Of a stretch of DNA of 47,303 nucleotides, positions 1-47,303 are shown in pieces (positions within the stretch are counted from its first letter, which is position 1; the number at the start of each line of letters is the position of its first letter). The stretch covers positions 1 through 47,303 of the IMG/VR virus record IMGVR_UViG_3300043425_000872; one strand, 5' to 3'. This DNA comes from a virus. A model generated the notes under the pieces. That model was not told the origin of the DNA and ran no database searches. It saw nothing but the letters and a program-made list of their open reading frames with translations. The position numbers were made by a program, and so were the translations under genes.

Positions 1-891
1 GACGATTTGATCGACGGGGCTGGCGGTGACCGAAGTGCCTGCACCAGCACCAGTACCTGCGCCAGTGCCGCCCCCCAGCGCGGCTGTCGCGCCGGGGATG
101 CCCACACCGGGCGCGATCCCCGCGAGTGTCTGCGCGAAGGTGAGACCGCCCTTTATGCCGGGGACAACGATAGGCGTGAGGCCCGCAGTGCTGGTGCCGA
201 GGCCAACACCCCCGAGAGCGCCAGCGCCGCCAACACCGCCCCCGCCCCCGCCAGCGCCGAGCGTGGCACCGGGGACCACAGCACCGCCTGCGCCACCCGC
301 GCTGCCAGCCCCAGCGGCACCGGCGGCGCCGGTGCTTCCACCGCCGCCCAGCCCGCCGAGCAGCGCGTTGCCGCCGAAATAGGCGCCCGCCGTTGCTGCC
401 GGGACAGCCAACAGGGGCAGGATCATGTCCTTGAAGAGGTTGTTCGGCATGTCGCCAGCGATAACCGTGCCGCGCGGGTCGCCGGGCGTGGACAGGTCGT
501 TATAGCCCTGTATCACATCCCCAAACGGGTTTCCGTCCAGCTTCAGAGGCCCCTCACCGCCGCCGAGGAACTCGCGGTGCGGGCGAGTTTGGACAACCGG
601 GTTGGAGCTGTACAAGCGCCAATCTGCGTCATTGCCCTGCGGGACGAGGGTGCCGGTGATGATGTCCGAGATGTTTTTCAGCTCTTCGGGGCTGCTGCCC
701 TCCGCAAGAACTTTTCCGGTTCTGTTGTCGTAGAGCGTGTACTTGCCTTGGTTGGTGTACAGGCCGACCTTGTTGCCGCCGTCAGGGCCAGTAGCGCCGG
801 TGCCGTTGCCGTACTGCAGCCAGTTTGGCACCTCGTACGCCGCCGTACGGGGAGCCTGCGAAGCAGCCTGCTGGAGGGGAGACAGCGCCAT
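1..891 (-). CDS. Gly/Ala-rich virion protein, probable DNA ejection/pilot protein (3' truncated by window edge)
   Basis: Hand translation from ATG at 891 (TGATG overlap with upstream stop): MALSPLQQAASQAPRTAAYEVPNWLQYG... open for 297 codons to base 1; position after the closure protein fits P22-like ejection genes. Confidence 0.75.
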   Translation of the reverse strand, partial: MALSPLQQAASQAPRTAAYEVPNWLQYGNGTGATGPDGGNKVGLYTNQGKYTLYDNRTGKVLAEGSSPEELKNISDIITGTLVPQGNDADWRLYSSNPVVQTRPHREFLGGGEGPLKLDGNPFGDVIQGYNDLSTPGDPRGTVIAGDMPNNLFKDMILPLLAVPAATAGAYFGGNALLGGLGGGGSTGAAGAAGAGSAGGAGGAVVPGATLGAGGGGGGVGGAGALGGVGLGTSTAGLTPIVVPGIKGGLTFAQTLAGIAPGVGIPGATAALGGGTGAGTGAGAGTSVTASPVDQIV

Positions 892-1124
892 CAACCTTGT
901 CCTTCAAGCATAGGGTACGCTCGCATGGCCCACTCTCGCCAATCGGTGAACTGAAACGGGTTTGGTGGGTTGCGCTGCGCAAAGGGCTGCGCGCGTACAA
1001 AACCTGCCGCCCACCGCTGCCAGTCGTTTTCATCGACAAGGCGTCCGAAGGACCAAGCGTCACCGTTGGACAGTATAACCGCATCGGCCCACTGAAGCAA
1101 TGTCATGCCGTGGGGGTCGATCAT
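891..1124 (-). CDS. Hypothetical virion-module protein, 77 aa, Trp-rich
   Basis: ORF coupled to neighbours by 4-nt and 1-nt overlaps. Confidence 0.75.
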   Translation of the reverse strand: MIDPHGMTLLQWADAVILSNGDAWSFGRLVDENDWQRWAAGFVRAQPFAQRNPPNPFQFTDWREWAMRAYPMLEGQG

Positions 1125-2740
1125 CCGATCACCGTGCCGTCGCCGGGCTGCATGTGGACGATGGTGTGGCCCATCTGGTAGTCGCCGCCGAGCGTGTTGC
1201 TCTCGAAGCGGAAGCGCAGTTGGCGCCGCTGCTCCTTGAAGCGGATCGTCTGATCCTGCGGCGTCGGCGGGTTCTTGTAGATGGTCAGCGGGGCGCTGTT
1301 CACCTCCGGTGCTTTGGCGTTGGCGCGCCCACGCACATCGACCGTCATGTCCCCGGACTGCACGAAGTCGGGCTCCATCACCAGCACCTGCAGCGCCCGG
1401 TTGACGCCCTGATCGACTGGCAGCGAGATGTCCGCCGTCTCGAAGTAGGACTGGATGGGGTAGATGAGCTGCCCGTCAATGGCGTCAACGCCGACCTCGT
1501 GGACCCACAGCTTGTAGAGCGGCACGCCGCTCTCCTCCGTGATGCGGGTCACGTCGTTCTCCGTGACGCGCGTGTCGTCCGCCTGCGTGATGCGCGTGCT
1601 GATGGGCTGCGGATCCCCAAGGACGCCCGTCATGAGCGGCTTGCGGAAGATCGTCGGGAACAGGCCCGCCGCGCGCCCGTCCTCGGGCAGCGCCGTGTCG
1701 TACCAGACATTCTCGCGCACGTTGTAGATCACGGCGTGGTTCGGCTCCGGGCTGTCGCCCTTGGGGAAGCACCACCAGATCTCGCCGAAGCGCGGCACCT
1801 TCATCGCGAACACCTTCTGGCGCTGCGCGTAGTTGAGGTTGTCGAAGAAGAAGTTGAGGTTGAGGTTGTTCTCGATCTCGCGCACGACGCCGTTGAACGA
1901 CAGGAAGCGGTCCGTGCCGATCCAGTAGAAGATGCCGTCGTACTCGATGACGGACTGGGCCGACAGGATCGACGACTGGGCCGAGATGGTGTCGAACTGG
2001 AACACGGGCGTGCCGCCCACGTACGTCATGCGCAGCAGGCTGTCGGCCGACCAGAGCAGGCCCGAGGGGCTGTTGCCGGGGCCACCGCGCAGGGGCATGC
2101 CGCGCACGATCTTCTGCCCGGTGACGTACGCATTGCCCGCGCCGGAATTGATGAAATCGGTGGGGTCGCTCGGCACGGACCACATGACGTAGCCGTCGTT
2201 GCCGAAAGCCACGGTGTACGGGTGCAGGGCCACGACGCCGCCGGTGATGCTTGCATTGCCGGGGAGGTTGGTGACCTCTGCGAGAGGCCCAGAGCCGAAG
2301 GCGTCGCCGTAGAAGAGCTGGCCGCCCGCGCTGTTGCAGATGCAGTTGAGGTTCGGCGCCACCTGCGCGATGAGCTGCAGGCCCGAGCCACCGGCGGTGT
2401 CCACGTCGAACTGCCACAGGTTGGCGCTGCTCTGCGCGAGTGTGGTGGGCGTCCGGTTGATGATGTTCGAGGTGTTGTAGGTGCCGTCGATGGTGAGCTG
2501 CTGGATGGCGGAGGCCGACCCGGCGTGGACGTACGTGAGTTGGTCGATGGTGTAGCCGTGCAGCGTACGCGCCACGCTGCTCAGGTAGCGGTTGGCCACG
2601 CGGTAGCCGCCGATCTTGCGCGGCAGGCTGCGCTGAAAGCGGCACCACGTGCCGTCCACGTACGCCCCGCCCTCCAAGCGCGTGCCGTCGCGCTTGATGC
2701 CCGGCTGGGACATTACGCGGGTGATGATCTCTTCAGCCAT
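1121..2740 (-). CDS. Tail/head-closure protein (P22 gp10-like beta-propeller)
   Basis: 539 aa, beta-rich with repeated W/F-D motifs, lies directly after the tailspike; family inferred from pattern and synteny. Confidence 0.65.
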   Translation of the reverse strand: MAEEIITRVMSQPGIKRDGTRLEGGAYVDGTWCRFQRSLPRKIGGYRVANRYLSSVARTLHGYTIDQLTYVHAGSASAIQQLTIDGTYNTSNIINRTPTTLAQSSANLWQFDVDTAGGSGLQLIAQVAPNLNCICNSAGGQLFYGDAFGSGPLAEVTNLPGNASITGGVVALHPYTVAFGNDGYVMWSVPSDPTDFINSGAGNAYVTGQKIVRGMPLRGGPGNSPSGLLWSADSLLRMTYVGGTPVFQFDTISAQSSILSAQSVIEYDGIFYWIGTDRFLSFNGVVREIENNLNLNFFFDNLNYAQRQKVFAMKVPRFGEIWWCFPKGDSPEPNHAVIYNVRENVWYDTALPEDGRAAGLFPTIFRKPLMTGVLGDPQPISTRITQADDTRVTENDVTRITEESGVPLYKLWVHEVGVDAIDGQLIYPIQSYFETADISLPVDQGVNRALQVLVMEPDFVQSGDMTVDVRGRANAKAPEVNSAPLTIYKNPPTPQDQTIRFKEQRRQLRFRFESNTLGGDYQMGHTIVHMQPGDGTVIG

Positions 2741-2762
2741 GCGGGGCCCCTACCTCAGCCCG

Positions 2763-5700
2763 TCACGAGAGCGTGTCGGTGACGACGGACCAGTTGGTCC
2801 CGGTGTACATCAGCGTCAGCACCGACACCGCCGATGAGATCGTGATTGACGTGTTCCCCGGCGTCTGGATGTTCCCGGTGCCAGACGTCGCGATGTCGCG
2901 GATGAGCGTGGGGTTGCCGACCGCGAAGTTGCGCAGGTAGAGGATGTCACCCGTCTGCAGGACGCAGTTTGCCGCCGCGTTGATGCGGTCCAGATTGCCG
3001 CCGCCGGTGCCCGTGTTGACGATGGCCGAGTAGATGCGGCTCGGCGAGGGGACGACCGTCATCGTGCTCGACGCCGTCACACTGGTGTAGTTGCCGTCGG
3101 GGTTGTTGACGCTCTGCACAAAGCCCCCGCCGATGCTCGTCGGGACGAAGAGGGCGTCGCTGACGAACGTGGCGTAGTTGTTGCTGACGTTGGTTTGCGC
3201 GGCCCAAGCCGCCTCGGGATACGTGACCAAGTCAGAGACCGACGCGACGGACACAAAGTACTTGGTCTTGCCCGAGTTTGAGCCCTTCGGCCGCAGCCAC
3301 GTGTTGTCGGTGACGGTCAGCGCCGGGCAGTTGTTGCTCGTGTACACGAAGGCGACGTAGGAGCCCCCGCCCGTGTACCTGAACTCGCCGTGCATGACGT
3401 TGTTGGTGATAGACACCCCGGCGCTGTAAGTGCCCAGTTCGGCGACAAAGCGGGCCAAGTACGAGTGCACGTTGTTGTCATAGCGGATGTACCGCAGGCT
3501 GTTGTCAACCGTGTTCATGACCGTCGGCGCGGCAACAGTCGAGGACGCGCTGAGGACGTACACGCCCGCGCCCCCGGTCGTGCCAGAGGTCTGGGATACG
3601 ATGGTGGTGCCGCTCGTCACCCCGGACCCGACGACTGCCCGTCCGATCCTGATGACGCCGGTGGGGACCGGGCTGGCAGCGACGGTGAGGGTCGTCCCCG
3701 AGATGGTCCCGGTGAAGGTGACAGGATTGCTCGCGGAGGAGAAGTTGGTCCAGAGGGCCGCGTAGCACTCGGACACCTCGTTCCCGCAGATGCCGAGGAG
3801 GCAGTCCGTCCAGTACCACTGGGCGGTGGCGCTGCCCAGCACCGCGAAGGCGTACGCAAAGCCGCGCACGGTGTTGTCCCTGACGGTGCCACGGCGCGGG
3901 CCACCGTAGGCCAGCACGATGCCGTACGTCCTGTCTGCCGGATCGGCCTCCATGGCCGTCGAAGCAACTGTCTGGCTGATGTTGACGACGTACACGCCCG
4001 CGCCGCCCGCCGGACCCGAGGTCTGAGCCGAGATGGTGGTCCCCTCCTCAACCCCCACGCCGGTTACCCTAGCGCCAATGACGACAGTGCCGGAGAGGGC
4101 CGAAACCGTCAGGTTGAAGCCCGAGATGACCCCCGTGAAGGTGGCCGAAGTCGGGACTTCAGTCGTCCACTGGTACGTGGATGTCACGAGGTTGCCCGTG
4201 ACCTCCGGCTCGTAGCCGCGCACGGTAATGCCGTCTGAGTTGCAGTCGAGGATCCGGTTGTCCTTGAACTGCTCTTGGTAGCAGCCGGGGTGCGACGTCA
4301 GCTCCTCGTAGCAGTGCGAGAACTCGCCGTCGCGGCAGTAGCTGCGGGTGTTGCAGAACAGCAGCGAGCCGCCGTACGTGAAGTCCACGGACTGCGCGCC
4401 GTAGCTCTCGTTCAGGCCCACGAAGCCGCAGTCCTGCGAGCCGATGGTCTTGAAGCGGTTGTACTTGGCGTGCATCGTGGCGTAGTTCCACGCCAGCGTC
4501 GGGTCGTTGCGGTGGATGATGTTCCGCCCCTCGCACTGGAAGGACGCAGTCCACACCACCGATGTGCCTTGCACGCTGCCGCGCAGGATAGTGCAGTCTC
4601 GCACCGTGCAGTTGTACGCCCACGTCCCGAGGGTCAGGTCGGCACCGCTCGCGTTGCGCTTCAGCGTGCCGCCGACCCAATGCGCGTTTTCGCACGGCGT
4701 GATCTTCTGCGCCGCAGAAGTGGTGCGCAGGGTTTCCGTTTCGCCAGCCGCAGTGACGTTGTAGCCGGGGAAGAGAATGGGCTTGGCGAGGGAGTACACC
4801 CCGCCGCCGCTGCTGGCCTGAATGAAGTTGAACTCGCCGAAGTACGCGTAGGGCAGGCTGGCCGTTCCGTCGCCCAGCCACCAGACACCGGCGTCCACGC
4901 GGGACAGCGAGTTGCGGACGGCCACGAGGTGGACCAGATCGCCCGCCGCAAACGTGGGCGAGCCTGACAGCGAGAGGGTGGTGTCGCCGGTTGTCTTCGC
5001 CACCGAGAAGGCGAACTCAGCGCCCGCAGTGCCCGTGAACGCGATGCCGGTCGTGCCGCTGGGCGTGTTGACGAAATCGACAATGGCGCCAGCCGCGCAG
5101 GAGACGGTGACGTTCGACTTCATCGCCAGCGTGTTGTAGATCATGTAGACGCCGTCGGGCACGACCACGGTCCCGCCACCAGCGGCGTAGGCCGCGTCGA
5201 TGGCCGCTTGGAAGGCCGCCGTGTCGTTCGCCACGCCGTCACCGACCGCGCCGTAGTCCTGCACAGACGCGGTCTGCTCGAGTTTGGTCTGGACCGTGCC
5301 CGCCACCGCGCCGGGGCTGGTGGAGGTGTAGTTGACCAGATTGGCGTTCGTCGTGCCAAGGGGCACCACCTGAATGACGACCACCTCGATGTTGTTCGTG
5401 CCCGCAGCAGGGGCGACGTTGAACGTGATGACCGCCCCGGTGAGGCTGTACGTGTTCTTCTGCTGGTATACGCCGCTGACGTATACCTGCGTGTTGGCCT
5501 CGTTGATCGGCGGGTACGCCAGCGTGAAAGCGGTCTGCGCGCCGGTTCCCGAAAACATCTCCGAGTAGACGCTGCCGGGGGCCGGGGTTCCGGTGTTCAC
5601 GATGGTGACCGTGCCGGGCCCATTGACCACGCTGATGCCCGTGCCGCCCGTCAGCGTCGCCTGCACGAAGCCGGGCGTCGCGGCGTTGCCGATCAGCATC

Positions 5701-6893
5701 TGCCCGTCGGTGATCGGGGCCGGAAACAGTACGGCCTGCGCGGACGGGGCGTCCGCCGCAGTGACCAGCGGGTCGGAGTAGGCCGAGATGCCGATGTTGG
5801 CGCGCGCGCCAGAGGCCGCAGTGGCCCCTGTGCCGCCCTGCCCCACGCCGAGAGGCACCTCCAGCGTGCTGCTGTCGCCCAGCACGACTTCCGTCCCGTC
5901 GCAGTACAGAATGGCGCTGGAGTTCGTGGCCACCGGCACCGGCACGACCTGCGAGACGGTGCCCACCGAGAGGGTGGCGCCCGTCGTGCGGTTGTTGACC
6001 CAGTACTGTTGCACCGTGTCGGGCACGACGATAACGACGTTGGAGGTCAAGGTGCCCGTGAAGCGGTAGGCGATGCGGTTCAACTCGTAGCCACTAAGCG
6101 TGTACACGCCGCCCGCCGCAGGGACAGGGATGCTGACGAAGTCGAAGGTGAACTCCGCGTTCTGCCCAAGGCCGACCGTGTACCACTTGGCATCGCCGTC
6201 GGAGATGATCATGGCGCTGTCTTCGGGCGCAAGGGTGAGCCCCACCCCACCATTGATGAGGTCCGCGCCCGCCGGGCTGACCAACAGGACGCCGCCGCCT
6301 TGGTTGCGGATGCGGAAAAAGAACGTGTTGCCCACCGCAGCGGCGGTCGGAAGCGAGACTGTGGAAGCTCCGGGGCCCGTATAGACGTACGTCGTGGCGC
6401 GGTTGGAGACGGTGGGCGACAGGTGGGTCGTGAACTCCGAAAAAAGCGCCGACTGCGCAAGCTGGGCGCCCACGACGGTCAGGCCGGGCCCGGCCAGCGC
6501 GGAGGCCTGCACGGTCGCCGTGGAGGCGCCCATCTGGTAGACCTCCCACGTACCGGCGGCGGTCGCGTTGTCCGTGAGGTAGATCTGCCACTGCGTGCCG
6601 CTCGCGACCGTCGCGAGGGTGCCGCCCGCGTCGTCCTTGACGAGGAAGCTGTGCGTGCCGCCCATGTTGTTGAACAGCACGCTCTGGCCGGGGCCTGTCC
6701 GCGTCGCGTCCGGCATGATCACGCTGAGCCCGGCACTGGCCGGGGTGACGCCGATGATGCGCGCCGCGACCGTGACGTCGCCCGAGGCCTCAAGCGGCCA
6801 CTCCAGCGTCGTGTCAGTCGCCAGCGCCAGCGGCAGGTACGACACGTCCGAGGGGTAGATCGTCGTACCGCCAAAGACCGAGGTATAGGACAT
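2763..6893 (-). CDS. Tailspike/tail fibre with pectate-lyase-like beta-helix (probable depolymerase)
   Basis: 1376 aa; SVQDYGAVGDGVANDTAAFQAAIDAAYAAGGGTVVVPDG is the typical start of a Pectate_lyase_3 beta-helix. Confidence 0.88.
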   Translation of the reverse strand: MSYTSVFGGTTIYPSDVSYLPLALATDTTLEWPLEASGDVTVAARIIGVTPASAGLSVIMPDATRTGPGQSVLFNNMGGTHSFLVKDDAGGTLATVASGTQWQIYLTDNATAAGTWEVYQMGASTATVQASALAGPGLTVVGAQLAQSALFSEFTTHLSPTVSNRATTYVYTGPGASTVSLPTAAAVGNTFFFRIRNQGGGVLLVSPAGADLINGGVGLTLAPEDSAMIISDGDAKWYTVGLGQNAEFTFDFVSIPVPAAGGVYTLSGYELNRIAYRFTGTLTSNVVIVVPDTVQQYWVNNRTTGATLSVGTVSQVVPVPVATNSSAILYCDGTEVVLGDSSTLEVPLGVGQGGTGATAASGARANIGISAYSDPLVTAADAPSAQAVLFPAPITDGQMLIGNAATPGFVQATLTGGTGISVVNGPGTVTIVNTGTPAPGSVYSEMFSGTGAQTAFTLAYPPINEANTQVYVSGVYQQKNTYSLTGAVITFNVAPAAGTNNIEVVVIQVVPLGTTNANLVNYTSTSPGAVAGTVQTKLEQTASVQDYGAVGDGVANDTAAFQAAIDAAYAAGGGTVVVPDGVYMIYNTLAMKSNVTVSCAAGAIVDFVNTPSGTTGIAFTGTAGAEFAFSVAKTTGDTTLSLSGSPTFAAGDLVHLVAVRNSLSRVDAGVWWLGDGTASLPYAYFGEFNFIQASSGGGVYSLAKPILFPGYNVTAAGETETLRTTSAAQKITPCENAHWVGGTLKRNASGADLTLGTWAYNCTVRDCTILRGSVQGTSVVWTASFQCEGRNIIHRNDPTLAWNYATMHAKYNRFKTIGSQDCGFVGLNESYGAQSVDFTYGGSLLFCNTRSYCRDGEFSHCYEELTSHPGCYQEQFKDNRILDCNSDGITVRGYEPEVTGNLVTSTYQWTTEVPTSATFTGVISGFNLTVSALSGTVVIGARVTGVGVEEGTTISAQTSGPAGGAGVYVVNISQTVASTAMEADPADRTYGIVLAYGGPRRGTVRDNTVRGFAYAFAVLGSATAQWYWTDCLLGICGNEVSECYAALWTNFSSASNPVTFTGTISGTTLTVAASPVPTGVIRIGRAVVGSGVTSGTTIVSQTSGTTGGAGVYVLSASSTVAAPTVMNTVDNSLRYIRYDNNVHSYLARFVAELGTYSAGVSITNNVMHGEFRYTGGGSYVAFVYTSNNCPALTVTDNTWLRPKGSNSGKTKYFVSVASVSDLVTYPEAAWAAQTNVSNNYATFVSDALFVPTSIGGGFVQSVNNPDGNYTSVTASSTMTVVPSPSRIYSAIVNTGTGGGNLDRINAAANCVLQTGDILYLRNFAVGNPTLIRDIATSGTGNIQTPGNTSITISSAVSVLTLMYTGTNWSVVTDTLS

Positions 6894-6904
6894 CGAAGGT
6901 TCCC

Positions 6905-7558
6905 TTATGCTTCGCTGCGCATGGTGGCGCGGTCAAGGATCTTGGCGAGGTCTTCGCCGTTTAGCATACCTGCCGCCCGGTCGTAATAGTTTTGCCACGT
7001 CGTGATGCGCTCGTCGTTCTTGAGGAACGGCGTCGCCTCCAGCAGTGTCCCGTACAGCAGCAACTGCGGCGCGTATTCGGTCAGCCAGTTGGTCTGGGTG
7101 ACATCGTCCAGCAGCGGCGGCAGCTCGTAGTACAGGATCTCGAACGGGTATGCCACGTCCGGCGTGGGCGCAAAGAGCCAGTGGTCGTAGTCGTAGTCGC
7201 TGTAGAACAGCGGCTGGGCGGTCTGGCTCTCGTCCGGCCAGTAGGAGCGGCAGTACTCGTACGAGCGCGTGAAGAGCGGCGTGCGCTGCGACAGGGTGGG
7301 GCCGGTGCCGAAGTTGATCGAGATCGTGTCGCGCCAGCGGTCGGGCTTGTCGTACACCGACTGCCCGACCGCCATTGTGCCGTTCACGACGTGGATGAAG
7401 CCCTGCACCTTCAGCTCGCGGGCGATACGCCGCTCCGCGAGGTTGATCAGGCGCGGGATCTGCTCGAACACGACCGGGTCGCTCGCGTAGGACGAGCCCC
7501 GCTCCAGATAGCGCTGGACGTCTTCCTTGAGCGTCGCGAAGGTCATGTTCGTGGCCAT
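6905..7558 (-). CDS. Head-tail adaptor-like protein
   Basis: 217 aa, N-terminal helical LKEDVQRYL..LINLAERRIAREL and C-terminal APQLLLYGTLLEA pattern typical of podovirus adaptors. Confidence 0.6.
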   Translation of the reverse strand: MATNMTFATLKEDVQRYLERGSSYASDPVVFEQIPRLINLAERRIARELKVQGFIHVVNGTMAVGQSVYDKPDRWRDTISINFGTGPTLSQRTPLFTRSYEYCRSYWPDESQTAQPLFYSDYDYDHWLFAPTPDVAYPFEILYYELPPLLDDVTQTNWLTEYAPQLLLYGTLLEATPFLKNDERITTWQNYYDRAAGMLNGEDLAKILDRATMRSEA

Positions 7559-7578
7559 GGGCCGCTTCTCCTAGATAG

Positions 7579-7740
7579 TCACTTTTCGACGGCGTTGCGC
7601 AGGAAGCCAAGGCCAAGGCCGCCGAGGATCAGCCACACTTCTTCCGGCACCGCGATGCCGAAATGCTTGGCCACGGCCAGACCGATAATGGTCACCGCCG
7701 CCGCGTACGTCTTCTTGCCTTGCAGAATGTTCGCAAACAT
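7579..7740 (-). CDS. Probable holin, 53 aa, two hydrophobic helices
   Basis: Hand translation MFANILQGKKTYAAAVTIIGLAVAKHFGIAVPEEVWLILGGLGLGFLRNAVEK; GGAG RBS; directly after endolysin. Confidence 0.7.
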   Translation of the reverse strand: MFANILQGKKTYAAAVTIIGLAVAKHFGIAVPEEVWLILGGLGLGFLRNAVEK

Positions 7741-7742
7741 GG

Positions 7743-8168
7743 TCAGTCTCCTGTTTCGGCGAGCCAGCTATCGACGTCGAAGCTGGGGCAGGCCTTCTTG
7801 ACGCCCGGCCAGTCGCGGTGCCCGCGAATGAGCAGGGTGGGGTAGCGCTCCTTATACGTCCGAATGAGGGTCAGGAGCGACTTTTTCTGCGCGGGGGTGC
7901 GCGTGTCCTTGGGGTTCATGTTCTTGTCCACCCCGCCGATGTAGCAGATGCCGATGTTGCCCGTGTTGGCGCCCCCGACGTGCGCGCCCTTCTGGTCATC
8001 GCGCAGCGTGCGGTGCATGGAGCCGTCAAGCTCGATGACCCAGTGGTAGGACGTCTGGCCGAACTTGGCCTTGTCCCACTCGGTGATCTGCTCGTGCGTC
8101 ACATGCCGCCCCTCGGGCGTGGCCGCGCAGTGTACGGTGAGGAAACGGACGGGTCCGAGGGCGGGCAT
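7743..8168 (-). CDS. Endolysin, N-acetylmuramoyl-L-alanine amidase (T7 lysozyme-like)
   Basis: TVHCAAT, YHWVIELDG, GAHVGGAN, IGICYIGG, RGHRDW..KACPSFDV zinc-amidase motifs. Confidence 0.93.
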   Translation of the reverse strand: MPALGPVRFLTVHCAATPEGRHVTHEQITEWDKAKFGQTSYHWVIELDGSMHRTLRDDQKGAHVGGANTGNIGICYIGGVDKNMNPKDTRTPAQKKSLLTLIRTYKERYPTLLIRGHRDWPGVKKACPSFDVDSWLAETGD

Positions 8169-8425
8169 CAGCTCTTGTCTTCCTTCTTGTCCAGCTTGCT
8201 GAAAATCGTGTTCAGCGTGTTGTCGATCTTGGTGAGACCGGCGCGCATCTCTTCCTTCATGTCGCTCATAGCCGATTTCCAGTCTTCCTTGGAGACGTAT
8301 TGCTTCGGCATCTCGCGCACGTCCGCGTCCAGCCGCTCGATGGCCTTCGACAGGTTGTTCAAGACCCAGCCTCCGAGGAAACCGACCATGCCAACAAGGA
8401 TGTTGAAAAGCACTTGGTAGTCCAC
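8168..8425 (-). CDS. Membrane-anchored coiled-coil protein (lysis-associated?)
   Basis: 85 aa, one N-terminal TM helix then coiled coil; overlaps endolysin start. Confidence 0.65.
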   Translation of the reverse strand: MDYQVLFNILVGMVGFLGGWVLNNLSKAIERLDADVREMPKQYVSKEDWKSAMSDMKEEMRAGLTKIDNTLNTIFSKLDKKEDKS

Positions 8426-8437
8426 CGTCGTCCCCGC

Positions 8438-8800
8438 TTACTTCAGGTTGCGCAGTTTGTAGATCGTGCTGAGGTACACCCCCGTCACGCCGTCAACGAG
8501 GTTGGCCACGGCGCGATTGCCCCGGCAGATGCTCTCGTGGTTCTTCTCGATCCAGTCGGCGTCCGCCTCGAGCAGCTTGAGCACGTCGCCCTTGGTGGCC
8601 TCCGGTGCCGGGATGTTGCCGATCAGCTCGTACGCGCCCTGATAGGCCTCCACGAGCGTGTCGATGGCGTCGATGACCTCGTCGTAGAAGCTGCCCAGCG
8701 CCTGATGCTTGGCAAAGCTGCCAGCGCCGGTCGTGCGCCAGTGCTCGAAGTGGGCGACGTTGCGCGCGTAGAAGACGCGGCTGATGAGCTGCTCGATCAT
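8438..8800 (-). CDS. Dps/ferritin-like four-helix protein (DUF5856-like), 120 aa
   Basis: Start reassigned to ATG 8800 (TAATG overlap); H..HW.T..GSFAKHQALGSFYDEVIDAIDTLVEAYQG motif. Confidence 0.72.
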   Translation of the reverse strand: MIEQLISRVFYARNVAHFEHWRTTGAGSFAKHQALGSFYDEVIDAIDTLVEAYQGAYELIGNIPAPEATKGDVLKLLEADADWIEKNHESICRGNRAVANLVDGVTGVYLSTIYKLRNLK

Positions 8801-10275
8801 TATGCGATCCTCAGTGCGGGAACGATGATGGACGGGATCGCGGGGGCGATGGCGCCCACCGCCGTGGCGTCGGCCGTAACGGCGACGTTGGACACCAGCC
8901 ACATGACCTCGATGTACTGGCCCGCCGTGACCGCCTCGATGATAGACACCGTGAGGACCGTGACGCCCCCGTCAGCCGCCTTGGGTACGGAGACGACGCT
9001 GGCCGAGTTGGCGATATCGACCCCGTTCTTCCTGAACCAGACAGTGGCGGTGTGGTCCGCTGCGTCTGTGTTTTTGAACTGGATCGACGGGTTGAGCATG
9101 TACGTGCCCGCAGCCGTGAAGGTGATCTGGGTGCTGGCGTTGACGGTGATGCCCGTGCCGGTGGTGCCGGTGTTCATCGTGAAGGCCGTGGCGGTTGACG
9201 TGCTGCCCGTCTGGTCCAAGGTGCTGCTGGCGTTGATCTGCGCGCGTCCCGCCAAGTCGAGGAAGGGGACCGTCGGGCTGGCTGTCATGGCCGAGACGCC
9301 GTTGCCCTTAACGTAGCCGGTGAGCGTACCGGCGCCGGTGCCGCCCCCCGCGACGCCCACATAGCCCCACGTGGGTGTGGTCGCCGAAGTGCTGCCGGTC
9401 ATGGAGACTGGCGCGACGGTTTGGCTGATGCTCACTGAGTAAGTGCCCGCGCCACCCGGCGTGCCGGTGAGCTGCCCGGTGATGGTGGTGCCGCCGGAGA
9501 CGCCGGAGCCCGCGAGAGCCATGCCGGATGTGACAAGGCCAGAGGCCACCGCGCTCACAGTCAACGTCGTGCTGGATATGGTCCCCGTGAAAGACGCACT
9601 TGCGCCCGCCAGCAACGCCGCACCAGTGGCGGGGGAGGGCGGCACCACACCGAGGGCCGCTGTCCCCGTTGCGTAGAGCATATTGCCCGCCGAGTAGGAG
9701 GACTGGCCCGTGCCTCCGTTGGTGGCGGGCAAGGCACCCGTGACGGCAGCCGTAAGGTCCACCACGCCCCACGCGGGGGCGGTTGAGTTGATGCCGGTCA
9801 TGACAACCGACGAGGCGCTCTGCGCGATGCTCACCTCATAGGTGCCCGCGCCGCCCGTCGTGCCTGTGAGCTGCTCGACGATGGTCGTTCCGCCGGTGAC
9901 GCCGACACCGCTCAGGACCATGCCGGGGATGAGAACCCCCGAAGAGACAAGCGTGACAACCATCGTCGTGCTGGAAATACTGGCGGTGAAGGTCGCTGAG
10001 GCGGTTGAAAGCAGCACCTTGTTTGCGCCGCCCGCCGCGATGGCAGAGAGCGACGTTGCCGAAGTTGCGTAAACCATGTCACCCGTAACGTAACCGGTCA
10101 AGCCGGTGCCGCCCGCCGTCACAGGCAGCACGTTGGCCGCGTCTGTGGCGTACGAGGCCGCCACGGCGCTCGAGGGCGCCCTGACGCTGACGCCGCCCTG
10201 CACCAGCTCGAGGAACTCGGTGCCCCCCAGCGGGAGGGCGGCGGGCGGCAGGGCGGAGATCTTAACGGTTGCCAT
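8800..10275 (-). CDS. Tail fibre-like protein with Gly/Thr-rich shaft repeats
   Basis: 491 aa; LPVTAGGTG/LPATNGGTG repeats, two copies of a ~65-aa module, C-terminal jelly-roll-like domain. Confidence 0.72.
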   Translation of the reverse strand: MATVKISALPPAALPLGGTEFLELVQGGVSVRAPSSAVAASYATDAANVLPVTAGGTGLTGYVTGDMVYATSATSLSAIAAGGANKVLLSTASATFTASISSTTMVVTLVSSGVLIPGMVLSGVGVTGGTTIVEQLTGTTGGAGTYEVSIAQSASSVVMTGINSTAPAWGVVDLTAAVTGALPATNGGTGQSSYSAGNMLYATGTAALGVVPPSPATGAALLAGASASFTGTISSTTLTVSAVASGLVTSGMALAGSGVSGGTTITGQLTGTPGGAGTYSVSISQTVAPVSMTGSTSATTPTWGYVGVAGGGTGAGTLTGYVKGNGVSAMTASPTVPFLDLAGRAQINASSTLDQTGSTSTATAFTMNTGTTGTGITVNASTQITFTAAGTYMLNPSIQFKNTDAADHTATVWFRKNGVDIANSASVVSVPKAADGGVTVLTVSIIEAVTAGQYIEVMWLVSNVAVTADATAVGAIAPAIPSIIVPALRIA

Positions 10276-10296
10276 TGGGGGTATCCTTCAATCGAA

Positions 10297-10361
10297 CAGC
10301 GCTGGCGGCGGGAGAGGAGCACCGCCAGCGCTGCCACATCCCGAGGGGAGCACGCCCCGGG
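10297..10361 (-). other. Twin intergenic RNA hairpins sharing GUGCUCC
   Basis: 12-bp perfect stem 10297-10308/10322-10333 and 7-bp stem 10340-10346/10355-10361. Confidence 0.6.
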
Positions 10362-10364
10362 TGT

Positions 10365-10592
10365 TCACGGGACAAGGGGCGTGTCCGGCCGGGGGTACTG
10401 AAGCGCGATAACTTCAGGCTGCCGGGCGGGCAAGCGGTAGGGGTCGTACTCGTCGAGGTCGTCTTTGCACACGCGCAGGCCCGGATAGTTCGGGTCGGGC
10501 TGGAGGTCGTCGAGGCTCATCTTGCGGCTGCAGCGCCCGCAGATGCCGATGCCCAGAGTGCTCTTGCCCTGCGTGTCGAGGAAGACCGGCAT
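10365..10592 (-). CDS. Small hypothetical protein with CxxC
   Basis: 75 aa, GICGRCSRK...LRVC; tightly packed in late operon. Confidence 0.75.
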   Translation of the reverse strand: MPVFLDTQGKSTLGIGICGRCSRKMSLDDLQPDPNYPGLRVCKDDLDEYDPYRLPARQPEVIALQYPRPDTPLVP

Positions 10593-10596
10593 GGCG

Positions 10597-11583
10597 TTAC
10601 CTCGTGTACATCGAGATGTTGGGGGCGATCATGATGGGCGAGTTGTCGCGCTCCTCGGCCTGCGCCACGGCCAGCGCCTGCGCCGCCTTGGCGTCCAGCA
10701 TCGGAATGATCTGCGGATCGACGCCCATCATCTCCATGGCCATCTTGGCGGCCAGCATGGCCACGAGGGCCTCGTACCAGCGCTGCGGCACCTCGACCTG
10801 CTGCGACATGGTGCCCACGTCCATGATGTACCGCTGCACCCACGTCACGACCTGCGACGTGGTCGCCTGCGCGTTCGGCACGGGCCACAGGTTCAGTACG
10901 GGCGACTGGGCCTGCCGGTCGAGCCAGAACTGGAGAGGCCGGTTGGACTGGAACGTCTTGTTCGGCAGGTTGGTGTAGTCGTCGCGGTTCATGCGCGCCA
11001 TCGGGATCTCGGTCGGCATGTTGCCGAGGTAGATCTGGCTGAAGCCCAGCGTGCCCGAAATGGCCACGACACGGAAGTACTGGGTGGCGACGCTGCTGTT
11101 CAGGTCGAACCACGTCCACTCGCCCGCGACTGCCGTCTGGTCTTCGTTCTGGATGATGGCCCAGTTCACGCCGTCGGTGCTGCGCTGCAGGGACACGGGG
11201 ACCGACGCGGCGGACCAGAGGATGCCCACGGTGCTCACCGCCGTGGCGCTGCTGAAGGCCACCGTGCGCGTGGTCGAGGTGTCTGTGTTGGTGCCCGTGA
11301 GCCCCTGCAGCGTGCGCAGATTGGTGTTGAGCAGATCGACCGTGCCGGTGTAGGTCGTGATCGTCGGCGTGCCCTCGTACAGGGGGTAGATGCACTTCTG
11401 GATGCACCACAGCGGCACGCCCTGATTGGCCAGATCCGAGAGCAGCAGGTACAGCATGTCGTTGGCGATGCTGATCGCCTCCGACGTGATCTGCTCCGCC
11501 GGTATGCGGCAGCGGCGCACGGCGTTGTCGATAACGCGCTGCGTCGTGAAGACCGTCTGGGATACCGTGTTGGAGTAGGCCAT
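10597..11583 (-). CDS. Tail tubular/adaptor-like structural protein
   Basis: 328 aa; VIDNAVRRC..AN..LYLLLSDLANQGVPLW N-terminus and EVPQRWYEALVAMLA C-terminus. Confidence 0.65.
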   Translation of the reverse strand: MAYSNTVSQTVFTTQRVIDNAVRRCRIPAEQITSEAISIANDMLYLLLSDLANQGVPLWCIQKCIYPLYEGTPTITTYTGTVDLLNTNLRTLQGLTGTNTDTSTTRTVAFSSATAVSTVGILWSAASVPVSLQRSTDGVNWAIIQNEDQTAVAGEWTWFDLNSSVATQYFRVVAISGTLGFSQIYLGNMPTEIPMARMNRDDYTNLPNKTFQSNRPLQFWLDRQAQSPVLNLWPVPNAQATTSQVVTWVQRYIMDVGTMSQQVEVPQRWYEALVAMLAAKMAMEMMGVDPQIIPMLDAKAAQALAVAQAEERDNSPIMIAPNISMYTR

Positions 11584-11634
11584 AGATTGCGCTCGCTTGT
11601 TCAGGGCAGCAGCTTACCACTCCGGGCGAGCATC

Positions 11635-11675
11635 TCTGGCGCGCCAGACATACCAAACATCGCCGGGGGTGTAAA
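11635..11675 (-). promoter_or_regulatory. Putative sigma70-like promoter with overlapping 14-bp palindrome
   Basis: Minus strand TTTACA-N17-TATGTC; perfect palindrome TCTGGCGCGCCAGA at 11635-11648. Confidence 0.45.
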
Positions 11676-11677
11676 TG

Positions 11678-13054
11678 TCACTCAAACGGCATGGGCTGAC
11701 GGGCCCCCGAGGAGAGGGGCATGCTGGTGCGGTTCGAGGGTGGCTGGGCGGGCATTGCCGCGCGGGGAGCGAAGGCTGCGGGCATCGCCCCCCGCGCAGC
11801 GTCCGGGGCCGCCGGGAACGGGTCGCGCGGGCCGGGGACAACACTTCCCCCACCCGGGCGAACATCGTTCGGGTGGAAGGGGTAGAGGTAGACGAACGTC
11901 CCGTAGAAGGTGTTGCTGTTGACGAACAGCGCGGGCGCGACAGTGTTCCGATAGGTTGCTGCGGCCGGGTAGAAAACGTTCGTGTTGACGAACAGCGCAG
12001 GCTTGATCGTGTACCGGATTGCGGGCGCGTAGAAGGTGTTCGTGTTGACGAACAGCGCAGGCTTTATCGTGTACCGGACTGCGGGCGCGTAGAAGGTGTT
12101 GCTGTTGACGAACAGCGCAGGCTTGATCGTATACCGGATTGTGGGCGCGTAGAAGGTGTTCGTGTTGACGAACAGCGCAGGCGCAAGCGTGTACCGGATT
12201 GTGGGCGCGTAGAAGGTGTTGCTGTTGACGAACAGCGCGGGGTTGATCGTGTACCGGACTGCGGGCGCATAGAAGGTGTTGCTGTTGACGAACAGCGCGG
12301 GTGAGATAGACCCGCCCGGAAGGACGGTGGCCCCATAGAAGGTGTTGCTGTTGACGAACAGCGCCGGGACCAGCGTGATCGACCCTATGGCGACGGTGGG
12401 GCTGTAGAAGGTGTTGCTGTTGGTGAACAGCGCAGGCGCAAGCGTGTAGCTGGCACTGGCCGTCTGGGTGTAGAAGGTGTTGCTGTTGGTGAACAGCGCA
12501 GGCGCCAGCGTGTTCCGGTAGGTGACCGTCTGGGTGTAGAACGCGTTGCTGTTGGTGAAGAGCGCCGGGGCCAGCGTGTTCCGGTAGGTGACCGTCTGGG
12601 TGTAGAACGCGTTGCTGTTGGTGAAGAGCGCAGGCGCGAGAGTGATCGTCCCGCGCAGCACGGTGGGCGCGTAGAAGGTGTTGCTGTTGACGAACAGCGC
12701 GGGCGCAAGCGTAATCGTCCCGCGCAGCACGGTGGGCGCGTAGAAGGTGTTGCTGTTGGTGAAGAGCGCAGGCACGAGCGTGATCGTGCCGCGCAGCACG
12801 GTCGGCCCGTAGAAGGTGTTGCTGTTGACGAACAGCGCCGGGGTCAGCGTGTTCCGGTAGGTGACCGTCGGGCTGTAGAAGGCATTGCTGTTGACGAACA
12901 GCGCCGGGGTCAGCGTGATCGTGCCGCGCGATACCGTCGGCCCGTAGAAGGTGTTGCTGTTGACGAACAGCGCAGGCGTGAGCGTGACCGAAGTCGGACC
13001 CGCCGAGGGGACGGCGGCGAAGGGGGTGCTCGCGAAGGAAGAAAAACCAAACAC
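11678..13054 (-). CDS. Tandem-repeat virion protein (17 PALFxNxNxFY repeats)
   Basis: 458 aa, GTG start MFGFSSFASTPFA, AAGGGAG RBS. Confidence 0.85.
   Translation of the reverse strand: MFGFSSFASTPFAAVPSAGPTSVTLTPALFVNSNTFYGPTVSRGTITLTPALFVNSNAFYSPTVTYRNTLTPALFVNSNTFYGPTVLRGTITLVPALFTNSNTFYAPTVLRGTITLAPALFVNSNTFYAPTVLRGTITLAPALFTNSNAFYTQTVTYRNTLAPALFTNSNAFYTQTVTYRNTLAPALFTNSNTFYTQTASASYTLAPALFTNSNTFYSPTVAIGSITLVPALFVNSNTFYGATVLPGGSISPALFVNSNTFYAPAVRYTINPALFVNSNTFYAPTIRYTLAPALFVNTNTFYAPTIRYTIKPALFVNSNTFYAPAVRYTIKPALFVNTNTFYAPAIRYTIKPALFVNTNVFYPAAATYRNTVAPALFVNSNTFYGTFVYLYPFHPNDVRPGGGSVVPGPRDPFPAAPDAARGAMPAAFAPRAAMPAQPPSNRTSMPLSSGARQPMPFE
11901..12979 (-). repeat. Coding tandem repeat, 17 units of 60/66/69 nt
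   Basis: Core GTAGAAGG(T/C)GTT(G/C)(C/G)TGTT(G)(A/G)(C/T)GAA(C/G)AGCGC recurs with spacing always a multiple of 3. Confidence 0.92.
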
Positions 13055-13120
13055 TTAGGCCGTCTCCCTTCGGTCTGGGCCGCTCTTTCCACCCCTCACA
13101 GGGCGCTCACTAGGGTGCCA

Positions 13121-15115
13121 CTACATCACCTTAGTGGGGCGCATAAACGATCCTGCCTGCGGCGTCACGGTCCCCGCGCTGGATGTGACGCGGAGCTGCA
13201 TCGTGGTGGCGAGGTTGGTCCGCACCAACACCTTGAAACGGTAGACGTGGTACACGGCAGTGGTCAGCGACCCGGTCGCGGCGTGGGCCAGCGTCGCCGC
13301 CGTACGCGCCGCCGCCTGTGCGTTGATCGGCGCGCCGGTGGTCGAGGTAATGAACCCGACGAGCGGTGACGAGCTGTAGAAGCTGGATATCAGGTCGGGC
13401 GCGGAACTGAACGTCCACGTCCATGTGGCGGTTCCTGCCGTGGTTTTCAGGAAGTACGCGACACACTCGACGTCGTAGATGCTGGACGCGTCCAGCGAGA
13501 TCGTGGATGTGAAGTAGTCCGCGATGGCCGGTCCGAGGGCAGCGCCTGCAGCCGTGTATTCAACACCCGTCCACCCGAGGGAGGAGAACGTGCCCATGCC
13601 GGTGACGGTGACGCCGGTGCTTTCCACCCGCATGACTTCCGCCGGGGCGGCCGCGTCGGTGCCGACGTAGAAGGCCAGCCGCCCCGGCACGTTGGTCGCC
13701 CCGGGGGTGCCGTTGACCTGCCCCTTGATGTACGCCGCACGGTTGAAGCCGGACCCGTTGGACCCGTAGAAGCTGACGAAGCCCAGATCGTCGCCGGCCA
13801 CCACCGCCGTTTGCGTACCGGCGGTGGCTCCCCGAGACTTGCCGAACGAGTATTGCGGGGCTGTGGTCGCGGAGGCACCGGCCCACGTAATCGCATTGAT
13901 GGAGGACGCGCCGCCCGCGAGCGAACTGATCTGCACCTTGGGCGCGTTGCCCATCGTGTAGGCGGTGAGGTCTCCGAAGAACGCGTTGCCATCTTTGTCG
14001 ATGGCGAACGGGGTGGCGTCCGGGTTGGTTTCGTCTTCGACCAGAATAGCCTTGCCGAGGCCGACCTGCGTGATCCGAAGCGCGTCGGTGGACGTGTTGA
14101 CGCTGATTACCGCGCTGGTCGAGGCTGTCAGGGTCGTGAATGCCCCCGCGCCGCCGTTCACCGTGAACGAGCCCGCGCTGCCGACGGCAACGCCCAGCGC
14201 CGTCAGGACGCCCGTGCCCGTCGTAATGGTCGAGGGGGCCGTGCCAGCGCCGCCGCCCACCATGATGGCGTTCGCGGCCAGCAGGGCCGAGCTGGACAGC
14301 GCCCCCACGGCGGAGAAGTAGGGCACGCCCCCCGACGTGCCCGCCGTCAGACCCGTCCCCCCGTTCGCCACGGTGAGCGCCGTCGCGAGGGTCATGCCGG
14401 AACTGTCGATCCGCATCCGCTCAATGGGGCTGGCGGCGTTGGTGCCCGTGAAGAAGACCAAGCGGCCCGGCACATTGGTCGCGCCGGGCGTGCCGTTCAC
14501 GTTGGCTTGGATGTACGCCGCGCGGTTGAAGCCGATGCCGTTGGAGCCGTAGAAGCTGACGGTGCCCAGATCGTCATCCGCCACCACAGCCGCGTGCGTG
14601 CCGCTGGCGGCGCCGCGCGACTTGCCGAACGAGTACTGCGGCGCGGCGGTGCTGGCGGCCCACGTGATGCTGTTGATGGAGGACGCGCCGCCCGACGTCG
14701 AGCTGACCTGCATCTTGGGCGTGTTGCCCATCGTGTACGCCGCAGCGTCCCCGAGGAACGTGGCGCCGGTGACCGTGAAGTCGGCCGGGAGCGTGACGTT
14801 GTTGCTGGCGTCCTCGTTGACGGACTTGCCCGCCGGGTACGTCACGAAGACGTTCGACGTGCCCGTCAGGCTGATCGCTGCGCCCGCCGCGCTGGAGGAC
14901 AGGATCGTCGTGCGCGCGAGCGTGGGGCCCGTCGTGGAGTACGTGCCGAGGCCGACTTCCCACGCGGATCCGCTGGTGATGGCGTAGTAGGTCGTGTTCC
15001 CGTTGCCGATGACGGCGAAGGACTGGAAGCCACTCACGGCACCGGCAAGCGTGATCGTGCCGGTGCCCGTGGTGGTGGTCGTCTCTTGTACGCGGTCGGC
15101 AACAACCAAAGCCAT
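13121..15115 (-). CDS. Tail fibre protein with an internally duplicated domain
   Basis: 664 aa; MALVVADRVQETTTTTGTG N-terminus typical of phage fibres; two ~120-aa copies of AYTMGN..KSRG..GRL. Confidence 0.8.
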   Translation of the reverse strand: MALVVADRVQETTTTTGTGTITLAGAVSGFQSFAVIGNGNTTYYAITSGSAWEVGLGTYSTTGPTLARTTILSSSAAGAAISLTGTSNVFVTYPAGKSVNEDASNNVTLPADFTVTGATFLGDAAAYTMGNTPKMQVSSTSGGASSINSITWAASTAAPQYSFGKSRGAASGTHAAVVADDDLGTVSFYGSNGIGFNRAAYIQANVNGTPGATNVPGRLVFFTGTNAASPIERMRIDSSGMTLATALTVANGGTGLTAGTSGGVPYFSAVGALSSSALLAANAIMVGGGAGTAPSTITTGTGVLTALGVAVGSAGSFTVNGGAGAFTTLTASTSAVISVNTSTDALRITQVGLGKAILVEDETNPDATPFAIDKDGNAFFGDLTAYTMGNAPKVQISSLAGGASSINAITWAGASATTAPQYSFGKSRGATAGTQTAVVAGDDLGFVSFYGSNGSGFNRAAYIKGQVNGTPGATNVPGRLAFYVGTDAAAPAEVMRVESTGVTVTGMGTFSSLGWTGVEYTAAGAALGPAIADYFTSTISLDASSIYDVECVAYFLKTTAGTATWTWTFSSAPDLISSFYSSSPLVGFITSTTGAPINAQAAARTAATLAHAATGSLTTAVYHVYRFKVLVRTNLATTMQLRVTSSAGTVTPQAGSFMRPTKVM

Positions 15116-15139
15116 GCGTCAATCTCCGCCCGGCTGGGC

Positions 15140-15544
15140 TTACAGCGTGAAGATGCCCGAGGCGTTCCACGTGATCGTGATGTCGCCGCCGTTGGGCGTG
15201 ACCGGCAGGCCCGTCACGGACGTGTCGATGTACGCAACCAGCGGAGAGGTGCCCGCCGTGCCGGTGTCGATCCAGATGATCAGCGCCTCCACGGAGGCAC
15301 CCGTCACCGCCGTGAACGTCACGTCCGCGCCGTCAAAGGTGCCGTTGGTGAACGTCTTGGTGCCGATGGTCTGCGGCGTGCCAATCGACGCGGCGGAGGC
15401 CGACGTCCAGAACTGGTGCGCCGCGCTGTAGGTGTACGTGCCCGTGTCGATCAGGGCCACCTTCACGGTGCCAGCCGACAGGTTGTTGTTCGCCGTGAAC
15501 TGGAGCAGTTGCTGCTTCCACAGCGGGTAGAGTGCGTTTGCCAT
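15140..15544 (-). CDS. Minor virion structural protein
   Basis: 134 aa beta-rich, FDGADVTF..LPVTPNGGDITITW pattern. Confidence 0.75.
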   Translation of the reverse strand: MANALYPLWKQQLLQFTANNNLSAGTVKVALIDTGTYTYSAAHQFWTSASAASIGTPQTIGTKTFTNGTFDGADVTFTAVTGASVEALIIWIDTGTAGTSPLVAYIDTSVTGLPVTPNGGDITITWNASGIFTL

Positions 15545-15558
15545 GTTTCAGTCTCCTA

Positions 15559-15972
15559 TCAGCACTTCGTGCCCTTGGGCATGACGGCGAGGCCGCCACG
15601 CTTGCGGCTGATCATCGGCTCACCCCGGTGCGCCGGGACGCCGCGACGCATGAGGCGGCTCTCGCCTGCCTCCTCGGCCGACATGCGGTTGCCGCGAGCA
15701 ATGGTCTCGGCCATGGCGCGCTCCTCGGCTGTCATGGCCGTCTTACGGGGCGGAGCGCGGCGCACGAGGCGGCTCTCGCCTGCCTCCTCGGCCTGCATGC
15801 GGTTGCCGCGCGCCACGGCGCCGCCTTGCGCCTTCTTCATCGGCGCGCCGCCCTTCTTGAACTCGCCCATGACCTTGGCGACCTTGGCCGCGCCCTTCAC
15901 GGACCCACCCTTGGCGTGAGCCGCGCCGCCCATGGCGTACTGGGTCTTCGTGCTGTTCTTGAAGTCGTCCAT
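15559..15972 (-). CDS. Basic low-complexity protein with repeated xxGG motifs
   Basis: 137 aa, K/R/A/M-rich, duplicated ARGNRMxAEEAGESRLxRR. Confidence 0.75.
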   Translation of the reverse strand: MDDFKNSTKTQYAMGGAAHAKGGSVKGAAKVAKVMGEFKKGGAPMKKAQGGAVARGNRMQAEEAGESRLVRRAPPRKTAMTAEERAMAETIARGNRMSAEEAGESRLMRRGVPAHRGEPMISRKRGGLAVMPKGTKC

Positions 15973-15973
15973 G

Positions 15974-16135
15974 TCACTTGCCCTTTTTTGCCGCGAAGGC
16001 GTTATCGACGAGATTGGGGTACGGTCGGCCCGCCGCCTTGGCGCGGCGCTTGGCGCTGGCCTTGCGCTTGACCGACAGGCTCTTGGGCTTGTGATCCTCG
16101 GGGGCCGGTTTGTCCCAGAATGGCTTGTCGCTCAT
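15974..16135 (-). CDS. Small basic protein, 53 aa
   Basis: Hand translation MSDKPFWDKPAPEDHKPKSLSVKRKASAKRRAKAAGRPYPNLVDNAFAAKKGK; fills the gap exactly. Confidence 0.75.
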   Translation of the reverse strand: MSDKPFWDKPAPEDHKPKSLSVKRKASAKRRAKAAGRPYPNLVDNAFAAKKGK

Positions 16136-16136
16136 G

Positions 16137-16691
16137 TCAGCAGTCCCACTTGCGGAGGGCCAAGGCCTTGCGCGTCGGGCGGCCCTTGTCGTCCTTCATC
16201 GGCCCCTCCATGCCGCCCATCCGGGCGCAGAAGCTGCTGCGGCGCGCGGCGGCCTTGGGGGACTTCTTGGCCTGCTTCGCGCTGACCGGCGGCTTGATGT
16301 CGTGGCCCTGTGCCTTGAGGCTTGCCCGCCCCGCCGCGTTCAGGCCGCCCTCGGGGTTCTGGCCCTCCTTGCGCGTCCACACGGCGCCGCCCTTCTTGAA
16401 GGGCTTCGGGATCTGCGTGCCCGGGCTGGGGGGAGCAACGCCGTACCGCGCGCCGAGCTGGCCCAGCCCGGGCTGCTGCATCGGCTGCTGCATCGGCTGC
16501 TGCATCGGCTGCTGCATCGGCTGCTGCATCTGCGGCCCGGGTTGCCCTGCAGGGAGCGCGCCAGTGGGCGGGGTCGGTCGGGCCAGAGGCTGGGGCATGA
16601 CAGGCGCGCTGGGCTGGCGCATGCGCTGGCTGCGCAGGCCGAGCCCGTCGTCGATCTGTGCCCTCGCGTCGGAGAACGGATCGTACGTCAT
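16137..16691 (-). CDS. DUF6321-like basic protein with Q/P-rich N-terminal extension
   Basis: WTRKEGQNPEGGLNAAGRAS...RRSSFCARM...ALRKWDC domain. Confidence 0.75.
   Translation of the reverse strand: MTYDPFSDARAQIDDGLGLRSQRMRQPSAPVMPQPLARPTPPTGALPAGQPGPQMQQPMQQPMQQPMQQPMQQPGLGQLGARYGVAPPSPGTQIPKPFKKGGAVWTRKEGQNPEGGLNAAGRASLKAQGHDIKPPVSAKQAKKSPKAAARRSSFCARMGGMEGPMKDDKGRPTRKALALRKWDC
16470..16529 (-). repeat. 12-bp tandem repeat x5 (MQQP)
   Basis: (c/g)ggctgctgcat repeated five times. Confidence 0.95.
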
Positions 16692-17095
16692 GCCGCGTAT
16701 GTTTTGACCATCTCAAGGATGATCGTGTAGGCATCGCCCAGCGTCTGGTCCACCGTCGAGAACAGCACGTTGCCGGTCTTGCCCGCGCCAGCGTTGTTCC
16801 ACAGGCCGCCAAAACTCTCGTAGTCCGCTACGTAGTTGGTGTTCTGCGGGACGAGGGCGATCAACACGTCAGCGGTGGCGCCCCAGTACATGGCCACTTC
16901 CATGCCGTGCGTCATCGCGTAGATCTTCGTGATCGTGACCGCCGTGCAGGCCTTACCGGCGTTGCTGGGGGCCAAGCTTGCCGGGAGCACCTTGGCGATC
17001 TTCACTTCGCCCGTGCCATCGGACAGGTTGGTGAACTTCATGATGACCTTGCGGTCGCCCTCAAACAGGATCTGGCTTGCAACTGCGTCCGCCAT
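16688..17095 (-). CDS. Virion structural protein, 135 aa
   Basis: Beta-rich ORF in late operon with AAGGAG RBS. Confidence 0.75.
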   Translation of the reverse strand: MADAVASQILFEGDRKVIMKFTNLSDGTGEVKIAKVLPASLAPSNAGKACTAVTITKIYAMTHGMEVAMYWGATADVLIALVPQNTNYVADYESFGGLWNNAGAGKTGNVLFSTVDQTLGDAYTIILEMVKTYAA

Positions 17096-17114
17096 GGGGC
17101 GCTCCTTCTGTGAA

Positions 17115-17144
17115 ATAGGGGCCGGGTGTTACGCCGACCCCTAT
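17115..17144 (-). terminator. Possible weak intrinsic terminator/hairpin
   Basis: 11-bp stem ATAGGGGTCGG/CCGGCCCCTAT on minus, short T run after. Confidence 0.45.
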
Positions 17145-17167
17145 ACCACCGCTTCAGCGGATAGTCA

Positions 17168-17611
17168 TCAGTCCTGCGACGTGGTCTGCACGTACTGGAC
17201 CGTGACACGGACCTGACCCGCCGTCGGCTGGCCAACGGACGTGACAGTGCCGAAGAGGGTCGTGTTCGTGCCGATGTTGGCCATGGCGATGCACTGCGCC
17301 GCCGTGTGGGTGGTCGTGTTGCGGCCGCCCGTCTTGGCGTTCACCGAGGTGACGTACTGCGTACCGCCAGCCGCCGAGCCGACGGTCAGCGTCGCCGAGG
17401 TGGCGCTGTTGTACGGCGTGAGCGTGTCGGCGTAGATCTCCACGATCTGCGAGTTCGCAGGCATGATGATCGAGCCGGTCTGCACCAGCGTGGCGTCGAA
17501 GTTGATCAGAAACGTCTGCGACAGGAAGACCTGCCCGATGTTCGGACCCCCGGGAGCACCAGCAGGCTTGTCGCCCGACTGAAGCGGGCCGGACCAAGTT
17601 GTCTGCGACAT
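17168..17611 (-). CDS. Capsid decoration/cement-like protein
   Basis: 147 aa Thr/Ser-rich beta protein directly after capsid gene. Confidence 0.6.
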   Translation of the reverse strand: MSQTTWSGPLQSGDKPAGAPGGPNIGQVFLSQTFLINFDATLVQTGSIIMPANSQIVEIYADTLTPYNSATSATLTVGSAAGGTQYVTSVNAKTGGRNTTTHTAAQCIAMANIGTNTTLFGTVTSVGQPTAGQVRVTVQYVQTTSQD

Positions 17612-17636
17612 CTGTTTTCCCTTTCAGAGAAGAGAA

Positions 17637-17679
17637 GGGCTGCCTTCCGACCGGGGTCCCCCGATCCTGCCAGCAGCCC
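17637..17679 (-). terminator. Hairpin after major capsid gene, probable terminator/stabiliser
   Basis: GGGCTGC/GCAGCCC outer stem plus 7-bp inner stem, followed by TTCTCTT on minus. Confidence 0.55.
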
Positions 17680-17686
17680 CCTCCGG

Positions 17687-18601
17687 TTAGATGCCCGGGG
17701 TGCCGTACACGCCGCGCGGGTCGGTCCAGCCGAACGCGTAACGCTCGGTGGCCTTGTAGCGCATGCTGTCGGTTTCGAAGTCGCCTTCCATGCTCTTCTC
17801 GAGGCCGCGACGCATCGCGAGCTTGAGACCCTCGGGCGCATCGGTCTGGACCCACCATGCGGTGGTCGAGGTGATACGCGAGAGGTTGGCCTGACCGCCG
17901 TCCAGCAGCCCCATCGACTTGACGGGGTTGATGTCGTTGTTCGCGGTACCGGCGCGCAGGACCGACTTGAGCAGGACTTCCGCTTGGAAGACGTTGCTCG
18001 GGCCGACGACCAGCTTCTTCGGGGTCAAGCGGATGCGCTTGCCGTTGTTGTCCACCGCGTTGCGGATCTGGACAAGAAGCTGCTCCAGCGAGGTCTGCGA
18101 CAGGTTTGCGGCCGTCGAAAGCTCGTTGGAGAAGGTGCCGTTGGCAATCGGGTGATCGGTCGCCACCAGTTCCTTGCCGTCGCCGCCCGCATAGGCTGCG
18201 GTGAACGAGCGGTTCAGGATGTTGGCGCCAAGGGTTTCCTTGGTCTCGATCAGCGACTGCGCGAGGTGACGCGCGTAGGTCTGGCCGATGCGGATGTGGT
18301 CACCGTCTTCGACAAGAACCTTGGTCAGCGCGAACGCCAGACCGTAGACCTTGTAGAGGTAGCGCTGGATGAACAGCACACCACCCGACTGGTAGGTGAC
18401 CGGCATGCCGTCAGGCAGTTCCGGCGCGGCGCCGAAGCCGTAGAGCACGGGCTCTTCGTGGTAGTTCCGGGGGATGCCCTTGAACTCCTTGAAGACCTGC
18501 GACCATTCGTCAGCGCGCTGGTCATAGATGCCGTTGAACTCTTCGTTCAGGATCGGCTCGACGATGGAGCGGAAGTCAGTACTCCGCATTGGCATTGCCA
18601 T
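17687..18601 (-). CDS. Major capsid protein (HK97 fold, Mu gpT-like)
   Basis: 304 aa; LVVGPSN..AEVLLKS, WWVQTD, FETDSMRYKATERYAFGWTDPRGVYG. Confidence 0.9.
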   Translation of the reverse strand: MAMPMRSTDFRSIVEPILNEEFNGIYDQRADEWSQVFKEFKGIPRNYHEEPVLYGFGAAPELPDGMPVTYQSGGVLFIQRYLYKVYGLAFALTKVLVEDGDHIRIGQTYARHLAQSLIETKETLGANILNRSFTAAYAGGDGKELVATDHPIANGTFSNELSTAANLSQTSLEQLLVQIRNAVDNNGKRIRLTPKKLVVGPSNVFQAEVLLKSVLRAGTANNDINPVKSMGLLDGGQANLSRITSTTAWWVQTDAPEGLKLAMRRGLEKSMEGDFETDSMRYKATERYAFGWTDPRGVYGTPGI

Positions 18602-18614
18602 GGCTCAGCCCTCC

Positions 18615-19166
18615 TTAGTAAGCTGCGATGTTGGCAGTGTTCTGGTGTTCAGAGATCTGAACCAGAGCATTGACAAACGTGTCACCCCAATTGTTGTCGG
18701 GGCCCGGGACGATACCGATCAGGCGGAGACCGGCGTTGGCGGCGGACGAGGCCACGTTCAGGGACTGCGAAGACAGGCCCGTGATGGTGTTACCGGCGGC
18801 AGCCGAGAAGTCGTACTGCTTGCCGATGTCAGCCACAGCCAGAGCGGCGTTGCTCTGGATCTGGTACGTGATCGTCTGGTCGATGGTCACGTACGCGACG
18901 ATTTCGGTGGCCACGGTGCCCGTGGTCCACTTGTTCGACACGCGGCGACGACCGTCGCTGTCCGTGAACTCGACGCCCTGAAAGGAGCCGATGAACGCGT
19001 CACCGGCGGCGGCGGGAACCAGATTGCCGTCCGTGTCAATCTTGACCGGCTGGTTCTGGAAGATGTTGTTGGCGTACCCCGAAACAATGGACATCGCGAA
19101 CGGGCGAACGACGCCCGACGGATGGTTGACGGGGATAAGGCCGTAGGGAGATGCGGTACTGGGCAT
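18615..19166 (-). CDS. Capsid cement/head decoration-like protein
   Basis: 183 aa, PYGLIPVNH N-terminus, immediately upstream of capsid gene. Confidence 0.6.
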   Translation of the reverse strand: MPSTASPYGLIPVNHPSGVVRPFAMSIVSGYANNIFQNQPVKIDTDGNLVPAAAGDAFIGSFQGVEFTDSDGRRRVSNKWTTGTVATEIVAYVTIDQTITYQIQSNAALAVADIGKQYDFSAAAGNTITGLSSQSLNVASSAANAGLRLIGIVPGPDNNWGDTFVNALVQISEHQNTANIAAY

Positions 19167-19200
19167 GTCCTAGTTCCTTAGATGGTGGGGTGGAGCCCGC

Positions 19201-19743
19201 TCAGGAAAAAAGTCCCTGCTTGGGCGCGTAACGAGACGCCTCCTGCATGTCCTCACTCTCGATCAGCCTGCTGCCGGACCGCTCTGCCTGCTCGCGCATG
19301 ATCTGCGCGGTCTCTTCGAGCTTGTCCTCCTCACGCAACGGAGCGTCGTAGTGAGCTTCCCTCATGAAGCGCTGGTACAGGCTTTCGGGCAGCTTGAACG
19401 CGATCATCTCGTTGACGCCGATCAGGCCGGACCATTCGCCCGTCTTGATCGAGGCATACTCCATACCCGGGACTTCCGACGCCTTGACCGGCTCGTACCC
19501 GAGCTGGACGCGGCGGTGGATGGGGTCACGCGGGTTTGTCGTCGTGAGCCAGCACACATGATAGCCGGAAATGGGCGGCAAATCAGGAAGTGCATCGTTG
19601 TACATTTGCATGCGGAACATTTCCAGCCGGTCGTCTTCGCTTACCGTGCGGTTTTCGGTGACCTGACGGTCTCCTGCGTCACGGGTGCGCCGAGCGGCAC
19701 CAACGTCCTTCTTCAGGCGGTCATCAGAATAGTCATCAGTCAT
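19201..19743 (-). CDS. Head-module hypothetical protein
   Basis: 180 aa, LPPISGYHVCWL..GYEPV motif between scaffold and capsid genes. Confidence 0.75.
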   Translation of the reverse strand: MTDDYSDDRLKKDVGAARRTRDAGDRQVTENRTVSEDDRLEMFRMQMYNDALPDLPPISGYHVCWLTTTNPRDPIHRRVQLGYEPVKASEVPGMEYASIKTGEWSGLIGVNEMIAFKLPESLYQRFMREAHYDAPLREEDKLEETAQIMREQAERSGSRLIESEDMQEASRYAPKQGLFS

Positions 19744-19767
19744 GTTGTCTCACTCCATTTTCAAAAA

Positions 19768-20715
19768 TCAGCGAGCCGAACTTTGCTTGTCGTATGTCTG
19801 ATACGCCTTAAGCATCCGGTTCCGCGCGACGGGATCATCCCAAATGCCTGCCTCCATCATAGCAGCCTTTCTTTCGGGTGTCACGTACACCTCTTTGCGG
19901 GTGCTGGAGGGCGCATGTTCGCGGCTGTTCCCGGTCGGCGGCGCCTTGCGCTTGGGCCGCGCGTCGGCCGCCTCGGGCGCGTCGCCGTCGCCCACACGGG
20001 CGGCCACGCGGCGCGTCAGCTCTTCCCAGTACGTGCGCGTCGCCGGGTTGTAGCCCTCGCGCACGAGGCCGTCGTCGATGGCCTTGGTGATGCGGCTGTC
20101 CTCGTCGCGCCCGTTCGGGTCGTACCACGGGTTGGCGCTGACCCACTCCGCCGCGTAGTTCGTGACGCGCGGGTCGATCTGCGGCTTGGACACCTGCTCG
20201 CGGGCCTGCGCCACCTGCTGCTTGTAGCCCTGCAACTGCTGCGCGGCAGACATGGCCTCGTCGCGGATCCGCATGGCGGCGATCATGTCATCGCCGTTGC
20301 CCGCCTCAGCGGCGCGGGCCATGATGTGCTCGGCCTGACGCACCTCGTTGAGCGCCTGCTGGTAGCGCGCGTCGATGCTCTGCTCATTGGTGCTGATCGC
20401 GTGGCCCTCGACGGCCTGAATGCGGCGCAGCATCTCGGCGTTCTGCTGGCGCAGGAACTCCAGCTCGCGGTCGGCGGCCTCCTTGGCCCGGCGCTGCAGC
20501 TCGCGCCGCTTGACGCGCTTCTGCCGGTTCTTGCTCTTGCCCTCTTCGATGTCGTCGTCGAGGTCGTCCTGACTGTCGGCAAGCCGGTCGTCATCCGTAT
20601 CGTCGCCGTCGTCCTCGTCGTCGGTCTCGACCTGCTCCGCGCCAGCGGCGGGGATGGTATCGGTCTCGATGATGTCGAACTCGTCGCCGTCATTCTCGGT
20701 AGTGTTGTCAACCAT
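19768..20715 (-). CDS. Capsid scaffolding protein
   Basis: 315 aa, acidic N-terminus, long coiled coil, WVSANPWY motif, basic C-terminus. Confidence 0.75.
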   Translation of the reverse strand: MVDNTTENDGDEFDIIETDTIPAAGAEQVETDDEDDGDDTDDDRLADSQDDLDDDIEEGKSKNRQKRVKRRELQRRAKEAADRELEFLRQQNAEMLRRIQAVEGHAISTNEQSIDARYQQALNEVRQAEHIMARAAEAGNGDDMIAAMRIRDEAMSAAQQLQGYKQQVAQAREQVSKPQIDPRVTNYAAEWVSANPWYDPNGRDEDSRITKAIDDGLVREGYNPATRTYWEELTRRVAARVGDGDAPEAADARPKRKAPPTGNSREHAPSSTRKEVYVTPERKAAMMEAGIWDDPVARNRMLKAYQTYDKQSSAR

Positions 20716-20726
20716 TGCTCGTCTCC

Positions 20727-21152
20727 TCAGATGTAGGCCTTCATGCTCAGCGGATCGCCAGTGATCCGCCCCAGCAAGTCGAGGTCGTTGAACATGACGA
20801 ACAACACCTCTTTCCCGTCAACCTCGACGCTCCAGCGGTCGCCGCCGTACTTGGGCGCGCGCACGAAGTCCCCGACCTCGCACCACGACCCCTCGGGCCA
20901 CGGCTCCATGGTGTTGCGGTTGTGGAACGCCAGACTGCCCACGGCCACGACCTTCGCGGCCTGCGTGTTCCAGCGCTCGGTCTCCTGCGTGTCCTCGGGC
21001 AGGATGATGCCGCCAGCCGTCTTGCTCTTGGCCGAGCGGATCTGCACGATGACGCGCGAGCCGAAGGGCTGCACGCCCGGGTCGATCACGGGGAACGCCT
21101 CGTCGAGGCTCCCGTAGTCAAACCTCACCTTGTTCAGTACGTAGTCTTGCAT
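20727..21152 (-). CDS. groES: GroES-like co-chaperonin
   Basis: QPFGSRVIVQ..KTAGGIILP..AKVVAVGS..VGDFV..KYGG. Confidence 0.9.
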   Translation of the reverse strand: MQDYVLNKVRFDYGSLDEAFPVIDPGVQPFGSRVIVQIRSAKSKTAGGIILPEDTQETERWNTQAAKVVAVGSLAFHNRNTMEPWPEGSWCEVGDFVRAPKYGGDRWSVEVDGKEVLFVMFNDLDLLGRITGDPLSMKAYI

Positions 21153-21163
21153 ATGTGCTCCTC

Positions 21164-21358
21164 TTAGAGATCGAACCCCTTGCGCTCATGCTCGGAGACC
21201 ATCTCGATCAGCGTATTCTTGGCATGCTCGAGCCCCGCGTACATGCCGACTGCTCGGCCGTAGTCGAAGCCCTCCTTGCCGGTGGGCCGCTCCAGCGCCT
21301 CTTTCGCAAGCTGGGCTTGCGCCGTCTCCAAGCGCTGGAGCAACATCTCGATCCTCAC
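21164..21358 (-). CDS. Hypothetical protein, 64 aa
   Basis: Helical ORF, GTGA-coupled. Confidence 0.75.
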   Translation of the reverse strand: MRIEMLLQRLETAQAQLAKEALERPTGKEGFDYGRAVGMYAGLEHAKNTLIEMVSEHERKGFDL

Positions 21359-21492
21359 GCCGGGGTCTTCGGCCCGCCGCCGACCTTGGGCATCTCGCCC
21401 ATGGCCATCTTCTTGTGCTGGCTGACGGCCTCACCCGCCAGCTTCGACACCTTGCCGCTCGGGGCGGCGCTCTTCGCGTTGTTCTCAGCCAT
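21355..21492 (-). CDS. Small basic protein, 45 aa
   Basis: Hand translation MAENNAKSAAPSGKVSKLAGEAVSQHKKMAMGEMPKVGGGPKTPA; AAGGA RBS. Confidence 0.65.
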   Translation of the reverse strand: MAENNAKSAAPSGKVSKLAGEAVSQHKKMAMGEMPKVGGGPKTPA

Positions 21493-21495
21493 TGC

Positions 21496-21807
21496 TCAGT
21501 CCTTCTCTTGCGCCGCGAGACGGTCCCGCAGGCTGTACCCTTCCAGCTTCCAGAGCTGGCGGATGGCGTTCTCGTACGCGAACTTCTTGCCGAGTTCCGC
21601 GTCGAAGTTTTCGGGGCTGGCGGGCGCGCTCTCGCCCACCACAAAAAACCCGTTCTGCATCGTCAGGATGCAGAGCGTGAGGATGAGGTTGACGACGACG
21701 TACTCCTCGCGGACGATCTTCGCCTGCATGCTCTCCAGCGTGACGCGCGGCGCGGTGGCCACTGCGGCGCTCTCGGCCTCGGATGCTGTCAGTGCTTCGC
21801 TTTCCAT
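21496..21807 (-). CDS. Phage N4 gp49/Sf6 gp66 family protein (candidate nucleotide sponge)
   Basis: LTLCILTMQNGFFVVGESAPASPENFDAELGKKFAYENAIRQLWKLEGY matches the family pattern. Confidence 0.82.
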   Translation of the reverse strand: MESEALTASEAESAAVATAPRVTLESMQAKIVREEYVVVNLILTLCILTMQNGFFVVGESAPASPENFDAELGKKFAYENAIRQLWKLEGYSLRDRLAAQEKD

Positions 21808-21819
21808 TCCGTGTGCTCC

Positions 21820-24417
21820 TTATGGGTTGGGGTTTATCCCGGTCCCCGTGGAGACCGCGACCTTTTCGCCCGAGGCAATCTCCGCCGCCGCCAGTTCCAT
21901 GGCGGTGCGGTTGTCCTCGGTGTTCATCTGCATGCGCGCGTTGAGCTCGGCAGCCGTGCGCTGGTCCTCGGCCTGCTCGCGCTGCTGCTGCAGCATGGCG
22001 TCCTGCTGCATCGCGGCGGCCTTGAGCTGCGCCTCCTGCTGCATGCGCTGCGCGTCGATCTGCAGGCGCGCCTGCTCCACCTGCGCGTCCTGCGCCGCCT
22101 GCTGTGCGGTGAGCTGCATCTTGGCCTGCTCGACGGCGGTGCGCTGCTGCAGCTCGGCCTGCTTGACCTGCGCCTGCAGTTGGGCCGACTGGGCGGCGGC
22201 CTGCGCCGGATCCATGGGCTGCGGCGGGGCGAGCTTCTGCGCCATCTCCTGCGCCTGCGCGATGACCTCGGGCATGGACTTGAAGACCTCGTCGCCCTGC
22301 TCGACCACGTACGCGCCTGCCTCGGCGAGGGCCCGGTCGAGTGCCTTGCGCGCCTCCTTGTCGCCCTTGATCTCCTTCATGTCCTCGCTGATGTCCAGAC
22401 CGGAAGCCTCGTTGGCCACGTCCAGTACGCTGCTGGCGTACCAGTAGGCGATGTGCTCCTTGAGGTGCTGCAGCATCACGGGCAGGAAGGCCGGGGCGAT
22501 GAGCGGGTTCATGCCGAAGGCCGGGCTCCTCATGTACGCGAGGTGCGTCTTGAGGTGCGCGATGTGGTCCTGATCGGGGAAGGCCGTGACCGGCTTGCCC
22601 ATGCTGGCGGACACGTTCTCGGCCACGGCGTTGAGCTCCTGCGGCTCGACGGGCGGGTTGAGCAGGCCCTCGGCGTCGGGGATCTTCAGCGTCTCGAGGA
22701 TGCGCTCCTCGACCTTGCGCAGGTTGTAGAGCTGCGGCAGGGCCGCCGAGCGCTGCGCCACGGCCTGCACCTGCGCAAAGCGCTGGGCCTCGCTGAAGAT
22801 GTTCGGGTCGCTGACGGGCACGACGTCCATCGGCCCCTCGAAGTCGGCGCGCGTGGCGATCTCCTCGCCCACCTCAGCCTCGGTGTCCGCGTCGTCGAGG
22901 TACATGCCGTTGAGGCGGTGCAGCACCTTGAGCATGCGCGCCATGGCGTCGTGCAGGCGGGCGTGGATCGCGCTGAACACGACCATGCCCTGCTCGAGCT
23001 TGGCCAGCGTCGTGCCGACCGGCGCGTTCGGGTTGCTGTCGGCGATGTCGTCCAGCGTGGTGCGGATGACGCCCTGCCCGGCATCGACGAGGAAGCCGAG
23101 GAGCTGGAACAGCACAGCCGAGGGCGGGTTGAACGGCAGCGGCATCGCGATCTTGCGGATGTCGTCAACGTTGAGGCCGCCCTCGATCTCCTCCACCTGC
23201 GTCGGCTGGATGTTCAGGGACTGCCCGCCGCGCGAGCCGCCCTTGAGCTTGAGCATGGTCGGCGCGTTGTTGATGTGCGCGCTGTCGAGCAGGGCGCGCA
23301 GGGCGCCGGTGGCCGCCGCGCTCAGGCCGCCGACCATGTGCGGCAGGCCGATGGGGTATGCGCCGCGCCACGGCACGAAGGGGAACTCGATGAACCAGAC
23401 CAGCTCCTCGCGGCTCTCGTCCAGCTCGTCCCAGTTGCGGTACAGGGCGAGCACCTTGTTGCTCGTCTTGTCGATGGTGACGATGTACGGGGCCAGCTCG
23501 CCCCCGGCCATGCCGTCGCCCTCGATGCGCAGCAGGGCGTGCGTCTCGTAGACGGTGCGCAGGCCGTCCTCGTTGTAGCTCGTGTCGGTGCGGCCCTCGA
23601 TCTTGTCGTTGGCCTTCTGCACGATGCTCGGCTCGGGCTCCATGCTCACCAAGCCGATGTCCACGTCGCGGTACATGCCCGCCTTGACGCGCTGCTCGTA
23701 GTCCACCTGCGTGATGTACTGCACGTGCGTCTTGCGTTGCGCCGTGTAGAAGCTGGTGGCGGCATACGGCAGCAACATGTCGTCGATTGCAACGAACAGG
23801 AAGCCGGGCCGGTTGCGGCTCTCGTCCCACGACAGCTTGAGGTACTGCGCCCCGCCGAGCGGCACCTGCGTCAGCATCTGCTCGATCTCGGCGCGCGCCT
23901 CGGTGCATTGCACCGTGAGCTGCCAGTTCATCAGGGCCGTCTTGCGCTTGGCCTTCTTCGCCTTGTCGGGCGTCACCTCGCCCGGGATGAAGTCCTTGGC
24001 CGGGCCCTGCGGCGGGAACAGCTCCTTCATGGCGCGCGCGGCGAAGTCCACGGTGGCCTGCACCATCATCGGGTGCACGACGCGGCTGGCGCCTTGGAAC
24101 TGCGCGCCGCCGGGCGCGTCGTCGCCGAGGCCGGTGCGGCGCAGGCCCTCCTCGTACTGCTCGTCGCGCTTCTTGCGCGCCTCCTTGTCGCGGCCGATCA
24201 GCTCGACCAGCGAGGTGGCGATGGCGTTCAGCTCGTGATCGGGCAGCACCTCGGCGAGGTTCTCGAGGAAGTCCGCGTCGCGCTCCGCCTCCTCGTCCTC
24301 GAGGCGCACGATAGCGCCGCCGTCCTCGGTGTCCTCGACGTCGTCCTCGGCATCGTCGGACAGCTCGACCATTTCGCCGTACTCTTCGCCGGGCTGCTCG
24401 ATGTCGTCTTCGTCCAT
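21820..24417 (-). CDS. Portal protein (P22-like, Gln-rich C-terminal barrel)
   Basis: 865 aa directly after TerL; VVHPMMVQA, WRGAYPIGL, Q-rich coiled-coil tail. Confidence 0.9.
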   Translation of the reverse strand: MDEDDIEQPGEEYGEMVELSDDAEDDVEDTEDGGAIVRLEDEEAERDADFLENLAEVLPDHELNAIATSLVELIGRDKEARKKRDEQYEEGLRRTGLGDDAPGGAQFQGASRVVHPMMVQATVDFAARAMKELFPPQGPAKDFIPGEVTPDKAKKAKRKTALMNWQLTVQCTEARAEIEQMLTQVPLGGAQYLKLSWDESRNRPGFLFVAIDDMLLPYAATSFYTAQRKTHVQYITQVDYEQRVKAGMYRDVDIGLVSMEPEPSIVQKANDKIEGRTDTSYNEDGLRTVYETHALLRIEGDGMAGGELAPYIVTIDKTSNKVLALYRNWDELDESREELVWFIEFPFVPWRGAYPIGLPHMVGGLSAAATGALRALLDSAHINNAPTMLKLKGGSRGGQSLNIQPTQVEEIEGGLNVDDIRKIAMPLPFNPPSAVLFQLLGFLVDAGQGVIRTTLDDIADSNPNAPVGTTLAKLEQGMVVFSAIHARLHDAMARMLKVLHRLNGMYLDDADTEAEVGEEIATRADFEGPMDVVPVSDPNIFSEAQRFAQVQAVAQRSAALPQLYNLRKVEERILETLKIPDAEGLLNPPVEPQELNAVAENVSASMGKPVTAFPDQDHIAHLKTHLAYMRSPAFGMNPLIAPAFLPVMLQHLKEHIAYWYASSVLDVANEASGLDISEDMKEIKGDKEARKALDRALAEAGAYVVEQGDEVFKSMPEVIAQAQEMAQKLAPPQPMDPAQAAAQSAQLQAQVKQAELQQRTAVEQAKMQLTAQQAAQDAQVEQARLQIDAQRMQQEAQLKAAAMQQDAMLQQQREQAEDQRTAAELNARMQMNTEDNRTAMELAAAEIASGEKVAVSTGTGINPNP

Positions 24418-24426
24418 GGGTCGGTC

Positions 24427-25905
24427 CTAGCTTGCGTACGGGTTGGATACGGGCTTGCGCGGCGGCGGGGCCTCGGTCTTGGCCTCCTTTACCATCGACA
24501 CGAGGCCCTTGTCCAACATGAGGCGGACGCACTGCGTCGTGGCGTCCACGAAGTCGTCGTGCTTGATGCTGCCGGAGCCGGTGAAGGAGCAGAGCTGCGC
24601 CAGCAGGGGCTCGACCCACGTGCGCGGGCGGCCCGGGTACTTGTCGCTCTCCGGCAACCAGACGCGGCGGCGGGCGAAGACGTGGCTGACCATGTGCAGG
24701 CGCGCCAGCTTGTCGGCCCGGCCCGGGTTGTAGGCGTAGGCCTCGATGCCCTCGCGCTCCAGCATCTGGCGCAGGCTGATGCCGCTGCCCTTGTCCTCGA
24801 TCAGGCACAGGTCCGGCTTGCGGCCCGACGTGATGGGCTTCGCGCCGCCGAACATGGGCTTGATCAGCGCCGTGTCCTGATCGTCGCCGTAGGCCACGTT
24901 CAGCTCCTTCTTCACGCGCTTGATGAGATCCGGCATGCCCATCTGATCCGCCCAGCAGTCGAGCAGGATCAGGTTCGTGGTGCGGCTCTTCTCGCGGTCG
25001 TACGTGCTGAACGCGCCGAGCACGACGCAGGCCGTGCTGTCCGGGTCGCCGCTCTTCTTGTCGTACGTGGCCTCGGTGAAGGCCGTGTCGAGGCTGAGCA
25101 CGATGTAGTCGAGGACGGGCAGGGGCTTCTTGGCGGGCCAGAGGCGCATCCAGCTCCGCTTGATGATGCCCGCCTCCTCGGGGTCGATCAGCTCGCCGTG
25201 CAGCTCCTGCCTGCCCAGCGTCGTGCCCTCGTACTGCTCGAGCTGCTTGAAGAAGCTGTCGGGCAGGTTGGCCCGGTTGTCGAACGTCGAGCCGCGCACG
25301 ATCACGCGCCCCGGCTGCGGGGCGCTGAGCTTGCGGATCAGCTCCTTGGGCTTGGGCGTCGTGGTCCACAGCACCTGCGGCGTCGAGCCGAGGCGCAGGC
25401 CCATCTGCATCATGTCCCACGTCTCTTCGTCGTACTGCCACGCGGCCAGCTCGTCGCACCACGCACGGCAGGCCTGCGGGCCGCGCAGGCGCTCCGGGTT
25501 CTCGGCGCTGAAGCCTTGGATCAGGACCGGCTTGCCCGCGCAGTTGCGCATCGTGATCGTGAGGTCGGACTTGTTGTCGGCGATGATCAGTTGCGGCGGG
25601 ATCACGGACATGAGCCCGCTCTCGCCGTAGAAGGCCACGCGCTTCACGTCGCCGAGCGTCGGGCAGATGACGTACACGGGCAGGCCCGAGGGATCCTCGT
25701 ACGTGGCCTGCGCCAGCCACTCGGCGCCGACGCGCGTCTTGCCGAAGCCGCGCCCGGCGAGGTAGCCGCACTCGCTCCACGGCGTCTCGGGCGGGATCTG
25801 CGGCGGGCGCGCCGTCTCGGCCCAGCGCCGCTGCCAGTCCACGTAGGCCAGCATGTCGGGCGGCAGCTTGGCTGTCTGCGCCTCGATGGTGGCGAGGTCC
25901 ATCAC
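24427..25905 (-). CDS. terL: Terminase large subunit
   Basis: Walker A AGRGFGKT, LRGPQ..AWCDELAAW, RNase H-like SLDTAF...HDDFVDA. Confidence 0.96.
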   Translation of the reverse strand: MMDLATIEAQTAKLPPDMLAYVDWQRRWAETARPPQIPPETPWSECGYLAGRGFGKTRVGAEWLAQATYEDPSGLPVYVICPTLGDVKRVAFYGESGLMSVIPPQLIIADNKSDLTITMRNCAGKPVLIQGFSAENPERLRGPQACRAWCDELAAWQYDEETWDMMQMGLRLGSTPQVLWTTTPKPKELIRKLSAPQPGRVIVRGSTFDNRANLPDSFFKQLEQYEGTTLGRQELHGELIDPEEAGIIKRSWMRLWPAKKPLPVLDYIVLSLDTAFTEATYDKKSGDPDSTACVVLGAFSTYDREKSRTTNLILLDCWADQMGMPDLIKRVKKELNVAYGDDQDTALIKPMFGGAKPITSGRKPDLCLIEDKGSGISLRQMLEREGIEAYAYNPGRADKLARLHMVSHVFARRRVWLPESDKYPGRPRTWVEPLLAQLCSFTGSGSIKHDDFVDATTQCVRLMLDKGLVSMVKEAKTEAPPPRKPVSNPYAS

Positions 25906-26096
25906 GCCTTGCGGTACAGCTCGAGGGTCTGCCTGAGCTGCGTGTTCATCTCGCGCACCAGATCGTAGCGGTCGGCCGACACGTCGAGGGCGCGCTGCAG
26001 CTCGGCGATGTGCGCGTCACGTACGGCCACGTCTGCGGCGAGATCGGCGATGGTTGCATCCGCCGCGCGGATGTAACTCCACGGGTTCCAGATCAT
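25902..26096 (-). CDS. Coiled-coil hypothetical protein, 64 aa
   Basis: Start reassigned to ATG 26096 (ATGA overlap with terS stop). Confidence 0.7.
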   Translation of the reverse strand: MIWNPWSYIRAADATIADLAADVAVRDAHIAELQRALDVSADRYDLVREMNTQLRQTLELYRKA

Positions 26097-26557
26097 GCGC
26101 CGCGCTTCGCGGCGCGCAGGGCGGCGGCGATGTTGGCCGCGACCTCGGCGGCGTTGTGCTCGACCTTGAGGGCCTCGCCGTCCTTGTTGCCGACGTCCAC
26201 GGTCTGCTTGCTGCCGTACTTCTTCGGGTTCCAGCAGGCCAGCAGCTTGAGGCGGGTGTCCACCTGCGCGCGCTTCCACTGCACGTGCCCCGGATCGACG
26301 CGACCGTCCACGCGGGCGGGCTCTGCGTCGATCAGGTCGAGTGCCTGCTCGGCGATGGCGTCGGTGCCGGTGTCCCGGGCGCGCGCGACCTGTGCAGCGA
26401 AGTCCGGGTCGCGCTCCTGCCACAGATACACCGTACGCCAATTCGGCATGCCCTCTTGGCGGCACAGCTCCCTCAGCGGCGTGCCGTCGCACAGGCCGTC
26501 AATGATGCGCTTCTCGACTACGGGGGTTCTCTTCGTGGGCCGCTGGGCCATCTGCAT
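26093..26557 (-). CDS. terS: Terminase small subunit (Sf6-like)
   Basis: IIDGLCDGTPLRELC..MPNWRTVYLW..FAAQVARAR..KLLACWNPKKYG. Confidence 0.9.
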   Translation of the reverse strand: MQMAQRPTKRTPVVEKRIIDGLCDGTPLRELCRQEGMPNWRTVYLWQERDPDFAAQVARARDTGTDAIAEQALDLIDAEPARVDGRVDPGHVQWKRAQVDTRLKLLACWNPKKYGSKQTVDVGNKDGEALKVEHNAAEVAANIAAALRAAKRGA

Positions 26558-26591
26558 GCTCCGCTACGTGGCAGGACTACCAGTGGCGACA

Positions 26592-26620
26592 GAGATAGCA
26601 CCGAGCGCTTGATCCGACAA
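26592..26620 (-). promoter_or_regulatory. Putative promoter of packaging/late operon
   Basis: Minus strand TTGTCG-N17-TATCTC preceded by GC, alphaproteobacterial style. Confidence 0.45.
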
Positions 26621-26726
26621 GGGTGCCTTGGAGATCCAAGGGACCACGCATCAGTTCGAGGGTGATCCACCGTTACTTGCAAAACAATGCAACAGAACAA
26701 TTCACACGTAAAACGCCGCAAGTAGC

Positions 26727-26807
26727 TCCGGACAGTCGGACACGGTGGACTGGACATACACCCCCCTCTCTAAGGGAGGGGTGTAATGTCCGGATGTCCG
26801 GATGTCC
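26727..26807. promoter_or_regulatory. Origin-like element: GGACA/TGTCC iterons flanking a GC-rich palindrome
   Basis: GGACA at 26730, 26738, 26752; ACACCCC..GGGGTGT core; ATGTCC(GG) at 26786, 26794, 26802. Confidence 0.65.
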
Positions 26808-27901
26808 TACTTGCGGGTCATGACACCCCCATCCAACTCAATAAGTCCGTCCAGAAGCAGCCGCTCCTTGGCCCGGCGGTACGCCTTCCCGACCGTGTCC
26901 GGCTTGTTGCCGTCACCGTGCGACGGGTGCGCCAAAAACCTCGCCCGCGCCACGTCCTCCGGCAGACTGTCCCCGCTATCCTCCAGCAGATCGAGGAGCA
27001 GCCCGGCCTTGCTTGAGCTGATGTCCACCAGCGCCTTTGTCTTGCTACCGTCCTTGGCCACCAGCGTCTGCAGGTTCTTGCCGTATGCGTCGGTGTAGCC
27101 CTCAAACACGAAGGGCACCAACTCGATGTCCACCGTAGCCCGGCCCTCCCCATCCTTGCGCTTGCGCTGGTGGACGCGCACCAACTGCTTATCCGACGCG
27201 CGGATCACCTCGAGCTGGCTGTCCACGTCGTTGAGCTTGGCGACGCTGCCGAGGTAGCTGCCGCCGCCCTTTGTGGCGTGATCCAGCACGAGGAACGAGA
27301 TGTCCAGTTCCGTCTCGCAACCCGTGGCGCCCTCCTCGATGATGTTGCGCAGGTTCTTGATGAAGGCGGACACGTTGGCCTTTTCATCGCCCGCAGAAGT
27401 TTGCGAGTAGGTGTCAATGACACACAGGACGCGGTACGAGCAGTCGCTGTCGATCATCGCGTCAAACACACCCACGTCCCAGTACTTGTCCGACGCAGTC
27501 GCACCATCATGCTCGTACCGGGTGAGGGCCATCAAAATGTTTCTCAGCTCTGCCGCGCCCTCATCCGTGTCCAGCGCCGGGCGCTCCTGCACCACAAACA
27601 GAAGGCCCCGATCCCCGGCGTCCGTCTCCAGCGCCGCGCGGCGCAGGTGCAGCGCATCGCCACCCTCGGCACCCAGATACAGCACCACACTCGGCTCCGT
27701 GGCCAGACCCATCCAGTCCCGCCCGGTGGACACCGCCGCAGCCATGCCCATCGCGATGAAGGTCTTGAAGCTCATCGACGGGCCGTACATCCAAGTGATG
27801 CCGCGCATCGGCACGAACCCCTCGACCACGTCACACCTCTCGCCACTAGTCTCCAACACCGCCAGCGGGTTGGCCCAGACGGGCTTGCCAGTAAAATCCA
27901 T
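26807..27901 (-). CDS. Stand-alone AAA_25/RepA-like ATPase with C-terminal wHTH-like end
   Basis: GPSMSFKT, LYLGAEG, VIDTYSQT, LVLDHATK; start reassigned to ATG 27901 (AAGGA RBS). Confidence 0.82.
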   Translation of the reverse strand: MDFTGKPVWANPLAVLETSGERCDVVEGFVPMRGITWMYGPSMSFKTFIAMGMAAAVSTGRDWMGLATEPSVVLYLGAEGGDALHLRRAALETDAGDRGLLFVVQERPALDTDEGAAELRNILMALTRYEHDGATASDKYWDVGVFDAMIDSDCSYRVLCVIDTYSQTSAGDEKANVSAFIKNLRNIIEEGATGCETELDISFLVLDHATKGGGSYLGSVAKLNDVDSQLEVIRASDKQLVRVHQRKRKDGEGRATVDIELVPFVFEGYTDAYGKNLQTLVAKDGSKTKALVDISSSKAGLLLDLLEDSGDSLPEDVARARFLAHPSHGDGNKPDTVGKAYRRAKERLLLDGLIELDGGVMTRK

Positions 27902-27931
27902 GTCGCATGTCCTTTCATGTTGCACCCCGCA

Positions 27932-27960
27932 CCCATACACGGACAGCGGACACCGTGCAA
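27932..27960 (-). promoter_or_regulatory. Promoter of AAA_25 gene with two TGTCCG iterons in its spacer
   Basis: Minus strand TTGCAC-N17-TATGGG; CGGACA at 27940 and 27947. Confidence 0.55.
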
Positions 27961-27995
27961 GACACCCCTATTTTGTCCTGTGTGCATTTTTCCGC

Positions 27996-28045
27996 TTGAC
28001 CGCATCAACCGCCTGCTTTACTGGTACGTCATCAGCAACGGAGAC
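27996..28045 (+). promoter_or_regulatory. Early promoter P1 with ATCAGCAACG leader
   Basis: TTGACC-N17-TACTGG-N6-ATCAGCAACGGAGAC. Confidence 0.85.
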
Positions 28046-28050
28046 TACCA

Positions 28051-28545
28051 ATGACCGACCTCACCACCGCCCTTGAAGCCCACAAGCCCAACCTCGAAGC
28101 TCGTTTCATCAGCTTCACGACCGCCCGCTTCAACCGCCTCGTCGAGCAGTTCGGCCCTGCCCTGCGCGGCATCTACAACAGCGACCAGTACCGCAACTGG
28201 CAGGCCATCGCAGGCTGCACCGTCAGCCTCGGCGACCGCGTCAACAGCGAGTACGCTCTGGACGACGCGCGCCTCGCCGCCGCCGCCAAGCACTTCGCCG
28301 AAGAGACCGTCGCCGCGTGGGCCGCCAAGATCGAGGCCAAGCTGGGCGAGTTGGCCGACGCTGAAGTGCGCCACCTTGACGGCACCCGCTTCAACATCGT
28401 CGGCCGGAAGGGCGACCGCCGGGTCCGCATCGAGCAGGACATGATCGTGAACATCAGCAACAAAGGCACGCTGTTCAACCAGTTCCCGGCCCGCATCTAC
28501 GTGGACGGCAAGTTCACCAGCGCCGCCAAGTTTGCCGCACTCTGA
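28051..28545 (+). CDS. Early hypothetical protein, 164 aa
   Basis: First ORF after P1, strong GC3 bias. Confidence 0.85.
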   Translation: MTDLTTALEAHKPNLEARFISFTTARFNRLVEQFGPALRGIYNSDQYRNWQAIAGCTVSLGDRVNSEYALDDARLAAAAKHFAEETVAAWAAKIEAKLGELADAEVRHLDGTRFNIVGRKGDRRVRIEQDMIVNISNKGTLFNQFPARIYVDGKFTSAAKFAAL

Positions 28546-28553
28546 CCCACCAC

Positions 28554-28573
28554 GGCGGGGCTCCGGCCCCGCC
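28554..28573 (+). other. GC-rich hairpin with UCCG tetraloop, no U tract
   Basis: GGCGGGGC-TCCG-GCCCCGCC. Confidence 0.6.
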
Positions 28574-28596
28574 ACCCAACACAAGGAGAGATCGAC

Positions 28597-28770
28597 ATGG
28601 ACACCTACACCGCCACGGGCATCGCCGAGGGCTGGATCGACGCAGACAGCGAGGATCAGATCATCGAGGCGTGGCAGCTCCAGCAGGTCGCGGGCGGCGT
28701 GGCCTACCAGCTTCAGGGCTGGTTCGGCCGCACCGCCCGCGACCTGCTGGAGCAGGGAGTGATCGCATGA
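28597..28770 (+). CDS. Early hypothetical protein, 57 aa
   Basis: Hand translation MDTYTATGIAEGWIDADSEDQIIEAWQLQQVAGGVAYQLQGWFGRTARDLLEQGVIA; AAGGAG RBS. Confidence 0.75.
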   Translation: MDTYTATGIAEGWIDADSEDQIIEAWQLQQVAGGVAYQLQGWFGRTARDLLEQGVIA

Positions 28771-28997
28771 TCAGCATCACACACCACTGCGGCCCATACC
28801 AGCTCATTGTCTGGGCCAGCGGCACCGCCGTCGAGCTTCGCAAGGGCGAGTACGCCTGTTTCTGGCAGGACGAGGACGCGGCTGACGTGACCGACATGTT
28901 TAGCGAGCACGGCCGCGAGGGCCTCGACCGGCTGTGGGACGACTACAGCGACATCGCCACGTACGAGGGCACCGGCCCCGAACCAGAGGAGGACTGA
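28767..28997 (+). CDS. Early acidic hypothetical protein, 76 aa
   Basis: Start reassigned to ATG 28767 (ATGA overlap): MISITHHCGPY... Confidence 0.72.
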   Translation: MISITHHCGPYQLIVWASGTAVELRKGEYACFWQDEDAADVTDMFSEHGREGLDRLWDDYSDIATYEGTGPEPEED

Positions 28998-29000
28998 GCC

Positions 29001-29696
29001 ATGAACTTTGAACAGCTTGTACGCCCCGTGATGGGCGAGAACTACGACACCCGCTTCCCCGCGCGCAGCACCGCCACGCCGGATCTGAACGCAGAACTGA
29101 GCGAGGTAGAGGCAGCCTTCGTCGCCGACTGGGCGCGGCTCTACAGCGCCGCCTCAAACCTCGGCAGCGTCGAGAAGATCCGGCACAGCCTGATCGGCGC
29201 GCTCAAGACCATCAGGCGCGACGCCGAGGCGCGCAGGGGGCAGGAGCTGGCACTGGCGGCCCGGGGCGGCCGCCTCAAGTACCGCTTCCGCGTCATCGCG
29301 CCCGACGGCGACGAGTTGATGTACCCCTCGAATGGGACGATCCACGCCAACCGGATCTACGCCATGCTGTCGCGCGCAGTGCGCCCTGACCCGATACTGA
29401 TCCGGCGGCACGTCGAGAACTACTACGCCCCCTACCTGACGAAGGCGCGTGCCAACAATGACACGGCGCGGGAGGCGGCCCTTCTGGAGGCTTGCGAACG
29501 AGACGTGGCAGGGATGAACTCCACCTTCGAAAGGCGGTCCTACGGCTGGCAGGTACGCGAGAACGGCTCCGACAGGCGGCGTCTGGAACGGGAGATGGCC
29601 CGCATCGTGGCACAAAACGACAGTTCCGAAATCTTCCTGCCGTCCCTCTACCAGTACGAGTACGTCATCGTCGAAGGCACGCCCTTCCCGGTATGA
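29001..29696 (+). CDS. Early hypothetical protein, 231 aa
   Basis: GGAGG RBS; ends at P2. Confidence 0.78.
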   Translation: MNFEQLVRPVMGENYDTRFPARSTATPDLNAELSEVEAAFVADWARLYSAASNLGSVEKIRHSLIGALKTIRRDAEARRGQELALAARGGRLKYRFRVIAPDGDELMYPSNGTIHANRIYAMLSRAVRPDPILIRRHVENYYAPYLTKARANNDTAREAALLEACERDVAGMNSTFERRSYGWQVRENGSDRRRLEREMARIVAQNDSSEIFLPSLYQYEYVIVEGTPFPV

Positions 29697-29705
29697 TTTT
29701 TCCGC

Positions 29706-29755
29706 TTGACCCCAGTTAAGCACCCGGTTACTGGTACGTCATCAGCAACGGAGAC
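29706..29755 (+). promoter_or_regulatory. Early promoter P2 with ATCAGCAACG leader
   Basis: TTGACC-N17-TACTGG-N6-ATCAGCAACGGAGAC; near copy of P1. Confidence 0.85.
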
Positions 29756-29762
29756 TGCCCAC

Positions 29763-29978
29763 ATGAACTGGTTCCCCACCCTTAACGACGCGCTGCAGGC
29801 CGAGGGCCTCCTCGAGAGCTGGCCCCTCGGCGTCACCCTGAGCTACGGCGAGACGCGCGGCCTGTCCGCTGGCGGCCGCTGGATCAGCATATACCGCGAC
29901 GAGCAGGGCCGCTACGAGCGCCCCATCCACTACGCCACCAAGGTTCCCGAGACCTTCCCGCAGGAGTACCGCGCATGA
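29763..29978 (+). CDS. Early hypothetical protein, 71 aa
   Basis: Start reassigned to ATG 29763 after leader. Confidence 0.75.
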   Translation: MNWFPTLNDALQAEGLLESWPLGVTLSYGETRGLSAGGRWISIYRDEQGRYERPIHYATKVPETFPQEYRA

Positions 29979-30172
29979 CCCCCGGCTTCCGCCACGAGTT
30001 CCGCAACCTCACCCCCGCCGACACGCTGACCGTTCTGGGCTGGCTCCTCGAGCCCGCACAGGGCGACCCCGACCCCGACCTGCCGGACGACATGATCGAC
30101 GCCCTGCAGCCGCTCCACGCGGCCTACCGCAAAGCCTACAGCGCCCTGTGCGCCGCAACAGGACAGGACTGA
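29975..30172 (+). CDS. Early hypothetical protein, 65 aa
   Basis: ATGA-coupled. Confidence 0.72.
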   Translation: MTPGFRHEFRNLTPADTLTVLGWLLEPAQGDPDPDLPDDMIDALQPLHAAYRKAYSALCAATGQD

Positions 30173-30176
30173 CACC

Positions 30177-30566
30177 ATGGACTACAACCGCTACTGCGAC
30201 GCCAGCCTGCTAGAATGCGACCACAGCGAGGGCGGCTTCTATTACGCCATAGAGGCCGACGAGGAGAGCGCCCGGGTGATGAGCACGGCGGCCCACGAGG
30301 TCGTCGAGCGCGTCACCGCGAAGTGGATGGAGCGCCCCGGCGTTGTGTGCTGTCACTTTGACATCAACGACGCCGAGATCGAGATCAGCATCAACTCGCC
30401 CAACGATGACATCGACAGCTTTGCGCGCTTCCGGCTCCCTTTGGACGAGTTGATGATCTCGGCTGCAATGACTGCGGAAGATTGGGTGCGTAGATCCCCA
30501 TCTGATGTCTCGGCCATCCTGCGTAAGCTGGCCGACGAGATCGATGCTGCAGCAGGACAGGACTGA
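30177..30566 (+). CDS. Hypothetical protein, 129 aa, flanked by 22-bp direct repeats
   Basis: CAGGACAGGACTGACACCATGG at 30159 and 30553. Confidence 0.72.
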   Translation: MDYNRYCDASLLECDHSEGGFYYAIEADEESARVMSTAAHEVVERVTAKWMERPGVVCCHFDINDAEIEISINSPNDDIDSFARFRLPLDELMISAAMTAEDWVRRSPSDVSAILRKLADEIDAAAGQD

Positions 30567-30570
30567 CACC

Positions 30571-30744
30571 ATGGCACACACCACCAGCGACGCGCACCTG
30601 TTCACGAGCGAGCGGCGCCTCCGGGACGCCGTGAGCGTCGCCAGCGACGCCCTGCTCATCGCCCTGCAGCGCGAGCACCCCCAGATCGTGCGGCACCTGC
30701 AGGAGCAGGCCGCCGCCAACCGCGACACGGAGACACCGGCAAGA
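30571..30744 (+). pseudogene. 57-aa gene whose stop appears lost (AAGA instead of ATGA at 30741-30744)
   Basis: Coding-like GC3 bias ends near 30730; read-through frame afterwards is low quality. Confidence 0.5.
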
Positions 30745-31334
30745 CCCAGACACCCATTCGCGGCGAGCTTCGCCGCGCCGTTTACGCCCACGTCCAGAAC
30801 AACCCCGGCTGCACGTCCGCTGACGTGGCCAGCCACCTCCCCGAGCAGGCCGGGAGCGTGGGGGGCACCCTGTCTCACATGCACGACGACGGCCTCCTGT
30901 CTCGCCAGAAGAAGGGCGCACACTTCTATTACTTCATCCTCGACGAGCAGCACACGCTGGCCGAGGGGCGGCGCAAGCTGGCCGAAGCCGAGGCCGCGCT
31001 GGCCGAAGCCGAGGCCGCGCTGGCCCGCGAAAGAGGGCTCGCCCACACGCAACTGGTCGATACGCAGGAGCAGGTCGTCACCGTGCTTGCGCAAAACGCG
31101 GGTCTCTCCGCCCAGATCGCCGAGCTGCAGGCGTGGAAGGCCGACGCCATCAAGAAGCACCCCGAACTGGCCTCACCCGATCCGCTGCTCCTCAAGGCGC
31201 GCGAGATCGTGGCCGAGGTCCAGCGCGACAAGATGCAAGACCCCTCCACGCTGGGGCGTCTGCTCGCCGGGGGATACGACAGCGGTTCGGCCGTACAGGC
31301 CGCCCTCCTCGCCCTGAAGAGCGTCCAGCCGTGA
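30741..31334 (+). CDS. Winged-helix plus coiled-coil protein, start codon apparently AAG
   Basis: In-frame TQTPIRGELRRAVYAHVQNNPGCTSADVASHL..GTLSHMHDDGLL wHTH pattern upstream of first GTG; GGAG 8 nt before 30741; 21-bp duplication LAEAEAA x2. Confidence 0.6.
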   Translation, partial: KTQTPIRGELRRAVYAHVQNNPGCTSADVASHLPEQAGSVGGTLSHMHDDGLLSRQKKGAHFYYFILDEQHTLAEGRRKLAEAEAALAEAEAALARERGLAHTQLVDTQEQVVTVLAQNAGLSAQIAELQAWKADAIKKHPELASPDPLLLKAREIVAEVQRDKMQDPSTLGRLLAGGYDSGSAVQAALLALKSVQP

Positions 31335-31462
31335 CCCGCCGCACGCTCTGGTGCGACCACTGCAACGCCCACATGCCGCTGAGCGGCATCCTGTCCTGCC
31401 TGCGCAAGACCTGCCAGACCAAGGACCGGGTGCCGCCCGAGGACAGGAGATCTCGCCAGTGA
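31331..31462 (+). CDS. Small Cys-rich protein, 43 aa
   Basis: GTG start, WCDHCNAH..SCLRKTC; GTGA-coupled both ends. Confidence 0.65.
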   Translation: MTRRTLWCDHCNAHMPLSGILSCLRKTCQTKDRVPPEDRRSRQ

Positions 31463-31662
31463 GACGCTACGACAGCAGCACCGACCGCGCCTATCGGTGC
31501 ATCATCATGTACCGCACCCCGGCGGGCCGGGCCGTGCAGGTCAACGAGACGACCATCGCGCCGACGCCCGACGAGGCTATGGCGCTGGCCGAGAAGATCA
31601 TGCTGGCCGACAAGCGCCGCGTGATCGGCAGCATCGAGTACAGGAAGGTGATACCGCTATGA
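31459..31662 (+). CDS. Hypothetical protein, 67 aa
   Basis: GTG 31459 with AGGAG RBS, MRRYDSSTDRAYRCIIMY... Confidence 0.68.
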   Translation: MRRYDSSTDRAYRCIIMYRTPAGRAVQVNETTIAPTPDEAMALAEKIMLADKRRVIGSIEYRKVIPL

Positions 31663-32024
31663 CCACCGAGGACCAATACGCGCCGGAGCCGGTAAGCGGC
31701 GATCCTGTGTTTATCGCAGTGGCTGGGCAGTCGTTCAGTTGCCAACAGGATTGGATCAATCGCGCGAGCCGAGTGCTGACCGCGCATCGAGATTACCGCA
31801 ACACTGAACATGAAGGCCCGGCGAAAGGATGGCGCGGCCCGCACTTCACGGCACTGTGTTTTGACCAAAAGGGCAGGCGCGTGCTCAATGGCGGCGATTT
31901 TCAGCGCGCCGAAAACGAGGGAGCATTCCCGGTTTGGTGGGTTTGGCCAGACCAGATTGCTGAATTGTTGATGCAGCGCCGCGTCACCCTCGCCCACCTG
32001 CATTTGCGTGAAGGAGAAGGGTGA
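31659..32024 (+). CDS. Hypothetical protein, 121 aa (chimeric N-terminus)
   Basis: ATG 31659 by ATGA overlap; MTTEDQYAPEP start resembles gene at 33623. Confidence 0.7.
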   Translation: MTTEDQYAPEPVSGDPVFIAVAGQSFSCQQDWINRASRVLTAHRDYRNTEHEGPAKGWRGPHFTALCFDQKGRRVLNGGDFQRAENEGAFPVWWVWPDQIAELLMQRRVTLAHLHLREGEG

Positions 32025-32254
32025 TGGGAAAGTGCTGCGGAACTTGCCGCCTATATTCCGAGAACTTGTATCGCGGTTCGCGTGTCTGGAAAGATGCCCG
32101 CGCTTGCTGCGCTGATGTGGCGCACGTGATGCCAGAAAGCTGGAGCATCGACAATTACATGGAGGAAACCAAGGGCACGTATTGCGACCTTTGGGAGCCG
32201 TTTGCCGACCCACCCCCTTCCACCAAGGCCGATAGCGATGGGGGTGGGGCGTGA
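32021..32254 (+). CDS. Cys-rich hypothetical protein, 77 aa
   Basis: AAGGAG RBS, CCGTC..CC..YCDLW. Confidence 0.6.
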   Translation: MMGKCCGTCRLYSENLYRGSRVWKDARACCADVAHVMPESWSIDNYMEETKGTYCDLWEPFADPPPSTKADSDGGGA

Positions 32255-32508
32255 GGAACGCAATCTATCGCGCAGCTTGGCCTTTGTTCGCGTGCGCTGA
32301 CTGCATCGGCATGGTCCAATACGGCTGCCAGTGCGATGTTTACGAAGGCATAGCACCCGGTGTTGGCCCGACAGCATGGCACCGTTTTCTGCGCCGTCTT
32401 TACAACTACGCATGGCACAACACCTTTTCGGAAAAACGTGTTTTTTTTCTGATGATTGGCGGCAGTTCGCATGATCCCCGCCCGCCTCCGCGACTTCCTC
32501 CGCCGTGA
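32251..32508 (+). CDS. Cys-containing hypothetical protein; 3' end may depend on a T8 tract
   Basis: GTGA-coupled; T8 at 32441-32448. Confidence 0.5.
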   Translation: MRNAIYRAAWPLFACADCIGMVQYGCQCDVYEGIAPGVGPTAWHRFLRRLYNYAWHNTFSEKRVFFLMIGGSSHDPRPPPRLPPP

Positions 32509-32557
32509 ACTGGGTATCGACCTGTACGACTGGCAGCCCGGTGAGATCGAGTTTTGA
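32471..32557 (+). CDS. Possible 28-aa peptide MIPARLRDFLRRELGIDLYDWQPGEIEF
   Basis: GC3-rich codons, fills gap before next RBS. Confidence 0.45.
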   Translation: MIPARLRDFLRRELGIDLYDWQPGEIEF

Positions 32558-32566
32558 AAGGATAGA

Positions 32567-32770
32567 ATGATGGATAACCCAAGCGCATTTCCGCACCCCT
32601 CTGGCGCTCAAGGTTGCGATGGCATGACCTTGCGCGATTGGTTCGCGGGGCAGGCTTTGTCCATGCTTCCGCACATTGGCGAAACGGCCCTGCGCTGGGA
32701 CGAGTGGGCACATGAAGCCTACGCGCTTGCCAACGCCATGATCACCGAAAGGAACCGCACCAATGGATAA
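32567..32770 (+). CDS. Common phage small protein (AFP..GMTLRDWFAGQAL family)
   Basis: SAFP..GMTLRDWFAGQAL..AYALANAMITER motif. Confidence 0.8.
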   Translation: MMDNPSAFPHPSGAQGCDGMTLRDWFAGQALSMLPHIGETALRWDEWAHEAYALANAMITERNRTNG

Positions 32771-33146
32771 GGACGAACTCGCCGCGCTGGATCGGGCGGC
32801 AACATGGGTCGGCAAGAAACCTCTTGTGCTTGAATGTGTCGAGAACGGCGTCTGGCAAATCCGCCTGATCTTCGGAGAAGGCGAAAAGAACTGCACGGCT
32901 ATGCGACAGTGGGCAGACGCCTACCGCGCCACAGCAGCAGAGGCCCGCTCTGTGCCGGTGGAGACGTACCAGCGCGACATTGCCTTGCGTGACGAAGCCT
33001 ATGCTCAGCTTGAGGCCGAGAACGCAAAGCTGCGGACTTTTGCTGAAGCGTTTGCCCGACAGCCTTGTTCCTGCGGTGTCATGCAGGGCGCAATTACCTG
33101 TGCCCCTTGCCAAGCCCGCGCAGCACTGGAGACGGACCATGGATGA
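32763..33146 (+). CDS. Hypothetical protein, 127 aa, C-terminal CxC..CxxC
   Basis: Overlap-coupled ORF with AAGGA RBS. Confidence 0.65.
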   Translation: MDKDELAALDRAATWVGKKPLVLECVENGVWQIRLIFGEGEKNCTAMRQWADAYRATAAEARSVPVETYQRDIALRDEAYAQLEAENAKLRTFAEAFARQPCSCGVMQGAITCAPCQARAALETDHG

Positions 33147-33426
33147 TCTGGTGCAGCGGTTGGAGGCCGAACACGCTCGCAACGGCGGGCAGGGAGCATA
33201 CGCTTGGAGCTCTCGTGAACTATGTGGAAAAGCCGCCGCCGAAATCCGCAGCCTCCGCGAGCAGGTGGCGCAGGAGCGGGCGGGGATTGTGGCTTGGTTG
33301 CGGGAGACAGCTGACATGATGCAAGGCTTTTCGGGGCCAAGCACGGCACCGACCAAATTCTACCGCACGATTGCCCGCATTGCCGACGCCATCGAACGCC
33401 ACGAGGACAAGGAGCCGAGAGCGTGA
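33139..33426 (+). CDS. Hypothetical protein, 95 aa
   Basis: Start reassigned to ATG 33139 (GGAG RBS): MDDLVQRL..AAAEIRSLREQV. Confidence 0.7.
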   Translation: MDDLVQRLEAEHARNGGQGAYAWSSRELCGKAAAEIRSLREQVAQERAGIVAWLRETADMMQGFSGPSTAPTKFYRTIARIADAIERHEDKEPRA

Positions 33427-33626
33427 GCAGGCCCCTATCCTACTGGTGGGATTTTCGTCACCACAAAGACGGTAGGATGACGGTGATCGTTGAGTGTGAT
33501 CACCCCAAGGCCGATGGTCGCACTCTAGCCGAGTTCAATGAACCCCTGCAAGCTGACGCGCTGATTGCTGATCTGAAAGCAGGGCGCAAATCAATGCACA
33601 CACTGCTGAAGGAGCCGAGAGCATGA
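33423..33626 (+). CDS. Hypothetical protein, 67 aa, flanked by direct repeats
   Basis: AAGGAGCCGAGAGC(G/A)TGA at 33409 and 33609. Confidence 0.68.
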   Translation: MSRPLSYWWDFRHHKDGRMTVIVECDHPKADGRTLAEFNEPLQADALIADLKAGRKSMHTLLKEPRA

Positions 33627-33826
33627 CCACCACCGCATACGACGACCAATTCGCGCCAGAGCCCCCCGCACGCTCTGCGGGCTTCAGCACCCGCGAGATG
33701 GTGGACATGTTCAACGAGGGTCGGGCCGAGGAGCGCAAGCTGCTCGCGGCGTGGTTCCGCAAGCACGGCAGGCCCCAGATCGCAGACCAGATCGAGGCCG
33801 GGGAACACCTGAAACCACCCGCTTGA
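33623..33826 (+). CDS. Hypothetical protein, 67 aa
   Basis: GC3-rich; stop overlaps -35 of P3. Confidence 0.75.
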   Translation: MTTTAYDDQFAPEPPARSAGFSTREMVDMFNEGRAEERKLLAAWFRKHGRPQIADQIEAGEHLKPPA

Positions 33827-33871
33827 CAGGGCCCACGGGCGTCTGTACGCCCGCCTATCAGCAACGGAGAC
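33823..33871 (+). promoter_or_regulatory. Early promoter P3 with ATCAGCAACG leader
   Basis: TTGACA-N17-TACGCC-N5-ATCAGCAACGGAGAC. Confidence 0.8.
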
Positions 33872-33877
33872 ACCGAC

Positions 33878-34054
33878 ATGACAGACGAAGAGACCCTCGC
33901 CCTCCTGCGCAAGGTGGACGAGATGCGCGCCGAGCTGCGCCGCCTTGAGCCGGTCTTGAGCCGGGCCTGTGTGGAGTACGGCAAGCGCCGGGGCTGCACC
34001 GGCTTCCGCGACTTCCACGTGCGCAACGACGCCGCGCGGGCGGTGGCGGCATGA
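33878..34054 (+). CDS. Hypothetical protein, 58 aa
   Basis: Hand translation MTDEETLALLRKVDEMRAELRRLEPVLSRACVEYGKRRG... Confidence 0.75.
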   Translation: MTDEETLALLRKVDEMRAELRRLEPVLSRACVEYGKRRGCTGFRDFHVRNDAARAVAA

Positions 34055-34266
34055 GCGGCATAGAGACCGCCATCGCCGCTGCAGGCGGCCGCCGCGCCTT
34101 CGCAGACAGCCTCGACCCGCCCGTGACCGTGCAGGCCGTGTGCCAGTGGGTCAAGCGCGGCTGGGTGCCGCCCACCCGCGCGCTGGAGATCGAGACGCTG
34201 TACCGCGTGGACCGCGCCCTCCTCGTCAAGCCCAGCCTGATCCCCCTCGTCGGCGAACCGGCGTGA
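34051..34266 (+). CDS. Cro/YdaS-like HTH transcriptional regulator
   Basis: AIAAAGGRRAFADSL..VTVQAVCQWVKRGWVPPTRALEIE. Confidence 0.85.
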   Translation: MSGIETAIAAAGGRRAFADSLDPPVTVQAVCQWVKRGWVPPTRALEIETLYRVDRALLVKPSLIPLVGEPA

Positions 34267-36185
34267 GGTACGGCTCGGTTTGCAGCGGCATCGAGGCCGC
34301 CACCGCCGCATGGCACCACATGGGCTGGGAGCCCGCGTTCTTCTCTGAAATCGAGAAGTTCCCGCGCGCCGTGTTGGAGCACCACTACCCTGAAGTGCCG
34401 CTGCACGGCGACTTCACAACCATTGAGCAGAACCAGTATGGAAAGATCGACCTCCTCGTCGGTGGAACGCCCTGCCAGTCCTTCAGCATTGCCGGACTGC
34501 GAGGCGGACTGGATGACGACCGTGGCAACCTCGCCCTTGAGTTTTGCCGACTTGCTCAGCGCGAGCAACCTCGCTGGATTGTCTGGGAAAATGTCCCCGG
34601 TGTCCTGTCATCGAGCGGAGGACGGGACTTTGGTTCCATCCTCGGGGCGCTGGAAGACCTCGGGTATGGCCTCGCCTACCGAGTGCTGGACGCTCAGTAC
34701 TTCGGAGTGGCCCAGCGACGCCGCCGTGTGTTTGTTGTCGGATATCTTGGAGACTGGCGACCTGCCGCAGCGGTTCTTTTTGAGCGCAGCAGCATGTCAG
34801 GGCATCCTGCGCCGAGCAGAGAAGCGCGGAAAGAAGCTGCCCGAGCGGCTGCAGGCGGCACTTACTCGTGTGGCGGCACCGGCGAGTACCGCAGCAGCAG
34901 CAGCAGCAGCCCCCTCCTGCGCACCGGAGCCGACTACGGACACGGAGGCGAAGTCCTCGTCGTGGGCGGAGGACGGGTCGGATCTTGTGTAGACGTAGCC
35001 CCGACGCTGAACGCCGGGGGCAACCGCACGGGCGGCGACAGACCCTACGGCACCTCAGTGGACACATGCGACAGTCTGTGTGTGGCGGTCGTGGGTGCTT
35101 TGGCCTGCAACACAGGCCCCAAGGGCCATGACGCGGGCAACTTTGCGTGCAACCAAGCGGCAGACGAGGGGCGCGTCGTGCCAGTGGTTATCAGCGAAGG
35201 CGTGGACTTGTACAACGGGTCGATAACCGACCAAGTGGCCGCCACCTTCAATGCGTCAAGCGGTGATGCCAACCACAGCGGGCCGAAGGTCATGCACACG
35301 GCTTCGTGCATCGCGTTTCCGGCAGAAATGAGCGCAACTCAAAGTGCCACCACCGAAGAACTGGCCCCAGCACTGTCGGTGAAGCACACGACTGCCGTGG
35401 CTTCGTGCCTCGCGTTCGACACCACGCAGATCAGCAGCCCGCACAACTACAGCAACCCCAAGCCGGGCGACCCGTGCCATCCGCTGGCTGCGGGCGCGCA
35501 TCCGCCCGCCGTCGTTTACGGCATGACCACAGAGCAGACACCGAAGTTCGCGGAGGACTTGGCCCTGACGCTGACGAAGCAGTCCCCAACTGGCGGCGGT
35601 CAGCCGCAGGCCGTGGCCTACTCCATCACGCCCATGAACAGCGGCAAGGACTACAAGGCGCGCGAGACGGACGTCGCGCAGCCGGTCATGGCGGCGGGGC
35701 CGGTGGGTGGCAATCAGGGTGGCGACTTCGTGCTGAGCCACGCCATCCAAGCCGGTGCGCTGCGCACGAACCCCAGCAGCGGCCCAAATGGCGTAGGGGT
35801 GCAGGCAGACCTCGCTTACACGCTGGAGGCCCGCAGCGAGGTGCAGGCCGTGGCGTTCCAGCCCCGCATTGGCCGCAATGGTCGCGGCTACAGCGAGACC
35901 GTTTTCCCCGCGCTGAACGGCGCGGATGCAGGTGCGACCAGTGACATGCGCCCGTGTGTGGCGAATGCCGCCACATCTGCCGTGCGCCGCCTGACGCCTG
36001 TGGAGTGCGAGCGCCTGCAGGGCTTCCCTGACGGCTTCACGGCAATACCGTGGGGCAAGAAGAGCGCTGACGAGTGCCCAGACGGGCCGCGCTACAAGGT
36101 GCTGGGAAACAGCATGGCCGTGCCGGTGATGCGCTGGATCGGCGAGCGCATCCAACTCGTCGATGACTTCGTTTCGTTGTTCTGA
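34263..36185 (+). CDS. DNA cytosine-5 methyltransferase with long modular variable region, 640 aa
   Basis: Start reassigned to GTG 34263; SVCSGIEA (I), GGTPCQ (IV), ENVPG (VI), QRRRRVF (VIII), RRLTPVECERLQGFP (IX), GNSMAVPV (X). Confidence 0.95.
   Translation: MRYGSVCSGIEAATAAWHHMGWEPAFFSEIEKFPRAVLEHHYPEVPLHGDFTTIEQNQYGKIDLLVGGTPCQSFSIAGLRGGLDDDRGNLALEFCRLAQREQPRWIVWENVPGVLSSSGGRDFGSILGALEDLGYGLAYRVLDAQYFGVAQRRRRVFVVGYLGDWRPAAAVLFERSSMSGHPAPSREARKEAARAAAGGTYSCGGTGEYRSSSSSSPLLRTGADYGHGGEVLVVGGGRVGSCVDVAPTLNAGGNRTGGDRPYGTSVDTCDSLCVAVVGALACNTGPKGHDAGNFACNQAADEGRVVPVVISEGVDLYNGSITDQVAATFNASSGDANHSGPKVMHTASCIAFPAEMSATQSATTEELAPALSVKHTTAVASCLAFDTTQISSPHNYSNPKPGDPCHPLAAGAHPPAVVYGMTTEQTPKFAEDLALTLTKQSPTGGGQPQAVAYSITPMNSGKDYKARETDVAQPVMAAGPVGGNQGGDFVLSHAIQAGALRTNPSSGPNGVGVQADLAYTLEARSEVQAVAFQPRIGRNGRGYSETVFPALNGADAGATSDMRPCVANAATSAVRRLTPVECERLQGFPDGFTAIPWGKKSADECPDGPRYKVLGNSMAVPVMRWIGERIQLVDDFVSLF
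34513..34992 (+). CDS. Nested +1-frame ORF, M.EcoHK31I beta-polypeptide-like, 159 aa
   Basis: GAGG 8 nt before ATG 34513; protein-like SEWPSDAAVCLLSDILE..FFLSAAACQGILRRAEKRGKKLP; host frame loses GC3 bias across the overlap. Confidence 0.6.
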   Translation: MTTVATSPLSFADLLSASNLAGLSGKMSPVSCHRAEDGTLVPSSGRWKTSGMASPTECWTLSTSEWPSDAAVCLLSDILETGDLPQRFFLSAAACQGILRRAEKRGKKLPERLQAALTRVAAPASTAAAAAAAPSCAPEPTTDTEAKSSSWAEDGSDLV

Positions 36186-36195
36186 GGGGACACAA

Positions 36196-38238
36196 GTGGC
36201 GGACGTGCAACCCATCTCACCCCAGCTCAGACGCGTGGAGGCCCCCTCGGCCTTGCGCGACCTGCAGGGCTGGCTCCTGTGGCGCTACGAGGATCAGGAG
36301 GGCACCGGCAAGCAGATCAAGGTGCCCTATTACGCCGACGGCGGTAAGCGCTACGGCGCCAACGGCAGTCCCAACGACCGGGCCAAGCTGGTCAAGTTCG
36401 CCGCCGCGCGCGACGCGGCCGCCAAGCGGGGCATGAGCGGCGTGGGGCTGGCCCTCATGCCCGAGTTCGGCATCACGGCCACGGACTTCGACTACTGCGT
36501 GGACGCGGACGGCAACGTGCCGGACGAGATCGCCCAGATCGCCGCGCGCACGTATGCCGAGTACAGCCCCAGCGGCGCGGGCGTGCGCGCCTTCAGCGTG
36601 GGCAGCTTCGGCAACAACAAGGCCCCCAAGACGGACGAGACGTACGGCTTCGAGACGTTCACGTCCTCGGGCTTCGTGACCTTCACGGGCCACGTGCTGC
36701 CGGTGTGCGAGTTGCTGGGCGAGGACGACACGGTCGCCGACAGCCCGGTCGTCAATGCCATCATCCAGCACCTGTGCGACACCCGCTTCGGTCCCCAGCG
36801 CCCAGCCGAGATCAGCGACGACTTCACCGCCGGGCACGAGAAGCCCCTCGGCCTGAGCCAGCCCCTCATGGAGCGCATCCTCGGCCACATCAGCCCGGAC
36901 ATCGGCCGTGACGAGTGGATCCGCGTAGGCATGGCCCTGCACCACGAGTGCGAGGGCGACGACACCGGCTTTGACCTGTGGGACACGTGGTCCGCAGACG
37001 GCGCCACCTACCCCGGCACGGAAGGCCTGCGGACCCAGTGGGACAGCTTCGACCGGCGCGTCGGGCGCGGCCACAAGCAGACGACCATGGCCAGCGTGAT
37101 CCAGATGGCCAAGAGGACCGGCTACGTCCACACGCGCCCCGATAACGCGAGCAGCCTCGAAGAGGTGATGGCCCGGGCCGAGGCCATCGCCGCTGCACCG
37201 CGTGCCGAGAGAGGCCGCTTTGGTCCGATACCGATCTACGACCTGTCCCTCCAGCCGCCGGGCGAGTGGCTGATCAAGGGCGTGGTGCCCGACGCGGAGC
37301 TGGTGGTGTTGTTCGGTGCCTCCGGCAGCGGCAAGACCTTCGTCGCCCTCGACATGGCCTTCGCCGTCGCGCAGGGGCTGCCGTGGCGCGGCCACCGGAC
37401 CAAGAAGGGCCGGGTGGTCATCATAGCCGCCGAGGGCGCTGGCGGCCTCACCAAGCGCGTCAGGGCCTACGCCAAGCACCACGACATCGACCTGCGGGAC
37501 GTGGCCATCGACGTGATCACCGCCGCGCCCAACTTTTTGCACGAGGAGGACATCGCCGAGGTGCTGGCCGAGATCAAGGCGCTGGGCGAAGTGGCCCTCG
37601 TCGTGGTCGACACCCTCGCGCAGGTCACGCCCGGGGCAAACGAGAACGGCGCGGAGGACATGGGCCGCGCGCTGGCCAACCTGCGCCTGATCCGCGAGAT
37701 GGCCGGGGCGACCGTCATGGCCGTCCACCACGCAGGCAAGGACGCCAGCAAGGGCTCGCGCGGCTGGTCCGGCATCAAGGCCGCAGCAGACGCCCAGATC
37801 GAGGTGATACGCCACGAGGACGGGCAGCGCGAGATCCACCTCGAGAAGATGAAGGACGGCGAGGACGGCCTGCGCTTCGGCTTCAGGCTGGAGATCGTCG
37901 AGCTGGGCGTGGACGCCGACGGCGACCTGCTCACGTCCTGCGTCGCCGTGGAGGCCGACCTGCCGGTGGCCAAGGCGGAGGACAAGCCCAGCCGGGGTGT
38001 CGTGCGCTACGGTGCCAACGAGCGCCACGTGCTGGAGGTGATCGAGAGCGAGTACGCCAGCGTGACCGACACGTCCGAGGCCCTGTTTGTAAAAAGATGC
38101 GCGGACCTGCTGCCCGCCCCGGATGCAGGCAAGCGCGACCAGCGCCTCTTCCTGATGCGCCGCGCCGTGCAGTCGTTGGTCAAGCGCAAGGACGGGCCGC
38201 TGGCTGTTGAGCATGGCCGTGTAATTTTTTGCACATAG
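36196..38238 (+). CDS. Primase-helicase (NrS-1-like prim-pol, PriCT-2, AAA_25)
   Basis: Start reassigned to GTG 36196; WLLWRY..KVPY, DFDYC, EYSPSG; DEWIRVGMALH; GASGSGKT, VVDTL, HHAGK. Confidence 0.92.
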   Translation: MADVQPISPQLRRVEAPSALRDLQGWLLWRYEDQEGTGKQIKVPYYADGGKRYGANGSPNDRAKLVKFAAARDAAAKRGMSGVGLALMPEFGITATDFDYCVDADGNVPDEIAQIAARTYAEYSPSGAGVRAFSVGSFGNNKAPKTDETYGFETFTSSGFVTFTGHVLPVCELLGEDDTVADSPVVNAIIQHLCDTRFGPQRPAEISDDFTAGHEKPLGLSQPLMERILGHISPDIGRDEWIRVGMALHHECEGDDTGFDLWDTWSADGATYPGTEGLRTQWDSFDRRVGRGHKQTTMASVIQMAKRTGYVHTRPDNASSLEEVMARAEAIAAAPRAERGRFGPIPIYDLSLQPPGEWLIKGVVPDAELVVLFGASGSGKTFVALDMAFAVAQGLPWRGHRTKKGRVVIIAAEGAGGLTKRVRAYAKHHDIDLRDVAIDVITAAPNFLHEEDIAEVLAEIKALGEVALVVVDTLAQVTPGANENGAEDMGRALANLRLIREMAGATVMAVHHAGKDASKGSRGWSGIKAAADAQIEVIRHEDGQREIHLEKMKDGEDGLRFGFRLEIVELGVDADGDLLTSCVAVEADLPVAKAEDKPSRGVVRYGANERHVLEVIESEYASVTDTSEALFVKRCADLLPAPDAGKRDQRLFLMRRAVQSLVKRKDGPLAVEHGRVIFCT

Positions 38239-38242
38239 GGGG

Positions 38243-38292
38243 TTGACGGGAAAAGCAGGCACTTTATATGGGGGTCATCAGCAACGAAGGAG
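38243..38292 (+). promoter_or_regulatory. Early promoter P4 with ATCAGCAACG leader
   Basis: TTGACG-N16-TATATG-N6-ATCAGCAACGAAGGAG. Confidence 0.82.
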
Positions 38293-38299
38293 TACCCCA

Positions 38300-38611
38300 A
38301 TGGCAACTGCACCCGTCACCGATTTCTCGTCCGCCATCGTTGATCGCCTCGGCGACATCAAGGCGCAGATCGCCGACCTCAAGAAGATCGAGGCCGACCT
38401 CGTGCAGCGCCTGATCGACAGCGAGCAGGACGCCATCGACGGCCGCGCCTACCGCGCCACCGTGTCGCAGGTGGCCGAGCGCCAGTCGCTCGACGCCAAG
38501 GCCGCCGAGACCAAGCTGCGCGCTCTGGGCGTGGACGGCCGCTGGTTCTCCAAGAACCAGAAGGTCGCCAAGGGCTACACGACCGTCAAGGTCGTGGCGC
38601 GGAAGGCCTGA
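38300..38611 (+). CDS. Hypothetical protein, 103 aa
   Basis: Start reassigned to ATG 38300; N-terminal coiled coil. Confidence 0.8.
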   Translation: MATAPVTDFSSAIVDRLGDIKAQIADLKKIEADLVQRLIDSEQDAIDGRAYRATVSQVAERQSLDAKAAETKLRALGVDGRWFSKNQKVAKGYTTVKVVARKA

Positions 38612-38614
38612 GCG

Positions 38615-38794
38615 ATGGGCTGCAACGTCCTCGCCGCCGAGTTCACCAAGGGAGGGGCGCGCAGCCCCTCCACGCTGGACCTGAACCGCATCATCGACGG
38701 CCACCGCACGCGGATGGTCAGCTTCAACGTCGCGACCAAGCGCGAGGCGCGCCAGATCGCGAAGCAGTACGGCGCCACGCCGTGGAACTTCTGA
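38615..38794 (+). CDS. Hypothetical protein, 59 aa
   Basis: Hand translation MGCNVLAAEFTKGGARS...KREARQIAKQYGATPWNF. Confidence 0.72.
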   Translation: MGCNVLAAEFTKGGARSPSTLDLNRIIDGHRTRMVSFNVATKREARQIAKQYGATPWNF

Positions 38795-38805
38795 GGAGCA
38801 CTGAC

Positions 38806-39078
38806 ATGGACCGTGACTACTGGCGCAGCGAGCCCACCAAGCGCCTCGTCGAGGAGGCGCGCAGCAAGGGCTGCGAGCTGTGCATCGCTCTGGGCGAGCG
38901 GCTGGAGGAGGCCGACGACGAACTCGAGACGGGTAAGAGCGAGCGTGAAGACCACGACATCGAACTCGACCGCGAGATCGGCAGGCTGCACGAGAAGCTC
39001 GAGGAGCTGGAGCTTATGCTCGGCCAGCGCGAAGACCGTATTGAAGATCTGGAAGCACAACTGAAAGGGACGAAATGA
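38806..39078 (+). CDS. Acidic coiled-coil protein, 90 aa
   Basis: Start reassigned to ATG 38806 (GAGGAG RBS). Confidence 0.75.
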   Translation: MDRDYWRSEPTKRLVEEARSKGCELCIALGERLEEADDELETGKSEREDHDIELDREIGRLHEKLEELELMLGQREDRIEDLEAQLKGTK

Positions 39079-39518
39079 TCAAGATCGAAGTGACCGGCGC
39101 CAGCATCGCCGAGGTGGCTGACAAGCTGCTCGCCATCGGTGCCAACCTGCGCGGCAGCGCCATCGTGGAGGGCGCACGCGCCGCCGTGAACGCCATGAAG
39201 GCGATGGACCCCGTCATGCCCGAACTGGGCGTCGCGTTCGTGCCGGAGGCCGCCAAGACGGCAGTCGCCCCGGAGCCCCATACCTCCGAAACCTCAGCGC
39301 CTACGCCCGACACGTCGAGCAGCTCCGCCGCCGAGCCGACCGAGCAGCCTTCGCCGATCAGCGCCGAGGCCCTGCGTGACCTCGTCCTGCGCGTGGTCAA
39401 GGTCAAGGGCCGTGATGCCATGGTGGCCGTGCTGGACACCTTCGGCGCCGCCAAGGCCACGGACGTGCCTGCCGCGCAGGTGCCCGAGCTGGTGACCGCG
39501 CTGGAGGCGCTGCTCTGA
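39075..39518 (+). CDS. APSE-like replication-module protein
   Basis: MIKIEVTG N-terminus, flexible linker, helical C-terminus; precedes DUF2800. Confidence 0.75.
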   Translation: MIKIEVTGASIAEVADKLLAIGANLRGSAIVEGARAAVNAMKAMDPVMPELGVAFVPEAAKTAVAPEPHTSETSAPTPDTSSSSAAEPTEQPSPISAEALRDLVLRVVKVKGRDAMVAVLDTFGAAKATDVPAAQVPELVTALEALL

Positions 39519-40753
39519 TGGCAGCACACGCAAAGCTCAGCCCTTCGGGGGCGCATCGCTGGATGCGCTGCGCGGGTAGCGTCATCCTTGAGGCGGAGTA
39601 CGCCGACGGTGGCAGCGCCTTCGCCGCCGAGGGCACCTGCGCCCACGAGCTGGCGGCAGCCGTCCTGACGGATCCCGAGTTCGTCATCCCCGTCGGTGAG
39701 ACCAAGACCGTGGACGGATACCCGATCAAGGTGACGCAGGACATGGCGGACCACGTCATGGACTACTGCAAGCTGGTCTGGGAGAGCGCGGAGCGGGCGA
39801 AGCTGCTGGTCGAGCAGTCCGTGCCCATCGGCCACCTGACCGGCGAGGACGGCGCGACAGGCACGAGCGACGCCATCATCATCGACTACGATCAGGAGGC
39901 CATCGAGGTCATCGACCTGAAGTACGGCGCGGGCGTGAAGGTCTACGCCGAGGACAACGAGCAGATGCAGATGTACGCCCTCGGGGCGCTGCACGAGCAC
40001 AGCCTGATCTCGGACTTTTCGTGGGTCACCATGATGATCCACCAGCCGCGCATGTACCACGTGGCGGAGTGGACGATCTCGACGGCGCAGCTTGAGGCGT
40101 TTGGTGAGGAGGTTAGTGAAGCGGCCCGCACCGTCGAGGACGCGGCCACCGCCGCATTGCTGTGCAACGTTGACACCGACGAGGGTTGGATCGGCGCGTA
40201 CCTCAACCCCGGCGAGAAGCAGTGCCGCTTCTGCAAGGCCAAGGCCACGTGCCCGGCCCTGCGCGAGGAGGTGATGGCCATCGCGGGCCCGGCCACGGCG
40301 CATGACTTCGCCGCGTTCATCCCTGACGCGCCCAACGCCGAGACAGGGGACAACTACCTGTCCATGGCCATGACCAAGGTTGATATGGTCGAGGCGTGGT
40401 GCAAGGCTGTGCGCGCAGAGACCGAGCGCCGCCTTCTGGCGGGCGAGACGGTGGACGGCTGGAAGCTGGTCGAGGGGCGCAAGGGCAACCGCGCGTGGGC
40501 CGACGAGGACGCCGCAGAGGAGATGTTCAAGAAGTCGTTCCGCCTGCGCGACGACGAGATGTACACCAAGAAACTGATCAGCCCGACGGCAGCCGAGAAG
40601 CTGCTGAAGGACACCCCCAAGCGCTTGAAGCGGGCCATGGACCTGACGACACGCGCGGAGGGCAAGCCATCCGTGGCTCCGGCCACTGATCTGCGGCCTG
40701 CACTGGCCGTCGCTAACCTTGCGGAAGAGTTCCGCATGACACTGGAGAACTGA
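39518..40753 (+). CDS. DUF2800 (Cas4-like PD-(D/E)XK) nuclease
   Basis: HAKLSPSGAHRWMRC, EGTCAHE, GTSDAII, IDLKYG, QMYALG, CRFCKAKATC. Confidence 0.9.
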   Translation: MAAHAKLSPSGAHRWMRCAGSVILEAEYADGGSAFAAEGTCAHELAAAVLTDPEFVIPVGETKTVDGYPIKVTQDMADHVMDYCKLVWESAERAKLLVEQSVPIGHLTGEDGATGTSDAIIIDYDQEAIEVIDLKYGAGVKVYAEDNEQMQMYALGALHEHSLISDFSWVTMMIHQPRMYHVAEWTISTAQLEAFGEEVSEAARTVEDAATAALLCNVDTDEGWIGAYLNPGEKQCRFCKAKATCPALREEVMAIAGPATAHDFAAFIPDAPNAETGDNYLSMAMTKVDMVEAWCKAVRAETERRLLAGETVDGWKLVEGRKGNRAWADEDAAEEMFKKSFRLRDDEMYTKKLISPTAAEKLLKDTPKRLKRAMDLTTRAEGKPSVAPATDLRPALAVANLAEEFRMTLEN

Positions 40754-40756
40754 ATT

Positions 40757-41374
40757 ATGGCAACTGAGACCCGGCGAGCAGTCACCCTGATGCTCAAGAA
40801 CAAGCGCCTCGGCTTCACCGATCTGGCCGAGCCCCGTTCGGTCAACGGCGGCAAGCCCGCCTACGGCGCGCGCGTCATCATCGACCCGACTGACCCTGAC
40901 GTGGCGCTGATCGACGCGGCCATCCGCGAAGTCGCCACCACGCAGTGGAAGGACAAGGCCGCCAACGTGCTGGAGATGCTGACCGAGAAGGGCCGCGTGG
41001 CCTTCCTCAAGAAGGACTACCGCAACACGAAGGGCGAGGTCCACAAGGGCTTCGAAGGCAAGTACAGCCTCGGCGTCAGCGCCCCGGCGGACAAGCAGCC
41101 CGGCTGCTTCGACAACGTGCCTGACGACGAAGGCAAGCCCGCCAAGCTCGACGAGGCGGGCATCCGCCGCAAGCTGTACAGCGGCTGCTACGCCAACGTG
41201 AAGGTGGAGATCTATCCCCTCCTGCGCGACGACGGCAACCGCATCGCCTGCGCAGTCCTCGGCGTGATGTTCGCGGGCCACGGCGAGGCCTTCGGCGGCG
41301 GCTCGGCTCCGGCCACGGCAGACGACTTCGCGGGCATGGCGCAGGCCGTGGCCGACGCAGAGGATCTGTTCTGA
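40757..41374 (+). CDS. DUF2815 single-stranded DNA-binding protein
   Basis: [31 protein letters not shown], acidic DLF tail. Confidence 0.85.
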
Positions 41375-41631
41375 TGGCGGGGCTTGGGCACAACGGAGAC
41401 GCGGATGACCGTCTCCGGCTCCTGATCGAGCGCATTGAGCGCCTCGAGGAGGAGAAGAAGGCCATCGGAGACGACATCAAGGACGTGTACCTTGAGGCGC
41501 GCTCTGTCGGCTACGACGCCAAGATCATGCGCCAGATCGTGCGTCTCAGGAAGATGAAGCCTGACGACCGCCACGAGATGGAGGCGATCCTCGACACATA
41601 CAAGAGGGCCCTTGGCCTCGACCTCGTGTAG
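41374..41631 (+). CDS. gapR: GapR/DUF2312 nucleoid-associated protein homolog
   Basis: [49 protein letters not shown]. Confidence 0.92.
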
Positions 41632-41640
41632 GGCTATACA

Positions 41641-41759
41641 GGGGGTGCGGGCGGCAGATGGAAGCTGCCCCCGCACCCTCCTTTCAGGCGGGCCGTGTCG
41701 CACGTGGGGTCTCTCCGCGTTGCTGATAACTTTGCGGCACGGCCCACCTGAGAGGAGGG
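41641..41759 (+). ncRNA. Two overlapping RNA hairpins; second stem buries the downstream RBS and its loop is antisense to the early leader
   Basis: Hairpin 41641-41680; 27-bp stem 41676-41702/41733-41759; loop contains CGTTGCTGAT at 41718-41727. Confidence 0.6.
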
Positions 41760-41764
41760 ACATC

Positions 41765-41983
41765 ATGAAACGCAAAGACACTGAGCAGGCCCTACGGGCC
41801 GAGCTGTCGCGCTACTCCAACATCACCTACACGATAGAGCCCGGGTCGAAGCACCCGCGCGTCGTGCTCCGCTGCGGCGACAAGATCCGCAAGCTGCACT
41901 ACAGCTCGACGCCCGTGGAGCGCCGCGCCGTGCTCAACATGGTCACGGACCTACGCCGCTGCGTACGCGAGGTGTTGTCGTGA
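41765..41983 (+). CDS. HicA-like (dsRBD-fold) protein, 72 aa
   Basis: Start reassigned to ATG 41765 (GGAGG RBS); YTIEPGSKHPRVVL..SSTP..RAVLN..DLRR. Confidence 0.65.
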   Translation: MKRKDTEQALRAELSRYSNITYTIEPGSKHPRVVLRCGDKIRKLHYSSTPVERRAVLNMVTDLRRCVREVLS

Positions 41984-43929
41984 CCACGCTTTTCCTCGAC
42001 ACTGAGACCTTCAGCCCCGTGCCGATCACGCACGGCACGCACGCCTATGCCGAGGAGGCCGAGGTAATCCTCGTCTCGCTGGCCGTGGACGACGACCCTG
42101 TGCAGGTGTGGGACACGTCTGACCCAGAGCGGCGCGGGAGCCAGCTTTCCTCCCTGCAGCACATGATCGACATCGCTGACGAGATCGTGATCCACAACAG
42201 CCATTTCGACCGCACAGTGCTGCGCCACTGCGGTGTAAATATTCCTGTGGATAAAATTACGGACACCATGGTGCTGGCCCTGCAGCACAGCCTGCCCGCC
42301 TCGCTGGGCATGCTCTGCGACGTCCTCGGCGTGCCGCAGGACAAGGCTAAAGACAAGGCGGGCAAGAAGCTGATACAGTTGCTCACCAAGCCCCGGCCGA
42401 AGAACGTGAAGCTGCGCCGGGCTACGCGGGAGACGCACCCTGATGAGTGGCGAGCCTTCATCGAATACGCCCGCCTCGATGTGGACGCTATGCGAGACGT
42501 ATATCGACGCCTGCCGCGATGGAATAATTGTGATCGTGAGCGGCACCTGTGGCTGGCAGACCAAGCGATTAATGACCGTGGTGTCGCCGTTGACGGAGAC
42601 CTCGCACGATCAGCTACAAGAGCTTTTGCTCGAACTTCACGAGCTCTGGCCGCTCGTACCGCCCGACTGACGAACGGCGCGGTCGCCAGCCTGACGCAGC
42701 GTCAGCGCATGATGGACTACCTCGCCACGCACCACAACTTCGCGCCGGACGACATGACCAAGGGCACCGTCACGGCCCTCCTCAAGGGCGATCTGGATCC
42801 GGTCGTGCGCGAGTTGCTGGAGATCCGCCAGCAGGCCTCGGCCACGTCGCCCGCCAAGTACGACGTCATCCTGAACGCCGCCTCGTCCGACGGTAGGCTG
42901 CGCGGCACGATCCAGTTCTGCGGAGCCTCGCGCACCGGGCGCGACGCCGGGCGCGTCTTCCAGCCCCAGAACCTGCCCCGGCCCACGCTGAAGCTGGAGC
43001 AGATCGAGGGCGGCATCGAGGCCATGAAGCTCGACTGCGAAGACCTGCTCTTCGACAACGTGAGCGAGCTGTGCTCCTCCGCCGTGCGCGGCTGCCTCGT
43101 GGCGGCCCCGGGGCGCAAGCTGGTCGTGGCCGACCTGTCCAACATCGAGGGGCGCGTGCTGGCGTGGCTGGCGGGCGAGGACTGGAAGGTGAAGGCCTTC
43201 TACGACTTCGACAGGGGCGTGGGGCACGACCTGTACAAGATCACTGCCGGGCGCATCCTCGACAAGGATCCCGGTGACATCACCAAGGACGAGCGGCAAC
43301 TGCAGGGCAAGGTGCCTGAGTTGGCGGGCGGCTACGGTGGCGGCATCGGCGCCTACCGCAAGATGGGCGGCGCTGTGTTCGACGCCATGACCGACGACGC
43401 GATCCAGACCATCGTGCATGCGTGGCGCAAGCAGCACCCGGCGACCGTGGCGCTGTGGTACGCGGTGGAGCGCGCGGCCAAGGCGGTGCTGGCCGACCCC
43501 ACCATCAGCACCGAGGTGCGGGGCCTGCGCTTCGACATGCACGGCACGTGGCTGCGCATCCGGCTGCCCTCGGGCCGCTACCTGAGCTACCCGAACGCGA
43601 CCATTGAGGACGGCCAGATCTGGTACGACGGCATCTGCCAGTTCACGAAGCAGTGGAAGCGCCTCGACACGTACTACGGCAAGCTGGTGGAGAACATCGT
43701 GCAGGCCATCGCGCGCGACATCTTCATGGGCGGCATGCTGCGCGCCGAGGGTGAGGGCTACCCCGTCGTGATCCGCGTGCATGACGAATTGATCTGCGAG
43801 ACGCCGGACGATCCCGCCTTTACCGTGGGGGCCCTGTCTGCCATCATGACGCGCGGCGAGAGCTGGTCCACGGGCCTGCCACTGGCCGCCGCCGGACACG
43901 AGATGTACCGCTATGCGAAGCTCGACTGA
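41980..43929 (+). CDS. polA: DNA polymerase family A (APSE-type)
   Basis: Exo LDTET, HNSHFDR; motif A ADLSNIEGR, B GKVPELAGGYG, C VHDE. Confidence 0.96.
   Translation: MTTLFLDTETFSPVPITHGTHAYAEEAEVILVSLAVDDDPVQVWDTSDPERRGSQLSSLQHMIDIADEIVIHNSHFDRTVLRHCGVNIPVDKITDTMVLALQHSLPASLGMLCDVLGVPQDKAKDKAGKKLIQLLTKPRPKNVKLRRATRETHPDEWRAFIEYARLDVDAMRDVYRRLPRWNNCDRERHLWLADQAINDRGVAVDGDLARSATRAFARTSRALAARTARLTNGAVASLTQRQRMMDYLATHHNFAPDDMTKGTVTALLKGDLDPVVRELLEIRQQASATSPAKYDVILNAASSDGRLRGTIQFCGASRTGRDAGRVFQPQNLPRPTLKLEQIEGGIEAMKLDCEDLLFDNVSELCSSAVRGCLVAAPGRKLVVADLSNIEGRVLAWLAGEDWKVKAFYDFDRGVGHDLYKITAGRILDKDPGDITKDERQLQGKVPELAGGYGGGIGAYRKMGGAVFDAMTDDAIQTIVHAWRKQHPATVALWYAVERAAKAVLADPTISTEVRGLRFDMHGTWLRIRLPSGRYLSYPNATIEDGQIWYDGICQFTKQWKRLDTYYGKLVENIVQAIARDIFMGGMLRAEGEGYPVVIRVHDELICETPDDPAFTVGALSAIMTRGESWSTGLPLAAAGHEMYRYAKLD
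42443..42670 (+). CDS. Candidate nested +1-frame ORF inside polA, 75 aa
   Basis: GGAG 10 nt before ATG; polA codons turn A/T-ending across the ORF; helical SHDQLQELLLELHELW. Confidence 0.45.
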   Translation: MSGEPSSNTPASMWTLCETYIDACRDGIIVIVSGTCGWQTKRLMTVVSPLTETSHDQLQELLLELHELWPLVPPD

Positions 43930-44219
43930 TGACCCCCGCAGGTAGGCTGCAGGACTACCTCAAGCACGTCGTGCAGAAGAGCGGCGGCCAGTACCGCAAG
44001 GTGCGCTGGGAGGGCCGCAGCGGCTGCCCGGACTGCTTCGTGTGGTGGACGTGGCCAGCCGCCGCGTTCATCGAGATCAAGGCCGAGGGCGACCGCCTGC
44101 GCAAGCTGCAGGTGCGCGAGATCGAGCGCATGGAGCACGACGGCGTGCCCGTCTTCGTCGCCCGCTCTGAGGCAGAGATCGACGAGATCGTGGCGCGCAT
44201 TCGGGGCTTGACGGGGTAA
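43929..44219 (+). CDS. VRR-NUC endonuclease
   Basis: GCPDCFV, FIEIKAEG, LQVREIERM. Confidence 0.9.
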   Translation: MTPAGRLQDYLKHVVQKSGGQYRKVRWEGRSGCPDCFVWWTWPAAAFIEIKAEGDRLRKLQVREIERMEHDGVPVFVARSEAEIDEIVARIRGLTG

Positions 44220-44257
44220 ACTACCTGCTTTACAGGTGCCTCATCAGCAACGGAGAC
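44208..44257 (+). promoter_or_regulatory. Early promoter P5 with ATCAGCAACG leader
   Basis: TTGACG-N17-TACAGG-N6-ATCAGCAACGGAGAC. Confidence 0.85.
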
Positions 44258-44261
44258 CACC

Positions 44262-44477
44262 ATGACCGACTACAGCCACCTCGACGCCCTTGAACTGAGC
44301 CTCTCGCACGAGCGCGAGCGCCTGCGTCTGGCCCGCAGCCAGCGCGAGATCCAGTACCGTGAGGTCTGGGTGCGGCAGTACGAGCGCGAGATCGCCAGCG
44401 AGCGCGAATTGCTGGGTCTCCCGCCGACCGACGCCATCATGGCGCTGGACGACATCCTTGCAGAACTGGAGGACTGA
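44262..44477 (+). CDS. Hypothetical protein, 71 aa
   Basis: First ORF after P5. Confidence 0.8.
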   Translation: MTDYSHLDALELSLSHERERLRLARSQREIQYREVWVRQYEREIASERELLGLPPTDAIMALDDILAELED

Positions 44478-44480
44478 GCC

Positions 44481-44735
44481 ATGATCCGGCCAATCATCAA
44501 CATCAACGGCACCAACCCGGAGGACTTGATCCGGGCGCGCCTCGACGCCAGCCGCGCCGTCAACACGGTCATCGAGTACCTCAAGTATGTCACGCCGAAC
44601 GGCCGGGACTACCCCGGCGACAACGAGCGCTGCGTGGCCGACCGCGAGACCCACTACGCGCGCCTACGCGCCTTGCGAGACCTGCAGGGCGTCCTGCTGG
44701 AAGAGGCACTAGCCATAAGGGATCAACAGCCATGA
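44481..44735 (+). CDS. Hypothetical protein, 84 aa
   Basis: PIININGT..TPNGRDYP motif; GGAGG RBS. Confidence 0.8.
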   Translation: MIRPIININGTNPEDLIRARLDASRAVNTVIEYLKYVTPNGRDYPGDNERCVADRETHYARLRALRDLQGVLLEEALAIRDQQP

Positions 44736-45085
44736 CGCTCGTCGTAAAAAACACGTTCATCCACTGGGGCGCGGGAAGCGAGCATCCCATCTATGTCCTC
44801 GCGGACAGCCCCACGGAGGCCATACCGGGCCAGAAGAGCCTGCGGCTGGTGTCCGACGCCGCTTTTCCGGAAGGCACCATTTCCCGGGCTTACTCGGAGG
44901 AGCACGGCATACTGGTTGGCCGCGATAACCTGCGCGAGAAGCCAGACACCGAAATCGACAGCTACGGCGGATGGTTCCTGCATGAGGATGCCGACGGCGC
45001 GTGGGCGCAAGGCCCCTACGGCGGCCACTTGACCGCAAAGCGCGTAGAACAGCTGTACGACCTGATCGACGAGTGGGAGGACTGA
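44732..45085 (+). CDS. Hypothetical protein, 117 aa
   Basis: ATGA-coupled. Confidence 0.7.
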   Translation: MTLVVKNTFIHWGAGSEHPIYVLADSPTEAIPGQKSLRLVSDAAFPEGTISRAYSEEHGILVGRDNLREKPDTEIDSYGGWFLHEDADGAWAQGPYGGHLTAKRVEQLYDLIDEWED

Positions 45086-45088
45086 GCC

Positions 45089-45568
45089 ATGGTACGGATC
45101 GCCAGTGAAGACCCGGAGCAGGCGCGCAAGGACAAGGCCACGCGCGGCCTACTCAACAGCTACGAGCGCGCCGTGCTCGACCGCTTTGAGTGTCAAGGCA
45201 TACCTGACAGTTGGGACGAGGAGGAGCAGGCCGACATCGATGAGGCCAAGGTGGAGGCCGAAAACCGCTGGCTGCGTCTGCGCAAGCGCGTCTTCTACGC
45301 ATGCAGCGCAGGCAACGTCGAGGGCATCACCCTGACACCCGAAGCCATGTCCGCGATGTGCGACGAGGCCCGCCGGGATGAGATCAACCGCGCAGCCGAT
45401 TGGCTTTTGCAGCAGGCTGCGCGCTGCTTCGACCGGGGCAGCAGCCACGACCACCACGAGGCGCAGGTGCTGACCCGCTACTCCGCGCTTCTGCGTGACC
45501 TGTCGCCCTTCCCGTACCAGCCCCGAGAAACCAGCGCGACGTTCGCCCTGCCGACAGAGGAGAAGTAG
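45089..45568 (+). CDS. Hypothetical protein, 159 aa
   Basis: GGAGG RBS. Confidence 0.7.
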   Translation: MVRIASEDPEQARKDKATRGLLNSYERAVLDRFECQGIPDSWDEEEQADIDEAKVEAENRWLRLRKRVFYACSAGNVEGITLTPEAMSAMCDEARRDEINRAADWLLQQAARCFDRGSSHDHHEAQVLTRYSALLRDLSPFPYQPRETSATFALPTEEK

Positions 45569-45569
45569 C

Positions 45570-45746
45570 ATGATCAGCAAGAACTACGTGGACCGCACCA
45601 CCATCTTCGAATGCGACGACTGCGGCGACACGTTCGAGGCGGACGGCCTCGACTTCTACGACGCGTACGACGAGTACAAGGACCATGGCGGCATCGCCCG
45701 CAACGTGGGCGACACGTGGGAGCATCGCTGCAGGGACTGCAGGTGA
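45570..45746 (+). CDS. Small zinc-ribbon-like protein, 58 aa
   Basis: Hand translation MISKNYVDRTTIFECDDCGDTF...WEHRCRDCR. Confidence 0.75.
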   Translation: MISKNYVDRTTIFECDDCGDTFEADGLDFYDAYDEYKDHGGIARNVGDTWEHRCRDCR

Positions 45747-45754
45747 GCCGCACC

Positions 45755-45783
45755 TTGACAAGGTTTGGCCTAACATCTAATAC
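45755..45783 (+). promoter_or_regulatory. Promoter for a leaderless HNH transcript
   Basis: TTGACA-N17-TAATAC, ATG 7 nt downstream, no RBS. Confidence 0.65.
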
Positions 45784-45790
45784 GGCGCAC

Positions 45791-46384
45791 ATGATAGGCC
45801 AAACCTTCAGCCAACTCACCGTTCTCTACCCAGCGGCGAAGGTTGGCACTCGTGTCCGCTATGTTTGTCGCTGTTCTTGCGGAAAAATCGCCACCGTATC
45901 GGGGACAAATCTCAGGCGCGGGAAGACCAAATCTTGCGGGTGCCGACGCGCGAGCAACATGCGTAAAGTGGCTACCAAACACGGCAATTCGGCGCACCCG
46001 TTGTACGTGCGGTGGTCCAACATGCACGCGCGTTGCTACGACCCCAGTCACAATCGGTTCTACCGATACGGCGGGCGCGGCATCAAGGTTTGCGACCGCT
46101 GGCACGATTTCGACTTGTATCTGAAAGACGTGCTCCCTTCGTATCGAGAAGGTCTGACGTTGGACCGGGTAGATAACGACGGCCCTTACAGCCCCAGCAA
46201 TTTCAGGTGGGCCTCGTACCGGGTCCAAGCCCGCAATCGCTCCATCTCCGTGATAACCGAACAAGAAATCGCCGACATGCGGCGCATGTATACCGAGACC
46301 GCTTGCACTCAAAAGGAGGTAGGCGAAGCCTTTGGGTACTGCCGAGACACCATAAAACACTACTTGCGAGGGCTGCGTGCTTAA
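45791..46384 (+). CDS. Free-standing HNH homing endonuclease
   Basis: CRCSCG..GKTKSCGC, WSNMHARC..YGGRGIKVC, TLDRVDNDGPYSPSNFRWA, C-terminal HTH; lower GC. Confidence 0.9.
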   Translation: MIGQTFSQLTVLYPAAKVGTRVRYVCRCSCGKIATVSGTNLRRGKTKSCGCRRASNMRKVATKHGNSAHPLYVRWSNMHARCYDPSHNRFYRYGGRGIKVCDRWHDFDLYLKDVLPSYREGLTLDRVDNDGPYSPSNFRWASYRVQARNRSISVITEQEIADMRRMYTETACTQKEVGEAFGYCRDTIKHYLRGLRA

Positions 46385-47303
46385 CCGTGACCGCCTACAT
46401 TCATACCAGCAAGAGGCGCTGGACTGGCTATACGAGCATCCGCGTACAGCCTTGTGGATGCCGATGGGCGGCGGGAAGACTGTGTCCACCCTAACGGCGT
46501 TGGATGATCTGAGCTTTGTCGAGGACGTGTTCCCCGTGCTGGTGCTGGCACCCAAGCGCGTGGCCGTCACCACGTGGCCGGAAGAACCTATCCGCTGGGC
46601 CCACCTGAAGCACCTGCGCGTCGTCGCCATCACTGGCACGCCCAAGCAGCGCGAGATGGCCCTGCGGAAGCGCGCGGACGTCTACACCATGGCCTACGAC
46701 AACCTCGTCTGGCTGTGCGAGACGCTGGGCGACGCGTGGCCCTTCGTCACGGTGGTGGCGGACGAGCTGACGCGCCTCAAGAGCTTCCGCATCCGGCAGG
46801 GCAGCAAGCGCGCGGGCGCGCTGGGCCGCGTGGCGCACACCAAGGTGAAGCGCTTCGTCGGCCTGACCGGCACGCCCGGCGCCAACGGCCTGAAGGATCT
46901 GTGGGGCCAGACGTGGTTCCTCGACAAGGGCGAGCGGCTGGGCCGCACGTTCACGGCATTCGAGCAGCGCTGGTTCACGCGCGGCTACGACGGCTTCAGC
47001 CTGCAGCCCCTGTCGCACGCGCAGGAGGAGATACAGGAGCTGCTGCAGGACATCTGCCTGACCGTCACCGGCCTGCCCGTGGACGAGCCGATCCGCAACC
47101 CGATCTACGTTGACCTGCCGCGCGACGCGCGCGCCCTGTACAACGACATGGAGGAGGAGATGTTCGCCCAGATCGGCGCAGACGGCGTGGAGGCGGCCAA
47201 CGCCGCCGTGCGCACGCAGAAGTGCTTGCAGATCGCCAACGGCGCGATCTACACGGGCGAGGGCGGCGAGTGGGAGGCAGTCCATGGCGCGAAGTTGGAT
47301 GCG
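46377..47303 (+). CDS. SNF2-family helicase (3' truncated by window edge)
   Basis: Hand translation from GTG 46377: YQQEA, MPMGGGKT, VVADELTRLK, GLTGTP; open to the end. Confidence 0.92.
   Translation, partial: MLNRDRLHSYQQEALDWLYEHPRTALWMPMGGGKTVSTLTALDDLSFVEDVFPVLVLAPKRVAVTTWPEEPIRWAHLKHLRVVAITGTPKQREMALRKRADVYTMAYDNLVWLCETLGDAWPFVTVVADELTRLKSFRIRQGSKRAGALGRVAHTKVKRFVGLTGTPGANGLKDLWGQTWFLDKGERLGRTFTAFEQRWFTRGYDGFSLQPLSHAQEEIQELLQDICLTVTGLPVDEPIRNPIYVDLPRDARALYNDMEEEMFAQIGADGVEAANAAVRTQKCLQIANGAIYTGEGGEWEAVHGAKLDA

What the first reader, a model, noticed from the sequence alone, without database searches (positions are those of the whole stretch)
34423..34992. Dual-coding methyltransferase: nested beta-like protein although motifs IX and X are already in the main frame
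Seen: a +1 frame open for 189 codons over motifs IV-VIII, its own RBS/ATG at 34513, natural-looking sequence (KMSP..SSGRWKTSGM..CWTL..EWPS..LLSDILE..FFLS..GILRRAEKRGKKLP), and many A/T-ending codons in the main frame over this stretch. Established: M.EcoHK31I has a beta polypeptide encoded in an alternative frame inside the alpha gene and supplying motif IX. From memory its N-terminal part resembles this ORF. Here it lacks motif IX, so it would be a non-catalytic partner: regulator, specificity factor or ancestral state of the split enzyme.
Basis: partly seen in the sequence, partly recalled or inferred. Interest (0 to 1): 0.7.

Follow-up and report, generated by a model that had tools for sequence, protein, structure and literature searches.

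The report
Hidden gene inside phage methyltransferase gene
A second protein of about 150-180 residues is encoded one base out of step inside this phage's DNA cytosine methyltransferase gene. Selection keeps it in every relative examined, from proteobacterial prophages to coliphage P1 and mycobacteriophage Omega, so this is a real and very widespread gene within a gene whose function is still unknown.

Summary
The +1 frame is open over 34423-34992, inside an intact C5 methyltransferase gene (34263-36185).

- **Frame conservation:** I fetched 138 non-redundant homologues by the methyltransferase frame only (52-94% identity, GC 45-67%). The +1 frame is open for at least 144 codons in all 138. The +2 frame has a median of 43.
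- **Synonymous sites:** Synonymous shuffling predicts about 3 stops. Synonymous-site variation in the host frame collapses at the nested ATG (34438) and recovers after the nested stop.
- **Protein-level selection:** An OLGenie-style ratio for the +1 frame is 1.02 upstream, 0.77 early in the overlap and 0.41 late in it. Doubly synonymous sites stay fast, so the constraint acts on protein.
- **After motif VIII:** the nested frame is better conserved than the enzyme frame.
- **Controls:** Other C5 methyltransferase subfamilies in the same genomes lack the ORF.
- **Family size:** 5463 database clusters, no Pfam or NCBIfam family, no informative fold match.

Function is inferred, not shown. Natural variants fuse the nested protein to the enzyme's TRD-IX-X half, which favours an enzyme-associated partner. 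Similarity to M.EcoHK31I beta could not be tested, and the nested protein lacks motif IX. This scan has already reported the same nested gene on other DNA.

The parts
34263..36185 (+). Host gene: an intact C5 DNA cytosine methyltransferase of 640 aa. Motifs I-VIII are followed by a variable region of about 390 aa, then motifs IX and X. The GTG start overlaps the upstream stop (GTGA).
   Evidence: PF00145 E 1.4e-54 and phrog_116 E 1e-88. Catalytic C71, E109-N110-V111, R153/R155, R575 and G615-N616-S617 are invariant in a 96-sequence alignment.
34438..34992 (+). Nested +1-frame gene of 184 codons, from the family-typical ATG to the TAG stop. The frame is already open from the TTG at 34423.
   Evidence: ORF. 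1319 homologous proteins in the word-indexed search and 5463 cluster representatives in the profile search. Hit to phrog_16143 at E 4e-8. Open in 138 of 138 homologues. +1-frame dNN/dNS is 0.77 then 0.41. Host-frame synonymous entropy drops at host codon 59 and recovers after about codon 200.
34501..34515 (+).
   Evidence: An ATG sits in this alignment column in 76 of the 138 loci, but the host motif G-L-D-D forces it. The ATG at 34438 has no SD-like word in this window, so which start this phage uses is open.
34438..34467 (+). N-terminal peptide of the nested protein, degenerate in this phage (MERSTSSSVE). Most relatives have M-x-Q-[LS]-T-F-[LW]-S-E-E here.
   Evidence: family Q 99/138, F 122/138, E 99/138 and E 116/138. 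These are kept by host codons xCA, xTT, GGA and GGA even where the host amino acid varies. The window has R, S, V and E at those four positions.
34714..34875 (+). Conserved basic helical core of the nested protein (residues 93-146, about 54 aa, pI 9.8). It overlaps host motif VIII and the linker after it.
   Evidence: AF2 pLDDT is about 95 for helices 117-130 and 136-146. +1-frame pairwise identity is 0.69 against 0.61 for the host frame. Nucleotide periodicity switches to the +1 frame in host codons 176-200. Window versus P1-type: 62% identity in +1, 40% in the host frame.
34891..34910 (+). (GCA)6.7 microsatellite in the unconserved tail of the nested ORF. It reads poly-Ala in the nested frame and poly-Ser in the enzyme frame.
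35982..36125 (+). Motifs IX and X of the methyltransferase, in the main frame only.
   Evidence: The motif IX-X HMM hits the main frame in 126 of 138 loci and never the nested-frame stretch.
34051..34266 (+). Upstream YdaS/Cro-like small gene, translationally coupled to the methyltransferase start.
   Evidence: PF15943 E 2.4e-8 and PF14549 E 1e-4. GTGA overlap.

Best explanation
Shown: the +1-frame ORF is a genuine protein-coding gene overprinted on codons of about 59-243 of the phage C5 methyltransferase gene. Selection on its amino-acid sequence is strongest in a basic helical core of about 54 residues that overlaps motif VIII and the linker after it. The gene is an ancient, obligatory companion of this methyltransferase subfamily. 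Inferred: it is translated from the same early mRNA by its own initiation, at ATG 34438 or ATG 34513. Its product works with the enzyme as a non-catalytic partner that binds the methyltransferase and helps hold or regulate its two halves, the catalytic I-VIII part and the TRD-IX-X part. My odds: a real selected protein about 0.9; an enzyme-associated partner about 0.4-0.45. The confidence value given is for the whole statement, partner role included.
For: - Frame openness: the +1 frame is open in 138 of 138 homologues picked by the host frame. The +2 frame is not. Synonymous shuffles predict about 3 stops.
- Host-frame synonymous sites: relative synonymous codon entropy is 0.9 before host codon 58, 0.58-0.72 in codons 58-120, and 0.21-0.47 in codons 121-200. 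It rises back to 0.71 after codon 200.
- Pairwise fourfold-site differences: 0.65-0.71 upstream against 0.16-0.26 in the late overlap, within the same gene pairs.
- OLGenie-style +1 dNN/dNS: 1.02 in the upstream control, 0.77, then 0.41. The +2 frame gives 1.4-1.8.
- Doubly synonymous sites stay fast (0.86, 1.05, 0.91), which excludes an RNA- or DNA-level constraint.
- In host codons 176-200 the most variable nucleotide position is host position 1, which is nested position 3.
- Individual nested residues are held while the host amino acid changes.
- A start codon is present in 135 of 138 loci. An SD-like word lies upstream of 70% of the nested ATGs, against 17% of background ATGs.
- Controls in the same genomes: six C5 methyltransferases of other subfamilies have +1 stops 2-18 codons after ENV and no nested-HMM hit. 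A seventh weak hit, L178, is an unexplained exception.
- The gene is present in the +1 frame of P1-type dmt, Pectobacterium phage MA11 gp37 and mycobacteriophage Omega gp127.
- For the partner role: recurrent natural fusions join the nested protein to TRD-IX-X. One exact fusion protein occurs on at least 24 contigs.
- Other relatives are split into I-VIII and TRD-IX-X genes, so the halves must assemble non-covalently.
- In M.EcoHK31I, the N-terminal part of the alternative-frame beta chain drives association with alpha (PMC2836561).
Against: - There is no direct evidence of translation. No RNA or ribosome data could be consulted.
- The protein folds poorly on its own (mean pLDDT 63, residues 47-98 low) and no better inside a natural fusion. 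It has no fold or family match that would indicate function.
- Fusions are a minority, roughly 5% of cluster representatives, and some could be frameshifted pseudogenes.
- The window's copy has lost the family's N-terminal motif, and its upstream ATG lacks an SD-like word.
Confidence: 0.45

Rival explanations
1. The nested protein is real but acts independently of the methyltransferase, and merely rides with this highly mobile gene. It could be a counter-defence factor, a small DNA-binding regulator acting through its basic helical C-terminus, or a protein that docks on a universal host factor such as the beta sliding clamp.
For: - All the selection evidence above applies equally.
- The N-half is acidic and predicted to be disordered, and the C-terminus is a basic helix-turn-helix-like hairpin.
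- The family's N-terminal Q-[LS]-T-F-[LW] peptide resembles the weak clamp-binding consensus Q-L-x-L-F. Omega's copy reads QLDLF.
- Overprinted viral proteins are often accessory (review PMC8227390, listed).
Against: - A factor aimed at one host defence would not be expected to keep about 60% identity between phages of Betaproteobacteria, Enterobacteria and Mycobacteria.
- The recurrent fusions to the enzyme's own C-terminal half point to the enzyme.
- The window's copy lacks the clamp-like peptide.
Confidence: 0.3
2. The +1 frame is reached by programmed ribosomal frameshifting from the methyltransferase frame. The product would be a truncated enzyme with a nested-frame tail, not a separately initiated protein.
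For: - Same strand and same mRNA.
- The window's ATG at 34438 has no SD-like word.
- A few database proteins join host residues 1-55 to the nested sequence (P0136, P0137, P0142).
Against: - A start codon is conserved at the head of the open frame in 135 of 138 loci. SD-like words are enriched four-fold upstream of the nested ATGs.
- Host-frame synonymous constraint begins at that start.
- The chimeric proteins are singletons.
- I did not search for a conserved slippery site.
Confidence: 0.04
3. This is a shadow ORF. The open frame and its apparent conservation are passive by-products of high GC content and a strongly conserved enzyme sequence.
For: - The window is 61-69% GC and has many long non-coding ORFs on both strands.
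- The early part of the nested sequence lies over the nearly invariant motif IV and is partly dictated by it.
Against: - The frame is open in relatives down to 45% GC.
- Synonymous shuffling that keeps protein and codon usage predicts stops.
- The +2 frame and other methyltransferase subfamilies in the same genomes are not open.
- dNN/dNS is below 1 only in +1 and only inside the ORF, and doubly synonymous sites are unconstrained.
- The nested frame is more conserved than the host frame after motif VIII.
Confidence: 0.04
4. The ORF is a direct homologue of the M.EcoHK31I beta subunit that has lost motif IX, or an ancestral state of that split enzyme.
For: - Both are encoded in an alternative frame inside the methyltransferase gene (PMC2836561).
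- Beta has an N-terminal part of 40-70 residues needed for association with alpha.
- Several first-stage readers recalled a similar segment. That is recall, not evidence.
Against: - Beta is defined by carrying motif IX while alpha lacks it. Here motif IX is in the main frame and absent from the nested protein.
- No sequence comparison was possible.
Confidence: 0.15

Closest known systems
M.EcoHK31I (E. coli HK31, YGGCCR), a heterodimeric C5 methyltransferase whose beta chain is encoded in another frame inside the alpha gene
   Same: A second polypeptide is encoded entirely within a C5 methyltransferase gene, on the same strand, in a different frame. The N-terminal part of beta mediates association with alpha (PMC2836561), which is the role I infer here.
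   Different: Beta supplies motif IX and alpha lacks it. Here the enzyme frame has all ten motifs and the nested protein has none. Sequence relatedness is untested. The present family is phage-borne, orphan and very large.
Naturally or artificially split C5 methyltransferases: M.AquI-type alpha I-VIII with beta IX-X, and bisected M.HhaI and M.SssI
   Same: Relatives of this gene occur split into an I-VIII gene and a TRD-IX-X gene (Omega gp127/gp128, L059, L071, L183, L184). That shows the two halves can work as separate chains. Fragment complementation of such enzymes is documented (PMC3404938 and PMC3439449, listed).
   Different: The window's enzyme is a single chain. The nested protein is a third product with no methyltransferase motif. 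In some split relatives it forms the N-terminus of the second chain.
Overprinted (same-strand overlapping) genes of viruses, detected by suppressed synonymous variation
   Same: It has the classic signature: a conserved open alternative frame, a synonymous-rate dip bounded by the ORF, and a partly disordered novel protein with no homologues outside the overlap.
   Different: Most established long overlaps are in small RNA or ssDNA viruses. This one is about 150 codons long, lies in dsDNA tailed phages and prophages, sits over the catalytic motifs of an ancient enzyme, and is shared by phages of hosts in different bacterial phyla.
phrog_16143 (PHROGs family annotated 'DNA methyltransferase', 139 positions)
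   Same: The nested protein matches it (E 4.3e-8, residues 39-126). So the ORF has been called in deposited phage genomes.
   Different: The PHROG name gives it the enzyme's function, but the sequence has no methyltransferase motif. The name probably comes from position, not from any test.

Membership tests
Overlapping protein-coding gene under purifying selection | The alternative frame stays open across diverged homologues more than codon usage predicts. | tested here: met
   138 of 138 open for at least 144 codons. Shuffles expect 3.0 stops and P(0) averages 0.08. The +2 frame has a median of 43 codons.
Overlapping protein-coding gene under purifying selection | Host-frame synonymous variation is suppressed, with boundaries matching the nested ORF, and not through nucleotide-level constraint. 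| tested here: met
   Relative synonymous entropy goes from 0.9 to 0.58 at host codon 59 and back to 0.71 after codon 200. Fourfold-site differences are 0.68 against 0.20. Doubly synonymous sites are unconstrained.
Overlapping protein-coding gene under purifying selection | dN/dS-type ratio below 1 for the alternative frame (OLGenie-style dNN/dNS). | tested here: met
   +1 frame: 1.02 upstream, then 0.77 and 0.41 inside. +2 frame: 1.4-1.8. This is my own simplified implementation, on non-independent pairs and without a phylogenetic correction.
Overlapping protein-coding gene under purifying selection | Own translation start with a ribosome-binding site. | tested here: inconclusive
   Family: ATG in 110 and GTG/TTG in 25 of 138 loci; SD-like word upstream of 70% of those ATGs against 17% of background. 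Window: ATG 34438 has no SD, and ATG 34513 has GAGG 8 nt upstream.
Overlapping protein-coding gene under purifying selection | Direct evidence of translation. | not testable with these tools
No ribosome-profiling or proteomics data were at hand.
M.EcoHK31I-type beta subunit | Encoded in an alternative frame entirely inside the methyltransferase gene. | tested here: met
   The feature is described in PMC2836561.
M.EcoHK31I-type beta subunit | Carries conserved motif IX, which the large chain lacks. | tested here: not met
   The nested protein has no PF00145 hit. The motif IX-X HMM never hits the nested-frame stretch in 138 loci and hits the main frame in 126. Motif IX is in the window's main frame.
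M.EcoHK31I-type beta subunit | Sequence similarity to M.EcoHK31I beta. | not tested
   No sequence was available: no supplement is held and the original paper is not held.
M.EcoHK31I-type beta subunit | Required for methylation activity and binds the large chain. | not testable with these tools
   Needs an enzyme assay or pull-down.
C5 DNA cytosine methyltransferase, PF00145 (the host gene) | Motifs I, IV (PCQ), VI (ENV), VIII (QRR), IX and X (GNS) in one frame. | tested here: met
   PF00145 E 1.4e-54. Invariant catalytic residues in a 96-sequence alignment.
Beta-clamp-binding proteins (Q-L-x-L-F peptide) | A terminal peptide matching Q1-L2-x-L4-F5 (PMC4549789). | tested here: not met
   The window's copy reads R-S-T-S-S at the aligned positions. 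In the family, 110 of 139 match a loose Q-[LSIMV]-x-[FLM]-[LWFSM] pattern, and Omega has QLDLF. That is a resemblance only. Binding is untested.
Split C5 methyltransferase (alpha I-VIII, beta TRD-IX-X) | Catalytic motifs divided between two genes. | tested here: not met
   The window's enzyme is one 640-aa frame. Split forms exist in relatives L059, L071, L167, L182, L183 and L184.

The most novel reading that the evidence does not exclude
The nested protein is an adaptor that ties the phage methyltransferase to the replisome. Its conserved C-terminal helices would hold the enzyme or DNA. In most family members, though not in this window's copy, its N-terminal Q-L-T-F-[LW] peptide would dock on the beta sliding clamp, so that new phage DNA is methylated at the fork before host restriction enzymes see it. 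This would be a bacterial-virus counterpart of DNMT1 recruitment by PCNA, encoded inside the enzyme's own gene.
Probability: 0.1. Interest if true: 0.9.

Novelty: new variant of a known kind. Interest (0 to 1): 0.8.

Why it matters
Long same-strand overlapping genes are considered rare outside small viruses, and annotation pipelines suppress them. This one spans about 150 codons, lies over the catalytic motifs of one of the best-studied enzyme families, and shows a clean selection signature. It is shared by thousands of phage and prophage methyltransferase genes across bacterial phyla, including the model phage P1 (dmt) and mycobacteriophage Omega.

- If the product is a partner of the enzyme, these widespread "orphan" phage methyltransferases are two-protein machines. 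Work on their specificity, timing and anti-restriction role has then missed a component.
- If it acts independently, it is a new, deeply conserved phage accessory protein.
- Either way it is directly testable in P1 and E. coli with mutations that are silent in one frame.
- It also explains a practical artefact. Gene callers often pick the nested ORF and truncate the methyltransferase, which puts thousands of "hypothetical proteins" and a misnamed PHROG into databases.

Tried and rejected
- **Relatives of the window's genome:** I used genomes behind fetched loci instead.
- **Pfam, NCBIfam and PADLOC on the nested protein:** nothing significant. There is one weak PADLOC hit of a homologue to a Type II methyltransferase profile (E 0.011), which I do not trust.
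- **Structure of the nested protein:**
  - AF2 gave mean pLDDT 63.
  - Foldseek against the PDB found no match at E <= 0.001.
  - VIA wide gave a best Z of 4.2, on a helical hairpin.
  - The Atlas shape search gave TM <= 0.32.
  - The Atlas feature search returned only unnamed viral clusters.
  - These results are uninformative. They are not evidence of a new fold.
- **AF2 of a natural fusion** (P0234, nested plus TRD-IX-X), to see whether the disordered middle becomes ordered: it did not (pLDDT 59.8). This says little either way.
- **M.EcoHK31I beta sequence:** no supplement is held and the 1995 paper is not held. A plasmid search returned almost only P1-type dmt.
- **Literature searches** for a described nested gene in phage cytosine methyltransferases: none found in the held library. 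Subscription journals are largely absent from it.
- **Rejected:** the 738-codon GTG-started ORF 33969-36185 in the ORF list is an upstream read-through of the enzyme frame, not the gene.
- **Rejected:** fused "long" forms as the norm. Only 25 singletons turned up in the longer-protein search, and none among 138 enzyme-selected loci.
Full report
**What is there**

The window is a 47.3-kb virus record of about 65% GC. At 34263-36185 it carries an intact C5 DNA cytosine methyltransferase of 640 aa (PF00145 E 1.4e-54). Its GTG start overlaps the stop of an upstream YdaS/Cro-like gene, and a PriCT_2/AAA_25 primase-helicase gene follows it. The enzyme has motifs I-VIII, then a variable region of about 390 residues, then motifs IX and X, all in one frame.

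The +1 frame is open from 34423 to the TAG at 34990-34992, which is 189 codons. In-frame ATGs lie at 34438 and 34513. Host GC3 is 0.86 before the overlap, 0.60 within it and 0.77-0.83 after it.

**Is it more than a GC-rich shadow ORF?**

The translated ORF has no Pfam family. It does match phrog_16143 (E 4e-8), 1319 predicted proteins of mostly 150-165 residues, and 5463 cluster representatives in a profile search of 1.84 billion proteins. In two loci reached through such proteins, the homologue is again nested in the +1 frame of a fully open methyltransferase frame. There the gene caller had chosen it over the enzyme's 5' half.

To avoid circularity I then fetched 160 loci using only the enzyme's N-terminal 200 residues. 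They share 52-94% identity. They come from viral contigs and from genomes labelled Pseudomonadota, Acidobacteriota, Chloroflexota, Actinomycetota, Planctomycetota, Treponema and others. In the 138 non-redundant genes (GC 45-67%):

- The +1 frame is open for at least 144 codons around motif VI in all 138, with a median of 182.
- The +2 frame has a median of 43 codons, and only 6 of 138 reach 120.
- Shuffling synonymous codons within each gene predicts 3.0 stops over the 151-codon core and a mean 8% chance of none. Yet 135 of 137 have none, and the +2 frame is not depleted.
- All 138 score at least 124 bits against the nested-family HMM.

**Selection on the nested protein**

Relative synonymous codon entropy of the host frame is about 0.9 up to host codon 57. 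It falls to 0.58 at codons 58-70, where the nested ATG lies, and reaches 0.21-0.26 in codons 161-200. It rises back to 0.71 once the nested ORFs end.

Within the same gene pairs, shared fourfold codons differ at the third position in 65-71% of cases upstream. In the late overlap the figure is 16-26%.

I ran an OLGenie-style count of changes that are non-synonymous in the host frame, split by their effect in the alternative frame. The results:

| Region (host codons) | +1 dNN/dNS | Doubly synonymous rate |
|---|---|---|
| Upstream control | 1.02 | 0.86 |
| 60-120 | 0.77 | 1.05 |
| 121-200 | 0.41 | 0.91 |

- The +2 frame gives 1.4-1.8 everywhere.
- Sites synonymous in both frames evolve as fast inside the overlap as outside it. 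The constraint is therefore on the +1 protein, not on RNA structure or mutation rate.

In host codons 176-200 the nucleotide periodicity is that of the nested frame. Entropy is 1.35, 0.72 and 0.67 at host positions 1, 2 and 3. The nested frame is more conserved there than the enzyme frame (0.69 against 0.61).

Single columns show the same thing. Host codon 61 varies between Pro, Ala and Ser but is almost always xCA, which keeps a nested Gln. Host codon 64 is Leu, Val or Ile but always xTT, which keeps a nested Phe. Two invariant Gly codons are GGA in 99 and 117 of 138 genes, which keeps Glu-Glu.

**Specificity and breadth**

Five bacterial genomes that carry the phage-type gene also hold C5 methyltransferases of other subfamilies. 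Six of those have +1 stops 2-18 codons after ENV and no nested-HMM hit. All seven phage-type copies have the nested ORF. One weak hit, L178, is open for 220 codons without an HMM match and remains unexplained.

In deposited phage genomes the nested sequence lies under annotated methyltransferase genes of Caulobacter, Roseobacter, Vibrio, Mycobacterium, Streptococcus, Faecalibacterium and Burkholderia phages, and under P1-type dmt. It also lies under dmt in 529 mostly P1-like plasmids. I checked three by hand, and each has a 159-172-codon open +1 frame: RCS47 dmt, Pectobacterium phage MA11 gp37 and Omega gp127.

Over the 52 codons from motif VIII onward, the window compares as follows:

| Comparison | Enzyme frame identity | Nested frame identity |
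|---|---|---|
| Window vs P1-type | 40% | 62% |
| Window vs Omega | 53% | 63% |

**Anatomy of the product**

The family-typical start is the ATG aligned with 34438. An ATG occurs in that zone in 110 of 138 loci and GTG or TTG in 25 more. SD-like words lie upstream of 70% of those ATGs, against 17% of background ATGs. In this window that ATG has no SD-like word, whereas ATG 34513 has GAGG 8 nt upstream. The start used by this phage is therefore open.

The protein has an acidic N-terminal part (residues 1-95, pI 4.5) and a basic core (residues 96-146, pI 9.8). An unconserved tail contains a (GCA)6.7 repeat. AF2 with 105 homologues gives mean pLDDT 63. It predicts confident helices at residues 19-44 and 117-146, the latter at about 95, and a low-confidence middle. 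No fold or family search was informative.

Most relatives begin M-x-Q-[LS]-T-F-[LW]-S-E-E. This window's clade reads MERSTSSSVE, because its host codons end in C rather than T.

**What it probably does**

This part is inference. Three things point to the enzyme itself as the partner.

- First, the gene never occurs without the enzyme, and its core is conserved across phages of unrelated hosts. In those hosts the constant possible partners are the co-encoded enzyme, DNA, or universal host machinery.
- Second, there are recurrent natural fusions. About 5% of the best cluster representatives, and most of the 25 longer hits, are nested protein plus TRD-IX-X in one chain. In these the I-VIII part ends in its own frame. 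One such exact protein is on at least 24 contigs of 10-50 kb, so it is not a sequencing error.
- Third, other relatives are split differently. Omega gp127/gp128 has a stop in the enzyme frame. L059 and L071 have the TRD-IX-X ORF in the nested frame just after the nested stop. So the two halves of this enzyme must assemble non-covalently in nature. In the one characterised precedent, M.EcoHK31I, the N-terminal part of the alternative-frame beta chain provides the affinity for alpha (PMC2836561).

I therefore favour a non-catalytic, enzyme-binding partner that staples or regulates the two halves, at about 0.4-0.45. An independent accessory function is the main rival, at about 0.3.

A speculative variant is that the N-terminal peptide resembles the weak clamp-binding consensus Q-L-x-L-F (PMC4549789). 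Omega's copy reads QLDLF, but the window's copy lacks the motif.

**Comparison with the known, and novelty**

The closest precedent is M.EcoHK31I. It shares the gene-within-a-methyltransferase-gene layout. The nested protein fails beta's defining feature, which is motif IX, and sequence similarity could not be tested. I found no description of this nested gene in the held literature.

Earlier notes of this scan describe the same nested ORF on other genomes. One follow-up (e1-5354903) reached the same conclusion, including its presence in P1 dmt. I re-derived the conservation, selection and P1 results independently here. I could not test its claim of predicted binding.

**Verdict**

The ORF is a real, ancient, widespread overlapping gene. 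Its function is unknown but probably tied to the enzyme. It is best described as a new variant of the "second polypeptide inside a methyltransferase gene" theme, and it is of high interest because it is directly testable in phage P1.

Noticed in passing
window 35000-35900 (methyltransferase residues about 248-540): The 390-residue variable region holds three TL-type TRD-like motifs, at residues 256, 444 and 528 (APTLNAGG, ALTLTKQS, AYTLEARS). This resembles multispecific phage methyltransferases with tandem target-recognition domains. Relatives range from 285 to 642 aa through this region alone.
   Followed up: partly
L059:1498-3022, L071:832-3163, L167:807-2156, L183:1281-2409, L184:1245-2412, L182:80-1019: The family shows at least four layouts. 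One is a single chain, as in the window. One has a stop in the enzyme frame before TRD-IX-X (Omega gp127/gp128). One has TRD-IX-X as a separate ORF in the nested frame right after the nested stop (L059, L071). One has the nested protein fused to TRD-IX-X (L182-L184). L183's fusion protein is on at least 24 contigs.
   Followed up: partly
window 34438-34467; L167:1021-1500: The family's N-terminal peptide Q-[LS]-T-F-[LW]-S-E-E is held by unusual host codons (xCA, xTT, GGA, GGA) and resembles the beta-clamp-binding consensus. Omega's copy reads QLDLF. The window's clade has lost it (RSTSSSVE).
   Followed up: partly
L001:1653-2153, L004:4001-4465 and neighbours: Gene callers picked the nested ORF and left only a short 3' fragment of the methyltransferase, although the enzyme frame is fully open. 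In the window, the nested frame has higher GC3 than the enzyme frame in the overlap (0.72 against 0.60). This probably explains the thousands of "hypothetical proteins" and the PHROG named "DNA methyltransferase".
   Followed up: partly
window 34891-34910: A perfect (GCA)6.7 microsatellite lies inside both reading frames. It reads poly-Ser in the enzyme linker and poly-Ala in the nested tail, and is a possible slippage site that would change both products in steps of one residue.
   Followed up: no
L178 (G002:C1:3718-7203): A weakly matching C5 methyltransferase-like ORF (27 bits to my N-terminal HMM, 258 aa) lies about 2 kb from a phage-type copy (L174). Its +1 frame is open for 220 codons but does not match the nested-family HMM. 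It could be chance in GC-rich DNA or a very divergent nested gene.
   Followed up: no
window 33969-34262: The ORF list shows a 738-codon GTG-started ORF that extends the methyltransferase frame about 100 codons upstream, across the YdaS/Cro-like gene. The extension is Arg/Pro-rich read-through, not coding. The real start is the GTG at 34263.
   Followed up: yes

Follow-up and report, generated by a model that had tools for sequence, protein, structure and literature searches.

The DNA between a GapR-like gene and a 72-aa gene that precedes polA (41612-41767 of the window, the window being the whole 47,303-nt stretch of viral DNA analysed here) may encode an antisense module placed in a 5' untranslated region (UTR) whose Shine-Dalgarno (SD) sequence is locked, and this module may occlude the ribosome-binding regions of the leader-tagged early mRNAs of this uncultured phage. 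Judged from sequence comparisons, the chances that this reading is right are about even. According to it, 41612-41767 would be the structured 5' end of the transcript carrying polA and, before it, the 72-aa gene. TTGGCC-N17-TATACA would act as a promoter of the host sigma-70 type and begin the RNA at ~41647. Folding would produce a short hairpin at the 5' end, followed by a stem of 27 positions in which the SD pairs with an anti-SD strand, so that the downstream gene would be translationally locked. The 30-nt loop would stay single-stranded. It would be antisense to the entire short 5' UTR of the other + strand transcripts of the phage, a UTR consisting of a 5'-terminal word AUCAGCAACG, an SD and a spacer. 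By pairing with the free 5' ends of the early mRNAs, the loop would cover their ribosome-binding regions, lowering translation of the first cistron in every leader-tagged operon and possibly of the whole operon via polarity. The SD lock would most likely be relieved by RNase III cutting the long stem, which would also free the stem-loop.

The element consists of two hairpins on the + strand. As seen by inspection of the window, the stem of hairpin 2 (41676-41702/41733-41759) has 27 positions, with 24 Watson-Crick pairs, two U.G pairs (41683.41752 and 41698.41737) and one C.A mismatch (C41689.A41746). The 5' arm (41676-41702) starts with the anti-SD CCCUCCUUUC, and the 3' arm (41733-41759) is closed by the Shine-Dalgarno GAGAGGAGGG (41750-41759), followed by the ATG of the 72-aa gene at 41765. 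The stem therefore buries the SD of this gene in a near-perfect double-stranded stem of at least ~20 bp, as in RNase III-activated SD-sequestering leaders. Hairpin 1 (41641-41680) has a G+C-rich stem-loop with a pyrimidine-rich tract behind it, and its full form overlaps the anti-SD arm of hairpin 2 by 2-5 nt. The original prediction, made from the letters of the window, had described both the 27-bp stem, with two G-U pairs and one mismatch, that pairs with the ribosome-binding site, and the upstream hairpin overlapping the anti-SD bases, and both are present. It had also proposed folding with shuffled controls, and RNAfold assigns 41632-41770 a folding energy of -84.6 kcal/mol (z = -7.1, reached by 0/200 shuffles), compared to -72.8 for the opposite (minus) strand, which folds less well. 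A stem so stable would block polA translation unless removed, and no remover is apparent in the sequence, a point that weighs against the antisense reading. No terminator is found 3' of hairpin 2, and a discrete small RNA would thus require processing. Using cmscan against Rfam, which holds a C4 family, no match at E ≤ 1 was obtained on 41612-41767 and only two chance matches elsewhere in 40500-42500; the element matches no Rfam family by sequence or structure, C4 antisense RNA included, and literature searches found no description of such an element.

Relatives were collected with a leader 15-mer and with polA searches. The two-hairpin element is located 5' of the polA module in 44/44 related viral-contig loci with enough upstream DNA, in which polA is 60-81% identical, and it is single-copy per genome and always positioned between the GapR-like gene and the polA module. 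Across 31 distinct elements, 98.5% of stem cells are paired, a value reached by 0/500 shuffles and compared to 39-55% of cells in slid controls, and 16/21 stem pairs covary, with changes on both sides (0/500 shuffles). The mismatch is conserved as well, being C.A in 21 elements, U.U in 10 and a standard pair in none. Similarly, an alignment of 11 sequences of hairpin 1 gives eight consensus pairs, seven of which show compensatory changes. The stem cells hold 25 G.U vs 4 A.C, pointing to an RNA of the + strand, and with the covariance model the + strand reaches 84.6 bits and the - strand 32.2. Four relatives are 99-100% complete, and one relative carries direct terminal repeats; tyrosine integrase (PF00589) was found neither in the window nor in the four 99-100% complete relatives. 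A nucleotide search of phage genomes returned coding similarity only, to Caulobacter RW-like and BPP-1-like phages, and a polA search of species genomes returned only distant (30-53%) enterobacterial and other matches, with no prophage copy and no host assignment.

Directly 5' of the element, the promoter P* (41612-41640, + strand) is composed of the -35 TTGGCC (41612-41617), a 17-nt spacer and the -10 TATACA (41635-41640), and overlaps the final codons and the stop codon of the GapR-like gene (41374-41631, + strand; PF10073, E 3e-34). Originally put forward as a possible promoter, it gains strong comparative support, as T[TAG]G[GA]NN-N17-TA[TG]ANN is present in 43/45 distinct related upstream regions with a spacer of 17 in every case, and in some relatives the -10 is shifted by 6 nt and the -35 is shifted along with it. 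We infer that the RNA exists and begins at the predicted start, ~41646-41648, within the 5' arm of hairpin 1. A promoter-dependent switch between the two hairpins was considered and rejected, as accessibility changes only at the last 3-4 SD bases (predicted unpaired probability 0.3-0.7 in read-through RNA vs 0.00-0.01 for the 41647 start), which is too small a change.

The 72-aa gene behind the SD-locking stem (41765-41983, + strand) has a stop overlapping the start of polA (41980-43929, + strand), which encodes a family A DNA polymerase with a 3'-5' exonuclease domain, and this overlap suggests that polA is translationally coupled to the 72-aa gene. The product had been labelled HicA-like, a label that finds no confirmation in sequence searches and an ambiguous picture in structural comparison. 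The 72-aa protein has no Pfam match even at E ≤ 10, the HicA family PF07927 included, and no PDB sequence match; viral contigs searched with it gave no close relatives, and its Atlas neighbours are unnamed viral clusters. Its model (pLDDT 88.7) shows the order alpha-beta-beta-beta-alpha, as in the HicA/dsRBD-like fold, and His30 is invariant in 8 homologues. The HicA chains 5yrz_D, 6g26_E, 4p78_D and 1whz_A match the model at Z 4.6-5.8, tied with many unrelated folds, and a Foldseek search of the PDB had no match with an E below 0.03. Relatives differ in the gene that follows the element.

The putative targets of the loop share a leader word. Exact copies of ATCAGCAACG are found five times on the + strand (28031, 29741, 33857, 38277 and 44243) and once on the - strand, in the hairpin 2 loop, and allowing up to one mismatch gives 17 matches vs 3.1 expected (0/100 shuffles). 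Each of the five + strand copies makes up the first 10 nt that follow a TTGAC-type promoter. In early promoter 1 (27996-28053), TTGACC (27996-28001) is followed by the leader at 28031-28040, the SD GGAG and an ATG at 28051. The same arrangement of -35, leader and ATG is seen in early promoter 2 (29706-29765; TTGACC 29706-29711, leader 29741-29750, ATG 29763), early promoter 3 (33823-33880; TTGACA 33823-33828, leader 33857-33866, ATG 33878), early promoter 4 (38243-38302; TTGACG 38243-38248, leader 38277-38286, ATG 38300) and early promoter 5 (44208-44264; TTGACG 44208-44213, leader 44243-44252, ATG 44262). In general, the leader word starts 34-36 nt past the first -35 base in 86/94 distinct sites and lies 20-29 nt upstream of the start codon. 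The element and the five target leaders are all on the + strand, 2.5 to 13.7 kb apart; the operon of early promoter 4 runs into the element, and its 5' UTR has the fullest complementarity to the loop among the five. Five promoters would make targets and one would make the regulator, leaving the stoichiometry of silencing uncertain, which also weighs against the antisense reading.

The 30-nt loop (41703-41732, + strand) is antisense to the whole early 5' UTR. At 41718-41727 it carries CGTTGCTGAT, the exact complement of the leader ATCAGCAACG and hereafter the anti-leader word (CGUUGCUGAU), together with GUCUC and UCC, just as the original prediction had reported, and its 5' part (41703-41717) is complementary to the SD and spacer of the leaders. 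The loop is thus complementary to both the 5' terminus and the ribosome-binding site of its targets, as in antisense RNA of the IS10 RNA-OUT type. Duplexes of the loop with the 5' UTRs of the five operons, computed with RNAduplex, reach -25.8 to -33.2 kcal/mol, compared to -12.2 ± 2.9 kcal/mol for shuffled loops against the 28031 leader (0/1000 as good). RNAcofold of the UTR and leader was left out, as pairing of a loop with a linear strand is beyond its model. The anti-leader word is predicted to be unpaired with a probability of 0.72 in the window, and of 0.63-0.75 vs 0.37 for the element. The part of the loop matching the SD and spacer is predicted to lie inside a small internal helix, which must therefore open for full pairing with the leaders.

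Loop and leaders change together in related phages. Six leader/loop word pairs were found, namely ATCAGCAACG/CGTTGCTGAT, ACCAACAACG/CGTTGTTGGT, ATCAAGCAAG/[CT]TTGCTTGAT (for example ATCAAGCAAG/CTTGCTTGAT), ATCAGCAACA/TGTTGCTGAT, CTCAGCAACA/CGTTGCTGAG and ATCAACAACG/CGTTGTTGAT, and each of the five non-ancestral words occupies a single clade or a single row in the polA tree, giving five switches. A loop that pairs in trans with all early leaders had been proposed originally, with co-variation in related phages carrying other leader words as a check, and the proposal passes it. The co-variation was judged from promoter-anchored leader tables and a cross matrix, in which the well-separated words ATCAGCAACG, ACCAACAACG and ATCAAGCAAG have cognate runs of 8-10 nt and cross runs of 4-7 nt, and one-letter word variants are not separated. 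A first control, counting any loop-antisense 9-mer on the + strand, proved non-discriminating in these G+C-rich genomes. Outside the word, the loop is complementary to the SD and spacer of the leaders in 20/20 phages, with ≤5% of shuffles as good. Matched variation of loop and target among related phages is also seen in P1 c4 and P4 CI. A possible resemblance of the leader word to a stretch of 16S rRNA was set aside, as the other word groups would lack it. In roughly half of the relatives, a leader-like word adjoins the AUG and pairs in cis with the loop, and the flanks of this pairing covary (AAC/GTT, ACAC/GTGT and CCTTC/GAAGG), indicating a role of the loop in RNA-RNA pairing with start regions. 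The window and the ACCAAC group keep the complementarity to the leaders without a leader-like word near the element. We infer the direction and outcome of the pairing in vivo, in which the loop would act on the leaders and repress their translation.

The opposite direction is unlikely, although it has some appeal: the 5' ends of abundant early mRNAs could dock on the loop and so allow the 72-aa gene and polA to be translated, with the stem destabilised, a loop-to-AUG pseudoknot broken or a nuclease guided to the site. The very stable stem keeps the SD hidden and requires some release mechanism, and tying polymerase synthesis to early transcription would be biologically sensible. In addition, leaders acting in trans could out-compete the cis pairing of the loop with the AUG-side word seen in about half of the relatives, yet the window has no such cis word. 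The geometry is unfavourable as well, since the leader 5' terminus ends on the SD-arm side of the loop and cannot invade the SD arm. Beyond the part that pairs with the loop, complementarity between the mRNAs and the anti-SD arm is slight and is equalled by 2-40% of shuffles, with four of the five leaders within the shuffle range and the fifth at 2%, and there is no contiguous run; the complementarity of the trigger does not continue into the stem as in a toehold. The toehold-like opening of the stem by leaders, offered in the original prediction as an alternative, is not supported, and a loop duplex of 10-25 bp alone cannot melt a G+C-rich stem of 27 positions.

Somewhat less probable still, the element could be only an SD lock and an RNase III-type site of processing and translational control, the likeness of the loop to the leaders being a by-product of a cis pseudoknot formed with a leader-like start region or of descent from a duplicated leader. 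A stem of 21-27 bp whose single mismatch is conserved as C.A or U.U would suit such a site, and many relatives show the cis pairing with covarying flanks. Furthermore, SD-locking hairpins occur without an anti-leader, both in relative L167, which keeps the SD-locking stem without the word or the promoter, and in Caulobacter phage RW, which has hairpin 1 and a small SD-hiding hairpin without an anti-leader loop. The stem of L167 implies that the stem has a function of its own. However, the trans complementarity is kept and switched along with the leaders in groups lacking the cis word (the window, ACCAACAACG and ATCAAGCAAG groups), and an unselected relic would neither follow five separate word changes nor keep its complementarity to the SD and spacer despite insertions and deletions.

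Co-variation of the words alone is no proof of RNA pairing, because in double-stranded DNA a word cannot be told apart from its reverse complement. It is improbable, nonetheless, that ATCAGCAACG is a duplex binding site for a phage or host protein at +1 to +10 of the early promoters, with 41718-41727 as a sixth, inverted copy. The word does overlap the transcription start, where operators are often placed, but in every case the sixth copy is antisense and falls in a part of a covarying RNA hairpin that stays unpaired. Such a site would also leave unexplained the match of the remaining loop to SD and spacer, the covariation of the cis-partner flanks with the loop flanks and the G.U pairs of the stem, which occur on the + strand only. 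Finally, the copy can hardly be the leader of a sixth, leftward promoter, the counter-case named in the original prediction, although GGAG and a GTG in an open frame follow it on the minus strand, or part of an inverted repeat forming a cruciform or origin among the adjoining replication genes: the minus-strand copy has no TTGAC/TTGCA 34-36 nt upstream in the window or relatives and no -35/-10, its start codon is not kept in relatives inspected by eye, its frame is antisense to the well-supported GapR-like gene, the arm of an origin need not be an SD, and the G.U bias points to RNA.

Compared to known systems, the antisense module may be a new variant of the antisense control seen in IS10 RNA-OUT and P1 c4. 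Antisense control by IS10 RNA-OUT/RNA-IN was reportedly described by Kittle, Simons, Lee and Kleckner in 1989, and, like the element, RNA-OUT displays its loop on a long stable stem with conserved imperfections, and its loop pairing starts at the extreme 5' end of the mRNA and covers the ribosome-binding site. RNA-OUT is encoded on the opposite strand of a single target and is fully complementary to it, whereas the element lies at a different place on the same strand, would be directed at five separate transcripts via a common UTR of 20-25 nt and is itself the 5' UTR of the mRNA whose SD it locks. The c4 antisense RNA of P1/P7 and the CI RNA of P4, said to have been reported by Citron and Schuster in 1990 and by Ghisotti et al. 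in 1992, are likewise phage-encoded stem-loops from a longer transcript with loops complementary to the ribosome-binding regions of their own mRNAs, and their matched loop/target changes give related phages distinct specificities. In contrast, the role of c4 and CI is in the lysogenic immunity of temperate elements, and RNase P/PNPase release them from a precursor. For the element, no tyrosine integrase was found in the four complete relatives, terminal repeats are seen in one relative and nothing tRNA-like was noticed, and its putative targets are the 5' ends of every early operon, with the regulator doubling as an SD lock. The lambda N leader and the T7 early intercistronic sites are RNase III-processed leaders that sequester an SD; they share with the element a stem of at least 20 bp with a conserved internal mismatch, directly before a phage gene and with the SD buried, but lack a loop directed against further transcripts. 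Riboregulators of the synthetic toehold and loop-mediated kinds, reportedly described by Green et al. in 2014, also combine an SD-hiding hairpin with a short RNA trigger in programmable, orthogonal sequence pairs, yet the trigger of a toehold riboregulator must invade the stem, whereas the complementarity of the element stops at the loop.

Temporal control in phages that use the host RNA polymerase is usually credited to proteins, such as repressors, anti-sigma factors and antiterminators. The matched loop/leader change in related phages suggests a new RNA-based way to coordinate early gene expression, and the element may add a purely RNA-based layer, in which a common 5' tag is read by one antisense loop tied physically to the polymerase operon, perhaps serving as the master switch or timing circuit envisaged in the original prediction. 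The comparative signal is unusually clean, combining a covarying structure, five matched switches and complementarity over the SD and spacer. If true, a regulon-wide, trans-acting 5'-UTR antisense mechanism would be added to phage biology, natural orthogonal loop/leader pairs would become available for synthetic biology, and the word groups may act as compatibility classes between related phages. It could further be speculated, at long but not negligible odds, that the tag and anti-tag are phage-wide. All early or middle transcripts made by host RNA polymerase would then share the 20-25 nt UTR, and the hairpin from the polymerase operon would read it, shutting early translation as replication begins, with the six word pairs, orthogonal by nature, deciding silencing between co-infecting relatives. 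Lytic phages would thereby have a code of exclusion or compatibility based on RNA, and the pairs would form a natural library of orthogonal riboregulators.

In the 47.3-kb viral contig (completeness estimate 79%; G+C 65.6%), the minus strand encodes structural and packaging genes up to ~27.9 kb, and all genes from 28 kb on lie on the plus strand. The latter begin with small ORFs, a C5 methylase, a primase-helicase and a DUF2800 nuclease, followed by an Enc34-type ssDNA-binding protein, a GapR-like protein, a 133-nt intergenic region at the element (41612-41767), a 72-aa ORF, a family A DNA polymerase (polA) and a VRR-NUC nuclease. Among cultured phages, the Caulobacter RW-like group comes closest, with a polA identity of 58.5%. 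As originally predicted, a long stem buries the SD of the downstream gene: its arms (41676-41702/41733-41759) join through 24 Watson-Crick and two U.G pairs, interrupted by a single C.A mismatch, and the 3' arm terminates in GAGAGGAGGG, 5 nt from the ATG at 41765. The predicted folding energy of the region is -84.6 kcal/mol (z = -7.1), and the minus strand comes out 12 kcal/mol poorer. The 30-nt loop holds CGTTGCTGAT (41718-41727), whose claimed complementarity to five early leaders is exact; its complement ATCAGCAACG has precisely five plus-strand copies in the window (28031, 29741, 33857, 38277 and 44243). The loop holds the sole minus-strand copy, with no -35/-10 upstream. All five plus-strand copies follow the pattern TTGAC[CAG]-(28-29 nt, with a weak TA-type -10)-ATCAGCAACG-(G)GAG...-ATG, the word starting 34-35 nt past the first -35 base and 19-23 nt ahead of the start codon.

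Seven one-mismatch leader words also lie in minus-strand coding regions of the window (5684, 11466, 12544, 12610, 15001, 18058 and 23265), two of them within a repeat protein; their number is above that in shuffles, and the excess is probably an effect of codon usage and repeats. A terminator-like hairpin with a T-run (38201-38229) stands immediately 5' of early promoter 4 (38243), so that the plus-strand operons look mutually insulated. On the minus strand, the packaging/structural operon opens (26560-26810) with a long leader that lacks ATCAGCAACG, and 5' of this leader GGACATCC repeats and a palindrome, ACACCCCTCCC...GGGGGGTGT, adjoin the stop of an AAA_25 gene.

Relatives were gathered from viral contigs via the leader 15-mer and via polA, and in them the stretch from the GapR-like gene to the polA module is organised as in the window. 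Of the loci whose polA is 60-81% identical, every one with ~350 nt or more of DNA upstream has the element (44 of 44), and so does a 58.8-kb contig from an NCBI metagenome assembly. Neither the prophage-like contigs at 49% identity nor Caulobacter phage RW contain it, RW having just hairpin 1 and a small hairpin that hides the SD; Rfam gave no match at the element. A covariance model of 31 distinct copies found exactly one match per locus, even where an extra gene shifts the element ~700 nt upstream of polA. In these copies, stem pairing holds in 98.5% of cells and two-sided changes occur at 16 of 21 pairs, values reached by none of the shuffles, with slid controls giving 39-55%; the covariation counts ignore kinship, apart from the word groups mapped on a quick tree. 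Hairpin 1 (41641-41680) covaries too. An RNA made from the plus strand is indicated by the excess of G.U over A.C cells in the stem (25 versus 4) and by the model score (84.6 bits on the plus strand versus 32.2 on the minus strand). One stem position (41689/41746) is never a standard pair (C.A in 21 copies, U.U in 10), and may be a determinant or antideterminant for a double-strand-specific nuclease or protein.

The check proposed with the original prediction was whether loop and leader change together, and they do: relatives with an altered loop word carry correspondingly altered leader words at their promoters. The pairs, loop before leader, are CGTTGTTGGT and ACCAACAAC[GA] (loci L130, L132, L134, L138-L141 and L192), [CT]TTGCTTGAT and ATCAAGCAAG (L171, L175, L179 and L198; with T, a G.U pair results), TGTTGCTGAT and ATCAGCAACA (L181, L183, L184 and L187), CGTTGCTGAG and CTCAGCAACA (L189), and CGTTGTTGAT and ATCAACAACG (L170). 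On a quick polA tree, each variant word forms one clade (L170 being a single row) among ATCAGCAACG rows, which amounts to five matched switches. When loops and leaders were crossed, cognate sets shared 8-10 contiguous complementary bases (about -13 to -19 kcal/mol), compared with 4-7 bases for non-cognate combinations of the three well-separated words (ATCAGCAACG, ACCAACAACG and ATCAAGCAAG); one-letter variant words were not resolved from ATCAGCAACG. The word starts 34-36 nt past the first -35 base at 86 of 94 distinct leader sites and is followed by the start codon after 20-29 nt at 91 of 94, which makes it the predicted 5' end of a UTR that is very short. Around the -35 of relatives' early promoters, two or three TTGCA(A/C) words occur in direct and inverted orientation (L198:85-135, L175:295-345 and L183:11379-11412), and they are possible operators for a protein regulator acting on the same promoters.

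Co-variation of the word alone would be equally compatible with a protein site in duplex DNA, yet three results favour RNA. Firstly, the remainder of the loop, beyond the word, matches the SD and spacer of the leaders in antisense, with at most 5% of shuffles equalling it in 20 of 20 phages tested and 0 of 300 in nine of the 20, and the match persists though the spacing from word to CUCC varies. Possible duplexes between the whole loop of the window and its five UTRs reach -26 to -33 kcal/mol (shuffled loops against the 28031 leader, -12.2 +/- 2.9 kcal/mol), the 38277 UTR being nearly identical to the loop's reverse complement. Secondly, about half of the relatives carry a leader-like (G)(T)TATCAGCA in the SD-AUG spacer of the gene that follows the element (for example, L125:6791-6805, L143:6882-6900 and L181:7986-8002), which the window lacks. 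Its complementarity to the loop spans 9-12 nt in most copies and 7 nt in L185, and its flanks covary with the loop flanks (AAC/GTT, ACAC/GTGT and CCTTC/GAAGG). This covariation is direct evidence for RNA-level pairing of the loop with start regions, and the cis pairing is predicted to fold into an H-type pseudoknot covering the start codon. Thirdly, the word is predicted to be unpaired in all groups (0.63-0.75 versus 0.37 for the whole element). Lineages without the cis word still keep the trans complementarity, which is thus not a by-product of cis pairing. The proposed toehold-like opening of the stem by leaders is not supported, as the leader 5' end abuts the SD arm and, in the mRNA past the loop-pairing stretch, complementarity to the anti-SD arm is slight, with no contiguous run.

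The promoter noted before the element is well conserved: 43 of 45 distinct upstream regions combine a -35-like hexamer (TTGGCN or T[AG]GACT) with a -10 (TA[TG]ANN), always 17 nt apart, the -10 ending 1-6 nt upstream of hairpin 1. In five regions the -10 is shifted 6 nt downstream, and a different -35 hexamer, also 6 nt downstream, preserves the spacing. The Leu/Ile codon giving the TT of the -35 has T as third base in nearly all copies, in genomes with about 85-90% G+C at third codon positions. We read this conservation as pointing to a real sigma-70-type promoter, from which transcripts would start within the 5' arm of hairpin 1, near 41647. In RNA started there, the predicted unpaired probability of the SD is 0.00-0.01, and in read-through RNA its final three or four bases reach 0.3-0.7; this difference was judged too small for a start-dependent switch between hairpins 1 and 2.

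A tie of the element to a HicA-like gene is not supported, as relatives carry varied proteins, or polA directly, behind it. Apart from the 72-aa protein of the window (41765-41983, plus strand) and close kin, the slot holds a 97-aa protein ending in ...NINIGRVSEILHGKR (L017:5960-6253), a 214-225-aa protein starting with MIKAIETRYKGY (L157:339-983), a 243-aa protein (L192:7273-8004) or a 139-aa protein (L167:6274-6693), none with a Pfam match, suggesting that the element controls a variable cassette. Sequence searches found no HicA signal in the 72-aa protein. Its confident model (pLDDT 88.7) is alpha-beta-beta-beta-alpha with invariant G27, H30, P31 and R32, and HicA chains are among many tied weak structural matches (Z 4.6-5.8). 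Seven close homologues occur in public data (76-99% identical), two on 58-kb contigs. SD-hiding hairpins without the anti-leader word occupy the same genomic position at L167:6184-6265 and, in Caulobacter phage RW, at L204:3936-4000. The L167 copy keeps the stem without promoter or word, so the SD lock can exist apart from the anti-leader and is probably older than the antisense loop.

Comparison among relatives establishes that the RNA-coding element is structured and conserved, that a conserved promoter of its own precedes it, that a long stem buries an SD, and that the loop changes in step with the early 5' UTRs. Its most likely mode of action, as inferred from these sequences, is in trans: the loop would pair with the free 5' ends of leader-tagged mRNAs and occlude their ribosome-binding regions. 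IS10 RNA-OUT with RNA-IN has the same geometry, and the P1/P7 c4 and P4 CI RNAs follow the same logic, including matched specificity variants. The stem, 21-27 bp with one conserved mismatch, resembles an RNase III substrate, and it could be conjectured that cleavage would free the SD and also release the stem-loop. A tyrosine integrase is absent from four complete relatives and one relative has terminal repeats, making a role in the lytic programme more likely than one in lysogenic immunity; early translation would be damped or shut as the polymerase operon comes on.
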